Of a stretch of DNA of 64,000 nt, positions 1 to 64,000 are shown in pieces; position 1 is the first letter of the stretch, and each line of letters opens with the position of its first letter. A model generated the notes under the pieces. That model ran no database searches, was not told the DNA's origin, and saw only the letters and a list, made by a program, of their open reading frames with translations. This stretch comes from a virus. Its lineage: Duplodnaviria > Caudoviricetes. The stretch is from the IMG/VR virus record IMGVR_UViG_3300028886_000051. One strand, 5' to 3'. The position numbers were made by a program, and so were the translations under genes.

Positions 1-747
1 AGGACATTTAAAAGTAAATGGAAGGCTACTTATTCTAAAAAAAGTTGTATACGCCATATCTTTTAAAAAAAATACTTCAACAGTATCTCCTCCGTTTATA
101 CCGTATATTCCGTCTGTTTTACAATTAAATGTGTATGTTTCGTCTTTTTCTAAATCTACATATATATTGTCAAACGTTTTAACAAAATCGTCCCTTGTAG
201 CCGTTATAGATAATTTGTTGTTTTCAGTATATATTGTTGAACCATTAATTAAATTGGCTGCACCAATATTTAAGTTTTTAATAGCTTCTATAGTATAATC
301 CTCAGAAGTCTGTTGAGCTTTAGTAATTTTACTATTAACATCTTCGATAGTAGAGTAATCACTAAATTTTGTTTCTATTTTACCTATTTGGGTTGTATGA
401 CTGTTTGAAGTATCTATAACAGAATTTATGGCATCTTTCATATTAACCACTTTACCATCAGACTTTGTGATAGTAGTTTCACCAATAATAGTCTTTACGG
501 AATTATCACTTTCTGTTTTTGTATAATAATTTGTTTTTAACTCATTGTAGATTTTTCCAAATTCACCAGACATATCATTTACATTATGCCATTTTTTATC
601 TTTAGAACTATAATATTTTAATATATTCTGTCCATCATTTGTATCTAACCATAGTTCATTATCTTTTGGATTAGCAGGTGCATTAACACCTACTGTAACA
701 TCTTTTCCTTTTACATTTATAATTATTGAGCCTGTTGTTGAACCCAT
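1..747 (-). CDS. Tail fibre / minor tail protein, partial (runs off the window edge)
   Basis: Not in the ORF track. ATG at 747 follows GAGGAG at the end of the upstream gene. Translation begins MGSTTGSIIINVKGKDVTVGVNAPANPKDNELWLDTNDGQNILKYY; the P..P....LWLDT motif is typical of siphophage fibre or baseplate proteins. Lies downstream of Tal. Confidence 0.7.
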   Translation of the reverse strand, partial: MGSTTGSIIINVKGKDVTVGVNAPANPKDNELWLDTNDGQNILKYYSSKDKKWHNVNDMSGEFGKIYNELKTNYYTKTESDNSVKTIIGETTITKSDGKVVNMKDAINSVIDTSNSHTTQIGKIETKFSDYSTIEDVNSKITKAQQTSEDYTIEAIKNLNIGAANLINGSTIYTENNKLSITATRDDFVKTFDNIYVDLEKDETYTFNCKTDGIYGINGGDTVEVFFLKDMAYTTFFRISSLPFTFKCP

Positions 748-756
748 TTTTAATTA

Positions 757-3525
757 TCACTCCTCATAATTAACTTTGCAAGTAAATTGACCACCATTAC
801 TTAACGATGATGCATCTACCGTATATGTTTTTTTCGTTGCATTTTTAATTACTGTTCCATTCAAATACCATTGATAAGTGAAATTTCCTGTGGCAATAGT
901 AGTAGTACCATAATCATATATATTTGCTGTTAATACCGTTGTGTCAGTTATTGTAGTACCATTACTTGACGTTATAACAACATCGTATAAGAGTTTTCCA
1001 TCTACTCTAGCAACTTTAGTTGTCATTTCTTGCATAATAGTATTTAACGACTTATCATCACTATCAAAATAAACTTTAGTAGAGTTAATAGAAGTAGTAC
1101 CATTATTTATTCCTGTAACAACAGAATCTATATTTAACTTATCTGCTGAAATACCATCATAAGTGTTAGACTTACTAGCCAATTTTTCAGACTTAATTAA
1201 TCCATCTGCAATAGCCTTCTCTTTGACACCAGTTGAGTCAATTAATGTGCCTTTCCCTGTATCATCTAGTACAAAAAAAGTGAAGTTACCATCAGTATCT
1301 TCACCTATTTGGATTCTTACTATGTTGTTTTTATCTCTGAATTGTATTACATTTTCAAAGATTGACAAATGACCACTCTCGGATAATATTTTAAATTCAT
1401 TTGTACTAATTGAATCACCAAAAATTGCTTTAGCAGTTATATATTCTGCGATTAAACTTTTTACAAATCCTTCTTCAAAGGTAACATTTTTTGATGTTAA
1501 ATTAATTGTTTGCATATCCCAAGAGCTAATATTACCAGATAAAAGAGTATTTATTTTGCCTGTATATGCTTCAAAATCCTTTACCTTAACAAAATCAAAT
1601 GTTGCTTGATGAGCTTCAATCCATTCAGCTGTTATTATTTTTGAAGCAAGTTCATCAAATTTGGCTTGCTCAACTTCTAATAATTTAGTATAGATATAAT
1701 TAGAATCAATTGTGTCGATTTTTCCATCGGCTATTTTTTCAAGAGCGTTAATTTGTTCGCTAGAAAATACAGCACCACCCATAGACATATTCATTAATGC
1801 TGTTGATAATTCAGCCCTTGTTACATAGTCGTTAGAGTTTTTAGATGAACTGCTACCTCCTGAACCACCGCTACCAGACGAATTGGTATATGAACTTGAT
1901 GAAACTCCTGTTGAATTATTTAAAAGATAATCTAAATCGCTCATTCCGTTTACCGAACGAGTTGAATTACTAAAAGTTATTGAAAAATCAGAACTATTTT
2001 GTGGTGAAAATTCAAAAGAAATAATCCTTTCATCTAATGAATAATTTTCGTTCAAATAGACAACAATAAAATTTCCTAATGCTATTTTTTTATAATTGAC
2101 CTTAAACTCAGGTATTTTCATTAAATTTATTATATCAGTTTGAATTTGATACTGAGGTTGTGCTAAGGAAGATAGTGCTTCTGTCGCACTTATCATTAAA
2201 TCATATTGTTTCTGTTGAATCTGTTCTTCTGTATAAATATCAGTAATTGCAAAAGTGTTATCATTATAATCTCCCTCTTTGATAAACTGCGATAATTCAA
2301 CTAATTGATCGGCGGTAAAATTATTTGCTAATAACACTTTAGATTTTATTGCAATTATCTCACTAGCAATATCTTTTAATTGAGATTCATAAGTTGAATA
2401 TTGTTTCTTTTTACTATTAAGCTCTGTATTTATAGCATTTCTTTTTTCTAAATATTTATTATAGGTATTATAAAAAGGAGAAGTAGAAGAATTATATCCT
2501 TGTTTTTTATAATCTTCTATTGAGGTGTCTACAGACTTTAATAATGCCTCCAATTCGTCTATACCATAATCAGACCAATTCTCTGATTCCACATCATCAG
2601 GTTGTTTGTCTTTTAAAGCAGCCATTGTATTTTCAAGTTTGTTATAATCTAACTGCCCTTTTTTAAAAGATTCTTTATTATCTTCCCATATAGAAATATA
2701 TGATTTCCAAGCAATCAATAAATCACTACTCATCCTAGAGTAAAAATAAGACAAATCATATATATATTCAAAACCACAATTCACTGCACGTATATCTAAA
2801 TCTTCATTGCCTGTAACACGTATACAATTAGTTATACCATTTTCATCTATTGGAGATTGGGTAAGCTTTTTGATGACTGTATTATTGCTTAAATAAACGT
2901 CCATATATTCACCAAAATGCTTTATAGGATATGCTGAAACAGTATAATTTTCAGTGTCAAATATAAATATACATTGTAATGTTTTCGCAACTTCCTCAGT
3001 TAAAAAGCTGTATATATTAATGCTTTCAATGGAAAAAGTTCTTTGCTTATTGATTAATTCAGGGTGTATATATCCGACAGACCAATTAGAAGCTTTCTCT
3101 AAAGCGAGGTTTAATAAAGACTTAGAAGTATCATTTTCATTATAAAAAGTTACTCCATCTATGCTTCCATCTTCACCACTATTTATATAAAATGAATTTA
3201 GATTTTTTTGAGACAATTCATATTCGATAGAATACAATTTACAATCTTTAGATTTAATTCCATTTTCATTTGTGTAAGTAGGAGTAGTAGACATCCACCA
3301 CCCTAAATTGTCTATATGTACTCTTGTGTTGGTTTCTATATCATCAAATGAATTTTCATTACCTTTATAGTATAACTGAAAATTAGCTTCACTATACTGA
3401 TTCAAATTTAAAGTAAACTTTAAATCAGTTGGTTTTCTGATACACTCATAAATATCTTTATTACCTTTAGCAATATACATTTTGCTATCAGATATTTTTT
3501 TTAGTGTTTCTAAATCTATAATCAT
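757..3525 (-). CDS. Tail tip / baseplate hub protein (Tal-like), 922 aa
   Basis: Directly follows Dit in TMP-Dit-Tal order. Has an N-terminal hub-like region, a coiled coil, an RIQIG..G repeat region and a C-terminal Ig-like segment (YQWYLNG..IKNAT). Confidence 0.75.
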   Translation of the reverse strand: MIIDLETLKKISDSKMYIAKGNKDIYECIRKPTDLKFTLNLNQYSEANFQLYYKGNENSFDDIETNTRVHIDNLGWWMSTTPTYTNENGIKSKDCKLYSIEYELSQKNLNSFYINSGEDGSIDGVTFYNENDTSKSLLNLALEKASNWSVGYIHPELINKQRTFSIESINIYSFLTEEVAKTLQCIFIFDTENYTVSAYPIKHFGEYMDVYLSNNTVIKKLTQSPIDENGITNCIRVTGNEDLDIRAVNCGFEYIYDLSYFYSRMSSDLLIAWKSYISIWEDNKESFKKGQLDYNKLENTMAALKDKQPDDVESENWSDYGIDELEALLKSVDTSIEDYKKQGYNSSTSPFYNTYNKYLEKRNAINTELNSKKKQYSTYESQLKDIASEIIAIKSKVLLANNFTADQLVELSQFIKEGDYNDNTFAITDIYTEEQIQQKQYDLMISATEALSSLAQPQYQIQTDIINLMKIPEFKVNYKKIALGNFIVVYLNENYSLDERIISFEFSPQNSSDFSITFSNSTRSVNGMSDLDYLLNNSTGVSSSSYTNSSGSGGSGGSSSSKNSNDYVTRAELSTALMNMSMGGAVFSSEQINALEKIADGKIDTIDSNYIYTKLLEVEQAKFDELASKIITAEWIEAHQATFDFVKVKDFEAYTGKINTLLSGNISSWDMQTINLTSKNVTFEEGFVKSLIAEYITAKAIFGDSISTNEFKILSESGHLSIFENVIQFRDKNNIVRIQIGEDTDGNFTFFVLDDTGKGTLIDSTGVKEKAIADGLIKSEKLASKSNTYDGISADKLNIDSVVTGINNGTTSINSTKVYFDSDDKSLNTIMQEMTTKVARVDGKLLYDVVITSSNGTTITDTTVLTANIYDYGTTTIATGNFTYQWYLNGTVIKNATKKTYTVDASSLSNGGQFTCKVNYEE

Positions 3526-4323
3526 TTATATTCCTACCTTTCGTGCAACATCATAAGATATTGTAATAGTTCCATTACCTGTGACTTTGATAGAGTTTAT
3601 TCCAGGAGCCAAAGATACCCACACTCTATTAAATTTAGAATATAAATTTCGATTAGGAATAGAAGAAGATAATATCATGTTTTCACAATCCATAATAACT
3701 TCTTCTTGATTTAATAAATTTAAAACAGTTGTCTGGTTTAAAGTGGTATTTTCAATAGTAAAATCTCCAGAATCTTCTTTTATAATTTTTATATATGGCT
3801 TAATATATATTTCATTATTTAAAAAATCATCAGAAGTATTATTAAGTACAAATGTTTTGTTGCCTGATATAGTATAAGAAGTAGAAGCGGTTTGATATCC
3901 ATATGGGCTATCACATTCAAAAGTTACGGCAACTCCTACAATACCACCATTATTTTTTTTAATTTCTATATTGGTTGCTATTGCATTGAAATGAACATTG
4001 CTACAAAGTGAATTATTAATTAAAAGTGTTGTATATTCATTTACCATAAGCCATTTATGAATATTACGAATTTCTTCTTTACTAAATGCTTCACCGTCAC
4101 ATTTCATTAGTCCAAAACAAGGTTGTAATACATCTTCATAAGACAATTCGATTAACTTTGCTTTAGGATTATTACCAACATTTTCTTTTGTAACCTCTAA
4201 TGATTGCGCAATATCAGGTTCAGAAAATCCACTGGATTTATCAAAAGAAACAATTATATATCCAAAATCGCTTTTAGAATTTTTACCATTGAACGTAAAG
4301 TCTATTGCGTCTATATATTCCAT
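3526..4323 (-). CDS. Distal tail protein (Dit-like)
   Basis: Sits between the tape measure and Tal genes. Carries the Dit-type motifs DFTFNGKNS, F.CDSPYGY and L.PG.N.I.VTG. Confidence 0.8.
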   Translation of the reverse strand: MEYIDAIDFTFNGKNSKSDFGYIIVSFDKSSGFSEPDIAQSLEVTKENVGNNPKAKLIELSYEDVLQPCFGLMKCDGEAFSKEEIRNIHKWLMVNEYTTLLINNSLCSNVHFNAIATNIEIKKNNGGIVGVAVTFECDSPYGYQTASTSYTISGNKTFVLNNTSDDFLNNEIYIKPYIKIIKEDSGDFTIENTTLNQTTVLNLLNQEEVIMDCENMILSSSIPNRNLYSKFNRVWVSLAPGINSIKVTGNGTITISYDVARKVGI

Positions 4324-4394
4324 ATTAATATCACTCCTTTATATTTTATTTTAAATAAATAAGAGAGCCAACTTTGACATTGACTCTCCTAGAA

Positions 4395-7300
4395 TTATAA
4401 TGGTCTACAGTTATTTTTTTGCATACCTAATTTTTCTAAAGAAGTAGCGATTTTACTTGTTACATTCTTTGTTAATTGATTCTGCATATTTTCGAACTCT
4501 TTAGCAAAGTTCTTATCTATATTTCCCTGAACTGTTATTCCAGCATCTATATTTATGATAGGTGTAGAACTTCCAACCTTAGTAAAATTATTTTGTGGCA
4601 ACTTAAAAGTCTTAACAAAATCTTCTAGTTTAGGCGTAATTTCAGGAAGATTTGATACAAGTTTATCGAAAGACTTGGTTTGCTCTAATGATAAAACTCT
4701 TTCGCCTTTCTTTGCAAATATAGTAACATCTTCACCAAAACTTTGAGCTAATTTATTAGACTTTCCGTTAACCACGCCACCTTCTGCAAACATTGGAAAT
4801 GGAAGATATTTATTTATTCCTGCTGAAGGTAAATTACCTTGTCCAGATTGTTCACCTAGTTTCTTACGAATTTCGTCACTAAGACTTCTAATACCATCTG
4901 CGATTCCATTGCTGATTTTAGATATAGACGTGCCAAGAGCGACACCAGCACCTATTCCAGCACCAGCACCTATTCCATTAAGTTTATCAAGCTCATATCT
5001 AAGTCCATTTACTGAACTACTAGCCTTATTTGCAGCATCCTTAACGTTGTTAATAGAATTAACTGCACCATTACCATAGCCACTATTTAAAGCTGAACTT
5101 ATCCATTGTTTTAAATGAATAGACTCAACAGAAGTATTATAAAGATTTTGCCTAACTTTAGAAATTGCTTCATAAACTCCAGAATTATTACTAATATTAA
5201 ATGCTGACATTATAGTGCTTGCCATATTATTAGCCTGTGTCTGAACACTTTGAATATTAGTTTTAATTCCATTTAATTTAGCAGTAAAATTACTTGTGCT
5301 AGAATTAAGTGCCTGATTATATCCTGCGATAGCACTAGAACCTGTACGCCAAGGATTAATAATACAAGAATTAATAGATACATTTTGCTTTTTCTCTAAA
5401 TCTAATAAAGTTTTAGAAATCTCATTGGCTCTTGATTTGGCTTCGGCAATAGCTTTCTTTAATACTTTGTCTTCATTTTTTAAAGAATCCTTTAAAGCTT
5501 CGGTTCTTTTTTCTTGTGCATCCTTATAATCTTCTAACTCTTTATCCAAAGCATCGCTACGAGTATCTACAGCATGGTCATATTTATAATCTTCCAAATC
5601 ATTAACAGCTTCAGCAAGTTCAGCTTCAAGTTTTTCACGTTCAGCAATAGTAGCAGCATCATCTGACCCCATCATTGCATTGATTTTACGTTTAATAGAA
5701 GAAATTTCTTTTTCTTTTTGAACTATATTCTTCTTATATTCATATAAATCTTTTTCGGCTTGTAATGACTCTTTTTGCTTATTTATTAATTCTTCATAAG
5801 CATCAGTTTCATCGTTAATTGCATCAATAGCCTCATTAACTCTCGCTTCGGCTAAATCTAATATAGCCTTTTTAGCTTCTTCAGCAGTAGATATTGATGA
5901 AAATTGTGAATCTCTTAATTCATTCAATTTATCAGTGTACTCATTAATAGATACCTTGCCTTCTGAATATAATTTGTCAAGATATTTAATTTCTTCATTA
6001 TATTGAGAAACTTCATTTCTTGCCAATTCATATTTTTGAGCTAATAAACCAATTCTAGTAATTGATTCAGAAGTAAATTTACCATTTGAAGTAACTGTAT
6101 CTTTCTCTAATAGACTATTTAAACTGTCTAACTCACTTGAGATAGAAGAAAACTGGTCTTTAATCTTTTCAAGAGTATTCCAATGCAATTCATTAATAGA
6201 TTTCTGAAAATCTTTTAAGTCATTTTCACAAGATATAATAGAAGAATCTACATCTTGTAATGCATCATACATATCTTTCCATTCATTTGAACCATATTCA
6301 ATACCATTTCTTAATGCAGAAGTCATTTGAGAAGTAAGTGTATCACGTTCTTCTTTAAGTATCTGAATTTGAGATTTAGTTTCGGTTATTAATTCTTCAT
6401 AGAATCCTTGACCAACATTTTGTTCCTGAGTTTCTAATAAACTAACAACATCTTTAATTTTAGATTTATTTTTATCTAAGATGTTATACATAGAATCAAA
6501 ATCATCTTTGATGTTGTTGAATTTATCAACTTCAAGATCTTTTAATGTCTGTTTTAACTCTATTAATTGAGAATTAATATCATCTACTTTATCAGCCCAA
6601 GTCTGGTAATTCTTAATTGCATCAGTAACCTCGGAATTTCCATTACCAATAAATTTATCTATTTCCAGACCACCTTCTTTGGCTAATCCTTTATATTGTT
6701 CGGGAATTTTAGCCAAATACTCATCAGCCATTCTAGTATATAAATCACTGACTTGTTCTAAGGTGTTCATTTTAGATTTATTGATGTCTACTAAACTATC
6801 AACTAAAGCATTTTTATTGGCTGAACCCTCTAACTGTTCAATATGTTTTTGGGTATCGTCAATTAATGTGTTTAAATGATTAAGTTTTTCTTCGGCAAAA
6901 TCTATTATATCAATAGAATCTTTAGAATTAGATTTAGAGGAATCTGAATTAGAATTACTTGCTCTTAAAGTCGCATCAGGGTTTGTATCAACTCCTAAAA
7001 TTGTTTTCTGAGTTAAATCAGATATTTTTTTAGAATCACTTTTTCGTTTATTCAAGACTTTATCTATTGTATCTTGAGATATTCCATTATTTAAAGCTTG
7101 AACCTTCCATGCTTCTAAAGCTGCTTCACTAACTGCATTATAACTTTCTGCTAATTCGTAATTTGTACTAGACAAATAAGTCATCGCATCTGCTTCAGTA
7201 TTAATGCCTGTTACATTATCAATAAGTCCTTGTTGCATTTGAGCTTCCATTGCAAGGAGTCTTGCTTTGGTTAATTCTTTCATTGATTCTGTATCAGTTT

Positions 7301-9524
7301 TTAAATTACCATCTTCATCAATTAAATAATCTAAAAATTGAGAGCCATTAGATAATATGGCTTGATACTGATCAACAGTAATATAACCAGTCTCATTATA
7401 TTGATCTATTGTATCCATTAAGCTAGTATAAGCCGATTGTATATTATCAAGTTGGTCAGATAATTGACCAAGTTTAGTTGAATTATTAGTATCGTCTTTT
7501 AATTTAAAAATATCTGATGGAGAATATTCAAAACTCTGAAAAGCTTGAGAAGTTTCATCTCTAAAAAGTTTTACAATATGACTTGCAGCTTTTTTAATAG
7601 ATTCTTCACCTTGGTTATCATACAAAGTTTGAGCTATACCTTTTAATAATTTTTTAGCTTCATCACTGGATAATAAATCTTGTTCAGTTAAATCTTCTCC
7701 AAATTGTTTTTTTAAAAGTTGTATTGCACCGTCCATACCAGAGAAGTGCATAAGGCGACCAACTACATCTGCCCAGTTTCCATTATTGTCATAATTTTGA
7801 CTATCGTCAACACCAGCATAAATTCCTTGAACAAATGTATCACCAATTTGTCGTCCCTGAGCATCAAACTCTTTCAATTCATCATCGGTAACTTTTCCAT
7901 CATCAGCATATGCTTCTGCAAGAATCTGATTAATATATTCTTCAACAGTATCTTTTGATAAGAATGTTCCATTTGGTAGAATAGGAGTAAATGCAACTTC
8001 CCAACCATTGCCATTTAAGTCTTCTCCAAAACGTTCAGAACCACCAAATACAGTATCAATAGAACCTACTTCTGGATCATAATCCCAACTTGCTAATGCA
8101 TCTGCATAAGTTTGTTTAAGTTCGTCAGACCAATTAATAATGGTACGTTTATCCATATCGACATTGCCAAATACAGTTTGAATAGTACCATTCTTAATTT
8201 GTTCAGCATAATCATCGAGACCCCAGTCGGAGATTTTTTGATATTCTTCTTCAAGTCCTTCTATTATGCCATTAGAATTAAATGCCTGTAATATATCTTC
8301 ATCACTAAGTCCATTTTCGATTTTCGCTTTTAATGCCTTACCTATATCCTTGAAGCTATCTTTATTTAAAATTCTAGTGATATTTTGGTCAGCCCAAGAG
8401 TCGAAATCAATATATTTAAGATAAGATAGTTGTTCATTTAATTTGTCTTGTACTTCCTTTGAAGACATCTGTTCAGGATAATTTTTATTAATATCTTGAA
8501 TAAGTTTAGAAACTTCAGTATATCTTGCTTTAATTATTTCTAAATCTTTTTCAGCAATTATTTCTAAAGCTTTTTCAGCCTTTTCATCATCAAGATGAAT
8601 ATCATTTATAAATCCTAGCCCTTTACTATTAATATATTTATTATATTTATCTTTAGCTGTAGAGGAATAACTATTTATTTTTTCAAGTTCATCAATAGCG
8701 TCTTTAAGTTTTTCATAATCAGTATCTTCATGTCTTGCTTTTTCAATTCTATACCATCTTTCAAAACCTAAAGTAGTCAAATCAGTTGGTTTCCATTTTT
8801 TAGCTTTACCTTCTTTACCTTTATTGGTAGTAAAATCCAAGTCATCTTTTTCAATTAAAGTTTGAACATAATCTTTACCAACTTGATCTTGTGAATCTTT
8901 AAGGATTTTTTTCTGTGATTCTAACTGACGATTAATTTCTTTAAGATTTTCAATCTCTTGCTTATCAACATAAGTAATATTATCTAAATTCTGAATCTCT
9001 TCAATACGTTTCTTATTATCTTCAAGAGAAGTATTAATATCTTCGATTTTTTGCTTGTTGGTCTCAAAAGTTTCATTTAAATTTTCAAGTTTTTTATTTA
9101 AATTAGCAATCTTATCAACCTTTTTATTGTATTTTTCAATACCTTTATTAATTAATTGAATGCCAGAACTAATAATAGCTCCAATCACCATACCACCAAA
9201 CATATTTAATACATCTGCACCAAGAGTTCCAAAGAAATTCTTGATTGACGCTCCAATGTTTTTTAAGCTAAATTTGGTAGCGTTTAATTGCTCTTGGTAT
9301 GCCTGAAGATATGTCTGACCTTCTTTAAGGATGATGTTACCATTACGAATTGATTTAGCAAACGAAATAGATTCTTTAGATGCCTGTGGATATTTCTGGA
9401 TTAATGATTCTAATTCGATTTCTTTATTATATAAATCTTTATTATTTAAAAAATCCTTTGTATCGTTATTTATATCTATAATTTTCCCAAAACTAAAACC
9501 ATTTTTATTATCATAATGTGCAAG
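4395..9524 (-). CDS. Tape measure protein, exon 3 (1709 codons plus stop)
   Basis: The frame stays open for 107 codons upstream of the track's ATG (9203), up to TAG at 9527-9525, with no start codon or RBS. It begins CTT GCA CAT (LAHYDNKNG), exactly at the predicted 3' splice site. Long coiled coil with a C-terminal FAEGG motif. Confidence 0.85.
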   Translation of the reverse strand, partial: LAHYDNKNGFSFGKIIDINNDTKDFLNNKDLYNKEIELESLIQKYPQASKESISFAKSIRNGNIILKEGQTYLQAYQEQLNATKFSLKNIGASIKNFFGTLGADVLNMFGGMVIGAIISSGIQLINKGIEKYNKKVDKIANLNKKLENLNETFETNKQKIEDINTSLEDNKKRIEEIQNLDNITYVDKQEIENLKEINRQLESQKKILKDSQDQVGKDYVQTLIEKDDLDFTTNKGKEGKAKKWKPTDLTTLGFERWYRIEKARHEDTDYEKLKDAIDELEKINSYSSTAKDKYNKYINSKGLGFINDIHLDDEKAEKALEIIAEKDLEIIKARYTEVSKLIQDINKNYPEQMSSKEVQDKLNEQLSYLKYIDFDSWADQNITRILNKDSFKDIGKALKAKIENGLSDEDILQAFNSNGIIEGLEEEYQKISDWGLDDYAEQIKNGTIQTVFGNVDMDKRTIINWSDELKQTYADALASWDYDPEVGSIDTVFGGSERFGEDLNGNGWEVAFTPILPNGTFLSKDTVEEYINQILAEAYADDGKVTDDELKEFDAQGRQIGDTFVQGIYAGVDDSQNYDNNGNWADVVGRLMHFSGMDGAIQLLKKQFGEDLTEQDLLSSDEAKKLLKGIAQTLYDNQGEESIKKAASHIVKLFRDETSQAFQSFEYSPSDIFKLKDDTNNSTKLGQLSDQLDNIQSAYTSLMDTIDQYNETGYITVDQYQAILSNGSQFLDYLIDEDGNLKTDTESMKELTKARLLAMEAQMQQGLIDNVTGINTEADAMTYLSSTNYELAESYNAVSEAALEAWKVQALNNGISQDTIDKVLNKRKSDSKKISDLTQKTILGVDTNPDATLRASNSNSDSSKSNSKDSIDIIDFAEEKLNHLNTLIDDTQKHIEQLEGSANKNALVDSLVDINKSKMNTLEQVSDLYTRMADEYLAKIPEQYKGLAKEGGLEIDKFIGNGNSEVTDAIKNYQTWADKVDDINSQLIELKQTLKDLEVDKFNNIKDDFDSMYNILDKNKSKIKDVVSLLETQEQNVGQGFYEELITETKSQIQILKEERDTLTSQMTSALRNGIEYGSNEWKDMYDALQDVDSSIISCENDLKDFQKSINELHWNTLEKIKDQFSSISSELDSLNSLLEKDTVTSNGKFTSESITRIGLLAQKYELARNEVSQYNEEIKYLDKLYSEGKVSINEYTDKLNELRDSQFSSISTAEEAKKAILDLAEARVNEAIDAINDETDAYEELINKQKESLQAEKDLYEYKKNIVQKEKEISSIKRKINAMMGSDDAATIAEREKLEAELAEAVNDLEDYKYDHAVDTRSDALDKELEDYKDAQEKRTEALKDSLKNEDKVLKKAIAEAKSRANEISKTLLDLEKKQNVSINSCIINPWRTGSSAIAGYNQALNSSTSNFTAKLNGIKTNIQSVQTQANNMASTIMSAFNISNNSGVYEAISKVRQNLYNTSVESIHLKQWISSALNSGYGNGAVNSINNVKDAANKASSSVNGLRYELDKLNGIGAGAGIGAGVALGTSISKISNGIADGIRSLSDEIRKKLGEQSGQGNLPSAGINKYLPFPMFAEGGVVNGKSNKLAQSFGEDVTIFAKKGERVLSLEQTKSFDKLVSNLPEITPKLEDFVKTFKLPQNNFTKVGSSTPIINIDAGITVQGNIDKNFAKEFENMQNQLTKNVTSKIATSLEKLGMQKNNCRPL

Positions 9525-9581
9525 CTAATAATAAATATAAACTTTGTATTTATTAATCTGCTTTAATTTTAGAAAAAATAA

Positions 9582-9604
9582 TGGTATAATAAATAAAAAA
9601 GGAG
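9582..9604 (+). promoter_or_regulatory. SigA-type extended -10 promoter and RBS for the intron-embedded antisense gene
   Basis: TGgTATAAT at 9582-9590, followed by AAAGGAG before the ATG at 9615. Confidence 0.65.
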
Positions 9605-9614
9605 ATTTTATAAT

Positions 9615-10091
9615 ATGAATCATAAACCAAGAGTAATGTGTTGTCCTAACTGTAAAAAGAATAATAGAACACATAATTCATCGAAATATGTAACGCCTGC
9701 TGCATATTTTTCAGCATATATTAATAAAGAAGATACATATTGTAAATATTGTGGTTGTCGTTTGTCGCCTATGAATATTGACGTGTTTGAATTTGGAATA
9801 ATTGCAGATATATCAGGCGACCCATCATTTATTATAGCAATGGATGATCTTAAACAAAAAGACCCAATAGAATTTCAACTAAAAATGTCACAATTCAAAA
9901 CTCAATTACAACAACAAAAGGGTAATGAACAAATAGAAAATAGTAACTTAATCCATTGTCCTAAGTGTAATTCAACTGCAATTACAACAGGTGCTAGAGG
10001 AGTCAATAATTTCTGGGGACTTCTTGGTGCAAGCAAAACTGTTAATCGTTGTGGTAACTGTGGTTATACTTGGAAACCGAATAATTGGTAG
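9615..10091 (+). CDS. Zn-ribbon protein (moron-like cargo inside intron 2), 158 aa
   Basis: Own promoter and RBS. Four CxxC pairs; C-terminal CPKCNST...GLLGASK...RCGNCGYTW module. Antisense to the tape measure gene. Confidence 0.8.
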   Translation: MNHKPRVMCCPNCKKNNRTHNSSKYVTPAAYFSAYINKEDTYCKYCGCRLSPMNIDVFEFGIIADISGDPSFIIAMDDLKQKDPIEFQLKMSQFKTQLQQQKGNEQIENSNLIHCPKCNSTAITTGARGVNNFWGLLGASKTVNRCGNCGYTWKPNNW

Positions 10092-10251
10092 AAGTAGAAG
10101 AAGATAACCGTCCTAAATGTCCAAATTGTCATTCAACCAACATAAAAGCTATAACTGGTACTGAACGAGCAATGTCTATTATGGGGTTGGGTATCTTCAG
10201 CAAAAAATCAATAAGGGTTTTAAATATCTGAACTGTAAGTATACTTGGTAA
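10091..10251 (+). pseudogene. Frameshifted remnant of a paralogous Zn-ribbon C-terminal module
   Basis: Reads EVEEDNRPKCPNCHSTNIKAITGTERAMSIMGLGIFSKK, then after a frameshift in the A-run INKGFKYLNCKYTW*. No start codon. Confidence 0.7.
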
Positions 10252-10274
10252 ACATGTGTACTAATTATCTTATC

Positions 10275-10309
10275 ATAAAAGAGAGTGGCAATATTACACT
10301 CTCTTTTAT
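10275..10309. terminator. Bidirectional intrinsic terminator inside intron 2
   Basis: ATAAAAGAGAGTG / CACTCTCTTTTAT inverted repeat with A/T tracts on both sides. Confidence 0.7.
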
Positions 10310-10321
10310 AAGGTGTACACA

Positions 10322-10484
10322 TAAAGAAAACACCTAGCAATAACTAGATGTTTTCCATACAGTTTATAACCATTGGAATATATTCAGTTTCACTAAAAAT
10401 CAGTGCGAATACATTTGCCCCAATGTACAACGAAAGAAATAACACAATGTCAAATCTTTCGCAACAGTCATATTTGTTTTTGTA
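10322..10484 (-). ncRNA. Putative ~160-nt sRNA inside intron 2, downstream of the MazF/PemK remnant
   Basis: TTGACA (10518-10513), 17 nt, TATTAT (10495-10490). No ORF. Terminator hairpin at 10355-10326 followed by a U-rich tail. Confidence 0.55.
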
Positions 10485-10522
10485 TTATTATAATACACTA
10501 TATGCATTAATATGTCAATAGG

Positions 10523-20838: not shown

Positions 20839-21312
20839 TTATTCTGGCTTAATAGGCAATGCAAGGACTTCTGGTATTATTTTCCCTCTAATTAAATGAT
20901 TTCCACCACAATCTAAATAAGTATCTGCCATTAACTGAAATGTTTCTATTCCAGCTTTTGTAACGTATCCTTGCGATACAAATTTATCATGAAGATTATA
21001 CAATTCAGCACCATACTGGACTATAATACGTTGATTATTTTCTTTTTCTGATAAATCTAGTCTATCTTTAATATCATCTATTCCCTTGGATATTTTTGAT
21101 ATTTCTTTATATTGCCATTCATCATGATTTTCAAGAGTTTTTATTCTGTTCTCTAAAGTTTCTCTATCCTCATCAATACCTGTTTTTAATCTAAATTTCT
21201 TTTTAAAGTAATTAAATATTTCAATAATTTCCTTAATTCCAAATAGAATAGCAAAAAATAAGATAATAAATGATATATAATTAATTTTAGTTAGTTGTTC
21301 TATAGCTCCCAC
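20839..21312 (-). CDS. Holin-like membrane protein
   Basis: N-terminal transmembrane helix, coiled coil and C-terminal Y...GGNH motif. Adjacent to a second holin-like gene. Confidence 0.55.
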   Translation of the reverse strand: MGAIEQLTKINYISFIILFFAILFGIKEIIEIFNYFKKKFRLKTGIDEDRETLENRIKTLENHDEWQYKEISKISKGIDDIKDRLDLSEKENNQRIIVQYGAELYNLHDKFVSQGYVTKAGIETFQLMADTYLDCGGNHLIRGKIIPEVLALPIKPE

Positions 21313-21331
21313 TCATATATACCATCCTTTC

Positions 21332-21703
21332 TTATTCATGTTTTATGTCATATAAAGTTGTCCCAATGAGTGAGTCAAGGTAATCATCGAAATCACTATT
21401 AGCTTCTTTAAGCGATTTATATACAATAGTATTAAGAGCTTGAATTGCTTTCTGCTTTGCAATTTCTCTAACCTCTGCCTGTTTCTCAGGTGTCCAATCG
21501 GCAGTACCTTTTATATCTTTAACTTCTGTCTCATATACAGATTTAACTGCCTTTTTAACTTCTGAATAAAGAATGTCAGCATATTTGTCAAGTTTTTTAT
21601 CTTTAAGATAAGAATAGATTTTTGTTATTATTGGAACTAAAATTACTGTCCAAATAGCAGAAAGTAATGTTACCCAATCTAAGCTTTCTAAAAATTCTTT
21701 CAT
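21332..21703 (-). CDS. Holin (LL-H-like)
   Basis: One N-terminal transmembrane helix followed by V..AV.SV.E.V..IK, resembling LL-H family holins. Confidence 0.6.
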   Translation of the reverse strand: MKEFLESLDWVTLLSAIWTVILVPIITKIYSYLKDKKLDKYADILYSEVKKAVKSVYETEVKDIKGTADWTPEKQAEVREIAKQKAIQALNTIVYKSLKEANSDFDDYLDSLIGTTLYDIKHE

Positions 21704-21707
21704 AACT

Positions 21708-21887
21708 TTATTCCTCCTTGTTTTTTTTATTTTTTAACCAAGACCAATCTTGGTGTTGTCCACATTTAGGGCAAACTTTTTCTTCTGGTTCCAATTCAGT
21801 CCAACAACGATGGCATTGAGCATACCAACCATCTTCGTTAATATAAGGCTCGACCAGAGTATCCTTTGATATATTAGTCCAATCCAT
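21708..21887 (-). CDS. Small Zn-finger protein
   Basis: CHRC...CPKCGQ motif. RBS GAGGAGG. Confidence 0.6.
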   Translation of the reverse strand: MDWTNISKDTLVEPYINEDGWYAQCHRCWTELEPEEKVCPKCGQHQDWSWLKNKKNKEE

Positions 21888-22131
21888 TAACTTCCTCCTC
21901 AATTATTTCATATGTAACTAAAATTGGAATTACAACTAAATCTATGTTATATTTTCGAATACATTCATTACATATAACTTGTGCAATAGTTTTATTTACA
22001 AATTTTGTAGCTCCTACAATGTTATCAATAAAACAATACATACCATTTCGTTTAGACATAACATAATTAGTAGGATTAGACAAATCAGCGATTACAAATT
22101 TTTTTAATTCTTTTTCTTTAAATTTTTTCAT
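21874..22131 (-). CDS. Hypothetical protein
   Basis: 85-aa ORF overlapping both neighbours. Confidence 0.55.
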   Translation of the reverse strand: MKKFKEKELKKFVIADLSNPTNYVMSKRNGMYCFIDNIVGATKFVNKTIAQVICNECIRKYNIDLVVIPILVTYEIIEEEVNGLD

Positions 22132-22352
22132 TATTCTAACTCCCTATTTTTATATAATAAATAGAGATGTCGTGTTTTTTCTTTTGAAAACAACATCACA
22201 AGAATATCTTTTTTAGTTTTAATATCTTCGGTAACGTACATCTCAATTGGATAAACTTCATGTTTTATATAAAGTCTTTGTTGTTTTGGATCACGAATAC
22301 AAACATAATCTTTTAAATGATATTCTTCACCTGTAAAATTACTAATTTCCAT
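22131..22352 (-). CDS. Hypothetical protein
   Basis: 73-aa ORF in the operon. Confidence 0.6.
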   Translation of the reverse strand: MEISNFTGEEYHLKDYVCIRDPKQQRLYIKHEVYPIEMYVTEDIKTKKDILVMLFSKEKTRHLYLLYKNRELE

Positions 22353-22424
22353 ATTTTTCTTTCATTCCTTGCTTAGCGTAAAAAATAGGGAACAAGTCAG
22401 TATTATTCAAATACGGAATGTTCC

Positions 22425-22805
22425 CTAAATTAAATCACTGACCTTATTTTTAGATTTTATACTCTTTGTAGATTTATCTTTATTTTCAAAACTATTTGTT
22501 TCTATTTTTTTAGAATCTATTTTAAAATGTTTACCTTTTTCTAAAATCTCTTTAATCTGTTCCTTTGTTGCTGGAACAAAATCTTTATAATTCTTAATAT
22601 CTAATTTTGAAAGTTTATCATAAGCTTCTTCAGGCGTAACCTCATTGTCCCTATAAGCAACACATACATCATAAATATCATGACAATTAATTCCATCAAA
22701 AATAAAATACCAAGTAGGTTTATTTACATCTTCTGAATTGCAAACTGGACAAAATGTATAAGTTTTACCACAAATGATGCACTTTCTATTATTTTTCTTT
22801 CCCAT
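22425..22805 (-). CDS. Hypothetical Cys-rich protein
   Basis: CIICGKTYTFCPVC motif. Start placed at MGKKN after GGAGG. Confidence 0.65.
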   Translation of the reverse strand: MGKKNNRKCIICGKTYTFCPVCNSEDVNKPTWYFIFDGINCHDIYDVCVAYRDNEVTPEEAYDKLSKLDIKNYKDFVPATKEQIKEILEKGKHFKIDSKKIETNSFENKDKSTKSIKSKNKVSDLI

Positions 22806-22875
22806 AAATTTTAAATCCTCCAATAGAATAAGAGTAGGCTATTACACCTACTCTCATATTATTTAAGAGTAACAA

Positions 22876-23673
22876 TTACTCTTCATCATCACCACACATA
22901 ACAATTGTGTATAATTCCTTATCAGCAGAGCAGTAAGAAATCTGCATATCGCCTTTATAATCAAGTGTACCTTCTGTTGAAAGTGTAATACTTAATTCAG
23001 GTGATACCTGGAATGATGGAATAATTATATAACAAGCTCTTAAAGTATCTGGTTCACATGGATCTACAGCAAGAGCTTTAAGAGTAAGCTTAACTGTTCC
23101 TGGGAATTTGTCAGATGCGTTTGTAATCTTAACAGCATTTACAGCATTACGCTCAAATTTGATAACAAATCTATCTGCTGTAGCATCTGTTGGTAATGTT
23201 AAAGTATTACCTGATAATTTAAATGCACTAGCAGAAGCTTCAGATGAACTAAGTTCATAAGATTTTCCCATAGCACCATTATTACCAAGTGCATTTACAT
23301 GAACTGTACCTGCAACTAATGTTTCATTTGTACCATCAACTAATTCAACAGTTGTTTCACCTTTCTTGGCAATTATGATTTTTGGCATCTGAACTTTCTT
23401 AGAAGAAGTAGCAATAATTTTATCAGTACCTGATGCTGCACCAATAACATTTAAGTTAATCATTGCATTAGTAGCAGTAAAAGTACCTGCTTTACCCTGA
23501 TAAAATTTCTTAATAAGAGAACCTTCTGCTGATTTTGCTTCTTTAGATTCTGCTGTTGTTTCAATAGTTGCTTCGGATAACTGTGTTAAAGTATATAATA
23601 ATGTACCATCTGTTTTTTCAGCAACAGCCATCTGAATTCTGTCGATTACTAAATCGTCTAATGTAAAAGCCAT
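22876..23673 (-). CDS. Major tail (tube) protein
   Basis: 265 aa, rich in Ala/Thr/Ser, strong AAGGAGG RBS, highly expressed codon style. Lies after the neck genes. Confidence 0.7.
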   Translation of the reverse strand: MAFTLDDLVIDRIQMAVAEKTDGTLLYTLTQLSEATIETTAESKEAKSAEGSLIKKFYQGKAGTFTATNAMINLNVIGAASGTDKIIATSSKKVQMPKIIIAKKGETTVELVDGTNETLVAGTVHVNALGNNGAMGKSYELSSSEASASAFKLSGNTLTLPTDATADRFVIKFERNAVNAVKITNASDKFPGTVKLTLKALAVDPCEPDTLRACYIIIPSFQVSPELSITLSTEGTLDYKGDMQISYCSADKELYTIVMCGDDEE

Positions 23674-23726
23674 AAAATTTTTCCTCCTTAAAATTATTTG
23701 TTTTTTGCATATAAAAAAGACTTGAA

Positions 23727-24611
23727 TTATTCATTCAAGTCTTTAAGCCAATTTAATTCTTTAGATAAATTCATTTTTGAACTATCTAACATGCCCGAAT
23801 AAACTCCAGACATTAATGCAGTTGTATTTTCATATAATTGTAATCGTTTAACACTATCCATAAATTGAACAATGCCGACTTCCTTTAGTTCTTGAAGTTT
23901 GTATTTAAAACCAGGATGATTTACCATTGAAGAAATTAATGGTAATAAAAAAGAGGAAGTATACCCCTTATCTTTTTTCTTTTCTGCCTCTTTTTTTAAA
24001 TTCATTTCATCTTCCCAGATTATTGCTTCTTTTGTAGCTTTATTTTTTGCACGTTCAACTTTGGGATTAATATTAAACATAGTTCGAAGATATTTAATCA
24101 TCTTCATATATATTAGCTCATCAATTATTATAGGGTTTTTATAATCAAATGGTAAAACATGTCCTGTTTTATCACGAGGAATATAGACCAAAATATTGGA
24201 TTTTGTTTCTTCGTTAGGTATTACCTCAAACCATGATAGATTCAAATCGCCAAATATCAGATATGTATTTTCAGGCGTGTATCCTTTTATAATAGAAGAA
24301 AACAATGTAAAATCGGATAATTTATTCCAATCCACCCCATTTTTCCATAAATCTAATCTAAAAGTAGTAGTGTTTGCACATAAAGTATTTATCATAGAAT
24401 AAAACTTTACATCGCCAAACTTTAATATATCACCTATAGTTGGCTGTTTGATACATATTCTATCAGTAACCCAATAATCCTCACCAAAATACATTTTTAG
24501 TTCATCAAAGTCATATAAAATATCCAAAGTATTTTTATTATTTAATGAATCATTTGTATTTTCTATAACGCTGCTATATTTATTTTGTAAATCATCGAAA
24601 CTCTCAGCCAA
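23727..24611 (-). CDS. Conserved tail-region protein
   Basis: 294-aa ORF between the neck genes and the major tail gene. Confidence 0.6.
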   Translation of the reverse strand: MAESFDDLQNKYSSVIENTNDSLNNKNTLDILYDFDELKMYFGEDYWVTDRICIKQPTIGDILKFGDVKFYSMINTLCANTTTFRLDLWKNGVDWNKLSDFTLFSSIIKGYTPENTYLIFGDLNLSWFEVIPNEETKSNILVYIPRDKTGHVLPFDYKNPIIIDELIYMKMIKYLRTMFNINPKVERAKNKATKEAIIWEDEMNLKKEAEKKKDKGYTSSFLLPLISSMVNHPGFKYKLQELKEVGIVQFMDSVKRLQLYENTTALMSGVYSGMLDSSKMNLSKELNWLKDLNE

Positions 24612-24615
24612 ATAA

Positions 24616-25248
24616 TCACCTACCTAAATTATTAATAGTTCTTGAAATACCATTTCTAGTTTCGGTAATTGAATTAGGCACAGTAGCTTGGAACATAAAA
24701 GTACGAACAAGATAATTATTATCAGTTGTACTTTCCTGATCAGATATAATCATACATTGTGTTCCAAATATATTTGTCCAATTAATTTGTTCCTGAATAA
24801 TTGCAGCTAACAAATCGTGACGTGGGATACCTGTCAATTTATCCATACGATCATTACCATGAATAAATATTGTAAATTTAACTTGTATATACTTTTCAAC
24901 AGTATTATATCTTGGGGATTCGTTAAAATTTACTTGATAACATATATAATGTTTTACTTCTGTCTGAGTATCTGGGATAAATAAAAAAGGACGGATATTT
25001 GAATTACTTCCAAAATATCTATCCCATTCTCCAAGAGGTTCACCAGTTTTGGTATCCCAATTTATATTACCATCATCGTCAAACAATTCTGATTCAAGTT
25101 TTGTTTCATTAAGAGCATAAAGAAGTTCTGGACACCCCATAAGTTTTTTCTCAATTTTCTTTTTAAACCGAATAGTATCATTATCAGGTGTTTCTTTAAA
25201 TGCCCTAAGTTTATTTAGCATATCTTGTTTAGTAATCATTTCTACCAT
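24616..25248 (-). CDS. Putative tail terminator / completion protein
   Basis: Position in the neck module and size (210 aa). Confidence 0.5.
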   Translation of the reverse strand: MVEMITKQDMLNKLRAFKETPDNDTIRFKKKIEKKLMGCPELLYALNETKLESELFDDDGNINWDTKTGEPLGEWDRYFGSNSNIRPFLFIPDTQTEVKHYICYQVNFNESPRYNTVEKYIQVKFTIFIHGNDRMDKLTGIPRHDLLAAIIQEQINWTNIFGTQCMIISDQESTTDNNYLVRTFMFQATVPNSITETRNGISRTINNLGR

Positions 25249-25259
25249 ATAAACACCTC

Positions 25260-26525
25260 TTATTCAGTTATTTCAAATTGAAACTTTTCGCTATTTATAT
25301 ATCCTTGATGTTCATCAAAGATAATACATTGGATAATTAAAATCTTGCCAATAACCGAAGCGTCATTAGGAAACTTTACTTTCTTTTGGTTGTACTTTAC
25401 ACCAGCTCGCCATGTAACTTTATCAGTCCAATCTTCATCATCAATAGAGCAAGTCCATGTAAAGGTTGCATCAGCATATTCAGTTGTAATATCTTCATTG
25501 GAATCATTAAATAGATTTACTGTGAGATTTTTATAAGAGCCACCAACTTTAATTGTTGAAGTGGATGCTGAAATTCTTGCTGTGATAGAAGATGGGGGAG
25601 TGGTTGGAGTAGATGGATCAGTTGGAGCAATTTCTGAATCGAAATAGTTCGCATACATTTCGCCTGTTTCAAGATTGACATAATCAGTATGCTCGTTAAA
25701 GAAGTTAGTGTACAATGTAAGTTTTTGCAACCCAAGTGGCATTGAATTTTCAACCTTGGTCACTGTCCATACTGTAGGATGTTCTGTTAAAGCACTTACT
25801 ACAACACGCATATTTTTAGAATCTTCAGAAGTGTACCAAAACTTCTCTGTAATAGAGTTCATTGGCAACCATATCTTATCCTGATTATCAGTATGTGTAA
25901 AATATCGGTCGGTGTAAGTGCCTATAGTGTAGGAATTCTGTTGTCTTAAACAACACCACATACGTCTCTTGATGCGCTTATCATTAGATTTTTCAATCCA
26001 TGTAAGTTCGTAATTTACTGGTAAAATCAGATATTTTGGAAACTGATTTGCAGGTTCATTACGACAGACAATCCACTTATGATAAATTCCTCTATCATCT
26101 GGAACGTCCACGAAAAGCCCTATCGGAAATGTCGCTCCATAGCGTTTCCTAAAATCAGTCTCATAATAATAAAGGTCATCACCTTCATTGAATCTTACAG
26201 GCTGACTTGGACGAAACATAAGATAGTATTCTACTTGATCTTTGTCCATTGACTGATAAGATTTGACAATAAACTTTGCATCTATCTTTGTCTTATTGGT
26301 ATTTTCATAAGTCATACCTTCAGCAAGAGAACGTGTAATTCCATGTTCATCTGTAAAGAAGTCATCATGAAAATGGTCATAGATGTAACAAGTCTTTGTA
26401 GCGATGTCGTTTTCAAATGTCTGTTCCATCGCCCAATCAGACTGTTCCTTATAAATCTGACCAATAGTTTTAGCACCGTTGTTCTTGGCGTTTGCGACAC
26501 GCCTAGCTGTTTGTAGACTCGGCAT
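25260..26525 (-). CDS. Putative head-closure protein with C-terminal Ig-like domain
   Basis: 421 aa in the neck module. A Pro/Thr linker precedes IKVGGSYK..T, a beta-rich domain. Confidence 0.55.
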   Translation of the reverse strand: MPSLQTARRVANAKNNGAKTIGQIYKEQSDWAMEQTFENDIATKTCYIYDHFHDDFFTDEHGITRSLAEGMTYENTNKTKIDAKFIVKSYQSMDKDQVEYYLMFRPSQPVRFNEGDDLYYYETDFRKRYGATFPIGLFVDVPDDRGIYHKWIVCRNEPANQFPKYLILPVNYELTWIEKSNDKRIKRRMWCCLRQQNSYTIGTYTDRYFTHTDNQDKIWLPMNSITEKFWYTSEDSKNMRVVVSALTEHPTVWTVTKVENSMPLGLQKLTLYTNFFNEHTDYVNLETGEMYANYFDSEIAPTDPSTPTTPPSSITARISASTSTIKVGGSYKNLTVNLFNDSNEDITTEYADATFTWTCSIDDEDWTDKVTWRAGVKYNQKKVKFPNDASVIGKILIIQCIIFDEHQGYINSEKFQFEITE

Positions 26526-26868
26526 CGCTTACACCTCCCTCAAACATCTGCTTAATATATCCGTGAGAATCTAAGATTGCTCTGCGGAATGTTGTATAAT
26601 TAAAATGATCACTTTTTGCATTATCTAATGCAGCCTGTAATTCAGACATTAATGTTACCATTACACCGTTATCATTAAATAAGGTTTTTGTGCCACCTAA
26701 TTTAAACATAACATTCTCAAAGAAGACGAGAAACGCTTCATCGTCTTCAAATATTTTCTCTTCAATTGTCTTGTCCTTATAGAGCAGTAGTTTGTGAATA
26801 TCACCATGCATTGCACGAACTGCTTCATTGATTTGCTTGTCTGTGAAGTCGCCATATATGTATTGCAT
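26503..26868 (-). CDS. Hypothetical neck-region protein
   Basis: Start placed at MQYIY after GGAG. Confidence 0.6.
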   Translation of the reverse strand: MQYIYGDFTDKQINEAVRAMHGDIHKLLLYKDKTIEEKIFEDDEAFLVFFENVMFKLGGTKTLFNDNGVMVTLMSELQAALDNAKSDHFNYTTFRRAILDSHGYIKQMFEGGVSDAESTNS

Positions 26869-26869
26869 A

Positions 26870-27325
26870 TTAAGACTCCGTATTGATATAAGAATTGTAC
26901 ATATATCCGTAATCACGAATACGTTTATTCAATTCAGTTTTCATGGAATCCAGACGGTCAATCATATTTTTATGATTATCAAGTAGCTTCTTTTCTTCCT
27001 TGCCGCCTATCATTACTGATGTGTGCATAATAGAATCAACCTGTGGTTGTAACCACTCAATCGTCATTCCAAGTACAAGAATTCCTACGACAAAATTCAT
27101 ATCAGCCGTTTCGTCTACTGAATTATTCAGTGTAAAATCCAACTGTTGAATTTCATCATCGAGTGTGAGAGAAGAGAATAATCTACGCACTCTTGGATTA
27201 GAAATTACATTGCTTAATCGTTCTGTATATATCTCAAGCAAATCATTTTCGTCAAGAGAGAGTTCTTTCGGATCTGAAATTCGTCCTCTTGTTCGTGAAA
27301 AAATTGTTTCGTATGGAAGCGTCAT
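26870..27325 (-). CDS. Putative head-tail connector
   Basis: 151-aa helical protein two genes after the capsid gene. RBS AAAGGAGG. Confidence 0.55.
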   Translation of the reverse strand: MTLPYETIFSRTRGRISDPKELSLDENDLLEIYTERLSNVISNPRVRRLFSSLTLDDEIQQLDFTLNNSVDETADMNFVVGILVLGMTIEWLQPQVDSIMHTSVMIGGKEEKKLLDNHKNMIDRLDSMKTELNKRIRDYGYMYNSYINTES

Positions 27326-27340
27326 TGTGAGCCTCCTTTA

Positions 27341-27883
27341 CTATTCCTGAACTAATGTAAGTAACATTTTTGTACCAAAAATTTCATCAAGAGCCTTAAT
27401 TTTGTGAACTGAATCAAGTGCATGAGATTCAATCATTGTAGAAGCAATACCTTTAAGAGCTTCCTTTGCTCCCTTTGGAAGCTTTTTAATTGTTTCTGAC
27501 ATCTGAGGAACAGGAAGATTTAAAATCTCATTTAAGTCACTTGTTTCATACATGGACTCATATAAGTCTTTTACAGACTTATTCTGTTCAACAAAATCTT
27601 CATCCTCAATAATAATTCTTGGTGAATAAATGTTTACATCTTCACGAGTTCTAACGAGATAAATTAAATCTCTATATTCAACATCAACTACATCTCCACA
27701 GTCAGCCCAGCTATAAAGGATATGTGAACGTGCTCCCTCAATATAAAGTCCACCACTTACTAATGAGCGACATGGAACAGTATCTTCAGGTGAGAATGTT
27801 CTTACATCTTCTTTAACTTCTGTAGTTTTTGTTATCTTTTCTGTACTACCAGTAGTAGCAGTAGTTTTCTTTGTATATGCCAT
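27341..27883 (-). CDS. Hypothetical protein after the capsid gene
   Basis: 180-aa ORF with RBS. Confidence 0.65.
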   Translation of the reverse strand: MAYTKKTTATTGSTEKITKTTEVKEDVRTFSPEDTVPCRSLVSGGLYIEGARSHILYSWADCGDVVDVEYRDLIYLVRTREDVNIYSPRIIIEDEDFVEQNKSVKDLYESMYETSDLNEILNLPVPQMSETIKKLPKGAKEALKGIASTMIESHALDSVHKIKALDEIFGTKMLLTLVQE

Positions 27884-27955
27884 TTCCTTTCAATTCCTTT
27901 CAAAAAATAGGAGAGTGGATTGCCACTCTCCGTATAATCAATCTATAAGTAAATC

Positions 27956-29014
27956 TTACAGATCCCACTCACCATGATAACGAGTCATAAGAGTTGCAAC
28001 ACCCATACGTCTCTGTACCTCATAAGACTGCATATCATCCTTAGTAGCACCCTTTTCGTTTACTTCAAGTTCAGTCTCTCCATAGTCAACAAACTTGATA
28101 AATCTATCATCAACTGCTGGCATGATATAAAGCTTCTTGTTATCAACGATAGGAGTAGCAAGAGACTTATCAGTAAACTTCTGTGGAATCTCCATAAGAG
28201 GTGTTCCTTCGTAGCCACCGATAATACCTGTGTTTGCTACAGACTCCTTGATTGAATTAGCAGGATCAGCCCAATCAACCTTTGTAAGAGCATTAAGAGA
28301 CTTTAATGCTGTCTTAGTACCCATGATTACAACACCGCTTTCGTTAGCAGCACCAACCTTTTCGATAATTGCATCAAACTGAGCCTTTGTAGAAGCAGCT
28401 AAAGTACCAGTACCCTTGAGAGTAGCAGGAACAGGAATAAGGTTTACACCATTTGCAAACTGAGAAGAAATGAGTGTCTGAACCTTCTGGATATAAGCCT
28501 TAACAACCGCATCCACGAAAGCACCCCAATCCTTACGACCAGTTAAGAAGAGACGAATATCTCCACCAACCTTGATACCATATACTGCTGTATCAACATG
28601 ATAAGACTGACCAGAACCTAAACGCTGGATGGATAAGTCATGTGCGTCACCGCTGACCTTACTTACAGTAAGTAATACTTCATCATCAGTCCAGAACTCG
28701 TTAACATCTCCATCTTTCATGTTTTTAGACTCAACATAGTTATTGAAGAACTCATTCTCAGAAAGTCCATGAGCAATCTGAGTATCAATAATCTCTTCAA
28801 TTACCTCGAAGAACTGTGTTCCTCTCTCAGAGTTTAAAGCTCTCTTAATCTGCTTATTTGTAGAATCCTTAGTAAGTCCAAGGAAATCGAAACAAGCCTT
28901 TCTAATTGTGTCACTAGCTTCTTCCTTAGAAATTACACGATTAGAATCAGTATCATAAATTTCACGACCTGCACCGAGGTCAAACATAAGATTTTTTACA
29001 CTTGTATCTAACAT
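27956..29014 (-). CDS. Major capsid protein
   Basis: 352 aa after the portal, protease and decoration genes. Strong RBS, highly expressed codon bias, downstream hairpin. SPbeta-like head gene order. Confidence 0.8.
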   Translation of the reverse strand: MLDTSVKNLMFDLGAGREIYDTDSNRVISKEEASDTIRKACFDFLGLTKDSTNKQIKRALNSERGTQFFEVIEEIIDTQIAHGLSENEFFNNYVESKNMKDGDVNEFWTDDEVLLTVSKVSGDAHDLSIQRLGSGQSYHVDTAVYGIKVGGDIRLFLTGRKDWGAFVDAVVKAYIQKVQTLISSQFANGVNLIPVPATLKGTGTLAASTKAQFDAIIEKVGAANESGVVIMGTKTALKSLNALTKVDWADPANSIKESVANTGIIGGYEGTPLMEIPQKFTDKSLATPIVDNKKLYIMPAVDDRFIKFVDYGETELEVNEKGATKDDMQSYEVQRRMGVATLMTRYHGEWDL

Positions 29015-29039
29015 TTATTTATTTCTCCTTTCTCAAAAA

Positions 29040-29534
29040 TTAGGCTTTCTTTGTAAGCTGCATAGCGGCAGTTACACCAGAAATTGCTTTGAGTTTAACA
29101 CCGTCTTTAACAGCGATGTCACCAGAAAATCCATCTGCTGAAATTTCAACTACATCACCAACTGCGAGTTCATAAGCTCTAACTACCTGAGTAGGAGCAT
29201 TTGTATAGTTGCTTTCTTTCTTAAATGTGTTGCTATATGTCTCCTCGATCATTGGCACCTGGTATACAAACAGGGCATCTCCAGGAGTTACTACTTCTAC
29301 ATAGAAATTTCCATTATTTGCCTTACCAACGACCTTTCCTTCAAATGAAGTAGGTGCTGCTGCTTTATAAAGATCTAACTCTACGAATTCACCCTTACCA
29401 ACGAACCATCCGTTGTCTACATAAGCACTTGCTGCTTCTGCTAACTGAATGTTATAAATATGCTTTCCACCATCTCTTGCGAGAACTTTAGAAGGGAAAG
29501 CCACTGCATGTTTTGCAATAGTCATCTGAATCAT
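29040..29534 (-). CDS. Putative capsid decoration / cement protein
   Basis: 164-aa beta-rich protein between the scaffold and capsid genes. Confidence 0.55.
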   Translation of the reverse strand: MIQMTIAKHAVAFPSKVLARDGGKHIYNIQLAEAASAYVDNGWFVGKGEFVELDLYKAAAPTSFEGKVVGKANNGNFYVEVVTPGDALFVYQVPMIEETYSNTFKKESNYTNAPTQVVRAYELAVGDVVEISADGFSGDIAVKDGVKLKAISGVTAAMQLTKKA

Positions 29535-29612
29535 TTATTTTTCCTCCTTAAATTTTTGCATTAAAAAAGACACTCAAATTGAGTGTCATTACATTGATTT
29601 ATATTTCTTGTT

Positions 29613-31304
29613 TTATTTGCTAAAAAGATTTCCGTAACGGTTATCCTTCTTAGACTTGTTTACATTAGCGAATACTTTCACAGTTGATTTTTTATGAGTT
29701 TTCTCAGTAGTAGCTGCAAAAGTCTTCATATTAGAATCTGCATAGATAAGTTTTGCTTCCTTCTCTAAATCTTCGAGAGAGTAGTTATCCATATTTGTAT
29801 ACAGTTTCTCAAAATCCTTATTAATGAAATTTCCTTCTTCATCTTTTTCGGAAATAGAAGAGAAGTTTTCATTTGCGAGAATTTCCTCACGCTTTGCGTG
29901 AAGTTCATTCTTTTCTGCTGTCTCCTTAAACTCTTTAAGTGCAGCGTAGTTTGAACGCATAGACTGTAACTCTGCAAATTCACTATCTGTTAAAAGTTCA
30001 CGATGTAAATTGTATCTTTCTCCATCAAAAGCTACATTATCACCGTCTTTTGTATAGTTCTGACCGAAGATTTTATCACCATTCCAATTCTCATATGTAA
30101 AATGATCATCGTAAACAGCGTTGATAAAGTACCACTCATTATCAGCGTCTTCATATTCAGATAAAAGCTGGTAAAGTGCATATTTTGTATCTTCGTGACT
30201 GATTTCATATGTACGAACAATCTTTTCAAAAGTCTGACTTCCTCCTTCATCACCATCTGGATCAGAAGTTCCTTCGCCATCACCTTCTCCATCATTGGAA
30301 GGCTCACCAGATTCTCCGTTATCTGAATTGTCTCCATCTGAATTGTCATCATCGAACATCTCAGCGAATTTTGCTTCAAGTTCCTCATCTGACATTTCTG
30401 CATAGTCGAATGTTACATCTTCAGCAGTCTTACCATATTTGGCAAGTAACTCTTCAAATTTTGTCATTTTGTTATTTGTTCCTCCTTCCTTTGATTGTGT
30501 TTGAACAGAAGTTTGTTCTTTATTGAAATTAGAAAGTGTCTTGTTAAGATTTTCTAAGAGTTCAATCATTTTTTCATCTTTGTCAAATTTTACTGAATTG
30601 TTATTTACACTAAAATCTGCAATATCGGCACGAGAACCTTCCATGCCTTCCTGAATTTCTGTACCATCGTCATGACTTCCTAACAAAGTCGAAGCATTTA
30701 CATAAAAATCGTTTAATTCAAGATACTTCTCCTTGGCATTGTAGGAGAGTTCATCAATGAAAAGCTCGCAACTATTTTTTGAACCTTGTTTTGCACGAAT
30801 AATTTCACAAGCTTTTGTATATTCTTCACTGATATAAGCATAAGCACATACATAATCTTTATCTAAGTTATCATCATGTTCCCAAAATGCAGGTTCAGAT
30901 GAAAAAGAACCAACTTGAGATTCAATATATCTCAGTTCTTCTTTACCTTTTTCGTCTTTAACAATTTCCATCTCATGACCTTCAAAATCCCAACTGCCAT
31001 CGTCAAGCTGATGGATTGCAGCTAACACAGGTCTGTCAGCAATTGTATTCATTGCTTTCTCAGCAGCATCCTTTGATACATAACTCTTATTTCTGTTAAG
31101 TCCTGTATGAAAAATTCTGAATTTAAGACGCATCATTCCACGATGATTTTCATCTACGGTACTGTCTATCTCAAAAGTAGTAGGTACTTTTAAAGCCAAC
31201 TGATAGCCAGTATCTTTAGAACTGAATTTTGCAAATTTTTGTTCTTGGCAAAATTTTAGTAAATCATCTTCAGTTAAAATTTTCTTTTTAATAACCTTTG
31301 GCAT
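29613..31304 (-). CDS. Prohead protease / scaffold fusion
   Basis: H.GLNRNKS...S.EL protease-like N-terminus, an acidic linker and a coiled-coil scaffold. Follows the portal gene. Confidence 0.7.
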   Translation of the reverse strand: MPKVIKKKILTEDDLLKFCQEQKFAKFSSKDTGYQLALKVPTTFEIDSTVDENHRGMMRLKFRIFHTGLNRNKSYVSKDAAEKAMNTIADRPVLAAIHQLDDGSWDFEGHEMEIVKDEKGKEELRYIESQVGSFSSEPAFWEHDDNLDKDYVCAYAYISEEYTKACEIIRAKQGSKNSCELFIDELSYNAKEKYLELNDFYVNASTLLGSHDDGTEIQEGMEGSRADIADFSVNNNSVKFDKDEKMIELLENLNKTLSNFNKEQTSVQTQSKEGGTNNKMTKFEELLAKYGKTAEDVTFDYAEMSDEELEAKFAEMFDDDNSDGDNSDNGESGEPSNDGEGDGEGTSDPDGDEGGSQTFEKIVRTYEISHEDTKYALYQLLSEYEDADNEWYFINAVYDDHFTYENWNGDKIFGQNYTKDGDNVAFDGERYNLHRELLTDSEFAELQSMRSNYAALKEFKETAEKNELHAKREEILANENFSSISEKDEEGNFINKDFEKLYTNMDNYSLEDLEKEAKLIYADSNMKTFAATTEKTHKKSTVKVFANVNKSKKDNRYGNLFSK

Positions 31305-31359
31305 TATTTAACCTATTCCTCCTTTCTTTGTTGATATACCACTCAAAGTAGGGGAGTGG

Positions 31360-31533
31360 TTAGAATGTAAGCATATTGCTATACTGAATTTTATTATTTG
31401 TATTTTCAAAAATGAGAGAGTGGTTATTTACAAATGTAGCCACGTTCCCATCTTGAGATACCAGTTTAAAACCTTCTTTAAGAAGTTTTTCCTTTGTCTC
31501 CTTATCGGAGGTTTTAATAAAATTGTATTTCAT
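31360..31533 (-). CDS. Small hypothetical protein, 57 aa
   Basis: Below the track cutoff: MKYNFIKTSDKETKEKLLKEGFKLVSQDGNVATFVNNHSLIFENTNNKIQYSNMLTF*, after AAGGAGGT. Confidence 0.7.
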   Translation of the reverse strand: MKYNFIKTSDKETKEKLLKEGFKLVSQDGNVATFVNNHSLIFENTNNKIQYSNMLTF

Positions 31534-31548
31534 ATTAAGATACCTCCT

Positions 31549-33126
31549 TTATTTATTATTGAGATCCTCGTCTCTCGTGCGAAGTCCAGCATCTGTAAGT
31601 TCTGTTTCATCCTTTTCAGGCTTACCACCTTGATTATCACCAGATTGTGTATATGAGGTGCTAAATGGTTTCAATTTCTCGCCAAGATTTAAACAATCTT
31701 CCTCCAAGAAGTTCATAGCAAGAGTATCTTTCTCAGATACACCATTTAATGTGTTATAAAGAATCTTATTTGGTAATCCATTTTGACACGATTCCAAAAT
31801 AGATTTCTTAAAATCATCTTTCTGATAAATTGAAACATCAAAGAATTTGACCTTACAAGGTTCAGATATCCAACTAGATAAAAGTCTGTTTACAATCGCT
31901 TGAATCTGCGGAATGAGAGTTGAAATAGAAAATGTAGAATCTGCAAGTACGCCATATTTAAAGGCAGTAGAGTTAGAAGCAGAGTTTAGATTTAATATCT
32001 GAGCACCACCAGCTGTATTAAGAATTTCTTTTGTAGCTTTTTCAACCTTTGTAACATCACCTGTTGCATCATCTGGAAAACTAATTTCGTGTAATTCACC
32101 AGGAACAATAGCAGCAGAAATATAGGGTGGTAATGCTTCTTCAAGCATACGATTAAAATATTGAATCATTATATCTGGATTTACAGCCCAATCATCTACA
32201 TCATTTCCCATAGTTTTCATTTCAAGCCATACTAATTTATAAATATTAGCTGCCTGTTGAACTGCCTGATAATCAGAAGCATCCATAAGGTCAATTAGTG
32301 ATAAGAATATAGGAGTGAGCACAGGAACAATTGTTTCCCAATCCTCTGACCTGAATTTAATACAGACATTATATTCTTCTGGAATTAGCTGATATTTTTC
32401 GTTTGTACTCTGATATGTGTTCCACATAGTATTGAATGGTTTTCCCCAATATTCTAATAACTCTGAATTTCGCTTAAAGTAACTCATATCCATTGCACAT
32501 GCGAATGAGCCATCAGGAAATACACCTGCAATTCTCATATACGATGGATCAAGTGGAAGAATAAACATTCCCTGTCCCTCTGTGTAATAAGCACATCCAT
32601 AAAATGCATCTTCTCGAAGTGTTATAGATGCAGCTTTACGAAACTCATAATTCAATCCAAGAGTATCTACAACATCAACTGTTTCTTGATACTTTTGCAA
32701 TGTGGATTTTATGTCATTATTATCTGAAATTATAAATGGGGGAACTATGTTACGAATAGATAAATCAATTTGATTTGCATAATATTTGCAAAGACGATAG
32801 TAGATTTCTGAACGATAATAAAGATAACGAGATAAACTTCTAAGACTTGCTTCACTAGAAGAAATGTTTTTAATATAATCTTTTACATCTTCCTTGGAAT
32901 AATTACTAATTGTAGTATATGTCTTGGATTTCTGAATATCTCGAAGACTTGTAATTGCACTTGTTGCGTCTTCATAACGTTCAAGTCTGCTTTTATTTTT
33001 CTCATACCATTCACGCATTTCATTTGCGGTTGGCTGTTTAAGAGTAGAAGAAGCGGTTTTCTTCTGCGAATTATTTACTTTAGCAGGTGCATTAGAATTT
33101 GCATCTACTTTCTTTGGTCTAGGCAT
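31549..33126 (-). CDS. Portal protein
   Basis: 525 aa directly after the large terminase. C-terminal STSYTQSG..GGKPEKD tail typical of portals. Confidence 0.8.
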   Translation of the reverse strand: MPRPKKVDANSNAPAKVNNSQKKTASSTLKQPTANEMREWYEKNKSRLERYEDATSAITSLRDIQKSKTYTTISNYSKEDVKDYIKNISSSEASLRSLSRYLYYRSEIYYRLCKYYANQIDLSIRNIVPPFIISDNNDIKSTLQKYQETVDVVDTLGLNYEFRKAASITLREDAFYGCAYYTEGQGMFILPLDPSYMRIAGVFPDGSFACAMDMSYFKRNSELLEYWGKPFNTMWNTYQSTNEKYQLIPEEYNVCIKFRSEDWETIVPVLTPIFLSLIDLMDASDYQAVQQAANIYKLVWLEMKTMGNDVDDWAVNPDIMIQYFNRMLEEALPPYISAAIVPGELHEISFPDDATGDVTKVEKATKEILNTAGGAQILNLNSASNSTAFKYGVLADSTFSISTLIPQIQAIVNRLLSSWISEPCKVKFFDVSIYQKDDFKKSILESCQNGLPNKILYNTLNGVSEKDTLAMNFLEEDCLNLGEKLKPFSTSYTQSGDNQGGKPEKDETELTDAGLRTRDEDLNNK

Positions 33127-33144
33127 ATTTGATAATGCACCTCC

Positions 33145-35187
33145 TTAATTATATTTTGCTTTACGGATTGTAAGCTTATTGATGAAACTTGTGGCATCTT
33201 CAGTTGGACGTTTTTTGTTTGTGATTGCTTTCCTACGTTCACACATAAGGGCGTAAGAAGCCATACATGCCGTGTAAGCCCTATCATCATGGAGCTTGTT
33301 GGCTTTTTCTGGTGTAAGTTCAAACGAATCCTTTCCAGAATCACGCTTTTTACGAACCATATTGACAAGCTCTTCTTTTAAAGCATCAATATTAGCAAGA
33401 GCAATTTCATCCTGCCAATCAAGTTTTATAGTTTTTGTATTAACTGATTGAATTTTCCCAAGTTCATCATTTAAACGACTTTCAAATTCTTTCTCATTGA
33501 GTTTTTCCTTTTTAAGTTCTTTTGTTATCTTTTCTCTTGCTTGAGAGAGTTTTTCTTCGTCAATATCAAAAACAGTTAAATATCCTTTATTGTCATATGG
33601 GGCAGTAAAACTAACTTTATCTTGATTGATTAATTCAATCATTGCTTCGTACATTTCTGATTTAAAAGCAGTAGGAGACATGAGATGAATCTTATCTACT
33701 GCATTAGGAAATTTTTTAACGTAATCAGCAGAATATTCTTTATCAATCAATCCTCTGTGAACTATTCCAGCAGAATCTGTCCAATCTGGCATAAGATAAT
33801 CAGCAATATTAACACCGCCTCCGCCTGAACCAGCGTCTATATAAATTCCAATGATATTTCTATAAGCATCAGCACCACCATTATAATCAAGAATAACTTT
33901 TTTTAAATATGCAATCTGATCTGGCGTTTGCATAGGAGATTTAATCTTCTTTCCTACGTCTACTAAGTTTATACAATTTACAAGTCGCATTCTTGTATCA
34001 ATACTTCCGTCAACTTGTTCAAAATCATATATTTCTCCAACAAGAATAACTGAATTATCACGACTTCTGGCAGGATCGTATGTAATGACAAATTTCTTAT
34101 CACCTGTATCATTATAAAGAAGCGGTTTACGAACTTCTTCATTTCGTGTAATAACTCCTCTTCTAATAATGGCATCGCTTCCAGCGTCAGTAGTGAATTC
34201 GCAAAAATATTCTCGTCTAGCTTTTTCAGAATTGGTTCTCATATCTGAATCAATAGTAGATTTCTCAAACAGAGGTGCCATCATCTGACCATGAATAGTA
34301 GGGTGGAGTGGTACTTCACATGTTATATTTGCGACAAAGTAATCCTTATTACCCATTAACATTTGTTTTGAAAATTCACGATAAAGAGAATAATATTTTG
34401 TAGAAGTATCAGAAGCGGAAGATATGTAGAATTTTTGGTTTGGAATTTCTTTTGGAATTGCTCTTAATCGAACAGTATCAATTCTATTGCCATCTCTATC
34501 TTTACCAGATTTAAAACTTTTATTTACAATGGCAAAAGCTGAGTAAACAGACATCATTTCATCAGAAAGAAAACCGCACTCATCGAAAATTACGTTTCCC
34601 CTCATACCTCTTTTTCGATCCACGTTAGAGTTCAATGTCTGTGTAAATCCGCCGTTAAAAGTAGAATACGAAAACCCATTACTTCCATGTGAAAATCCGT
34701 CCCCTGCAGCATTTTTTATTTCAATTTCAGCTTTGAATATATATCCAGTAGAACCCATCATCGTATCAATATTATCATTTGCAAGTCGTTCCAAAGTAGT
34801 AAAAGTTTGTTCAGCCTGACTACCGCTACCACTTGCAATATACGTCCAGTAGTTGTTAAATAACATATCCTTTGACATTATGATTATGTCGATAAGCGTA
34901 GATTTACCAAATCCACGGCTACACACTAACAACACATTAGGGCATGTCCAACTTTGCTGAACTATCCAAGCCTGTGCATCCAATAATTCTATATTAAAAA
35001 AATCATTTATAAATCTTACTGGATTACATTGATAATACTTTTGCATATAAGCAATTTTTATCAAGGATTCAATTTTCCTTGATGACATTGCATATGTGCC
35101 TGGTTTTACATAAATAACGTCTTCTTGAATACATTGATCATCATATTTAATCATATCTAATGAATCAGTTATATCTTTAAATCTCAT
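33145..35187 (-). CDS. terL: Terminase large subunit
   Basis: Walker A SRGFGKS, Walker B VIFDECG, coupling motif YISSAS, nuclease motifs TYDPA and HDDRA. Start placed at MRFKD. Confidence 0.92.
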   Translation of the reverse strand: MRFKDITDSLDMIKYDDQCIQEDVIYVKPGTYAMSSRKIESLIKIAYMQKYYQCNPVRFINDFFNIELLDAQAWIVQQSWTCPNVLLVCSRGFGKSTLIDIIIMSKDMLFNNYWTYIASGSGSQAEQTFTTLERLANDNIDTMMGSTGYIFKAEIEIKNAAGDGFSHGSNGFSYSTFNGGFTQTLNSNVDRKRGMRGNVIFDECGFLSDEMMSVYSAFAIVNKSFKSGKDRDGNRIDTVRLRAIPKEIPNQKFYISSASDTSTKYYSLYREFSKQMLMGNKDYFVANITCEVPLHPTIHGQMMAPLFEKSTIDSDMRTNSEKARREYFCEFTTDAGSDAIIRRGVITRNEEVRKPLLYNDTGDKKFVITYDPARSRDNSVILVGEIYDFEQVDGSIDTRMRLVNCINLVDVGKKIKSPMQTPDQIAYLKKVILDYNGGADAYRNIIGIYIDAGSGGGGVNIADYLMPDWTDSAGIVHRGLIDKEYSADYVKKFPNAVDKIHLMSPTAFKSEMYEAMIELINQDKVSFTAPYDNKGYLTVFDIDEEKLSQAREKITKELKKEKLNEKEFESRLNDELGKIQSVNTKTIKLDWQDEIALANIDALKEELVNMVRKKRDSGKDSFELTPEKANKLHDDRAYTACMASYALMCERRKAITNKKRPTEDATSFINKLTIRKAKYN

Positions 35188-36490
35188 TGTTTTCATCCTC
35201 ACTTTCTGAATCATTTTCAGAGTCATCATTTTCGGATTCTTGTTCTGAAAAACAAGAGAACAAATCATTTAAATCAACCAAATTCATTTCGAGCTTTATA
35301 TTTTTATCTTTTAAATAATCTTTTATATCCAGATTTTCTCGAAGTAATATACGAGATATTTCAATATATTTATCCAAATCTCTTTGTAAATCAACAATTT
35401 TTTGTCTTTGTTCAGCAACCATATCTGACCATTCGGATTCATCTAAAGCGAGTGTTTTCATAATAGAAGCGTTACTTAAATCCATTACTTGTTTCATCGC
35501 TTTACAAGTTTCCAAATCAAAACCATTAACTTCACCTTCACGAAGATTTAAATCTTTTATTTTTTTAATTTTTCCTGTCCAAGTATTTTCACCTTTTTTT
35601 GCATTTTTATTATGCTTTAAAGATATACAACTGTCTTGAGCAAGACTTGTAATAACAGAAGTAATTTTACCTTTACTTTCTTGCAGGGATTTAATTGTTG
35701 CCGAGTTACGCTCAATATTAGAAATATCGCTCATAAGTTTTGCAACAGTATCATCAATTTTTGACTGTTGTAAAAAACCACGAACAATAGAAATAGCAGA
35801 AGAAGTACGCATCATATCTTCGTTAGCATCTTCACTAGAATCAAGAATTCCTAACAATTGAGAATATAAAAATGGTTGGTCAGCAACATCCTCTTTTTCA
35901 AAAGGATCATAACTAAGTAATCGAATAACATCATTTTTATTTTTCAAAAAACTGTCATATGTATCTAATCCTGCGTGAGATTCAATAAGTTCTTCCTCAG
36001 TAGTTGGTTCTTTAGGAATTTCATTTTCAGATGTATTATTACCAAAAACATCTGAATCTTTAAATGTTAGAGTGTTATATTGTCCCATAGCCACATTCTT
36101 TATATATGAATAATAACCATTAGAACGAATTTTACCTGAAGCTAAATTTTCCGATTCTTGAATACTAGCATCCCATAATTTTGATAAAAAAGGCTTATTA
36201 AGATACCTCATTGTTTCGATTACAGAGTCCTTATCAGGCTCATGTTCAACCTTATCCTTCCCAATTTTAAGGGCTATTTTCCTTGCACAGTCTTTACAAA
36301 TTGGAGTAAGACCACTTTTATTCATTGGATCTGTACTTACATAAAATTTATCCCTTGCTTTATGTGTATCACACATGTAACACCAAGCACCTTCTTTTAG
36401 AGACTTGATTTTTTCTTCTTGTGTTTCAACCTTTTTCTTTAATTGTGCAGCCGTTAATTTCGTAGGCTGTGTCTCTTTTGTCGTAGCCAA
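35177..36490 (-). CDS. Zn-finger protein upstream of terL (putative small terminase / packaging protein)
   Basis: CYMC...PICKDC motif. Overlaps the terL start. Confidence 0.55.
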   Translation of the reverse strand: MATTKETQPTKLTAAQLKKKVETQEEKIKSLKEGAWCYMCDTHKARDKFYVSTDPMNKSGLTPICKDCARKIALKIGKDKVEHEPDKDSVIETMRYLNKPFLSKLWDASIQESENLASGKIRSNGYYSYIKNVAMGQYNTLTFKDSDVFGNNTSENEIPKEPTTEEELIESHAGLDTYDSFLKNKNDVIRLLSYDPFEKEDVADQPFLYSQLLGILDSSEDANEDMMRTSSAISIVRGFLQQSKIDDTVAKLMSDISNIERNSATIKSLQESKGKITSVITSLAQDSCISLKHNKNAKKGENTWTGKIKKIKDLNLREGEVNGFDLETCKAMKQVMDLSNASIMKTLALDESEWSDMVAEQRQKIVDLQRDLDKYIEISRILLRENLDIKDYLKDKNIKLEMNLVDLNDLFSCFSEQESENDDSENDSESEDENNEI

Positions 36491-36594
36491 TTAACAGCCA
36501 CCTCCTTTTATTCCAATATAAAAAGAAGCCATCTCATACGAAATGACTTCTCATAATTTCCAATATTAAATTTCCAATGAAAGTGCAATTTAAA

Positions 36595-36676
36595 CGCCGT
36601 ACACACGATTCGAACGTGCAAGCCTTTTACAGCCAACGGTTTTCAAGACCGCTTCTTCACCACCCAGACATACGGC
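36595..36676 (-). tRNA. tRNA-Ser(TGA)
   Basis: Acceptor GCCGTAT/GTACGGC, anticodon arm GCGGT-CT TGA AA-ACCGT, long variable arm, T-loop TTCGAAT. D arm is atypical. Confidence 0.8.
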
Positions 36677-36680
36677 ATAG

Positions 36681-36765
36681 CGTAGAGTATGAGAGTCGAA
36701 CTCATAAGCCAAATTAATGACCGACAGATTAGCAATCTGCTCCAATACCATTATGGGAACTCTAC
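36681..36765 (-). tRNA. tRNA-Ser(GCT)
   Basis: Acceptor GTAGAGT/ACTCTAC plus G, anticodon arm GCAGA-TT GCT AA-TCTGT, long variable arm, T-loop TTCGACT. Confidence 0.85.
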
Positions 36766-36863
36766 GTATAACAAAAGAGCCACTTCCCATGAAATGACTC
36801 TTTTCCAAAATTACCTATTAAATTTTGCCGATAAAAATCTCAATCTATCGGTATATTTACCGT

Positions 36864-38068
36864 TTATGTTGTCACGTTGACAATCAATGGATGTAGACCT
36901 ACACCCTCTATCCCGTCCGAAAATACATTCGGGAATGCCTTTTTCATAATTTGATATGCAGCGTTAATATCAGCATTTATTTTTATATTATTATTACTAA
37001 TAAACAAACCTCTTTGAATACGTCTATCTTTATTATAATTTTCTTTACATGGAATTTCTGAATCAAGAAATGAAGTTCCAGATGTATATGATTCTTCAAT
37101 TACAATATATTTAATGCCATTATTTTCACATTTATATTTTAGAATCTTGAAGAATAATTCATATGGTATATATGTGAAGTTTTGCATATTCTTAGTATTT
37201 TGTTTCCAACCATTGTTATGACCTATTACAAGAGTATCTACATCATATAAAACACAATAGTCGATTATGTATTTGCTGACACAGTGCATATAATTTTTTA
37301 TTTTTCATATCTTTTATCGGTTAATTTCTGAAGCCCTTTTGACCAATCATTACCATTTACTTTCTTTAATTCTGATTGCATTTCAGATTTTTTCTTATTA
37401 TAATATTGATTTATAGATTTGATAGCACCACCTTTGATAACAAAAGGTTGTTCACCAAAATTATTTACGACACTAACGAAATTTTCTACACCAACATCAA
37501 TACTTATAATTCTCTCTGAAAAAACTAAGCAATCCACAGTATCAATTTCATAAACTATTTCCATTACATAATGATTTCCTTTAGGAATAAATCTGCATTG
37601 TATTATTCTATCTCTAACCTTTGTTTTGAACCGATTATTAAATGGTTTGAATGGACTCCAAGCAAAATACACATAACCGTCTTTTAATTTAACTTTATTG
37701 CTATCAAGAGCCAAAGTGTAACGACCATCTTTAGGTTTGTACCTTGGCATTTTTGGCATACCAAGATATTTAGAATGATTCTTCTTCCAATCTTTAATAG
37801 AAACAAAGAACGCCTTCCAAGCCTTATCCAACATTCTTAAAGTGGCTTGTCCTGTATTACTACCAATTTCCTTATAAGGTTCTGAATCTTTTACCATTTC
37901 AAATAACTTATTATATCCAATCCAATTATTATTGGTAATAAACTCTTGCCTTATAATATAATTGGCATAGTTGTAAAGGTTCTTTGACTTTAAGCAGTAA
38001 TTGTCTATGAATCTTCCGAAATCTGTATTTAATTTTATGATATGTTGTTCACATCTTTGTACTTTCAT
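36864..38068 (-). pseudogene. tnpB: TnpB-family RNA-guided nuclease, frameshifted
   Basis: The 256-aa and 141-aa ORFs join with one extra A in GAAAAATAAAAAATTATATG (~37290-37305), giving ...RYEKIKNYMHCVSK. RuvC motifs SIDVG, EESYTS and NADINAA are present. Confidence 0.85.
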
Positions 38069-38281
38069 TTTCCCTCCTTACAAATAAGAGAGAATAGAAG
38101 AACAGTCTAATCTCAAAGGCACAATCGGATAATAGCCGAAAGCCTTAAATTTTTGCATTATAAAAGAGACTGCCAAAACGACAGTCTCTCATTCTGTGGG
38201 TATTTTCCACACAAAAGAGAGCCTTGCAACCGAAGTTACAAGACCCTTTAATAAAATCATTTCAAAATACTTCTTGACTAT

Positions 38282-40894
38282 TTACACAATAGTAACTTTA
38301 TACTTCGATGAATTATATTCTATATTGAACCAACCATAAGAACCAAGTGTTAATTTTAATGTGATTGTTCTTTCAACAACTCCATTTGAGCTTGTTTGGT
38401 CATTAATTGAGGTTGATATACCAACTAATTCAGTCTCTCCTGAAGCACCTAACCAAATATCATTACTAGATGACTTATATTCACAATAACTATAAACACC
38501 ACTGCCATAACTGGAAGTGCTTTTTAACTTTACTTTGTAGAAAGTGAATCTGACTAAATCTTGTATATACCAACTGGTACCATAATTATAAAAATTGCCT
38601 TTAATAGTAACAGTTTTTGAAACTCCAGTAGAAGAAGTACTTGAACAATAACTTATCATACTAGCAGCTTTTCCATCTACAAGACCTTTTAATACCTTAC
38701 CCTGTGCAGCAGATAACGAATCTGTTGTACTATCGCTTGTAAGATTATTTTGAATCCCTCTCCAAGTGTTTGTATCTGTAAAAACAGCATTACTAGGGAC
38801 AGATTTGCCTAATGTATACGTACAAGCAACAGGTTTACCACCTGAGAAGTAAACTGGTTGAGTTGCAGAACCTGCAGAAGAATCAAGTTTAACTGCTGAT
38901 GTAGCAGAACCACCAGAAGAAGATGAACCTGCATATGAGTGTGTATGAGAAGAAGCCGCAGCACCGATATTAGCAGGTGTGCAATACGTTTTGTAATTAG
39001 AAGAATCTAAAACTTTTCTCCATGCTTGCCATGTTCCATTATTTTTACCACGAACAGCAATTTGACCCGTTCTATAATCTCCATATATTTCATGTACCCA
39101 AGATCCAGAATATACTTGTTTATACATAGCACCATCATTTTGATTAAGTATAGATGATGTACCATTAACATAACCAACGGCATTAGCAGATGTATCGTCA
39201 ATACCAACATCGGTAGTCGATGTGTTTTTAAAATATGATAATGAATTAGCACTTCCTCCAGCACTTGAACTTCCTGCATAATTATGAGTGTGATTAACTT
39301 TTGAACAATTACTTAGAAAGTCATCTTTTGATTGCCAACCCATTTCACCACCATTAATAAATGCATCTATACCGCATATAAATTCCAAGTCTTTTTGTGG
39401 CAATGAACTAGCTTGAAATTTAATACTACCACCCATAGTACCGCCACTTAAAGGTAAGTAATTATGTGTATGAGAAGCAGTAGCGAAAGCAGAAGCATGA
39501 TTTCCATCTAAGGTATCAGCGTTTCCAGCACTTGTTGCGTAATTAGCCTTTGATATTGTGTCATCACTAAAAATAACTTTTCTCCATGAACCCCATGAAC
39601 CTGCACTGTAATTTCTAAAATATAAATCATTTGTAGTCATACCCATAGCTAATTGTGAACCATAATTAATATCAGCAGAACGATTGGCTAAAATTTGCCA
39701 CCATTGACTATATGGTATATTAGATGATGAATTTGAAAGTTCTCTCATTTGAGTTGTGGAAGAACTTGATGGTAACCAATTGGCATCGTTACCTTCTCTA
39801 CTAAGTTGAAGAGTTAATGCATTTCCTCCAGCAGAATTAGACCCAGCATAGTTGTGTGTATGATTTACTGGTGTAAAACTACTTGGCTTACTTGTAATTT
39901 CACTCCAAGAATAACTTGGTTTACTACTAGCTTTAGCCCATGCATATACATCACTAGCAGGTCTGGAATTACTTAATCTTGCATCGTTACCAGCGCAAGC
40001 TGTATCAGCAGTAGTACCTAATGGTCTCCAAGTATTAGTATCAGTTAATTCGATAGTGGTATTACCACTCTGGTTCATTGTAAATGTACCTTTACTTGTA
40101 CCAGCTTGCTTAATTGTAACAGTACCATTACCAACAGTAGGAATAGTAGGTTTATTACTCAAGTCGTTATAAGAACCACTAAATGAACTTGTTCCAGCTC
40201 CAATATTTGCTCTTGCATTTGATTTTTCTGTATCCGTAAGCCCTTGTGACGCAACTGTAGATACAGCTTTAAAATTACCAACATTACCTAATCCAACATC
40301 ACTCTTGGTAGTTCCATGAGGATTAGTTCCACTTGGATGTGTATATACAGTAGTTTCAGTACCATTGATTTTGATATTTCCATTAGTAGAAGATTTTTCT
40401 ACTTTGGTTGCGTCAGTACGGGCATGTGCTGATTGTGAGTGTGTATAAGCACTTCCCCAATTTGTTCTTTCAGTAGACGTAATATGCTTTACAGAATCCC
40501 CAATATGAGAAATTAAATCTGTAATTGCTTTTGAAATTTTTCCAAAAGATACAGATAATTTTTCGCCAGACGATAGTTTAGCAAGAGTAGAGGACTCTGT
40601 GTAGGTTGGGGTTAAATCATTTACGCTAGTATTTAAACATTCCCATTTACCATTAACATATCTCCATATCTTATTAGTATCTTTTGTGTAATAATATTTA
40701 TTTGTTAATGGAGTTAAAATCGCCAGTAAAGATTCTTCCGTATCTATATCAATCCAATCTGTGATTTCAATTCTTTCGCCTTCCAAATCTACATACAGAG
40801 ATTTACTATCACGAGTAACAATTATTTGACCATTATTTTTTGTTAAACTTCCTAATTTGGAGAATATTGTACTAAGCAATTTCAATTTAGCCAT
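38282..40894 (-). CDS. Fibre / appendage protein with repeated modules, 870 aa
   Basis: Rich in Ser/Thr/Gly. Repeated HTHNYAGS.SAGG.A linkers and knob-like ..R...G.W..WRKV.. modules. Confidence 0.75.
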   Translation of the reverse strand: MAKLKLLSTIFSKLGSLTKNNGQIIVTRDSKSLYVDLEGERIEITDWIDIDTEESLLAILTPLTNKYYYTKDTNKIWRYVNGKWECLNTSVNDLTPTYTESSTLAKLSSGEKLSVSFGKISKAITDLISHIGDSVKHITSTERTNWGSAYTHSQSAHARTDATKVEKSSTNGNIKINGTETTVYTHPSGTNPHGTTKSDVGLGNVGNFKAVSTVASQGLTDTEKSNARANIGAGTSSFSGSYNDLSNKPTIPTVGNGTVTIKQAGTSKGTFTMNQSGNTTIELTDTNTWRPLGTTADTACAGNDARLSNSRPASDVYAWAKASSKPSYSWSEITSKPSSFTPVNHTHNYAGSNSAGGNALTLQLSREGNDANWLPSSSSTTQMRELSNSSSNIPYSQWWQILANRSADINYGSQLAMGMTTNDLYFRNYSAGSWGSWRKVIFSDDTISKANYATSAGNADTLDGNHASAFATASHTHNYLPLSGGTMGGSIKFQASSLPQKDLEFICGIDAFINGGEMGWQSKDDFLSNCSKVNHTHNYAGSSSAGGSANSLSYFKNTSTTDVGIDDTSANAVGYVNGTSSILNQNDGAMYKQVYSGSWVHEIYGDYRTGQIAVRGKNNGTWQAWRKVLDSSNYKTYCTPANIGAAASSHTHSYAGSSSSGGSATSAVKLDSSAGSATQPVYFSGGKPVACTYTLGKSVPSNAVFTDTNTWRGIQNNLTSDSTTDSLSAAQGKVLKGLVDGKAASMISYCSSTSSTGVSKTVTIKGNFYNYGTSWYIQDLVRFTFYKVKLKSTSSYGSGVYSYCEYKSSSNDIWLGASGETELVGISTSINDQTSSNGVVERTITLKLTLGSYGWFNIEYNSSKYKVTIV

Positions 40895-40910
40895 TTTATC
40901 CTCCTTACTA

Positions 40911-42002
40911 TTACCAGTTTACCCATGTAACTAAACTATCTGCATATTCTTTCGCACTAGAAAGGGTAGTTGTGTCACCATTATCAGTGTATGTTTTTGC
41001 ATTTGATAAGGCAGTAGCACTAACTGTGTCTGCATATGATTTAACGGCAATTTCAGTGGCAAGAGTATTAGAATCTGGTGTAGGTACTAATGTATCACCA
41101 CCAATTGATTTTCCACTTGTCTTAATTGTTCCATCTGCATTTGCTGTGATAATTTCATCTACATGACCAGTTGCAACTTTATCTAATTTATTAGCATCAG
41201 ACGGAACATTTACATATAAACCATCAGATTTTACAGATAATGAATTCCCACTTTCGGCAGATATTTTTACATCAACAGATATCTCATTCGTATCTGAAAC
41301 AGTTGTAGTAGTAGTACTTGTTTCTTTACCTGTATAAATATCAATCAGTCCCTGTGCAGGAATCTTGATTAATTTACTTTCGTCAGTATATGTTTTATCT
41401 TCAGCAAGAGTAAGCCAAATTTCATTCGTATCTTCATTATATTTACCTGCCGTAACAGCAGTGTCTTTTGCAAAATTTATTTCTAATGCAGAATCTCCAA
41501 CGATAGGAATTGTAAGTTTTCTAGCTGTTTCATCATATGTAGGTGAATAGGTCATACCATTTAATGGAATAGTAGAAGTCTCACCATCTTTTGTAACTGA
41601 TAATTCACCATTTTCTACATATGAGATAGATGTAACACCTGTACCAGATTCAATAATTTCTTGAATTTTATTTTGAACATAAGAAGCAACAGCTTTCGCA
41701 GTAGGTACTAACTCATCCGTTGACGAATCCACAACTGAAATAGTATAACCTTTTGATATTACATCATATGAAACACCATTATATGTTTTCATAGATAATG
41801 TATTTTTATCAACATAGATAGTATTCATTTCAGGATAGTCTGGGTCAGCTTCAATAATCTGAATTTTTCCACCATATAAATTATTGCCAACATAAATTGT
41901 ACCGTCATCAAGCCAATAGATTGTTTTTAAATCAATTTCACTAACTGATACTTTTTTTTTATATTCTGATACTGATATTTTTTCTAAATTCAATTTCCCC
42001 AT
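40911..42002 (-). CDS. Structural / fibre-associated protein
   Basis: 363 aa. GN.L....DGLYV and AK.Y.D repeats typical of phage fibres. Confidence 0.6.
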   Translation of the reverse strand: MGKLNLEKISVSEYKKKVSVSEIDLKTIYWLDDGTIYVGNNLYGGKIQIIEADPDYPEMNTIYVDKNTLSMKTYNGVSYDVISKGYTISVVDSSTDELVPTAKAVASYVQNKIQEIIESGTGVTSISYVENGELSVTKDGETSTIPLNGMTYSPTYDETARKLTIPIVGDSALEINFAKDTAVTAGKYNEDTNEIWLTLAEDKTYTDESKLIKIPAQGLIDIYTGKETSTTTTTVSDTNEISVDVKISAESGNSLSVKSDGLYVNVPSDANKLDKVATGHVDEIITANADGTIKTSGKSIGGDTLVPTPDSNTLATEIAVKSYADTVSATALSNAKTYTDNGDTTTLSSAKEYADSLVTWVNW

Positions 42003-42017
42003 ATTTTCTCCTTTCTG

Positions 42018-42626
42018 TTAACTCCAATTTTTCCAACTAATTTCATCATCTATCTTAATTGGACTTCCAATTGGAGCACCGTTAGAAAAGAACTGAATAG
42101 TTGAGTCTTCTTCGTTATATTCAAAGTATTTATCCATTTTATTAATTTGTAACTGGTCAATATCCTGTTGCATTTTTGTTAACACATCATATGATTCGTC
42201 ATCACTGATTTCTGTTGATGAACTGTTTCTTGTCGGAATAATATCAATTTTTGTTGAGTCGGTTTTAATTAAAATAATATTATTAGGGTCTGTAGTATTA
42301 AAAAACATAAACCACATAACAATTTCACCTGGTTTTTGTGTTAAAACAGTAGTAATAGGTAATGTCATCCTATATCTATCTTTATATAATTCCGGCTCAA
42401 TTTCCATATATCTCATTTTACCGGTTACATCAGTTCCATGTTCTTCGTCTGGGACAGGAAGTAATACTTGTAACATGATATTGCAATCTTCAATGTATTC
42501 AAAAAAATCTTTATCTATTAAGAACTGAATAGTATCAGCTCTGTTCTCTTTTTCATATATAGTTCTATATTTTGTTTTTTGTAAAGTTTTGTCCTTATTT
42601 ACTAAAATTGTTATTGTATTTTCCAT
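42018..42626 (-). CDS. BppU-like N-terminal domain protein (fibre anchor)
   Basis: IYEKENRADTIQFL...LPITTVLTQKPGEIV pattern. First gene of the fibre module. Confidence 0.5.
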   Translation of the reverse strand: MENTITILVNKDKTLQKTKYRTIYEKENRADTIQFLIDKDFFEYIEDCNIMLQVLLPVPDEEHGTDVTGKMRYMEIEPELYKDRYRMTLPITTVLTQKPGEIVMWFMFFNTTDPNNIILIKTDSTKIDIIPTRNSSSTEISDDESYDVLTKMQQDIDQLQINKMDKYFEYNEEDSTIQFFSNGAPIGSPIKIDDEISWKNWS

Positions 42627-42735
42627 ATATTACCTCACTTTCTTTTTTTTTGTCGATTTAAGACATAGCAAAAACCGACTATAGAAAGTCGGTTACATAG
42701 TTTTAATATTTATCAATCAAGTTTACCATACATGA

Positions 42736-42807
42736 AGATCTCGGTGAGAGTTGAACTCACGTCTTTGGGTTTGCAGCCCAACGTCTTAACCACTTGACCA
42801 CGAAATC
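42736..42807 (-). tRNA. tRNA-Cys(GCA)
   Basis: Acceptor GATTTCG/CGAGATC plus T discriminator, anticodon arm TTGGG-CT GCA AA-CCCAA, T-loop TTCAACT. Confidence 0.85.
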
Positions 42808-42811
42808 ATAA

Positions 42812-42884
42812 CTGGGCTAGTTGGATTCGAACCAACGTAATGCAGGAGTCAAAGTCCTGTGCCTTACCGCTTGGCGATAGCCCA
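42812..42884 (-). tRNA. tRNA-Gln(TTG)
   Basis: TGGGCTATCGCCAAGCGGTAAGGCACAGGACTTTGACTCCTG...TTCGAATCC, a canonical cloverleaf. Confidence 0.95.
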
Positions 42885-43135
42885 AAATAGTATCAGTATA
42901 AAGCACTAACTAGCTGATATTGCACTGTACACATGCAGTTATTTAGAATATGGTCGCTTATCCGCAACCTAATTCATGCTTCCTAATTATTCTCCACATA
43001 TTTTAGGTCTTGGGAGCAAAGACCGATTGATAAGATTTAATGGCTCTTATCCGTCAATTAAAGGCTCTCATTAACGTAGAGAAGCACAAAACCCATTTCT
43101 CCTAAAACATCCAACTGATTTATGTCTGTTGGCAG

Positions 43136-44446
43136 GTGAACTACCACGAAGCTAAAGCTTCGATGGCTTCTTGTTTCTTCGTCCTCGTAACCTACTAACT
43201 CCACAAGCGTAAATTCCGACAATTCCTGCCGTACTAAAATTGTTACTAAGCTACTTACAATATTCTTAAACCTTCATTGAGAATATTCTTTGCAGCATTA
43301 ACATCTCTGTCATGAACAGTACCACATTGAGGACAAATCCATTCTCTTACGGATAAATCCTTTGTGCCTGAATTAACATAACCACAACAGTTACAAGTCT
43401 GAGATGAAGCATAGAATCTATCAACTTTAATATATTGACGATTATTCCATTCTGCTTTATAACTTAATTGTCTTGTTAATTCATACCATCCACAATCTGA
43501 AATTGCCTTGGCAAGATTATGATTCTTTACCATATTAGATACTGCCAAATCCTCACTTACGATTACTTGGTTTTCGCTAATCAACTTATGAGAGATTTTA
43601 TGTAGATTATCAATTCTGGTATTATGAATCTTTTCATGTATTCTTGCTACTTTTATTCTCTGTTTATTCCAATTCTTACTACCTTTTACTTTATGAAACA
43701 ATTTTCGTTGTTCCTTTGCTAATTTATCTTGATATTTCTTGGTAGTATGTATATTGTCAAACTTTTCTCCATCAGAGGTGATAAGTAAATCTTTAATGCC
43801 TAAATCAATACCAACCATTCTGCCAGTAGATTCCATTGAAATATGTTCTATTTCTACTAAAACAGATACAAAATATTTTCCAGATGGAACTTGTGAGATA
43901 GTAGCAGATTTAATCTTACCTATGAACTCACGATGTATTTTTGCTTTAACCCATTTGAGTTTTGGTAATTTAATTTCATTATTCTCAAAAGATATTTCGA
44001 TGTTTCCATTTGTAAAATTAGTTGAGTATGACTTTTTATTATTATGTTTACTTTTAAATTTGGGATATCCAGAATGTTCTTTGAAGAACTTCTGATATGC
44101 AGAATCCATATTGTAAATTGCATTCGTGAGAGCAAATTTATCTACTTCTTTTAACCATTCGTACTCCTTTTTGAGAATTTGATTACAATAATTATTACAA
44201 GAAGTTTTATTCATAGATTCTTTTTGTGTTTCATACATTTCTTTTCTATGAGATAGCGTTTGATTATATACAAACCTACAACATCCAAATGTTTTCTGAA
44301 TTTGTTCTTCTTGCTGTTTATTTGGATATAATCTGTATTTATAGGCTTTTAACATTTACTTATCACCTCCTCTAATGTATATTCTATGTTTTGTACGGCT
44401 CTTTACCCATCAGCTAAAGCTAATGGGATTGCGAGCCTATTTTATT
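43136..44446 (-). mobile_element. Non-autonomous IS200/IS605-family (IS1341-type) element
   Basis: Left end follows TTGAA, with guide CAAT at +16..+19 and hairpin CCCATTAGCTTTAGCTGATGGG. Right end has guide GAAG, hairpin CCATCGAAGCTTTAGCTTCGTGG and terminal TTCAC. Both fit IS608-type guide/cleavage pairing. No tnpA. Confidence 0.85.
43255..44355 (-). CDS. tnpB: TnpB RNA-guided endonuclease
   Basis: KAYKYRLYP N-terminus, RuvC motifs GIDLG / SEDL / DRDVNAA, and CxxC-CxxC Zn finger, all intact. Confidence 0.95.
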   Translation of the reverse strand: MLKAYKYRLYPNKQQEEQIQKTFGCCRFVYNQTLSHRKEMYETQKESMNKTSCNNYCNQILKKEYEWLKEVDKFALTNAIYNMDSAYQKFFKEHSGYPKFKSKHNNKKSYSTNFTNGNIEISFENNEIKLPKLKWVKAKIHREFIGKIKSATISQVPSGKYFVSVLVEIEHISMESTGRMVGIDLGIKDLLITSDGEKFDNIHTTKKYQDKLAKEQRKLFHKVKGSKNWNKQRIKVARIHEKIHNTRIDNLHKISHKLISENQVIVSEDLAVSNMVKNHNLAKAISDCGWYELTRQLSYKAEWNNRQYIKVDRFYASSQTCNCCGYVNSGTKDLSVREWICPQCGTVHDRDVNAAKNILNEGLRIL

Positions 44447-44978
44447 TTCAAAACTCTCGATTTGGATTTTGCCACGAAAATTACATAAAATTCGTTGCAG
44501 AGTTTGGTAGAAGATAAGATATACTGCATTAAGGTTTCGTGCGCACTAGAGTCGTTATATAGTCGGCTCTACCAAAATGCAGTAGTAGGACTTACAATGC
44601 TATATGAATAGCAAATGCCAAGATATTTTAATATTCTCTGTTTGGTAGGTTTTTGCTGGTAGAGAAACACCAACGGATTATAGCACCACATAACTCTTGC
44701 TTGTGCACTAAGCTGTAACAGGATACCTCACCTACAATGTTCTACATTGACTCAATACATATTCTGACCGTGTATTTCGGTATATATTTATTCTCTTATT
44801 TTTGGAATATTTTGACAGAAAATGTCATATAATATATAATAGAAAGGACAAGCGATTATTCAACATCTTGTTTTGGCTAGAATGAGATAGTAAAAGGCGG
44901 TTTATGAGTCACGTCAGAATAGTGATATTCTGTTTATCTTATAGATACCCTTGCTAAGAAAGGAGGGTGATATACGAA

Positions 44979-45101
44979 GTGACAATAGTTGTTGAATTTA
45001 TTATTGGAATTATTGGCAGAATTGTAAGTAGTGTATTTGCTACATACTTAGTACGCCTCTTAGATAAATTTACACACAAAAATAACCGCCACGAGAAGTA
45101 A
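44979..45101 (+). CDS. Type I toxin-like hydrophobic peptide, 40 aa
   Basis: TTGACA-17-TATAAT at 44812-44840, AAGGAGGG RBS, GTG start: MTIVVEFIIGIIGRIVSSVFATYLVRLLDKFTHKNNRHEK* (transmembrane helix plus basic tail). Confidence 0.75.
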   Translation: MTIVVEFIIGIIGRIVSSVFATYLVRLLDKFTHKNNRHEK

Positions 45102-45203
45102 AGCGGTTAAATTTGTGTTAATTATTTTATTCGAAATATATTAGCCATAACCTACCAAATTATGACTCTAAACCGTCTAACGGATAATTGCTTGTTTTCT
45201 TGA
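45075..45203 (-). ncRNA. Putative antisense antitoxin RNA
   Basis: Convergent TTGCAC-17-TACAAT promoter (~45237-45209). Hairpin TAACCGC/GCGGTTA at 45083-45109 with a U-tract on the minus strand, overlapping the toxin 3' end. Confidence 0.6.
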
Positions 45204-45326
45204 TTTGTATTGTAACACATAATATTGTGTCGTGCAAGAGGGAATTAGACGAAAGCTTAGACGAAAGCTTCATCGGCATCCTCAGTATCTTCACGAATGA
45301 CATACATCTGAGTTGTTTCGGAAGGA

Positions 45327-46355
45327 TTATTTATTCTCTTCGTCAGCAACATCAGAATTTTTGCTTCTTAGAGCGTTGATTTTATTCATAACCTCTGCTT
45401 TAGTCTGCTTACGGCAGTAAAATTCCCTAGTTGTTTCAGTGGATCGATGATTGGCAAGCTCGGCTGCTAACGCTAAATCGCCAGTTTCCTCATATACAAG
45501 ATTCAGCCTAGTCTTACGTTGGCAATGAGGTCTATAGTCAGAAATTCCAATGATTTCTCCATATTTCTTCATTCTATCTCTGATTGCACTGTCACCCATA
45601 GGTTTATATTCTCCATTGTATTTTGTAATTAATAATGAATCACATTCCAAGTGGTCATAATCATTCTTTCTCATTTCAAGCCATTCTTGAATAAGTTCTT
45701 TTGCAACATCTCCGAAAACTACCTGTGTACGGTATCCTTCCTTCTCCCTTATATCTACGAACATGTTATTCTCTAAATCAAGTTTAGATAGTTGCAACCT
45801 TAACAACGCACCAATTCTATTTGCTGAGTCAAAACTTACCTCAAATAAAATTTGATCCTGAATTGAATACTTATCATTTTCAGATAATTCTCTACGGATT
45901 GTCTGAACTTGTTCTTCTGTAAGGAAGTAAGAGTTCAAAATATGTTCCTCATTAGCTTTCTTCATTCTATCAAGTTTACCGTCAAAGGGATGATACTTAA
46001 CGAAACCACGCTTCATAGACCAAATATAGAATGAACTAACAGCAGAGATTTTCATGTTGATAATCTTTTTATGATTCAGAAGTGTTTCTTGACAGAACAT
46101 AATATAGTTCTCCATAATATCAACGGCATTCTCCATAAACTCATCTGAATATAAATCTAAATCACCATAGTTTTCGCCTAACCACATAAGAAAATGACGA
46201 AACAATCCTTCATATCTTTTATATGTAGTGTCTTTAACATCCTGATTTTTAATAATATTTGATTGGAGATATTTCTTATATTTCTTCAAGTTATCAGGAT
46301 TTATAAATTTCTCCTTATCCTTAGTAAAATATTTTACCCTTGTTACATGTGCCAT
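45327..46355 (-). CDS. Tyrosine recombinase / integrase
   Basis: Catalytic R (NRIGAL), H-x-x-R (HCQR), and H...Y (NHRSTETTREFY). Confidence 0.9.
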   Translation of the reverse strand: MAHVTRVKYFTKDKEKFINPDNLKKYKKYLQSNIIKNQDVKDTTYKRYEGLFRHFLMWLGENYGDLDLYSDEFMENAVDIMENYIMFCQETLLNHKKIINMKISAVSSFYIWSMKRGFVKYHPFDGKLDRMKKANEEHILNSYFLTEEQVQTIRRELSENDKYSIQDQILFEVSFDSANRIGALLRLQLSKLDLENNMFVDIREKEGYRTQVVFGDVAKELIQEWLEMRKNDYDHLECDSLLITKYNGEYKPMGDSAIRDRMKKYGEIIGISDYRPHCQRKTRLNLVYEETGDLALAAELANHRSTETTREFYCRKQTKAEVMNKINALRSKNSDVADEENK

Positions 46356-46409
46356 TTTCTCACTTCCTTTCATAACAAAAGAAGCAGTAGTATTATTAAC
46401 TAACTGCTT

Positions 46410-47810
46410 CTAAGCGACATTTTCTATATTTAAAAAATCAAATATTTCTTCCATAGTTTTTGTTCTTAAATCATCTCTTTTAATAATCTTATAATTTAAA
46501 TGATTTTCCTTAAACAATTTTTCTTTATATCTTATCTTGAAAAAATATATCTGTTCTTCACGACTTCTAAGTTTAGAAAAATCATATGTATTTATAAAAC
46601 CAGCCATTTCAACATACCAAACAGTTCCATCTGCAAGAGTAAATCTATAATCACAATTCATTTTCCCTTTATAATTAGTAGTGAAATCTACATAAGGTAT
46701 ATCTCTATCATATTTTATACCTTTAAATTTTAACCATGTGGATATATCATATTCGCAACTACTGTCACATCTTTCACCATCATCCATATAAAATTCTGGT
46801 CTTCTACAATTCGGTTTAAATCCATAATGAATACAAGTTTCAGCCCAACTTCCAAATCTTTGTTGATAAACCCAAAATGAAGGTCTTCCAGTTTTATTAA
46901 AATCCTGTATTGTTGGGACTCTATCATATTCGTTAACAAAATCCATAAATGCTTTATCTAACTCAGATTCTTTATATTCAGCTTTCTGATTTATTTTAAG
47001 ACCAAGTGATTCTAAACAATTATTATATCCACCAAAATATTTTTTGAAATAATTTTTAAGTTCAGTTCCATAATATTTATTTATATCACGTATTCCAGGA
47101 ATTTTATTATATTTTTCAATGTATTCAAATATTATATTCTGAAGGAATTCCGCATTATCATGCTTTAATACATAATCATCATTTTCATTTAAAACATAAT
47201 TTTTTGCATATTCTTTTTCATCAAATCCACACTCATGTAAAACATTTTTCCAACTACCAAATTTGTTATTATATGTCTTTCTATTTGGCATACCGTATTC
47301 TTTGCCATGAGTATCAATAAATTTAGCACTTGGGATAAACCCATTTTCACTTACAAAATTTTTGACTGCTTCAATTAACTCTTCCTTAGAATATGAATGA
47401 CCTCTATATGTACCAGTTTCTTCAAATCCTAATTCCTTGTTCATTTTATTAAAACTGCCAAAATAATATAGTATGTCACTTTTTTTAACCTGTTTATTAT
47501 TTTCAAAATCAGAAAGTTTAATGTTTCTTCCCAATTGTTCTCTTAATTTAATTGCATATTCACATACTTGTTCTTTAGTAGGACGTTCTCTATAATATGC
47601 TTCTTCTCCAAGATATTTTAGAAAATCTGAAAATGTACTTATATTCAAATCATCTGGTGCATTTCCAGGATACCAACTCCAACATTTTAATCCCATAAAT
47701 CCATACTTTAACATTGTACAAGTAATTGTTTTTTCTAATTGTTTGCAAGCAGATTTATATTTTTCTACTTCGTCATACCATATTTTTTCATCGACTTTGT
47801 TTCTTCTCAT
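46410..47810 (-). CDS. Putative free-standing homing endonuclease (repeated DNA-binding modules plus C-terminal PD-(D/E)xK domain)
   Basis: Repeated F......P.......Y...FGSW modules, then DSSCE...CDYRF...YVEMAG. Confidence 0.7.
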   Translation of the reverse strand: MRRNKVDEKIWYDEVEKYKSACKQLEKTITCTMLKYGFMGLKCWSWYPGNAPDDLNISTFSDFLKYLGEEAYYRERPTKEQVCEYAIKLREQLGRNIKLSDFENNKQVKKSDILYYFGSFNKMNKELGFEETGTYRGHSYSKEELIEAVKNFVSENGFIPSAKFIDTHGKEYGMPNRKTYNNKFGSWKNVLHECGFDEKEYAKNYVLNENDDYVLKHDNAEFLQNIIFEYIEKYNKIPGIRDINKYYGTELKNYFKKYFGGYNNCLESLGLKINQKAEYKESELDKAFMDFVNEYDRVPTIQDFNKTGRPSFWVYQQRFGSWAETCIHYGFKPNCRRPEFYMDDGERCDSSCEYDISTWLKFKGIKYDRDIPYVDFTTNYKGKMNCDYRFTLADGTVWYVEMAGFINTYDFSKLRSREEQIYFFKIRYKEKLFKENHLNYKIIKRDDLRTKTMEEIFDFLNIENVA

Positions 47811-48159
47811 AAATTTTTCCTACACTTTCCCCTACACATACAATAAAAATAGAACAGTAGAAGAGGTGTGTAGGTTGCCTCATATACTTGGTAGCTACTC
47901 CAAGTACCTACTGTTCCATAAATCCCATAATCAGCTATGACACCAATCATGAGCACCTATATTTATATTCTCCGTTTCCATTCACAGAAACATCGAATTA
48001 GTGGACGACTGAGGTTACGATCCTCACAAAGACCAATCTCGCCCATACAAAAAGAGTGTGCAGCATACATCACACACTCTTAATGAGACAAAAATGGCAG
48101 ATTAACTTCTTATAAGACTTTAATAAGCCAACTTTGTCTATTTACATTTTTCAAATATT

Positions 48160-48765
48160 CTACCAACCAAGCAAATCTTTCCATTTTTTCATTTCATCAA
48201 TAAAATCTGAATAATCATTTAAGACAATTCCCATGTGTTTCTGAAATTTTGCCTCGACATTGGCAAGTTTGTCATAATATTCTTTTTCAGAAACTTCCTT
48301 GCCATTAACCTTGTAAGTAGCAGAAGAAGTAGTAGTCATATCATGATAATCACAATTTTCGCAATCGTAATCAAAGTCACCAATTTCTACTTCATATACC
48401 TCATCAGCTTCAATCTTTGGAACAATCTTAGAATTGCAATCATTAAAAATATATACGACATCAGCTTCAACAAAGATATAACCATCTTTTCGCTTTACAG
48501 GTTCACACCAAATTTCGTCATCTAATAAGCTGATAACGAAAGCGTCATCATAATCATCCCATTCAGGATCACCAAACCCATTAATAGATGCAATACCATA
48601 TCCAATTCCAATAAGTTCACGAATAATTTCTTTTGCATCTTCATATTTAGCAATAACATCTACTGAATTATATTTATCATCAGATTTTACTCTGTCATAA
48701 GCATCTGAAACAGTACAAGCAAAATCCTCATAGTCTTCAAAATGTAATGTTTTTATAATAATCAC
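48160..48765 (-). CDS. Hypothetical acidic protein
   Basis: 201-aa ORF after HU. Confidence 0.65.
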   Translation of the reverse strand: MIIIKTLHFEDYEDFACTVSDAYDRVKSDDKYNSVDVIAKYEDAKEIIRELIGIGYGIASINGFGDPEWDDYDDAFVISLLDDEIWCEPVKRKDGYIFVEADVVYIFNDCNSKIVPKIEADEVYEVEIGDFDYDCENCDYHDMTTTSSATYKVNGKEVSEKEYYDKLANVEAKFQKHMGIVLNDYSDFIDEMKKWKDLLGW

Positions 48766-48776
48766 ATCCCTTCAGA

Positions 48777-49082
48777 TTAAGCGAGAGTCTTTACTGACTT
48801 AGAAATAGTAAACTTAATTTCATCATGTTCAGGTACAGTCCAAGCCTTACCACCTGCAAGAGCAGCTACACCAGACTTTTCATTTACATGTTTTACTGAG
48901 AATGTTCCAACTCCAGGAAGTGTAACCTTTTCAGTTTTGTCGTTAGTAAGATTTTCAATAACACAATCAACATAAGCCTTAATAACCGCTTCAACTTCCT
49001 TCTTTGTAAATTTCTTACCCTCTGTAGCAACAATATCTGTAGCTCTTTCTGCAACTTCCTTAATCATTAAATCCTTTGTCAT
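48777..49082 (-). CDS. hup: HU-family DNA-binding protein
   Basis: MTKDLMIKEVAE...KVTLPGVGTFSVK...VPEH..IKF..SK. Confidence 0.85.
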   Translation of the reverse strand: MTKDLMIKEVAERATDIVATEGKKFTKKEVEAVIKAYVDCVIENLTNDKTEKVTLPGVGTFSVKHVNEKSGVAALAGGKAWTVPEHDEIKFTISKSVKTLA

Positions 49083-49261
49083 AATTTTTAAATTCCTTTC
49101 TTTCCTTAAAATTTTTTATATTTTTGGCAATTTTTGATTTTATTGCCGAAATTGTAATAATAATGGCTTCGTCAGCCAAAAATAATATATTAATTGTAGC
49201 TGTGAATATCTGCTTCCACAATTACTCCAAACTGAGCCGAACAGTGGACTACAATTATTAT

Positions 49262-50476
49262 TTAATTTAAATCTACATTATAATCACATACAACGCCTTT
49301 GCTATTACATACCAATACAGTTTGTGATGGTTTACCAGACATTCTATGTGATACAGTGTGGTCATCGCCAGAACCAGGCATTGAACCAGACTGATATACA
49401 CGAATGCCATTAAATTCGTTCATAGCAGGTGTGTGTCTGTGTCCACAAACAATATATTCAGGGCAGAACCCTAACATAGTAACTAAATTACCAATGCCGG
49501 TTTTATTAATTGAATCCATATCACCATGAATTAATAAGTAATTTTTACCTTCTATATTGGCTTCAGCGATAGTGTCATCAAACCTTCTGTGTGTCATATC
49601 TCTAAAATTATCAATGTGAGATAGCAGTTTACAAACTGACCATGCAATTAAATTATCCAATCTTTCATTTCTAAGAGTCAAATCCTTATTTGGATTAAGC
49701 CTTGAATGATTTCCGCTTACATCATAAAAGAATACGTTTTCAAAATGCTTAGTTAGTTCATAAGCAAATGAAGAAATTAAATCAATTGCTGTTTTAACCT
49801 GTTCAATAACATTTTCTTTGTTTGTAATCTGAATCGTAGTATGAATTGCGCCACTAATCTGATCTCCGATGCTGCAAAGATGAATATTTTTAGCATTATG
49901 TAATTTACCAATACGAATAATTTCATTTAAATATTCATTTAATCTATTAGCCGCAATATCAGAATTATAAGAACCCCAATAAGAATCAAAAGTTTGTCCT
50001 ATATGTAAATCTGATAGACACACAAGAAGAGAAGTGTCACCATTTATATTTGGTAAATCATGAATCTCAAATTCTGTTTTCCCAACAGTAGGCAATAAAT
50101 CCTCAATTAATTGCATCGTTTCGTCAATTCGAGAATCCGCATAATTTTGTTTATTCCATGCATTACGATTATCTCTAAATTTAATTGTATTTCTTTGCAA
50201 TTCACGATTTAATACATCAAGTTTCTTTTGATATTCCTCAGATTCCATTTTGGAAAAGCAACCATCATAGAACTTCTTAGCACTCTGATAGCGTTTTCGC
50301 CAAGCCGATTCTGTCCTATATTTTTCTTCATCATCACCTAGAATTTCTCTATTAACAGTTTGATTAACTGATTCCCAACTTTCGATTTCACCAGAATCAA
50401 CCAATTGACCAATTCTCCAAAGATATTGTTCCTCTGTCTCTGTAGGTTTTTTAGATAAATCTATTATAGTATTCAC
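49262..50476 (-). CDS. Metallophosphoesterase-domain protein
   Basis: Motifs SDLHIG, GD, GNH, HGD and GHRH. Confidence 0.85.
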   Translation of the reverse strand: MNTIIDLSKKPTETEEQYLWRIGQLVDSGEIESWESVNQTVNREILGDDEEKYRTESAWRKRYQSAKKFYDGCFSKMESEEYQKKLDVLNRELQRNTIKFRDNRNAWNKQNYADSRIDETMQLIEDLLPTVGKTEFEIHDLPNINGDTSLLVCLSDLHIGQTFDSYWGSYNSDIAANRLNEYLNEIIRIGKLHNAKNIHLCSIGDQISGAIHTTIQITNKENVIEQVKTAIDLISSFAYELTKHFENVFFYDVSGNHSRLNPNKDLTLRNERLDNLIAWSVCKLLSHIDNFRDMTHRRFDDTIAEANIEGKNYLLIHGDMDSINKTGIGNLVTMLGFCPEYIVCGHRHTPAMNEFNGIRVYQSGSMPGSGDDHTVSHRMSGKPSQTVLVCNSKGVVCDYNVDLN

Positions 50477-50486
50477 CTACTCTCTA

Positions 50487-50687
50487 TTAAGCCTCTGTAG
50501 GCTCGTCAAGATCTTCCTCATCCTTGACTTTTATATTAATCTCAATAGCACCACCATTGAAATCTGAGAGAAGTGTAGAAAGCTTTTTCTCCTCGCCATC
50601 CACATCAACTGTCATATTATCAGCATCAAGAATTCCTGCTACTTTCATAGCAGTAGTTGTAATTTTCTTATAAGCAAAATTTGCCAT
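50487..50687 (-). CDS. Small acidic protein (YonK-like)
   Basis: 66 aa upstream of the phosphoesterase, as in the SPbeta-like gene order. Confidence 0.55.
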   Translation of the reverse strand: MANFAYKKITTTAMKVAGILDADNMTVDVDGEEKKLSTLLSDFNGGAIEINIKVKDEEDLDEPTEA

Positions 50688-50736
50688 TTTTCAATCTCCT
50701 TTTTCTCCAATAAAATAGGAGAGCAGTACGCCCTCC

Positions 50737-51384
50737 TTAAATAATTTCATCTAAACTTGTTATATATCCATCTGCAACACCAAGTTCAATTGCCTCTTTT
50801 GCAGACAAGTACCAATCTGTAGAAAAGTGTTCTTCGAACACATCATTAGGGATCTTAGTTCTTGATAATACAAAATTACCAAGTTCTTCAATTTGTCTCT
50901 GATAATTCAGAATAGCTGCAACAACCTCATCATAATTACCTGAAAATTGACCAGCTCCTTTGTGAATAAGAAATTCGGCAGTTGGGAATGTGTATCTCTT
51001 ATGACAAGCAAGATATATAAAACATCCACTTGATGCAGCCATACCTACATTTATTCCAACTACAGGAGTTTCACTAAGCTGAATTGTATCTACGAGACAG
51101 TTATTTACTTCTAAATCACCACCCGGACTGAAGAATATAACCTTAATTGGATTTCGAGAACCTTTTGGTATATTTTTCTGTTTATCTTCAAAATTCCATT
51201 GCATAATCATCTTTGCATATTCCAATGTCATTGTTGTTATTTCATCATCAATCCAAAGAATTCTATTTTCATAATTCTTATAAAATTGTAACAATGATGG
51301 ATCTGGTAACTGTAAATTCTCTGCATTCTGTGGAATAGCAATATCTAAATATGCAGTTTCTAATTTCCTTTTGTTCATAGGCAT
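50737..51384 (-). CDS. clpP: ClpP-family protease subunit
   Basis: Motifs SPGG, GMAASSG, FLIH and DWYLSAKEAIELGVAD. Confidence 0.88.
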   Translation of the reverse strand: MPMNKRKLETAYLDIAIPQNAENLQLPDPSLLQFYKNYENRILWIDDEITTMTLEYAKMIMQWNFEDKQKNIPKGSRNPIKVIFFSPGGDLEVNNCLVDTIQLSETPVVGINVGMAASSGCFIYLACHKRYTFPTAEFLIHKGAGQFSGNYDEVVAAILNYQRQIEELGNFVLSRTKIPNDVFEEHFSTDWYLSAKEAIELGVADGYITSLDEII

Positions 51385-51409
51385 TTAGCCTCCAATTTCG
51401 TAATATTTT

Positions 51410-52627
51410 TTATTTTTCAAATAAATCTGCGAACATTTTACTTGTTTCAGATCTAACATCTTCTCCAAGATAAATGCAGCCAAATTTTTCATTACCCTTG
51501 AATTCATTACACATCTTAATAAGAGGGTTATTAACCGTCTTAGTAAGCAATGACTGTTTATAATCACCAGAAAGATAAATGCGACTGTTTTCGCCAAGTC
51601 TAGTGCCAATTAGTCTAATTTGACTTTCTGATAAATCCTCTGCCTCGTCACAAAGAATAATTGTTTGATTATATGTAGTTCCTTTCATAAAAAAAGGGAC
51701 ATTCGTATCTAAAATGCCACTCATTTTTAAACTCTGCAACTCAAATTCTCCACCATTAAGCGATTGAGTTAATGGTTCAAAGAATTTACCAACTTTATCT
51801 TCGATATCACCAGGAAGATAGCCAATTTCTTTTCCCTCACCAGAAACTTCTCTAACACCAAGGATTTTACTTGCTCTACCTTTTTCTTGAACATTATATA
51901 AAGCCATTTGCATAGAAAGGTAAGTTTTTCCACTGCCATATCCACCTAAAATAGCAGCAATAGTAATATCTGGATTATTAAGAATATCTAACGCACATCT
52001 TTGTAATGAATTTTTAGCTTTGATATATCTTGATGATGGTAATTTTAAAGTAACAAATGCAAAACCATCGAATCTCATTTCCTTAAAAGTATTGTCATCT
52101 GTATTTTCGATAATCAGATATTCATTAACGTGCCAATCTGAATAATCAATATTTTGCATATAAAAATTAATTTTATCAGCATTACCACGAATAATTTTAT
52201 ACCCCTTATAAATTTCATTACCATCTTCACATATACTTTCAACATTTAATCCAAAAATCTTACTTGCAATCATTTTACAAGCAATATCATCTGTAACGAA
52301 AACAACATCCTTCATTGCATTTATAAATGCACAGCTACTAATTATTTTAGTATCAGGTGTTATTTCCATATTTTTTTCAAGTATGTAGTTTTCAATTGCG
52401 TTGTCATATACGATAACATCATATTTATCCGAATTATCATCAAGTAGATGCAAAGCTCTTCGTGCCTCATACTTTACTTGATCATCTTTGTTTCGAGATA
52501 CCTTGATATGCTCTAACTCTTGTAATGTTACAGAACTTATAATAAAATTTTCCTCAAATATTTTGTCCTGTAATTTTAAAATAGCATTAGTATCATAAAA
52601 TTTCATTGTACCGATGGTTTCAACCAC
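51410..52627 (-). CDS. phoH: PhoH-family ATPase with N-terminal PIN domain
   Basis: FYDTNA...LQELE...D.KI...TDD (PIN), then GGYGSGKT, GYLPG, DEAE, TRLGE.SR and GD..Q. Confidence 0.9.
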   Translation of the reverse strand: MVETIGTMKFYDTNAILKLQDKIFEENFIISSVTLQELEHIKVSRNKDDQVKYEARRALHLLDDNSDKYDVIVYDNAIENYILEKNMEITPDTKIISSCAFINAMKDVVFVTDDIACKMIASKIFGLNVESICEDGNEIYKGYKIIRGNADKINFYMQNIDYSDWHVNEYLIIENTDDNTFKEMRFDGFAFVTLKLPSSRYIKAKNSLQRCALDILNNPDITIAAILGGYGSGKTYLSMQMALYNVQEKGRASKILGVREVSGEGKEIGYLPGDIEDKVGKFFEPLTQSLNGGEFELQSLKMSGILDTNVPFFMKGTTYNQTIILCDEAEDLSESQIRLIGTRLGENSRIYLSGDYKQSLLTKTVNNPLIKMCNEFKGNEKFGCIYLGEDVRSETSKMFADLFEK

Positions 52628-52648
52628 CTTTCATTTTAAATTTCGTTC

Positions 52649-52819
52649 CTATCCAACGATTTTACTTTTTCTATAATTATTTAAAGCCTTTAAATTCTGA
52701 TAAGACTCAACCAGATAATATTTTGCATGACCACTATAAGTCTTTTTTACATTCTCATTTCCAACAAGTTTCCTCATTGCAAAAGCTTCTGTTTTGTTAA
52801 TTAATAAAATAATTTTCAC
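52649..52819 (-). CDS. Small hypothetical protein, ~55 aa
   Basis: Open frame ILLINKTEAFAMRKLVGNENVKKTYSGHAKYYLVESYQNLKALNNYRKSKIVG* after AAGGATGTG. Confidence 0.55.
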   Translation of the reverse strand: MKIILLINKTEAFAMRKLVGNENVKKTYSGHAKYYLVESYQNLKALNNYRKSKIVG

Positions 52820-52855
52820 ATCCTTAAATTTATTTCCTACAAAGTAGGATAGTAG

Positions 52856-52930
52856 TTGGAAATGTAGGATTTGAACCCACGACCTCCTGAACCCAAATCA
52901 AGCGTTCTAACCAAACTGAACTAATTCCCA
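52856..52930 (-). tRNA. tRNA-Pro(TGG)
   Basis: Acceptor TGGGAAT/ATTTCCA, D arm GTTC/GAAC, anticodon arm CTTGA-TT TGG GT-TCAGG, T-loop TTCAAAT. Confidence 0.88.
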
Positions 52931-52969
52931 AAATAAAAAATCCCATACCGAAGTATGAGATCCTTACTT

Positions 52970-53752
52970 AATATGAGCTGAGATATTTGACTCAATACAC
53001 TAACATCTACTGTAGTTGGACACAGTTTATCACACAAGCGATTAGCTTGTAGTTAGCAACAACACCGATTTTGACATAATCGGCAAACTCTTACCACAAA
53101 GTATTATAGATTTTCTTTCTGCACATTCTTCCTTGCGAGATTCATAGGTTGCAGCCTATTAGAGTTGCACGTACTTGTACTTTCTCACATAACACCTTGC
53201 GAGTGTTACATGTGTCCATATTACAGAACAATAAGTTGTTTTTCTCTCTGTGGTCGTACACACTTTTGCTTTTATATATTAAAAACTTTATTCTTGTTCT
53301 TTAATAATTTGTAATTTGATTTACCAAAAGTCTGTACTTATAAAATAGATGATGAGGTGTACATTTGACCATCCGTACCTTTTGAGTACAGCCCAATCGT
53401 CACCATCCTGTCTTCCTTGCTATCGGAATCCTTTATTACAAAACACCTATCTTTCGATTTAAGATATTTATATAATAATTTAAACAGCACTAATTCTTGC
53501 GGAACTCGTACCATTTAGACATGGATTATCCCCACATTTCTGTGTTAATACAGTACCTATCCCAAGATACCTACCCAACCATATTCGCCAACAGTCGTCC
53601 TTGAATAGAAGGTTAGGTATAAATCCTATGTGTTTTCTGTCAAACTATATTTCTATAGTCGCAGCTTTGTAATACGACAAAGCCACTTTATACATGTTAC
53701 CATGTTTATTTTTGAGATTTAACATCTCCTGATCCGAAACCAACCAGTCCTA
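52970..53752 (-). ncRNA. GOLLD-like giant ncRNA (~780 nt)
   Basis: ORF-free, GC-enriched, with many GCAA/GAAA-capped hairpins. GUACUCAAAAGGUAC, AGCAAAAGUG and 3' AUCUCAGC motifs recalled from GOLLD. Lies between tRNAs, followed by a UUCG terminator (~52962-52935). Confidence 0.7.
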
Positions 53753-53766
53753 CAAAAGTAGGAGAG

Positions 53767-53842
53767 TTGCTGAAGCACAGGAGTCGAACCTGCTATTACA
53801 TGGTTATGAGCCATGTGTGATAATCCGTTTCACTCGCCAGCA
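53767..53842 (-). tRNA. tRNA-Met(CAT), atypical
   Basis: Anticodon arm CATGG-CT CAT AA-CCATG and T arm GCAGG-TTCGACT-CCTGT. The acceptor stem needs a bulge (TGCTGGC vs GCTTCAGCA). Confidence 0.7.
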
Positions 53843-53930
53843 ATAATATATTTGAGAATAATCGGCAACCATACTGCCAGAACGGCAGTACAGCTACCAA
53901 TATAAGAAAAGAGTTAAGATGTATCTTTTT

Positions 53931-54390
53931 TGATACTTGTAAAAAAAGCTGAAATAATTTATAACTTTAACCAATTTGTGGAATTTAGATAAAATATAAT
54001 TCTTATACTTTAATGTAATAATATTATATTTATCTATCATTCATTATCATCTGAAATTTTATAATTTCATTTATTCATATTTTTAAACCAATTTTTTGAA
54101 AGAATCTTCTTTACTAAATTAATTTTACAAAGCGTGTCACAAATTGTTGTTTTTTACAAATTTTCAATATATCATATTAACAAATTAACGAGTAACAAAT
54201 CTGAATACGAATAATATCTAACAATTACCTATTATGTATGTAGTATTTAATCCATCATTATATTTACTTACTTGTTAATAATTAATAATTTAATATTATA
54301 TGGCTAATATCCAGCCTTGCAGCGTTATAGTTCATCTGCATCTGAACCGATTAACAATTATGAATCAATTCAGCTCTTTTACAAATACCA
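53931..54390 (-). ncRNA. Unnamed ~460-nt RNA closed by a long terminal stem, directly downstream of the 204-aa gene
   Basis: 54390-54369 UGGUAUUUGUAAAAGAGCUGAA pairs with 53953-53931 UUCAGC(U-run)ACAAGUAUCA, and pairing continues inward imperfectly for ~20 more bp. No ORF on the sense strand. Confidence 0.6.
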
Positions 54391-54420
54391 AATATGTAGA
54401 AGTAGAAGAAGTGAAGTGGG

Positions 54421-55035
54421 CTAAGCCACCACACATTCCTCGAAACTATCATTTATATCCCAATTTGGATCAAAATCCAGTTCTGTATTAATTAAAATTG
54501 AATCTAACTTTGTAGAAACTTCATCAGTTTCCTTTAATAACTTTTTATAAAGTCCTCGAACATCATTTCTATCAAAGTCAATCTTAGTTACTTCATTAAT
54601 CTTATAGTAATAACTTATCTGATTTCCATCAGTATTAAATTTATAGTCAGAAGCATTTTTAACCTTTTCACCAGATTTTATATTTGATAATGACTGTAAG
54701 ACTCTTGCAAATCCCTGTTTCTTTTTATTAAGGGCAATGGCAACATCAATATCAATTTCTGTTCTCATTTTTGCATCTGATATGATATTTGATAATTTTT
54801 CTTTTTCATTAATAACTTTAACAACAAAATCAATCAGATCATTTGGTGTAAAATCAACATCATATGGTTTCTGAACTTCAATTACTTCATCTTTTGCATC
54901 AGGATTAACCTGAGATTTTAAATGAGTTTCAACAGTCGAAACTACGAAATTCTTATTATTTAAATAACTATAAGCTGTTCCTAATAACTCATCTAAAAAA
55001 TTCTGATAACGAAATGCTTCCTTTAAATTCATCAT
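54421..55035 (-). CDS. Uncharacterised helical protein (loosely DIP1984-like), 204 aa
   Basis: MNLKEAFRYQN N-terminus and ..D.VS..LD...INT.L.F C-terminus. RBS AAAGGAG. Confidence 0.7.
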   Translation of the reverse strand: MMNLKEAFRYQNFLDELLGTAYSYLNNKNFVVSTVETHLKSQVNPDAKDEVIEVQKPYDVDFTPNDLIDFVVKVINEKEKLSNIISDAKMRTEIDIDVAIALNKKKQGFARVLQSLSNIKSGEKVKNASDYKFNTDGNQISYYYKINEVTKIDFDRNDVRGLYKKLLKETDEVSTKLDSILINTELDFDPNWDINDSFEECVVA

Positions 55036-55355
55036 AATAAAATTCTCCTTTTAATCTATCTATATTTTATATTTTTATTACAATTGATTATTCTCTGTTT
55101 TGTTTTGCAAAAAGATGATTTTATTGTTTTATATTCGGGACAGATAATGATACGTCTGCCCCTAGTATACATTTTAAACTTGCAAGCCCTTACTTATTAC
55201 ACGCATATGGCAAAGAGCGTGGGAGTTTACTAACGCAACTCTGCGCTTTCTTCCCTCCATATTACACCCATTAAGCCAAACACTGAAAGCCTTGATTTTA
55301 TTGACTTTTTGGTACATTTGCACAATTTAATTACACCAAAATTGTGCAAAAATAC

Positions 55356-58160
55356 TTATTTGAAATTCAATAAGAACTTATCTTTGTTCATTTTATATAA
55401 TAAATTTAATACTTTTCTTGTATATTTAGAAGGATTTAGAGATATTTTTTTTGAATTTCCGACACCAGTATCAAGAGAAAGTGCAACCTCAATTAATCTG
55501 TTAATGGTAACAATATTTCCAATTTTTATTTTTTTCAATTGTTCAACGACTTCTTTAGATTTTTCTACTAATAAATCAGAACAAGTTTCAGAATCATCAT
55601 AATATTTTAATTTTGTATTTTTTACATAATTGTCATATTCAACAATAATCGACATAATTTTTGTCATCTGTCTATCATGACCTCGACCATGTATTTTTAT
55701 AAAGAAATCAGAAACAGGAATAGTGTTAGAAGTAGAAGCATTTTGAATCTTATTTATCCAATCTTCAAGCCAGTTCATAGGACACAATAAGTCTCGATTG
55801 ATACGACTTTTAAGTTTGTTCTTTGATTCATCAATTTCCTCTTGTGGAAGTTCTTTACCATCTTTTGTATATTTAATTTCTCTTGTATATTTCATGAACT
55901 CAGGAAAATCATATTTCTTATACTTTGGTTTGCCTAAATCCGTATATCCAACAATTCTTTTAATACTCATACAAGGAAGTTTACTAATTCTATCAATCTC
56001 TTTGTTGCCATCAATTTCATATTCTCTTTTACACCCATCAATGATAACTTGTGCAAGAACGGACAGAATAATAAAATTATCATAAAGTTCTTTAAGTTTA
56101 TCTTCGTCTGGATTCTCTTTTTGTAATTCAGTCCAATAGTATGTCATTGCCAACTGAGCCAAATTACTTGAATACCCAATTCCCATGCGTGACTTTGAAA
56201 ATTTATTATCCATTGCAGCATAGTCCTTTTTTGTATTATTGTAGGTAATACCAGATTCTTGTAATGCATTCACAATAGTATAGAACTCTTTATAGCATCT
56301 TTCAGCACACTTAACCATTGTCGATTGATTTGTAACTAAGAAGAAATCGGAGTCAAAATCACAACCGTTTGCACGATCTTGTATATCTGTATGTATACAA
56401 TTAACCGCCATGATATTATTGCTAAATACAAAATATTTGTCCATTTCTTCTGAATAGACATTATGTAAATAGCATATATTGTTTGGAGAATTATGTGGAT
56501 TTCTAAACGCTGCAAGATATTCATTATTGTCAAAACGTTTAGTATAACATTGGATACAATTAGACTCTTGAGAAAGTGTCGAATCTTTTTCAAAATCCTC
56601 ACCAACAGAGTAGAGTAGAAGTGCATAAGGATTACCACATACGGTCAAGTTATCACCATTGACCATAATTTTTCCTTTACGCATTCTAAAGACATATTGC
56701 TTAATTATTTCTTTTTTTTCATATCGAAAGAATTTACTGTTGGCAAACTCATGATTCTGAGCATATAAATCAGCAAGCATTTCATAATGATTTACTTCAT
56801 TTGCATATTTTCTGAGAAATTTTTCAAACGCATCATTATCACGTTTAAGTAATTCAACATAATCAATGCTAATATGAGCAATATCTTTAACATCATCCTT
56901 TGTACATGGAAGAGTATTGACCATCTGATAGCTCAACTGCTGATATTGTCCCAACTTACTTGGATGATCCGTTTTAACAATGCCCCATACATCACCATCT
57001 GCATGAATTCTTTTACACCAATATTCATATGCTTCAGTAATATTACTGCCCATTAAATCTTGAAATTTTTTCCATTTAATCGCATTATCAGTAGTTATCA
57101 TCTTAATATCTTTCAAATAATGCCATTCACCAAACATATCTTGAACTTGGTATGTATTATAATCATATCCATTTTTTTTACACCAATCTTTGAAAAACTT
57201 TTGAAGATAGCTTTTAAAAGCACATGCCTTGAATAGATGATTTCTGAGCAAAGCCATCCCATTAATATATGATGGAAGAGAAAGATAATTAGGATCTGCT
57301 TCGATTAAAGCCATCCCGTCCCAAATTGTATTTTTTACCTGACGTTTTTCTTCGGTTACAACACATTTTTTTCGTTTTTCAATCACTTTTTCATTTTTAT
57401 TGGTTTCTTTATTTTTCTTTTTAACTTCAACTTCGTATTCTTCTGCCTTAACAACTTTTGTCATTGTTTCAAAAAAAGAATCCTGATCTTTGAGAATTAG
57501 AATATTCTCAACGGGTATATGAAGTGTACCAATAATGGTAGAAGTGGTAAGTGGTGCGTAAGCTGACATTTCAACGATTTTCGCATTATCATGGCTCATT
57601 TTATTCCCCAGTCCAATTGTCAACCAATCATATGCAATGTCATATAATTTACTATTTATGAAAATAACTTGTCCAAGTTTAGCTTTAGCACTTGTACGAA
57701 AAAGCATCTCATAATGAATTGTTTCTTCTTTAATTGTTCCGTCTTTGCGTTTACGCTTATATGTAACGTCAACACCATTTTCATAAAAATACTCTCGAAT
57801 TTCGTCTCGTGATTTTTCGTCATATAAGTCTTTTCTGTCTTCAACTTTTTGTAATGCCTGTTTAATACGTTCTTTGGAATCACCGTCAGTATTATTAAAT
57901 AACTTTTCCAATCGAACATGTTCATTATTGTATGATCTACTTCCAAATTCATAATCAAGACAAATTATATCTCGTGTGCTTTCATTTTTTTTACCAGATT
58001 TTCCTTTATAAATATTTAATCCATTTTTTTGCAAGAAAAAACTAAATAAGCTATTATTAAACATTGCATCAGTATATGTAAAATAATCTCTTGTACCAAG
58101 ATTTACGTCATATAACATTCCAGCACTAATGTTTTTTATTTTAATTCCATATTCACTCAT
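55356..58160 (-). CDS. YonO-like single-subunit phage RNA polymerase
   Basis: 934 aa with DGMALI, FRNPH and the catalytic NGCDFDSD (DxDxD) motif of double-psi beta-barrel polymerases. SPbeta-like context. Confidence 0.85.
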   Translation of the reverse strand: MSEYGIKIKNISAGMLYDVNLGTRDYFTYTDAMFNNSLFSFFLQKNGLNIYKGKSGKKNESTRDIICLDYEFGSRSYNNEHVRLEKLFNNTDGDSKERIKQALQKVEDRKDLYDEKSRDEIREYFYENGVDVTYKRKRKDGTIKEETIHYEMLFRTSAKAKLGQVIFINSKLYDIAYDWLTIGLGNKMSHDNAKIVEMSAYAPLTTSTIIGTLHIPVENILILKDQDSFFETMTKVVKAEEYEVEVKKKNKETNKNEKVIEKRKKCVVTEEKRQVKNTIWDGMALIEADPNYLSLPSYINGMALLRNHLFKACAFKSYLQKFFKDWCKKNGYDYNTYQVQDMFGEWHYLKDIKMITTDNAIKWKKFQDLMGSNITEAYEYWCKRIHADGDVWGIVKTDHPSKLGQYQQLSYQMVNTLPCTKDDVKDIAHISIDYVELLKRDNDAFEKFLRKYANEVNHYEMLADLYAQNHEFANSKFFRYEKKEIIKQYVFRMRKGKIMVNGDNLTVCGNPYALLLYSVGEDFEKDSTLSQESNCIQCYTKRFDNNEYLAAFRNPHNSPNNICYLHNVYSEEMDKYFVFSNNIMAVNCIHTDIQDRANGCDFDSDFFLVTNQSTMVKCAERCYKEFYTIVNALQESGITYNNTKKDYAAMDNKFSKSRMGIGYSSNLAQLAMTYYWTELQKENPDEDKLKELYDNFIILSVLAQVIIDGCKREYEIDGNKEIDRISKLPCMSIKRIVGYTDLGKPKYKKYDFPEFMKYTREIKYTKDGKELPQEEIDESKNKLKSRINRDLLCPMNWLEDWINKIQNASTSNTIPVSDFFIKIHGRGHDRQMTKIMSIIVEYDNYVKNTKLKYYDDSETCSDLLVEKSKEVVEQLKKIKIGNIVTINRLIEVALSLDTGVGNSKKISLNPSKYTRKVLNLLYKMNKDKFLLNFK

Positions 58161-58182
58161 TCAGTATATCATCACCACCTTA

Positions 58183-58395
58183 TTATAAGTTCTCCCAAAA
58201 TTCATCTTCTGAATCATATCCACCATAGTTTAAACTTTCTGCAAATTCATGGGACGATTTTGTTGATGCTTTGTAGTAACATTGTTCTAATTCGGAGCAT
58301 TCTTCACATTTAAAATTATCATCCATTTCACATTCCGAAAACTCATTTGTAATCAATTCTTTCATTTCTTCAATATTGTCAAAATTATTATTCAT
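58183..58395 (-). CDS. Small acidic Cys-containing protein
   Basis: 70 aa with RBS GAGGAGGT. Confidence 0.6.
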   Translation of the reverse strand: MNNNFDNIEEMKELITNEFSECEMDDNFKCEECSELEQCYYKASTKSSHEFAESLNYGGYDSEDEFWENL

Positions 58396-58449
58396 ATAAA
58401 TTTACCTCCTCTTATATATTTACTTTGAACTTCCTATTTACTCATCTAA

Positions 58450-58683
58450 TTACCATTCTAAATTGTCCTCATTCATCTCTTTTATTTCAATTTCTAAAAA
58501 ATCTGCCAAATCATACATTCCACATATACAATCCCAATGTGCAAAATCGCCTTGAGAATTTTCTACATATCTTTCTCCACCATATATTCCTTCATTGCAA
58601 ACAGAGCAATAATAATTTGATTTTGGTACAATATAGTTTGGACACCTCAATAAACATGGTGTCATTTTACATATTTCACACAT
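58450..58683 (-). CDS. Small Zn-finger protein
   Basis: MCEIC..PC..RCPN...CSVC...HWDC. Confidence 0.65.
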   Translation of the reverse strand: MCEICKMTPCLLRCPNYIVPKSNYYCSVCNEGIYGGERYVENSQGDFAHWDCICGMYDLADFLEIEIKEMNEDNLEW

Positions 58684-58693
58684 AATCCCCTAA

Positions 58694-59023
58694 TTACCCT
58701 TCGATTTTCTCAGTGAAATAATAATTATTTCCATATTCGAAACACTTTTGTTCATACTCGTATCTGTTTATATAATATGTAAAGAAATTATCTTCATATA
58801 ATTTTTCAATAATTTTTAATAAATCGGATTTAATGTGCTTATAGTCAGAAGCAATTTCTATATTCTCCTGTTTTTCTATTACACTGAGCATACCAATGTC
58901 ATTTCTTTTTAAATAAAGTGTATAAACAACTTTTTCTTTATTCACGCAAGCCTCGGCAAAAACTGTATAATCCTTTGTTATATCTACAGATATTATTATA
59001 TTAGCTATATTTCTATATCTCAT
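58694..59023 (-). CDS. Hypothetical protein
   Basis: Start placed at MRYRN after GAAAGGA. Confidence 0.6.
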   Translation of the reverse strand: MRYRNIANIIISVDITKDYTVFAEACVNKEKVVYTLYLKRNDIGMLSVIEKQENIEIASDYKHIKSDLLKIIEKLYEDNFFTYYINRYEYEQKCFEYGNNYYFTEKIEG

Positions 59024-59037
59024 GTTAAAATCCTTTC

Positions 59038-59613
59038 TTATCTCTCCAACCAAACTTCCCAATATCCATCACAATATTTTGTTCTTAAATCATTGTAATG
59101 AAATTTAAGTAAATCCATAATCTGATAAATGAAATATATGTAATCAATTTGTCCAGCTCTAATATTGGACAGAACATCATTAATAAAAGAACAATAATCC
59201 TGATAATTAGTAGCACCATGATATGTACCCATTGTTTCTTCATTCCAATAACCAGTTTCTTCTGAAAAAGAATTTTTTTGTCCAAATCTCTTTATACTCT
59301 TATCAACTGGTTTTACAAAAAGTTTTCTGATATTAAATTCTTTCTGCCATTTTTCATCTGTAAGAGTAGAAGAAGGTCTACCATTAGTATTACTCACGAG
59401 GTTCATTTCTCTAAGTTCTTCAAGTGTATATCTTTGATATTTTTTCATTTCGTTTTTCTGTCTCTCCTTTTTGATAATTGTTTTTTCGAAGTTATCTGCT
59501 TCGATATATGTATTTATTCTCTTTTTATTTGGTGAAAAAGTTGAAAAATCATTAATGTCAATTTCACCTGCGAATCTGTTATGTTTTGTCCTTGTAATTG
59601 TTGTGTCTTTCAT
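59038..59613 (-). CDS. Hypothetical protein
   Basis: 191-aa ORF; may be two fused parts because of an internal GGAG...ATG at MKKYQ. Confidence 0.55.
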   Translation of the reverse strand: MKDTTITRTKHNRFAGEIDINDFSTFSPNKKRINTYIEADNFEKTIIKKERQKNEMKKYQRYTLEELREMNLVSNTNGRPSSTLTDEKWQKEFNIRKLFVKPVDKSIKRFGQKNSFSEETGYWNEETMGTYHGATNYQDYCSFINDVLSNIRAGQIDYIYFIYQIMDLLKFHYNDLRTKYCDGYWEVWLER

Positions 59614-59705
59614 ATTTCTTATTTGTATCTCCTTTAATTATTATTTTATTTTTCATTGCATTGCTCCTTTGAGTGCTGCGTCAATGGTGACATATGTTTA
59701 TTCTC

Positions 59706-60005
59706 TTATTCAGTTGTAATTTTTCGTATGTTTTCTGAATGACTCGGATTTTCCCAACAATTTGTCCAGCTACAATTTTTGCATAAATTACATTGAAGTC
59801 GTTTTGTTGGTTGTATCCATATCTCTTCATTGTAGCGATTGTATAAATTGCCGCCCAAAGAAGTAACTTTGCAGTTTTTATATATATCAAATAATTCTTC
59901 ATCTAATACGCCTATAAATCTTCCATTAACAATACAAGAACATATTAAAACTGTATATTTTGGAATAATTTCTTTTAATGATTTTAATAGCATGGTTAAT
60001 TTCAC
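59706..60005 (-). CDS. Hypothetical protein
   Basis: 99 aa, GTG start overlapping the upstream stop. Confidence 0.45.
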   Translation of the reverse strand: MKLTMLLKSLKEIIPKYTVLICSCIVNGRFIGVLDEELFDIYKNCKVTSLGGNLYNRYNEEIWIQPTKRLQCNLCKNCSWTNCWENPSHSENIRKITTE

Positions 60006-60808
60006 TTCCTTTCTTTAGTTAGGTATTTTATTTCACCAGGTACATCCTCTTTGTTATATATTCTCTTTCCATAAATTCTTTCTAATTCGATTAAAACAGA
60101 ATCACCTTCCAATTCTCTTGGGTTAAGAGCATATACATTTCTTGTAGGAACATAGATACCTTCTTCTTTTTTATTCTCTACAAACATATCTCTTCTTATA
60201 TAAATTAATTCATGGAATTCTAGTGCGGATAATCCACTTTCAACAGTAGGAATAGAAGTATCTAATCCTTTTGCTATTTGTGACTTTGATGGAAACGAAA
60301 TTTTAGCAGGTACAATATCTCCTTGATAGTCCATGATGTATTGCTTTATAAAAATATAAATACCTAGTAGAATAGATTTGTTGATTTTAGATGAGATAGA
60401 ACAAATTTTTTCATATTCAGAAATAGTAATCTGTACAAAACTGTCCTCTGTAAAAAAAACATTACGTTCATAAGATAATTGAAGATAAAATAAATCATTT
60501 GGTTTAACTACAAAAATGTCTGTATTGCAGCTTGCATAACCTTTATTTATAAGTTCTGTTTTAATAATTTCTCGAAAATCAGAGTATATGGATTTATTAT
60601 TTGTTTTCGTTGAATAACCAACTTCTTGTAGCAAATCGTTGAGTGTGAGAGCAATTTGCCCAAATGTTTGTACATGTTTCCTTAGATATAATATGACGAG
60701 ATAATATTTCAAACCTGAAATACCTTTATGATTTTTGATTTCCTTTTTTGAAAATCCGACAGAAGTTATTTTTTTATCTTTCTCAGATAGATAAATATAG
60801 TTGTCGAT
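60002..60808 (-). CDS. Putative replication initiator / winged-helix DNA-binding protein
   Basis: C-terminal SFPSKSQIAKGLDTSIPTVESGLSALE..ELI...NVY winged-helix pattern. Directly downstream of iteron-like repeats. RBS AAAGGAG points to ATC at 60808. Confidence 0.6.
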   Translation of the reverse strand: MDNYIYLSEKDKKITSVGFSKKEIKNHKGISGLKYYLVILYLRKHVQTFGQIALTLNDLLQEVGYSTKTNNKSIYSDFREIIKTELINKGYASCNTDIFVVKPNDLFYLQLSYERNVFFTEDSFVQITISEYEKICSISSKINKSILLGIYIFIKQYIMDYQGDIVPAKISFPSKSQIAKGLDTSIPTVESGLSALEFHELIYIRRDMFVENKKEEGIYVPTRNVYALNPRELEGDSVLIELERIYGKRIYNKEDVPGEIKYLTKERK

Positions 60809-60830
60809 TTCAATCACTCCTTTCATTAAA

Positions 60831-60932
60831 AATTTTGTGTGAAAATTTTCCCAAAGATTTAATACCACCTATTAATTTTGTGTGAAAATTTTCCCAAAGG
60901 GGTACTTAATTCTGTGTGAAAATTTTCCCAAA
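60831..60932. repeat. Three ~26-bp direct repeats (iteron-like)
   Basis: AATT(T/C)TGTGTGAAAATTTTCCCAAA at 60831, 60874 and 60908, followed by three AT-rich TATAAAA(AA)G(C/T)ATAA repeats to ~61000. Confidence 0.85.
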
Positions 60933-61106
60933 AAGTAGGTATATAGTATAAAAGCATAAAGAGTTATATAAAAAAGCATAAATATATAAAAAAGTATAAT
61001 AACTTCGTAAATGGTCTAACGCCCATTTACTCCGTTAAAAATTAATTGATGATTAATGATTGAATGCTTTTATCTGTCTCTCTATATATGATTATTCTCT
61101 CTTCAT

Positions 61107-64000: not shown

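Follow-up and report, generated by a model that had tools for sequence, protein, structure and literature searches.

How is the mRNA of an essential late gene completed when a promoter and terminators lie within one of its introns? This question is raised by the tape measure protein (TMP) gene in a 64-kb stretch of viral DNA (the window), in which a first-pass annotation placed a sigma-A-type promoter, two intrinsic terminators on the TMP strand, and a convergent promoter inside the second intron of the gene. It was proposed that these signals either gate TMP synthesis by antitermination or divide the gene between two RNAs that are joined by trans-splicing. We favor a different reading, which we consider probable on the strength of sequence comparisons. 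Specifically, the promoter and the two hairpins would be the start and stop signals of moron-type accessory units that are carried in a variable bay of a group I intron, and the TMP mRNA would be produced in cis. None of these features is out of the ordinary in itself; what is notable is their location inside an intron of an essential late gene.

The tape measure gene and its second intron

The window corresponds to the reverse strand of part of a 145.7-kb linear IMG/VR record (31% G+C, 85% estimated completeness), whose genes include a serine integrase, a YonO-family polymerase candidate, NrdD, a DNA polymerase, and a ligase. The closest relatives of its TMP are found in the large Clostridia phages Enterocloster PMBT24 and C. 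difficile LIBA2945 and in a human-gut contig. The gene is present as three exon pieces on the minus strand of the window. Exon 1 is a reading frame that extends to about position 12960, and exon 2 (12011-11274) carries a PhageMin_Tail domain (positions 85-197) and ends with ...AAG CUG GGU at the 5′ splice site (11274/11273). Intron 1, which lies between them and holds a LAGLIDADG ORF (Pfam E 5e-29), is confirmed by relatives that lack it, in which the two exons form one uninterrupted sequence. Exon 3 (9524-4395) is a frame of 1709 codons that opens at 9524 without a start. Neither a start codon nor a ribosome-binding site was found near this 5′ end, and the first ATG is located 107 codons in, which rules out independent translation of exon 3.

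For the junction between exons 2 and 3, tblastn with the N-terminus of exon 3 returned no match, and hence no uninterrupted close homologue as a check. A search of viral contigs for an intron-less allele, with the end of exon 2 fused to the start of exon 3, likewise found none, and megablast of 9000-11600 against GenBank phages gave no match. Sequence comparison nonetheless provides good evidence that 11273-9525 on the minus strand (1749 nt) is a group I intron, with its 5′ splice site at 11274|11273 and its 3′ splice site at 9525|9524, because P1 covaries with the guide, core pairs change in a compensatory manner, and the terminal G and P10 are kept. The internal guide sequence, AUGUGCAAG-GCUCAG, is located at 11219-11205 on the minus strand, where GCUCAG forms P1 with the end of exon 2 and AUGUGCAAG forms P10 with the start of exon 3. 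P1 in the window consists of CUGGGU from exon 2 and GCUCAG from the guide, with a terminal U.G. Three variants occur across homologues (CUGGGU/GCUCAG, CUGAGU/GCUCAG, and CUGAAU/GUUCAG), and all pairs are kept among them, including by a G.C to A.U double change.

At the opposite end of the intron, the terminal G (9525) is followed by CUUGCACAU (9524-9516, minus strand), which opens exon 3 and is complementary to AUGUGCAAG. This P10 comprises 9 bp in the window, 8 bp with one G.U in tails of the type found in contig L051, and 6 bp in tails of the type found in contig L061. A terminal G followed by CUUGCA... is present in all 12 homologues in which the 3′ end was covered, for which three tail types were read residue by residue. 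Furthermore, the exon 3 frame opens in phase, with the junction between codons, in each of the three homologues checked. The original placement of the promoters and hairpins inside intron 2 is therefore well founded, given the homology of the core, the covariation of P1, and the retention of the terminal G and P10 in relatives.

The conserved ribozyme core (P1 to P9.x; 11273-10776, minus strand) spans about 500 nt and is 91-94% identical in relatives, with similarity ending at about 10780. Five pairs in the core alignment (RNAalifold) exhibit compensatory double changes. The block that comprises P7, P3′, P8, and P7′ (10951-10903, minus strand) includes CGACUACCAAG (10951-10941) and GGUAUAGUC (10911-10903) as the R and S elements. 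The R/S pattern CGACTACCAAG...GGTATAGTC matches 82 viral contigs, and in contig L069 these motifs align to the two P7 strands of Rfam RF00028 (E 2.5e-9, 48.2 bits). P3 (CCUCU/AGAGG) was assigned by eye, and its columns are invariant, so no covariation test is possible for this helix.

This intron family is invisible to Rfam. No group I match to RF00028 was obtained for the whole window at the gathering threshold, nor for 8800-13400 or 10800-11290 (491 nt) at E <= 10. Likewise, the threshold was not reached in 20 loci that share the motif (E <= 0.01), for which the best scores were 48.2 and 39 bits relative to a cut-off of 50. Because Rfam fails to detect the group I core, automated annotation will miss the intron and will split such TMP genes into separate ORFs.

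Conserved intron ends and an exchangeable interior

The same core (11285-10776, 91-94% identity) is present in 20 other contigs, including 9 from IMG/VR and 11 from human-gut metagenomes, while a twelfth metagenome locus carries the last hairpin of the core only. Thus, counting the window, at least 21 contigs from gut phages or prophages have this core, and introns are measurable in 13. Their lengths range up to 6913 nt and include 1749 (the window, which is the shortest), 3219, 3511, ~3720, 4089, 4287, 5766, 6086, and ~6912 nt. Similarity between homologues ends at about 10780 and resumes at an antisense Zn-ribbon gene and in the last ~45 nt of the intron, and the segment between the core and this 3′ part differs from contig to contig. 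The intron would therefore be best described as having three parts: a 5′ ribozyme core of ~500 nt, a bay in which genes are swapped, and a short conserved 3′ tail.

Among the cargo genes of relatives are those for NsnA/GmrSD_N-like, DUF3800, and DUF4145 proteins, for an ANT/Bro antirepressor, and for HTH or small DNA-binding proteins. The bay of one contig (L117) holds a complete ToxN/AbiQ type III toxin-antitoxin locus, with three ~35-nt repeats and an internal sense-strand terminator. The cargo of L061 has sense promoters that match at 11/12 and 12/12 positions, and all seven homologues scanned have their own, different terminator-like hairpins on the sense strand of the cargo. Bay cargo thus includes genes of the anti-phage defense type and occupies both strands.

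A second, unrelated intron core is present at a nearby position in the TMP genes of 21 further relatives, again with cargo downstream of it (2-5 kb; TnpB, TIR, LytTR, DUF4760, GmrSD_N, and others). The same antisense Zn-ribbon gene was found in the two loci of this second family that were translated, and by eye the guide pairs with both exon ends. An Rfam search of five loci from this family gave no match.

The last conserved hairpin of the core (10823-10793, minus strand) has an 11-nt loop that holds ACUUUGUA (10812-10805). The loop is identical in all nine of the sequences aligned, and a compensatory change from C.G to U.A is seen in its stem. An exact complement of the loop sequence, UACAAAGU, is located in the 3′ tail (9548-9541, minus strand). 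The tail motif lies 14-20 nt 5′ of the terminal G in 12 of the 12 homologues in which the 3′ end was covered, and no other block is conserved among these tails, which have diverged elsewhere. In one variant (UGCAAAGU) the affected pair is retained as G.U, and in another (UACAAAGC) the terminal pair is lost.

We also considered whether this motif might serve as the -35 element of the promoter for the Zn-ribbon gene. This role is ruled out, as the distance to the -10 element varies and the motif is kept in L061 beside a different gene. Because the tail motif holds its position whichever gene adjoins, whether for a Zn-ribbon protein or an antirepressor, it is not part of the Zn-ribbon promoter. 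We infer that pairing between the ACUUUGUA loop and the UACAAAGU tail, together with P10 (9 bp in the window), brings the distant 3′ splice site back to the core, whatever cargo lies between them. The loop-tail pairing is based on conservation and one G.U variant rather than on a true compensatory change. Also, within any one sequence it is not unusual for a 45-nt AU-rich tail to match 8 nt of a 520-nt core in complementary fashion by chance, and other complements of 7-11 nt were seen.

A remote 3′ splice junction is reportedly also a characteristic of the T4 nrdD (sunY) group I intron. As in the phage family described here, its core is located at the 5′ end and a long insert precedes the 3′ splice site. 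In T4, base pairing of 3′-terminal sequences with the core defines and activates this site, as is proposed for the present introns. However, the T4 insert is one sense ORF of the endonuclease type, shorter than 1 kb, whereas the inserts here amount to 1.3-6.4 kb and vary in content, with several genes distributed over both strands and promoters and terminators of their own. Moreover, this cargo includes no recognizable homing endonuclease, and the specific loop-tail pairing is the one proposed above. Should the intron splice, it would mean that a ribozyme is able to locate a 3′ splice site over a distance of several kilobases, apparently aided by a short docking motif.

A giant group I intron that carries genes, hexacoral mitochondrial ND5-717, is associated with back-splicing in the title of the report that describes it (PMC6545197). 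ND5-717 likewise hosts several unrelated genes and is removed across many kilobases, but it is organellar, contains core mitochondrial genes, and undergoes unconventional RNA processing (PMC6545197). In contrast, the present intron resides in a temperate phage and carries swappable cargo of the defense type near its 3′ end.

Promoter, small RNA, and hairpins within the bay

The bay of the window appears to be filled with decayed cargo, which would consist of a toxin gene remnant, a short RNA with its own promoter that ends at one hairpin (hairpin 1), and a convergent gene that ends at another (hairpin 2). The first of these is a MazF/PemK remnant (10735-10523, minus strand; Pfam PF02452, E 7e-7) that is C-terminal, covers profile positions 47-108 of 109, and has no start codon. 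No close relative of this remnant was found in viral contigs. The sigma-A-type promoter that follows, TTGACA-17-TATTAT (10518-10490, minus strand), is present as first described. It matches at 11/12 positions with a 17-nt spacer and is the best promoter match in 8800-13400. As a bare match it would be no better than chance, since the 64-kb window has five sites that match at 11/12 or better relative to 4.6 +/- 2.1 in dinucleotide shuffles, or ~0.06 expected per intron strand. Its context adds weight because the promoter starts just past the stop of the MazF remnant and precedes a strongly folded RNA that ends in hairpin 1.

This putative structured RNA of ~165 nt (10483-10320, minus strand) would extend from the promoter to hairpin 1. 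As folded, a 168-nt RNA that ends in hairpin 1 has a predicted minimum free energy of -51.8 kcal/mol (z -6.0). No tandem repeats and no Rfam match were found for it, and a search of the 145.7-kb genome for a second copy or an antisense target yielded nothing beyond chance matches of 11-13 nt. Likewise, there is no sequence likeness to a unit in L061 that also comprises a promoter, an RNA, and a terminator. The succession of a promoter, a short structured RNA, and a sense intrinsic terminator is reminiscent of the ToxIN/AbiQ type III loci. However, the small RNA of the window has no tandem repeats of ~35 nt, and no ToxN ORF follows the hairpins, so the locus is not a member of this class. The L117 bay has the repeats, the terminator, and the ToxN-family gene that together characterize type III toxin-antitoxin systems, whereas the window does not. 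The absence of tandem repeats also argues against the small RNA being a ToxI-like antitoxin.

Hairpin 1 (10356-10325) resembles an intrinsic terminator and would end the small-RNA unit. It has 14 pairs and a dG of -19.0 kcal/mol (z -8.8) on the minus strand and -10.4 on the plus strand. The plus-strand version is weaker because of G.U pairs, and therefore this is an element of the minus strand. Its U-tract is interrupted (UUUAUGUGU). Hairpin 2 (10309-10275) is symmetric, with a dG of -17.7 on the minus strand and -16.9 on the plus strand, a 9-nt loop, and UUUUAU tails in both directions. Our terminator scan was limited to loops of 8 nt and, as expected, did not call this hairpin. Both hairpins combine a stable stem-loop with a directly adjoining U-tract, as intrinsic terminators do, and both U-tracts are imperfect. 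The report of two terminators on the TMP strand is thus borne out by two strong folds, with the refinement that the second is bidirectional. Hairpin 2 lies between convergent units and is located ~180 nt past the stop of the Zn-ribbon gene on the plus strand, and it is at least as plausibly the terminator of that gene.

There would be no obstacle to TMP transcription if these hairpins do not terminate in vivo but instead are RNA-stabilizing 3′ structures, processing sites, or chance palindromes. The interrupted U-tract of hairpin 1 and the 9-nt loop of hairpin 2 are compatible with this possibility. We regard it as very unlikely given that the two z-scores are about -8.7, that 200 shuffles yielded no fold as stable as that of either one, and that a position between two convergent units is a classic site for a terminator. 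The hairpins also were evaluated as peripheral helices of the ribozyme, which is ruled out by their location outside the block that is conserved among homologues. An additional terminator-like hairpin, in antisense orientation, is located just outside the core (10738-10765, plus strand). A counterpart with a different sequence occurs at the same relative position in seven of the seven homologues scanned.

The convergent unit is a gene on the plus strand, antisense to TMP (9615-10091), that encodes a 158-aa protein with two Zn-ribbons formed by four CxxC pairs. It is followed by a decayed second C-terminal Zn-ribbon module (10085-10231, plus strand). Searches of Pfam, PHROGs, and the ESM Atlas for a function of the protein gave generic zinc-ribbon or hypothetical families only. 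In both intron families, homologues of this gene are antisense and lie toward the 3′ end of the insert, where they adjoin exon 3 unless further cargo follows. The convergent promoter noted previously at ~60 nt from the 3′ splice site corresponds to the extended -10 element TGgTATAAT (9582-9590, plus strand), which is 60 nt from 9525 and is followed by AAGGAG and then by the ATG at 9615. The promoter scan did not call this element, as its -35 is weak. The same element is present in the L051 and L128 tail types, and in the L061 type it reads TGtTATACT.

None of the 42 related loci that were compared, including 20 with the same intron, has the promoter, the small RNA, or hairpin 1 or 2. Similarly, no relative compared shares the MazF remnant, the small-RNA unit, or the decayed second Zn-ribbon module. 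Because these signals fall beyond the conserved blocks, occur in no other genome compared, and have unrelated counterparts in every other cargo scanned, they appear to be the boundaries of cargo units and not parts of the ribozyme or of a TMP control device. Phage morons are self-contained accessory units, each with its own promoter, gene, and terminator, that differ among closely related phages and often are related to defense and expressed from prophages. The cargo of the window is similar in that it is unique while the flanking core and tail are shared. Unlike this intron cargo, morons normally reside between genes, and here they would occupy the intron of an essential late gene. Because the units are inside the intron of a coding sequence, their terminators are in the path of an mRNA that needs to be completed. 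If the intron splices, then phage introns can serve as insulated carriers of accessory and defense islands.

The decayed state of the MazF remnant and of the second Zn-ribbon module might instead be taken to indicate that the entire gene is a relic. In this scenario, transcription stops at the hairpins and no full TMP, which would have ~3480 residues, is made by what is a defective prophage. The record is linear with an estimated completeness of 85%, and several homologues reside in contigs of 200-350 kb, which suggests integrated prophages. However, P1, the guide, the core, the tail motif, the terminal G, P10, and the three long exon frames are all intact, as are the corresponding signals of homologues whose cargo is larger. 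We therefore judge a defective gene to be an unlikely explanation.

Proposed passage of late transcription through the cargo

If the TMP mRNA is made in cis, as we propose, then late transcription passes through the cargo, and the polymerase must pass both hairpins. The first-pass annotation was correct on this point, which is a logical requirement of a full-length precursor. There is no such requirement if part or all of the TMP mRNA is made from two RNAs, with a 5′ RNA (core and exon 2) that ends at the cargo terminators and a 3′ RNA (tail and exon 3) that starts within the cargo. The 8-bp loop-tail pairing and the 9-bp P10 are two independent pairings that could hold the 3′ RNA on the core. 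Naturally trans-spliced group I introns are known from the organelles of placozoans and lycophytes, in cox1. The halves of those introns associate via base-paired peripheral elements, and the pairings described here could in principle act in the same way. An assembly from two RNAs, if true, would explain why any cargo is tolerated, terminators included, and no earlier case of a group I intron that naturally splices in trans is known to us from outside organelles.

Some features of the bays might be suited to such an arrangement. Sense terminators are present in the seven homologues scanned, and transcription from one of the sense promoters of L061, a strong one (11/12, with a TG), would run through two cargo genes and straight on into the tail and exon 3 without meeting a called terminator. 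In the window, a 10/12 match on the minus strand (10291-10264) would start a transcript just past hairpin 2. However, the promoter at 10518-10490 lies upstream of both terminators, and thus its RNA would end before the 3′ exon and could not supply exon 3. Between 10275 and 9548, promoter matches on the minus strand reach 10/12 at most, and matches of this quality occur about once per kilobase by chance. Therefore, no unit is apparent in the window from which the 3′ part of the intron and exon 3 could be transcribed separately. Furthermore, the halves of the organellar introns are encoded at separate loci or on separate strands with separate promoters, whereas the window is colinear on one strand, as for a cis intron, and has no credible promoter for a 3′ half. 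We know of no bacterial or phage group I intron that splices in trans. For these reasons, we consider both joining in trans and the broader notion of a TMP mRNA built from two RNAs to be highly improbable.

Splicing in cis leaves the question of whether the hairpins were selected to block transcripts by the host polymerase, such that full-length TMP pre-mRNA would depend on an antiterminator or on a late polymerase that resists terminators. The need for read-through, the strength of hairpin 1 on the minus strand, and the presence of a YonO-family gene are all consistent with such a gate. However, the absence of the hairpins, the promoter, and the small RNA from the related loci is difficult to reconcile with selection for this purpose, as are the unrelated terminators of other cargoes, one of which is the internal terminator of a type III toxin-antitoxin locus. 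Moreover, 20 terminator-like hairpins with dG <= -13 are spread over the 64 kb of the minus (late-gene) strand, most of them in the gaps between structural genes, and whatever activates the late operon already determines when TMP is expressed. Thus, the proposal of an antitermination gate on TMP has fared poorly, and we now view it as unlikely. The terminators are best read as a by-product of cargo carriage and not as an evolved gate. Because 20 similar hairpins are distributed along the late strand and every cargo scanned has its own terminators, read-through looks like a general property of late transcription in this phage rather than a device specific to TMP.

There are two routes by which the hairpins might be passed. 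One is transcription by a phage polymerase. The window encodes a candidate YonO-family single-subunit RNA polymerase of 934 aa (58160-55356, minus strand) that matches phrog_8308 (E 3e-88 / 1.3e-90) and carries a DFDSD motif, and no solved structure matching this protein was found. When phrog_8308 was searched against 14 control genomes, Bacillus subtilis was the sole match. YonO is highly processive with little pausing and transcribes the late genes of SPbeta as one operon (PMC5467207). It also is without most domains of multi-subunit polymerases, and the same authors separately describe a role of the flap domain in hairpin-dependent pausing and termination (PMC5467207). The flap domain would be among those that YonO lacks. 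Read-through by a YonO-like enzyme, as originally suggested, is thus upheld in that the gene is present, but we found no report in the literature that YonO resists or ignores intrinsic terminators.

The other route is leaky termination. Few copies of TMP are needed per tail, and thus per virion, and for this reason partial read-through may be enough. If the intron does splice, then late transcription in these SPbeta-like phages would be largely indifferent to intrinsic terminators, which is a testable prediction for polymerases of the YonO type. The homologue of the YonO-like protein in phage PMBT24 is annotated as an RNA-dependent RNA polymerase.

Possible intron mobility and likely exchange of cargo

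The tape measure gene of the window carries a group I intron (11273-9525, minus strand) between exon 2 and exon 3, with a conserved ribozyme core at its 5′ end followed by variable cargo genes. The core region (11285-10776) shares 91-94% identity with its counterpart in contigs where the exon 2 flank (11963-11680) matches at only ~66%. Because the core is so much better conserved than the exon DNA beside it, this sequence comparison suggests horizontal transfer of the intron between tape measure genes that have diverged, yet the intron contains no recognisable homing endonuclease.

At the stop codon of the antisense Zn-ribbon gene (9615-10091, plus strand), 36-44 nt of the stretch 10058-10101 are 97-100% identical in L051, L126, and L127, and the surroundings differ in these three contigs. 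This stretch is likely a recombination junction for cargo exchange. The metagenome relative L121 (11123-11191, matching window 10800-10735) has the first ~45 nt of the cargo in common with the window, including an antisense hairpin. Because its similarity breaks off exactly where the MazF remnant (10523-10735, minus strand) starts, position 10735 marks a cargo breakpoint.

That hairpin (10738-10765, plus strand) belongs to a recurring feature. Just beyond the conserved core, every intron version scanned has a terminator-like hairpin in antisense orientation, with counterparts at intron positions ~490-540 in L051, L061, L109, and L115-L118. Their sequences are unrelated between intron versions. 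It looks as if the core-edge hairpin keeps antisense transcription of the cargo out of the ribozyme.

Predicted short RNA units within the cargo

Within the small RNA of the window (~165 nt, predicted at 10483-10320, minus strand) there is a 33-codon GTG frame (10344-10445, minus strand), whose stop codon falls within the terminal hairpin 1 (10356-10325). The product would be hydrophobic in its N-terminal half and acidic in its tail, and the RNA resembles a type I toxin mRNA, but the frame has neither a clear ribosome-binding site nor database support.

Two relatives carry other units in their cargo. Locus L117 (8751-9560, minus strand of the locus) has a textbook type III toxin-antitoxin system, in sense orientation and within the same intron, which runs from a promoter through three ~35-nt repeats and a terminator hairpin to a ToxN/AbiQ gene (Pfam E-value 4e-43). 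In L061 (5262-5470), GAAATGGGTGTCCATT occurs twice between a 12/12 promoter with a TG element and a strong terminator (-19 kcal/mol). The cargo bay can hold a second type of promoter-short RNA-terminator unit, then, whose sequence is unrelated to that of the window's unit.

Other sites in tape measure genes

In 21 relatives (L004-L025; e.g., L004:6720-12036 and L016:6716-10780), a second, unrelated intron-like core splits the tape measure gene a few codons from the insertion point of the window's intron. By eye, the ends of both exons can be paired with its guide UUUUUAGUUG-GUCAA. Downstream lie 2-5 kb of cargo (TnpB, TIR, HTH, LytTR, DUF4760, GmrSD_N, and DUF3800), and the two loci that were translated, L004 and L016, then have the same antisense Zn-ribbon gene as the window.

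Another convergent unit lies at the end of the window's tape measure gene (4360-4401), where a terminator hairpin directly after the stop codon (4391-4360, minus strand) is overlapped by a perfect 12/12 promoter (4374-4401, plus strand). In the Clostridioides difficile phage LIBA2945 (L003:8717-9040), the annotation divides the tape measure region into two genes that leave a gap of ~320 nt between them. Because the match to exon 2 begins at 9001, inside this gap, there may be a small unannotated intron.

Follow-up and report, generated by a model that had tools for sequence, protein, structure and literature searches.

A tnpB-only insertion sequence in a putative structured RNA gene of a large gut phage, with a predicted guide that matches the intact gene of related phages

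The locus described here raises the questions of what kind of gene has been split by an insertion sequence (IS) in a large phage, and whether the nuclease encoded by the IS could act on phages in which the same gene is intact. The window (the whole stretch of DNA analysed, 64,000 nucleotides) is the minus strand of bases 2233-66232 of an IMG/VR virus record of 145,752 bp, which has a completeness estimate of 85%. The minus strand of the window carries all features of the RNA/IS locus (Table 1). In the order of transcription, a gene for an HNH-repeat protein is followed by a tyrosine recombinase, the IS with a gene-free stretch on each side, tRNA-Gln, tRNA-Cys, a terminator-like hairpin and tail-fibre-like genes. 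A BLAST search of both flanks against an annotated phage collection gave no match, and the adjacent 202-aa protein had zero relatives in the related-locus search. The sequence-only reading of this locus described a ROOL-like giant RNA split by a tnpB element whose guide is derived from the RNA. The explanation favoured here, with a probability of roughly three in four, is that a tnpB-only IS has inserted into a conserved non-coding RNA gene and has a guide that targets the intact copies of that gene in relatives.

Table 1. Features of the RNA/IS locus, in window coordinates.
Feature	Position	Strand	Basis or remark
HNH-repeat protein	47810-46410	(-)	
Tyrosine recombinase	46373-45327	(-)	
Promoter-like site	44863-44836	(-)	Predicted; window/L005 group
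Possible RNA 5' extension and promoter region	44630-44841	(-)	BLAST, alignment; common only to the L005/L009 group, ~82% identity
RNA core, 5' part, four consensus-fold helices, ends ...AGAGUUUUGAA	44447-44629	(-)	nhmmer profile positions 7-189, E 5e-61; covariation
TAM / insertion target motif TTGAA, adjoins IS left end	44447-44451	(-)	Read from sequence; left flanks of related copies
tnpB-only IS200/IS605-family element (IS1341-like, non-autonomous), 1311 bp	43136-44446	(-)	Left end 44446, right end 43136
tnpB, 366 aa, ISDra2-like RNA-guided nuclease	43255-44355	(-)	Domains, structure-sequence alignment
omegaRNA (reRNA) scaffold, overlaps tnpB 3' end and right end, terminates ...GUAGUUCAC	43136-43340	(-)	13-copy alignment
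Predicted 20-nt guide/target CTGCCAACAGACATAAATCA	43116-43135	(-)	First bases of RNA 3' part
RNA 3' part: core end (43135 to ~43030), short middle, three-hairpin 3' module (~42886-42985)	42886-43135	(-)	Core end: nhmmer profile positions 187-292, E 5e-25; 3' module: covariation
tRNA-Gln(UUG)	42885-42811	(-)	Directly downstream of the RNA, same strand
tRNA-Cys(GCA)	42807-42736	(-)	tRNA pair spans 42736-42885
Intrinsic-terminator-like hairpin, end of RNA-tRNA unit	42694-42673	(-)	Predicted

The boundaries first proposed for the IS proved to be exact. The rejoined sequence GAGTTTTGAA/CTGCCAACAG is present exactly and uninterrupted in 8 IMG/VR viral contigs, so that the search of relatives for the empty site, suggested with the sequence-only reading, had a positive outcome; the 20-mer across the junction in these 8 contigs is GAGTTTTGAACTGCCAACAG. 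In five relatives (L005, L009, L004, L026 and L011) window position 44447 abuts 43135, and the BLAST and nhmmer homology is contiguous over the join. An HMM of the intact relatives matches the window in two pieces, which abut at the same two positions. The boundary is unambiguous, as a shift of one base either way would fail to give the empty site. Comparison of the filled and empty sites places the insertion 3' of a conserved TTGAA-type motif; neither a target-site duplication nor inverted terminal repeats are present.

The IS itself is an ordinary member of a known IS family, and it is the location which is unusual and informative. It is present as a single copy in the phage, and subterminal hairpins with the common loop AGCTTTAGCT can be read from the sequence at its left and right ends. 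In its relatives the DNA homology spans bases 1 to 1311 of the proposed element, and the closest related copy found has ~84% DNA identity. TnpB contains the HTH_OrfB_IS605, OrfB_IS605 and Cas12f1-like TNB domains (Pfam, E 1e-21 to 2e-26) and aligns end to end with the ISDra2 TnpB structures 8bf8, 8exa and 8h1j (E 3.8e-86). The RuvC triad D184/E268/D351 aligns with D191, E278 and D361 of ISDra2, and both CxxC pairs of the zinc finger are kept (CNCC and CPQC), which bears out the earlier statement that the catalytic residues are intact.

There is no match to Y1 TnpA (PF01797) across the 146-kb phage record; therefore, the mobility of the IS depends on a host enzyme. Membership of the IS200/IS605 family is still allowed despite the missing TnpA, since IS1341-type members are likewise non-autonomous. 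Related TnpB copies with 65-86% protein identity are abundant in other large gut phages and in the genomes of Lachnospiraceae and other Clostridia, which suggests that the host belongs to the gut Clostridia and that the transposase is provided in trans. The left end of the IS begins only 91 nt ahead of tnpB. This short distance and the lack of a group I intron match in Rfam led to the rejection of an IStron reading. No promoter-like site is predicted on the tnpB strand within the left end, so the expression of tnpB may depend on read-through from the promoter of the RNA gene, which the co-orientation of the two would permit. The interrupted RNA is absent from all 160 tnpB loci that were fetched for other ISs of the family.

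The right end of the IS shows the pattern that is the expected anatomy of an omegaRNA with a guide derived from the flank. In an alignment of 13 copies the omegaRNA scaffold is strongly conserved and contains 8 covarying pairs. The similarity collapses exactly after the last IS base (GTTCAC), and the flank beyond differs from copy to copy. A sub-threshold Rfam match to RAGATH-18 lies inside the scaffold at 43168-43207. When 20 related copies were compared, the right end was ...GTTCAC in all full-length relatives, and most copies had TTGAA or a one-base variant immediately outside the left end. The assignment of TTGAA as TAM and CUGCCAACAGACAUAAAUCA as guide agrees with these copies as the sequence-only reading had made it, and is well supported because the scaffold is conserved and covarying up to the GTTCAC end in the 13 copies and TTGAA lies next to most copies. 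The TAM of ISDra2 is TTGAT. In the IS200/IS605 family, TnpA and TnpB recognise the same TAM abutting the left end (PMC10055086).

The 20 nt matched by the guide are the 5' arm and loop of a conserved RNA hairpin. A target consisting of TTGAA and the guide match would be cleaved by TnpB. In the phage genome the 20-mer target occurs once and is preceded by TTCAC, not TTGAA; the filled site would be immune, since the TAM has been replaced by the TTCAC of the right end. Excision of such elements leaves a scarless donor joint, which is cut by TnpB with the guide derived from the right end, and recombination then restores the element, which results in retention and homing (PMC10055086).

The intact RNA core was found in 35 related contigs, 15 of which are IMG/VR viral contigs (82-186 kb) and 20 of which are from human-gut metagenomes. 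The same or a related IS is present at the RNA site in 0 of the 35. The motif across the right-end junction, GTTCACCTGCCAACAG, gave chance matches only, and thus no second phage with the IS at the RNA site was found; the occupancy of the site in one phage only gives no indication of spread by homing. A motif scan with AAATCCCAATCNAGAGTTT added only chance matches (L201-L204). The IS-free targets postulated by the sequence-only reading do exist in related phages. TTGAA followed by the exact 20-mer is present in 5 related contigs, and 8 have TTGAA and a 20-mer that differs by a single mismatch or a 1-nt insertion from position 12 onwards. In a further 4 the target diverges only beyond position 15, apart from a C/T difference at position 12. 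TCGAA replaces TTGAA in 11 related contigs; TTAAA combined with a 4-nt deletion, TTTAC, and a change in the seed (G3A) each occur in a single lineage. Co-infecting relatives with TTGAA and an exact or nearly exact target would be substrates for TnpB.

The interrupted gene is, as far as comparative evidence can indicate, a real, uncatalogued and modular structured non-coding RNA. The core of ~240 nt, from ...AUCUUGGCAUUU to ...GGAGAAAUGGG, has 85-90% identity among the relatives. It is followed by alternative hairpins, the stems of which show compensating changes (UUCUC/GAGAA versus UUCAG/CUGAA), then by a middle region that varies in length (0-400 nt) and, in many of the RNAs, by three hairpins that form a 3' module. 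The consensus fold contains about 7 helices in the core and 3 hairpins in the 3' module. For 11 sequences, 96.7% of the cells in the consensus fold are paired, with 7 compensatory pairs compared to 1-2 in slid controls, and the observed covariation score was reached by 0 of 500 shuffles. With 23 distinct, fairly similar sequences there are 10 covarying pairs, and 5 more in the 3' module. The covariation in the core helices and the 3' module upholds the earlier description of the rejoined sequence as a structured block. The further claim that the ends of this block pair was not sustained: the closing helix occurs only when the window and L005 are folded as single sequences by minimum free energy, most relatives do not conserve the 5' ~150 nt, and the 3' end makes its own covarying hairpin. 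Invariant G-U pairs, which would be C-A on the opposite strand, place the RNA on the tRNA strand. A small or conserved open reading frame in the core was considered and rejected, as indels of 1, 4 and 8 nt break the reading frame. No second copy or paralogue of the RNA is present in the window or the phage genome.

The extent of the RNA differs between phages. Each sequence in alignment A4 has a -10-like hexamer immediately before the position, 44629 in the window, at which conservation over all relatives begins; the window/L005 group has a further ~200 nt in common upstream of this position. A discrete RNA may start near ...AUCUUGGCA and end at the 5' end of the tRNA. From the start of the core to the next tRNA there are 284-799 nt in the relatives. 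The corresponding length in the window after excision of the IS is 433 nt, or ~600 nt if the L005-type 5' extension is transcribed; the length of ~580 nt given by the sequence-only reading is therefore one form among several. A same-strand tRNA, the identity of which varies, is located downstream in 33 of the 35 loci, and one exception (L008) is cut off at the locus end. The RNA is probably co-transcribed with the downstream tRNAs and released from them.

The conserved block could also be a DNA-level site, such as an attP or recombinase site or a promoter/leader, in which case the IS would be in a non-essential spacer and no RNA gene would be affected. A same-strand tyrosine recombinase is located upstream in most loci with enough upstream sequence, and recombinase sites often adjoin tRNA genes. 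However, a DNA site does not account for the compensatory changes in several helices and the strand-specific G-U pairs, nor for conservation over more than 240 nt with modular swaps of hairpins. No other DNA is as well conserved between the window and its otherwise mosaic relatives: identities of the adjacent recombinase range from 28 to 99%, compared to 85-90% for the block, and two loci with several kb of upstream sequence have no recombinase. A DNA-level site is therefore improbable, and an RNA gene is the preferred reading of the block.

The identity of the RNA was addressed with Rfam 15. Two thresholds, the gathering score and E<=10, were applied to the window, to the intact L005 locus and to each half, the halves being separate submissions in order to let truncated matches score. 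For another 23 homologue loci (24 with L005) only the gathering score was used. Neither ROOL nor any other Rfam 15 family, GOLLD and other large RNAs included, gave a match at E<=10 on either half or on intact L005. At the gathering score, the window and the 24 homologue loci contained tRNAs only, apart from one borderline drum match in L218, and the ROOL (RF03087) threshold of 99.1 bits was reached by neither the window, the halves nor the 24 loci. A genuine ROOL from a genome of the Lachnospiraceae family served as positive control and scored 358 bits over its full length; a submission of just its 5' 333 nt, handled like the window halves, scored 153 bits (E 2e-34). The control ROOL has no detectable similarity to the interrupted RNA by nhmmer or BLAST. 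Three Clostridia genomes were also searched for a ROOL control and contained none. The GOLLD model had no match in the window, the halves or the homologue loci, where the positive control was for ROOL only.

These results contradict the assignment to the ROOL family made by the sequence-only reading, since half of a genuine ROOL is readily recognised while neither half of the interrupted RNA nor its homologues match the model. ROOL and GOLLD have their size and a phage setting adjoining tRNAs in common (PMC12286853, PMC5737381), and the likeness of the interrupted RNA to ROOL is one of context (phage, upstream of tRNAs) and rough size only, the window/L005 form being similar in size. Since some homologues are just ~285 nt, and the model scans and the control comparison were negative, it is extremely unlikely that the interrupted gene is ROOL or a divergent ROOL. 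In more general terms, the interrupted RNA is similar to ROOL and GOLLD in that these are large structured phage or prophage RNAs of unknown function beside tRNA genes, and GOLLD likewise has conserved and variable regions. It differs from both in that it matches neither model, has a conserved core of ~240 nt with short forms of ~285 nt, and is so far limited to one group of large gut phages. The RNA family appears to be undescribed.

It is likewise extremely unlikely that the conserved RNA is an orphan guide RNA or a mini-transposon of another OMEGA system. The RNA gene is present as a single copy in a syntenic position, with a tRNA downstream at the same locus, and it has no similarity to the IS or its omegaRNA. 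In addition, the RNA lacks both terminal hairpins of the IS type and a variable end resembling a guide, and neither HEARO nor another Rfam family matches it.

The position of the IS within this RNA gene suggests how the split copy may be affected. In alignment A4 the IS falls between columns 222 and 223; this point is within the base of the hairpin GAAC..CCAAC(loop)GUUGG..GUUU and directly follows the helix AAACUCU/AGAGUUU. In the consensus fold four helices are whole in the 5' piece, and the CCAAC/GUUGG hairpin and everything downstream of it are whole in the 3' piece. The two pieces are connected by no more than a few long-range pairs; therefore, the insertion is at a domain boundary, and most local helices would be kept in both halves even though the covalent link is broken. 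At columns that are invariant in the other sequences, the RNA of the window has 2 private changes (G to A, and CCCAAU to CCAAAU); the corresponding number is 0-5 in most intact relatives and 11 in L225, so by this measure the window copy shows no excess decay. The absence of decay would fit a recent insertion and continued function equally well. The split RNA may nevertheless have lost its function.

A mechanism consistent with these observations can be proposed. A non-autonomous tnpB-only IS200/IS605 element would have inserted 3' of TTGAA inside a single-copy RNA gene, located between the tyrosine-recombinase gene and the tRNA pair of a ~146-kb gut phage and co-oriented with it. The Y1 TnpA needed for this insertion would have been supplied in trans, most likely by the Clostridia host. 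A transcript of the right end would then yield an omegaRNA whose guide is the 16-20 nt of flank CUGCCAACAGACAUAAAUCA. TnpB and this omegaRNA would cut DNA with TTGAA and the guide match, which is either the uninterrupted RNA gene of relatives or the product of excision. Repair of the cut from an IS-bearing genome could copy the IS in (homing); alternatively, the cut may simply damage a co-infecting competitor. The TnpB activity, the TAM, the length of the guide and homing or interference are all predicted in this scheme.

It is also conceivable, but unlikely, that TnpB and its omegaRNA are passive passengers, inactive or unexpressed, and that the insertion, whether neutral or mildly harmful, is a dead end which brings about neither homing nor interference. 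The ratio of 1 occupied to 35 empty sites and the lack of a predicted promoter-like site for the tnpB strand in the left end are in line with this possibility, and some natural TnpBs, such as HpyTnpB, are inactive (PMC10055086). However, the catalytic triad, the zinc finger and the omegaRNA scaffold are intact and under family-wide constraint, and co-orientation with the RNA-tRNA unit would allow read-through expression.

The closest known systems are ISs of the ISDra2/ISGst type. These have the same TnpB domain set, D-E-D triad and zinc finger as the present element, a scaffold that shares sequence with both the tnpB 3' end and the right end, a guide in the right flank, a 5-nt TAM adjoining the left end, and scarless insertion with no target duplication. 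In contrast, the present element has no tnpA, either in the IS or in the phage, and is located in a phage inside a conserved non-coding RNA gene. As a result of this location its fixed guide matches sequence common to the whole phage group. The arrangement also resembles phage homing endonucleases and mobile introns such as PhiPA3 gp210 (PMC11620839), in which a nuclease gene lies inside a conserved target; as in that system, the predicted cut would fall on the uninterrupted allele of co-infecting relatives and favour the spread of the element or of the carrier phage (PMC11620839). Unlike homing endonucleases, the target would be recognised by a guide RNA and not by the protein. Unlike mobile introns and the IStron (PMC10690162), no intron or splicing restores the host gene.

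A broader interpretation, which is tentative and on balance doubtful, is that the interrupted gene is the founding member of a family of 'ornate', modular tRNA-leader RNAs which large gut Clostridia phages carry as the most conserved island of their mosaic genomes, and that a TnpB element has taken this island as a homing site. The fixed guide would then make the nuclease a phage-versus-phage weapon or gene drive over a whole phage group, and TCGAA, TTAAA with the 4-nt deletion, TTTAC and the seed change G3A would be escape alleles.

The locus provides a clean natural before/after pair for a phage TnpB element, in which the sequence directly gives the filled site, the empty sites, the TAM and the guide. 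It suggests that the known homing role of TnpB could act between co-infecting phages, as has been shown for protein homing endonucleases. The RNA is better conserved than the surrounding protein genes and is a new candidate beside the large phage RNAs ROOL and GOLLD. The IS-bearing phage would in effect be a natural knock-out or split of this RNA.

The RNA gene split by the insertion sequence (IS) is the DNA island of highest conservation among these mosaic phages. In most loci the RNA is preceded by a tyrosine recombinase, whose identity across relatives ranges from 28 to 99%, whereas that of the RNA core is 85-90%. In a part of this core that is otherwise nearly invariant, the positions at which the relatives differ are precisely those of the predicted TAM and seed of the TnpB guide target, columns 219-231 of the core alignment (A4; window 44447-44450 and 43127-43135). 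The predicted TAM, TTGAA, is replaced by TCGAA in 11 contigs, by TTAAA together with a 4-nt deletion in the homologous loci L028 and L230, and by TTTAC in L214, while L026 carries the seed variant G3A. Judged from the alignment, this variation could be a result of loose structural constraint or of escape from TnpB.

A sigma-70-type promoter beside the RNA gene is directed away from it. The ORF downstream is preceded by AGGAGG, and its product is hydrophobic in the N-terminal half, with a tail that is basic. From its sequence, it looks like a gene for a small membrane peptide or a type I toxin-like gene.

Coordinates of the features (window positions unless a fetched locus is named)
Feature	Location	Strand	Detail
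Promoter	44812-44840	+	perfect TTGACA-17-TATAAT; sequence match
44-aa ORF	44967-45101	+	
Tyrosine recombinase	45327-46373		
Stretch without genes	52600-54420		1.8 kb
Rfam-only tRNA	53768-53841		39 bits; no ARAGORN call
drum match	L218:982-1088	-	43.3 bits; cut-off 43.0
ROOL RNA	L238:1501-2067	-	full-length; 358 bits

One long RNA homologue (L218) has a borderline match to the Rfam drum RNA within its variable middle domain, which hints that other known motifs can be housed in this region. The positive control for ROOL was a genuine copy of that RNA from a Lachnospiraceae-family genome, where no tRNA lies closer to it than 1.5 kb. Rfam at gathering score gives neither ROOL nor GOLLD anywhere in the window, although the sequence-only reading placed a GOLLD-like RNA in the stretch without genes. 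This stretch contains a tRNA-Pro and the Rfam-only tRNA.

In 10 of the 80 related phage tnpB loci (L061, L062, L069, L071, L091-L093, L098, L100 and L101), tRNA genes lie no more than 1.5 kb away, every one on the tnpB strand. This IS family may tolerate tRNA islands as a landing zone.

Follow-up and report, generated by a model that had tools for sequence, protein, structure and literature searches.

An end-paired RNA and an uncharacterised protein family form an apparent two-part module in Firmicutes of the gut and rumen and in the large phages of these bacteria

The window analysed here is a stretch of 64,000 nucleotides from a phage of the Caudoviricetes (IMGVR_UViG_3300028886_000051), in which a non-coding block of ~470 nt lies 3′ of a gene for an uncharacterised protein of 204 amino acids (p204; 54421..55035, on the minus strand like all features described below). 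The GC content of the block is 16-19%, against a background of ~30%. A small hairpin, read from the sequence, spans the stop codon of the gene (54411..54434), and in relatives a matching hairpin of 8 uninterrupted base pairs surrounds the stop codon. Beyond the block lie a terminator-like hairpin with a U-rich tail (53855..53898), a tRNA-Met(CAU) gene (53768..53841) and a GOLLD RNA (52975..53767), the latter two being neighbours outside the module. The original prediction saw at this locus a protein with its cognate scaffold RNA, preceded by a GAGAATA motif; this motif does sit in a conserved promoter-like stretch, which is 5′ of the protein gene and does not adjoin the RNA.

The two ends of the block pair as predicted, and folding the minus strand of 53920-54400 to its minimum free energy (MFE) gives a structure closed by the same pairing. 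The pairing, first described as ~22 bp followed by ~20 bp of imperfect pairing, is in fact longer: two helices that total ~50 bp join 54394-54346 to 53977-53928. This closing helix, referred to as P1, has its 5′ arm at 54346..54394 and its 3′ arm at 53928..53977, the latter preceded by a conserved A-rich junction (AAAUUG), and RNAduplex recovered it in 17/17 phage-clade representatives at -39 to -62 kcal/mol. The minus-strand MFE of the region is -100.4 kcal/mol (z -5.45 versus shuffles), compared with -76.5 kcal/mol (z -3.56) for the plus-strand fold. Taken alone, the window duplex shows a modest gain over shuffles (z -3.4), and the evidence for an RNA duplex comes mainly from relatives rather than from the window by itself.

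The claim that several G.U pairs work on the minus strand only was borne out in the window, whose arms contain 42 Watson-Crick pairs, 8 G.U and 1 A.C, and G.U pairs far outnumber A.C in the arms of relatives as well. A strand-symmetric DNA alignment of the arms of 92 non-redundant loci yielded 2865 Watson-Crick, 259 G.U and 65 A.C combinations, with G.U exceeding A.C in 69 loci and the opposite in 8, while the 17 representatives of the phage clade gave 145 G.U versus 13 A.C. By this sequence signature the block is an RNA, predicted to be transcribed on the gene strand (minus). Homologues with a conserved, end-paired downstream region, which the original prediction had proposed to collect, were found, and the region covaries among them. 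In the alignment termed A2, 90.5% of cells are paired versus 33-44% when the partners are slid, double changes occur in 33 of 62 pairs, and 0/500 shuffles reach any of these measures; P1 itself contributes 42 column pairs, which are 91.5-94.1% paired and include 24 with double changes. The P1 closing helix was found in all loci examined. RNAalifold on a global alignment of 44 sequences returned P1 and part of the first pseudoknot only, because the interior does not align, which is why its helices are described from visual inspection only.

The GC-richer islands noticed within the AU-rich block are real and correspond to a conserved pseudoknot (54347-54318) and a clade-specific second one (54316-54292). 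The former, PK1 (54318..54347), is of the H type, with stem S1 formed by 54347-54343 and 54334-54330 and stem S2 by 54340-54336 and 54322-54318. PK1 hardly varies within the family, which is partly by construction since the motif scans fixed most PK1 letters, and both of its helices covary. Among 77 variants, the first pair of S1 is GC in 65, CG in 8, UA in 3 and GU in 1, and an extra S2 pair is AU in 22, GC in 19, GU in 14, UA in 8 and CG in 2, with non-pairs in 12; in distant members S2 is wholly swapped. The second pseudoknot, PK2 (54292..54316), pairs 54316-54313 with 54305-54302 (S3) and 54311-54306 with 54297-54292 (S4), and double changes in A2 affect 6/6 pairs of S4 and 2/4 pairs of S3. 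As judged by eye, PK2 is confined to the AT-rich phage clade, and other clades place a GNRA- or UNCG-capped hairpin in its position.

Downstream of these elements lies a central tract of low structure with short CGUU/UUUGU-type repeats (54125..54210, alignment A2), which ends in a CGUUUCG-like box. Its counterpart in GC-rich relatives, whose interior is not AT-rich, is a G-poor, C-rich tract of ~80-110 nt, whereas the tract of the AT-rich phages is U/A-rich. Across 110 non-redundant loci, the 80-nt window lowest in G has a median G content of 11%, versus 23% for the whole element, with 31% C and a relative position of 0.38; the words CGCTT, TTTCG, CGTTT and CGCCA are enriched in the tract. Guide-like hypervariability was ruled out here, as close relatives conserve the tract as well as the rest of the element. 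Directly 5′ of the P1 3′ arm, a hairpin of variable sequence was recognised by eye (53978..54005); relatives have a hairpin in this position with other sequences and UUCG loops. The terminator-like hairpin after P1 (53855..53898; scan match 53879-53863) is conserved and covaries in alignment A1, and likely marks the 3′ end of the RNA unit; under a strict definition, a hairpin plus U-tail follows P1 in 30/103 loci and is thus not universal. At the other end, P1 starts 5-30 nt past the stop codon in many loci, which leaves no space for a separate promoter, and the RNA is probably co-transcribed with the p204 gene. In a few loci, the stretch that separates the gene from P1, or the element itself, contains a terminator-like hairpin or a hexamer resembling a -10 box, so that transcription units may differ from locus to locus. 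A possible internal promoter, a -10-like hexamer ahead of the first CGUUUC box, is clear in one locus (L189) and suggestive in some others.

When whole collections of DNA were scanned, the PK1 motif turned up in 46 contigs of viruses and in at least 120 contigs of bacterial genomes. In every scan locus with enough upstream DNA, a p204 homologue (31-65% identity) ends 50-200 nt upstream, the sole exception being a decayed gene remnant. Of the 46 viral loci, 45 have upstream DNA and a p204 homologue just upstream, as do 113/120 genome loci; the remaining seven comprise six without upstream DNA and one, L181, in which a 10-codon p204 remnant is left and the RNA has been kept after deletion of the gene. 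Searching from the protein instead revealed the end-paired block in at least 65/75 metagenome loci, with a strict PK1 in 35/75, covarying variants in ~11, and a long closing duplex devoid of an ORF in nearly all others; in at least one locus (L266) another gene lies directly downstream of the p204 homologue and there is no end-paired block. When the flanking ORFs of 110 loci were clustered, only p204 (104/110) and a helix-turn-helix (HTH) gene (49/110) recurred, and none of the other neighbours in the window is conserved among relatives. The comparative genomics of these loci thus reveals a strict linkage of RNA and p204.

The carriers of the pair are gut and rumen Firmicutes, including Faecalibacterium strains isolated from the human gut and cultured, and their large phages (~90-200 kb). 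The module is single-copy in 5/5 host genomes, occurs once in the phage genome, and was found in 2/151 sampled genomes of one family. In bacteria its surroundings are not those of a phage and differ between strains: in some strains it occupies variable chromosomal spots beside Fic, DMP19 and helicase/nuclease genes, and many loci lie among housekeeping genes. A convergent XRE-type HTH gene is located downstream in about half of the bacterial loci. Two further candidates for membership were rejected, namely a 103-aa gene beside the HTH gene, which is not homologous between loci, and the long C-terminal extensions of the HTH gene calls (110 to 203 aa), which differ between loci and are explained as read-through of an antisense strand with few stops.

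No named RNA family could be assigned to the block originally, and this still holds for Rfam 15, since cmscan gave no match in the element of the window or of its relatives. Scanning 52500-55500 at E<=1 returned GOLLD at 53408-52975 only and nothing in 53928-54394, and ROOL, OLE, 6S, Y RNA, HEARO and the other Rfam 15 families were likewise without a match in the element (E<=1 for the window, E<=0.1 for relatives). The GOLLD hit covers the whole model (E 3e-24), although its 92.9 bits fall below the gathering score of 150; it corresponds to the 3′ domain, the 5′ domain being presumed upstream. The tRNA-Met was detected by Rfam with 39.2 bits and missed by ARAGORN. The earlier statement that the unit runs into a tRNA-Met and a GOLLD-like RNA is therefore correct in that both are present, but the adjacency is incidental: GOLLD is missing beside the module in most lineages, and in bacteria both neighbours are absent.

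The partner protein belongs to a family of ~200-215 aa, for which a cut-off of E<=1e-3 gives 1004 cluster representatives and one of E<=1e-30 gives 428. No match to p204 was obtained in PHROG, NCBIfam or PADLOC, nor by tblastn in the INPHARED phage collection; Pfam gave only a sub-threshold Vps54_N match, and a PDB sequence search only tail-tube rows at E ~0.2. The atlas leads were DUF7873 and DUF6847, both unannotated. An AF2 model (pLDDT 93.6) has as its closest fold match 3kdq_A, a protein of unknown function (Z 11.5), besides which the fold searches retrieved only generic helical hairpins and no nuclease or toxin fold. All homologues are acidic (pI 4.8-5.4), and p204 matches no known RNA-binding domain or family. 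The AF2 model displays a conserved beta-hairpin in which Tyr, Phe and Lys are abundant, a feature that would be compatible with nucleic-acid binding. No description of either the RNA or the protein turned up in the literature searched, which is not proof of absence.

Taken together, the original prediction finds partial support. Its idea of a protein with a cognate RNA of no named family is supported by the fact that the pair travels together through otherwise unrelated genomic contexts; it is comparative genomics that argues for the two being cognate. As the same combination is found again in numerous bacteria of the gut and rumen and in their large phages, and has no match in Rfam 15, it looks like a new two-part RNA-protein module. 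We consider it probable that the block is a discrete structured RNA in a self-contained module with p204, most likely a ribonucleoprotein. Briefly, an RNA of ~470 nt would be transcribed from the same strand as the p204 gene, probably together with it. P1 would join both ends, enclosing PK1 at the 5′ side and then accessory hairpins, followed by a G-poor single-stranded tract of ~100 nt with CGUU-type repeats and a 3′ hairpin domain, often with a terminator after P1. In this proposal p204 would bind its own RNA during synthesis, with PK1 and P1 as the recognition core and the open tract as the working surface, and the module as a whole would be an accessory element of Firmicutes from gut and rumen and of their large phages, rare, present in single copy and spread by horizontal movement. 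The frequent convergent XRE-type regulator in bacteria suggests that the module takes part in conflicts between phage and host or in those involving mobile elements.

Two other explanations deserve consideration, each of which we regard as unlikely without being negligible. The RNA could be only a cis-acting 3′ UTR of the p204 mRNA, serving as a stability, processing or termination device or as an autoregulatory site, and would then have no independent function. An RNase III stem combined with a Rho-loading (rut-like) C-rich tract could, for instance, insulate the gene from the convergent HTH gene. Such a role would fit the start of P1 within a few nucleotides of the stop codon, the frequent terminator after it and the convergent gene downstream in about half of loci, and could likewise account for the strict synteny. 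Rut sites are classically C-rich, G-poor and weakly structured over ~80 nt, and the G-poor, C-rich tract of GC-rich relatives has this composition, but in AT-rich phages the tract is U/A-rich. Moreover, 300-560 nt with a near-invariant pseudoknot, GNRA-capped hairpins and a 50-bp helix far exceed the known needs of a stabiliser or terminator, PK1 is conserved far above the protein (down to 31-40% identity), and L181 retains the RNA after losing the gene. With a comparably low probability, the pair could be a toxin-antitoxin or abortive-infection module, a specific version of the ribonucleoprotein mode in which the RNA neutralises or licenses p204 by a type III-like pseudoknot-protein logic and phage copies act in counter-defence or superinfection exclusion. 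The rarity, patchiness (2/151 genomes) and single copy number of the module would agree with this, as would its presence in phages and in variable chromosomal spots near Fic, DMP19 and helicase/nuclease genes and the XRE-type regulator attached in about half of loci. Against it stand the lack of a PADLOC match, an RNA that is no array of tandem repeats and follows the protein gene (in type III systems it precedes the gene), the absence of a nuclease or toxin fold in p204, and the many loci among housekeeping genes.

The remaining two explanations are far less probable still. A DNA-level element, whether a cruciform, an origin of replication or a miniature inverted-repeat transposable element whose terminal repeats mimic a stem, would explain the inverted repeat pair of ~50 bp and the AT-rich interior with short direct repeats, but not the strand asymmetry of the arm mismatches (259 G.U versus 65 A.C) and the much weaker opposite-strand stem. 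Nor does it fit the single copy per genome, the constant placement behind members of one gene family whose proteins share 31-97% identity, the GC-rich relatives that lack an AT-rich interior, and the covarying internal pseudoknot; the single copy and the arms that are not strand-symmetric also led to the rejection of a miniature inverted-repeat transposable element as such. An equally poor candidate is an extension of the neighbouring RNAs, with the block as a divergent 5′ domain of GOLLD or as the leader of a transcript that carries tRNA-Met and GOLLD. The element does lie directly upstream of both in the window, tRNAs follow it in related phages, and GOLLD linkers are able to hold tRNAs (PMC12286853). 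However, GOLLD was present in only 1/7 related viral loci and 0/8 bacterial loci scanned, bacterial copies have no tRNA or GOLLD nearby, a terminator-like hairpin separates the element from the tRNA, and the ~790 nt downstream of tRNA-Met already make up a complete GOLLD, in line with the published layout of ~800 nt (PMC12286853).

The proposed ribonucleoprotein resembles several known systems without matching any of them. Like OLE RNA and its Oap proteins, it combines a large, ornate RNA of hundreds of nucleotides with an adjacent gene for a dedicated partner, and is confined to part of the Firmicutes. However, no Rfam OLE match was found, the partner is unrelated (no membrane or k-turn-binding protein), the 50-bp closing helix and long unstructured tract set the RNA apart, and OLE is a lineage-wide gene rather than a rare, also phage-carried accessory element. 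GOLLD and ROOL are likewise phage-borne, several hundred nucleotides long and equipped with pseudoknots, lie beside tRNA genes as the element does in the phage clade, and contain an internal linker that is poorly conserved and probably disordered (PMC12286853). They are RNA-only assemblies lacking a dedicated protein, whereas the present RNA is tied to one protein family, matches neither covariance model and is frequent in bacterial chromosomes too, at sites remote from tRNAs. Bacterial Y RNA and Ro60 (Rsr) offer a parallel in the long end-closing helix, the RNA encoded beside the gene of its bound protein (binding being our proposal here), the patchy distribution and the phage-borne relatives; in contrast, there is no TROVE/Ro protein and no Rfam Y RNA match here, and the RNA is 3-5 times longer and without a tRNA-like domain.

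Retrons also have end-pairing inverted repeats (a1/a2), which P1 recalls although this feature alone does not define a retron, and are rare accessory modules often near an HTH gene. Nevertheless, no reverse transcriptase occurs in the module, judging by the flanking ORFs of 110 loci and Pfam contexts, the RNA is downstream of the protein gene, and PADLOC gave no retron match. Type III toxin-antitoxin systems (ToxIN, CptIN) similarly pair a protein with an RNA whose pseudoknot could bind it and are accessory and phage-related, but their antitoxin RNA consists of short tandem repeats upstream of the toxin gene instead of a single downstream RNA of 300-560 nt, and the p204 fold is not ToxN-like. 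With the omega-RNAs of TnpB and IscB the element shares a structured RNA at or after the 3′ end of the partner gene and, in our proposal, assembly together with the protein. However, p204 is acidic, ~205 aa long and without a RuvC or HNH domain, and the single-copy module has no transposon ends and no variable guide-like segment among close relatives. It is conceivable, though we hold this more tentatively than the module itself, that the pair is the founding example of an unrecognised class of bacterial and phage ribonucleoproteins, consisting of a ~205-aa family with more than a thousand diverse members and a dedicated 300-560-nt RNA whose 50-bp closing helix, invariant pseudoknot and long open tract with repeats would define it, moving horizontally between Firmicutes of the gut and their large phages, acting in phage-host conflict and working by a mechanism unlike those of retrons, CRISPR, omega-RNA and type III toxin-antitoxin systems.

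To our knowledge, large structured bacterial RNAs with unknown roles have been few (OLE, GOLLD, ROOL, raiA and HEARO). Each of them opened new biology on closer study: HEARO proved to act as a guide RNA, while GOLLD and ROOL form RNA cages. The RNA described here would be a further large class, absent from Rfam 15 and with unusually clean comparative support. Its dedicated partner of no known family provides an immediate experimental handle, and its presence in cultured human-gut isolates and phages makes genetics and phage challenge feasible. Annotation of the p204 family would cover at least a thousand 50%-identity clusters, and annotation of the RNA would correct gene calls that run ORFs through it.

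The block that directly follows the gene for p204, a 204-aa protein, is closed by its own two ends. The original prediction had these ends pairing over ~22 bp and, imperfectly, over ~20 bp more; the pairing is real and longer than claimed, as RNAduplex gives a closing helix (P1) of ~50 bp in the window, in two helices (54394-54346 with 53977-53928). The minus-strand fold is closed by this end pairing (z -5.45), while the plus strand folds worse. Set alone against shuffled partners, the window duplex shows a modest margin (z -3.4), so the case depends on comparison with relatives. A p204 query retrieved 21 IMG/VR loci (38-65% identity), all 21 with the same low-GC block downstream, and a DNA pattern built on the most conserved stretch of that block matched 46 viral contigs of ~6-216 kb. 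In all pattern matches with upstream DNA, a p204 homologue gene ends 50-80 nt 5' of the motif, and 17/17 non-redundant representatives form a ~50-bp duplex (-39 to -62 kcal/mol) that encloses an element of 460-580 nt. With the homologues collected and their downstream DNA aligned, a conserved end-paired region with covariation was found to be shared, as had been anticipated.

In A2, an alignment of phage-clade representatives, the named structure is 90.5% paired versus 33-44% with partners slid by 1-3 columns; changes on both sides occur in 33 of 62 pairs, and none of 500 shuffles reaches any of five measures. Immediately inside the P1 5' arm lies PK1 (54347-54318, minus strand), an H-type pseudoknot whose first helix, S1, is GUUCA/UGAAC and whose S1 loop holds UGCAG; this forms the second helix, S2, with CUGCA 7 nt downstream. 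The first S1 pair of 77 distinct PK1 variants is G-C in 65, C-G in 8, U-A in 3 and G.U in 1, and an additional S2 pair, at a position left free in the search pattern, is A-U (22), G-C (19), G.U (14), U-A (8) or C-G (2), with 12 non-pairs. The near-invariance of PK1 is partly a product of the search patterns; in members found via the protein, S2 is swapped wholesale for other complementary sequences with the topology preserved. A second pseudoknot follows in the AT-rich phage clade (54316-54292, minus strand; 6/6 pairs of its helix S4 covary in A2), and other clades have at this position a hairpin, often capped by GNRA or UUCG, as read from the sequences.

The interior does not align globally, and its helices were therefore read by eye. 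Nearly all members share a G-poor central tract (lowest-G 80-nt window: median G 11% versus 23% element-wide, C 31%, relative position 0.38), with CGCUU, UUUCG and CGUUU as enriched words and, usually, a CGUUUCG-like box at its end; in the window it is a UUUGU/CGUU-repeat stretch (54210-54125, minus strand). Ahead of the P1 3' arm come at least one hairpin and a conserved A-rich junction (AAAUUG), and in the window a terminator-like hairpin comes after the arm (53898-53863, minus strand; 30 of 103 loci by a strict definition). Inside the element of one locus (L189:8740-8775), a near-consensus -35/-10 pair with spacing 16 stands just 5' of the first CGUUUCG box, with -10-like hexamers at the same place in several further loci; this spot may act as an internal promoter or be a single-stranded junction that is conserved. 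At L020:4640-4690 and in L078, a terminator-like hairpin right after the protein gene shares its 3' half and U-run with the first part of the P1 5' arm, so that this hairpin and P1 would exclude each other.

A slightly looser PK1 pattern matched at least 120 contigs in a one-genome-per-species collection, most of the matches listed being from Oscillospiraceae, Ruminococcaceae, Faecalibacterium, Lachnospiraceae and Selenomonadaceae, and a few being MAGs from other phyla. Among the matches listed, 113 of 120 genome contigs have a p204 homologue (31-61% identity) ending 50-200 nt upstream, with closing duplexes of -43 to -99 kcal/mol over spans of 290-560 nt. Six of the other seven have less than 230 nt of upstream DNA; the last, L181, is a decayed locus in which ~10 codons of the partner gene, its start codon altered, abut an intact P1/PK1, ~60 nt upstream of the pseudoknot. 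The RNA keeps a fixed place directly behind a single protein family, in contexts that otherwise share nothing: at the bacterial genome loci the window's remaining neighbours are not conserved, and all-against-all clustering of flanking ORFs at 110 loci found only p204 (104/110) and a convergent XRE-type HTH (49/110) to recur. Where Pfam annotation was precomputed, the bacterial surroundings are ordinary chromosome (transporters, ETF, LarA, HemN), some strains have variable genes nearby (e.g. Fic, DMP19, helicase/nuclease genes), and the same module stands beside different downstream genes in different strains. Public gene calls traverse the RNA at L194:4386-4997, L195:3455-3991 and L196:2395-3348, probably as annotation artefacts; the convergent HTH ORF is lengthened along the antisense strand, which has few stops, to 178-203 aa, and the L196 call reads through into the RNA to give a partner protein of 317 aa.

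A search of metagenomes for p204 relatives gave 511 coding stretches, of which 80 were kept and 75 have at least 150 nt downstream. Strict PK1 is found in 35 of these 75 loci and covarying variants in ~11 more; most of the remainder lack an ORF within reach and show a long closing duplex whose end lies 440-540 nt downstream, and at one locus (L266) the next gene follows directly. In a sub-family among this remainder (L231, L241, L251, L256, L260, L262, L273) the end-paired RNA follows the gene with a 5' domain lacking PK1, in whose place, within the first 200 nt, is a hairpin with a conserved AGCGAU loop; the outer P1 (CUGUUUUGGG-like) is similar to that of the PK1 type. The protein family comprises 1004 representatives (50% identity) at E<=1e-3 and 428 at E<=1e-30, nearly all of 200-220 aa. 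The module is rare, single-copy (in 5 host genomes) and patchily spread over bacteria and phages; in the family to which Faecalibacterium belongs, only 2 of 151 sampled genomes carry it.

The confident AlphaFold2 model of p204 (pLDDT 93.6) consists of long helices and two beta-hairpins, and its only structural match over a whole domain is an uncharacterised protein of Corynebacterium diphtheriae, 3kdq_A (Z 11.5 over 146 aligned residues, Foldseek probability 1.0). The whole family is acidic. In a beta-hairpin that is part of the best-conserved surface, Tyr, Phe, Lys, Asn and Gln are invariant or nearly so; we infer that this hairpin could contact nucleic acid.

The virus record (145,752 bp) has a low GC content (~30%), and genes in the region lie on the minus strand. 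Along that strand, a 934-aa ORF of unknown function (PHROG 8308), a spacer of 320 nt, the p204 ORF (55035-54421) and, directly after it, the block of 16-19% GC (54420-53900) are followed by a hairpin, tRNA-Met(CAU) (53841-53768; Rfam tRNA model, 39.2 bits), GOLLD RNA (52975-53767, conserved part 53408-52975), tRNA-Pro and genes for PIN-PhoH, a Clp-like protease and an exonuclease. ARAGORN did not detect the tRNA-Met, whose acceptor stem has mismatches. The PIN-PhoH fusion gene (51410-52627) comes right after the RNA and tRNA island, and L194, an unrelated bacterial locus, also has such a gene near the module. A GC-richer block of structured appearance in the spacer 5' of p204 (55100-55300, minus strand) contains a AUGNGUGUAAUA-like word twice, together with a clean hairpin near 55160-55135; L015 has a near-identical copy and the same spacer of L001, L003, L004 and L018 lacks it, which suggests an inserted small RNA or a mobile piece.

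The unit had been proposed to run into tRNA-Met and the GOLLD-like RNA. GOLLD, first seen downstream of tRNA-Met, is ~800 nt long, its 5' region being variable and its 3' region conserved (PMC12286853); by this layout it is complete between the two tRNAs, the ~360 nt from tRNA-Met to the GOLLD match presumably being its variable 5' domain, and the low-GC block is a separate entity. The match spans the full Rfam model (E 3e-24), but at 92.9 bits it does not reach the gathering score (150), and standard annotation would therefore overlook GOLLD here; a clean terminator lies 3' of it (52965-52936). A tie of the element to GOLLD or tRNAs is contradicted by its distribution, with GOLLD present in 1 of 7 related viral loci and in 0 of 8 bacterial loci scanned. 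A DNA-level feature fails as well, since an inverted repeat in DNA should decay symmetrically. P1 arms of the phage clade have 694 Watson-Crick, 145 G.U and 13 A.C positions, with arms picked on the gene strand; a recount by strand-symmetric local DNA alignment at 92 non-redundant viral and bacterial loci gave 2865, 259 and 65, with an excess of G.U in 69 loci and of A.C in 8. Judged from these mismatches, the end pairing is maintained in RNA transcribed from the gene strand, which bears out the predicted selection on minus-strand RNA; copy number also speaks against a DNA-level role.

A purely cis-acting 3' UTR is possible, and the rut-like composition of the central tract agrees with it, but the size of the element, its invariant pseudoknot and the persistence of the RNA beside a deleted gene point to more. 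The element has no Rfam 15 family and no description in the literature searched; a prior description is still possible. On comparative sequence evidence, it is a conserved, strand-specific, pseudoknotted RNA structure. Of the proposed protein and scaffold RNA, this structure and its strict place after the p204 family stand, whereas the physical association of p204 with the RNA, and a scaffold role for that RNA, are putative. Co-transcription with the p204 gene is likely, as P1 often begins a few nt after the stop codon. Taken together, the best-supported reading is a two-part module of RNA and protein, of a type as yet undescribed, which would have an accessory, conflict-type role in the bacteria and phages that carry it.
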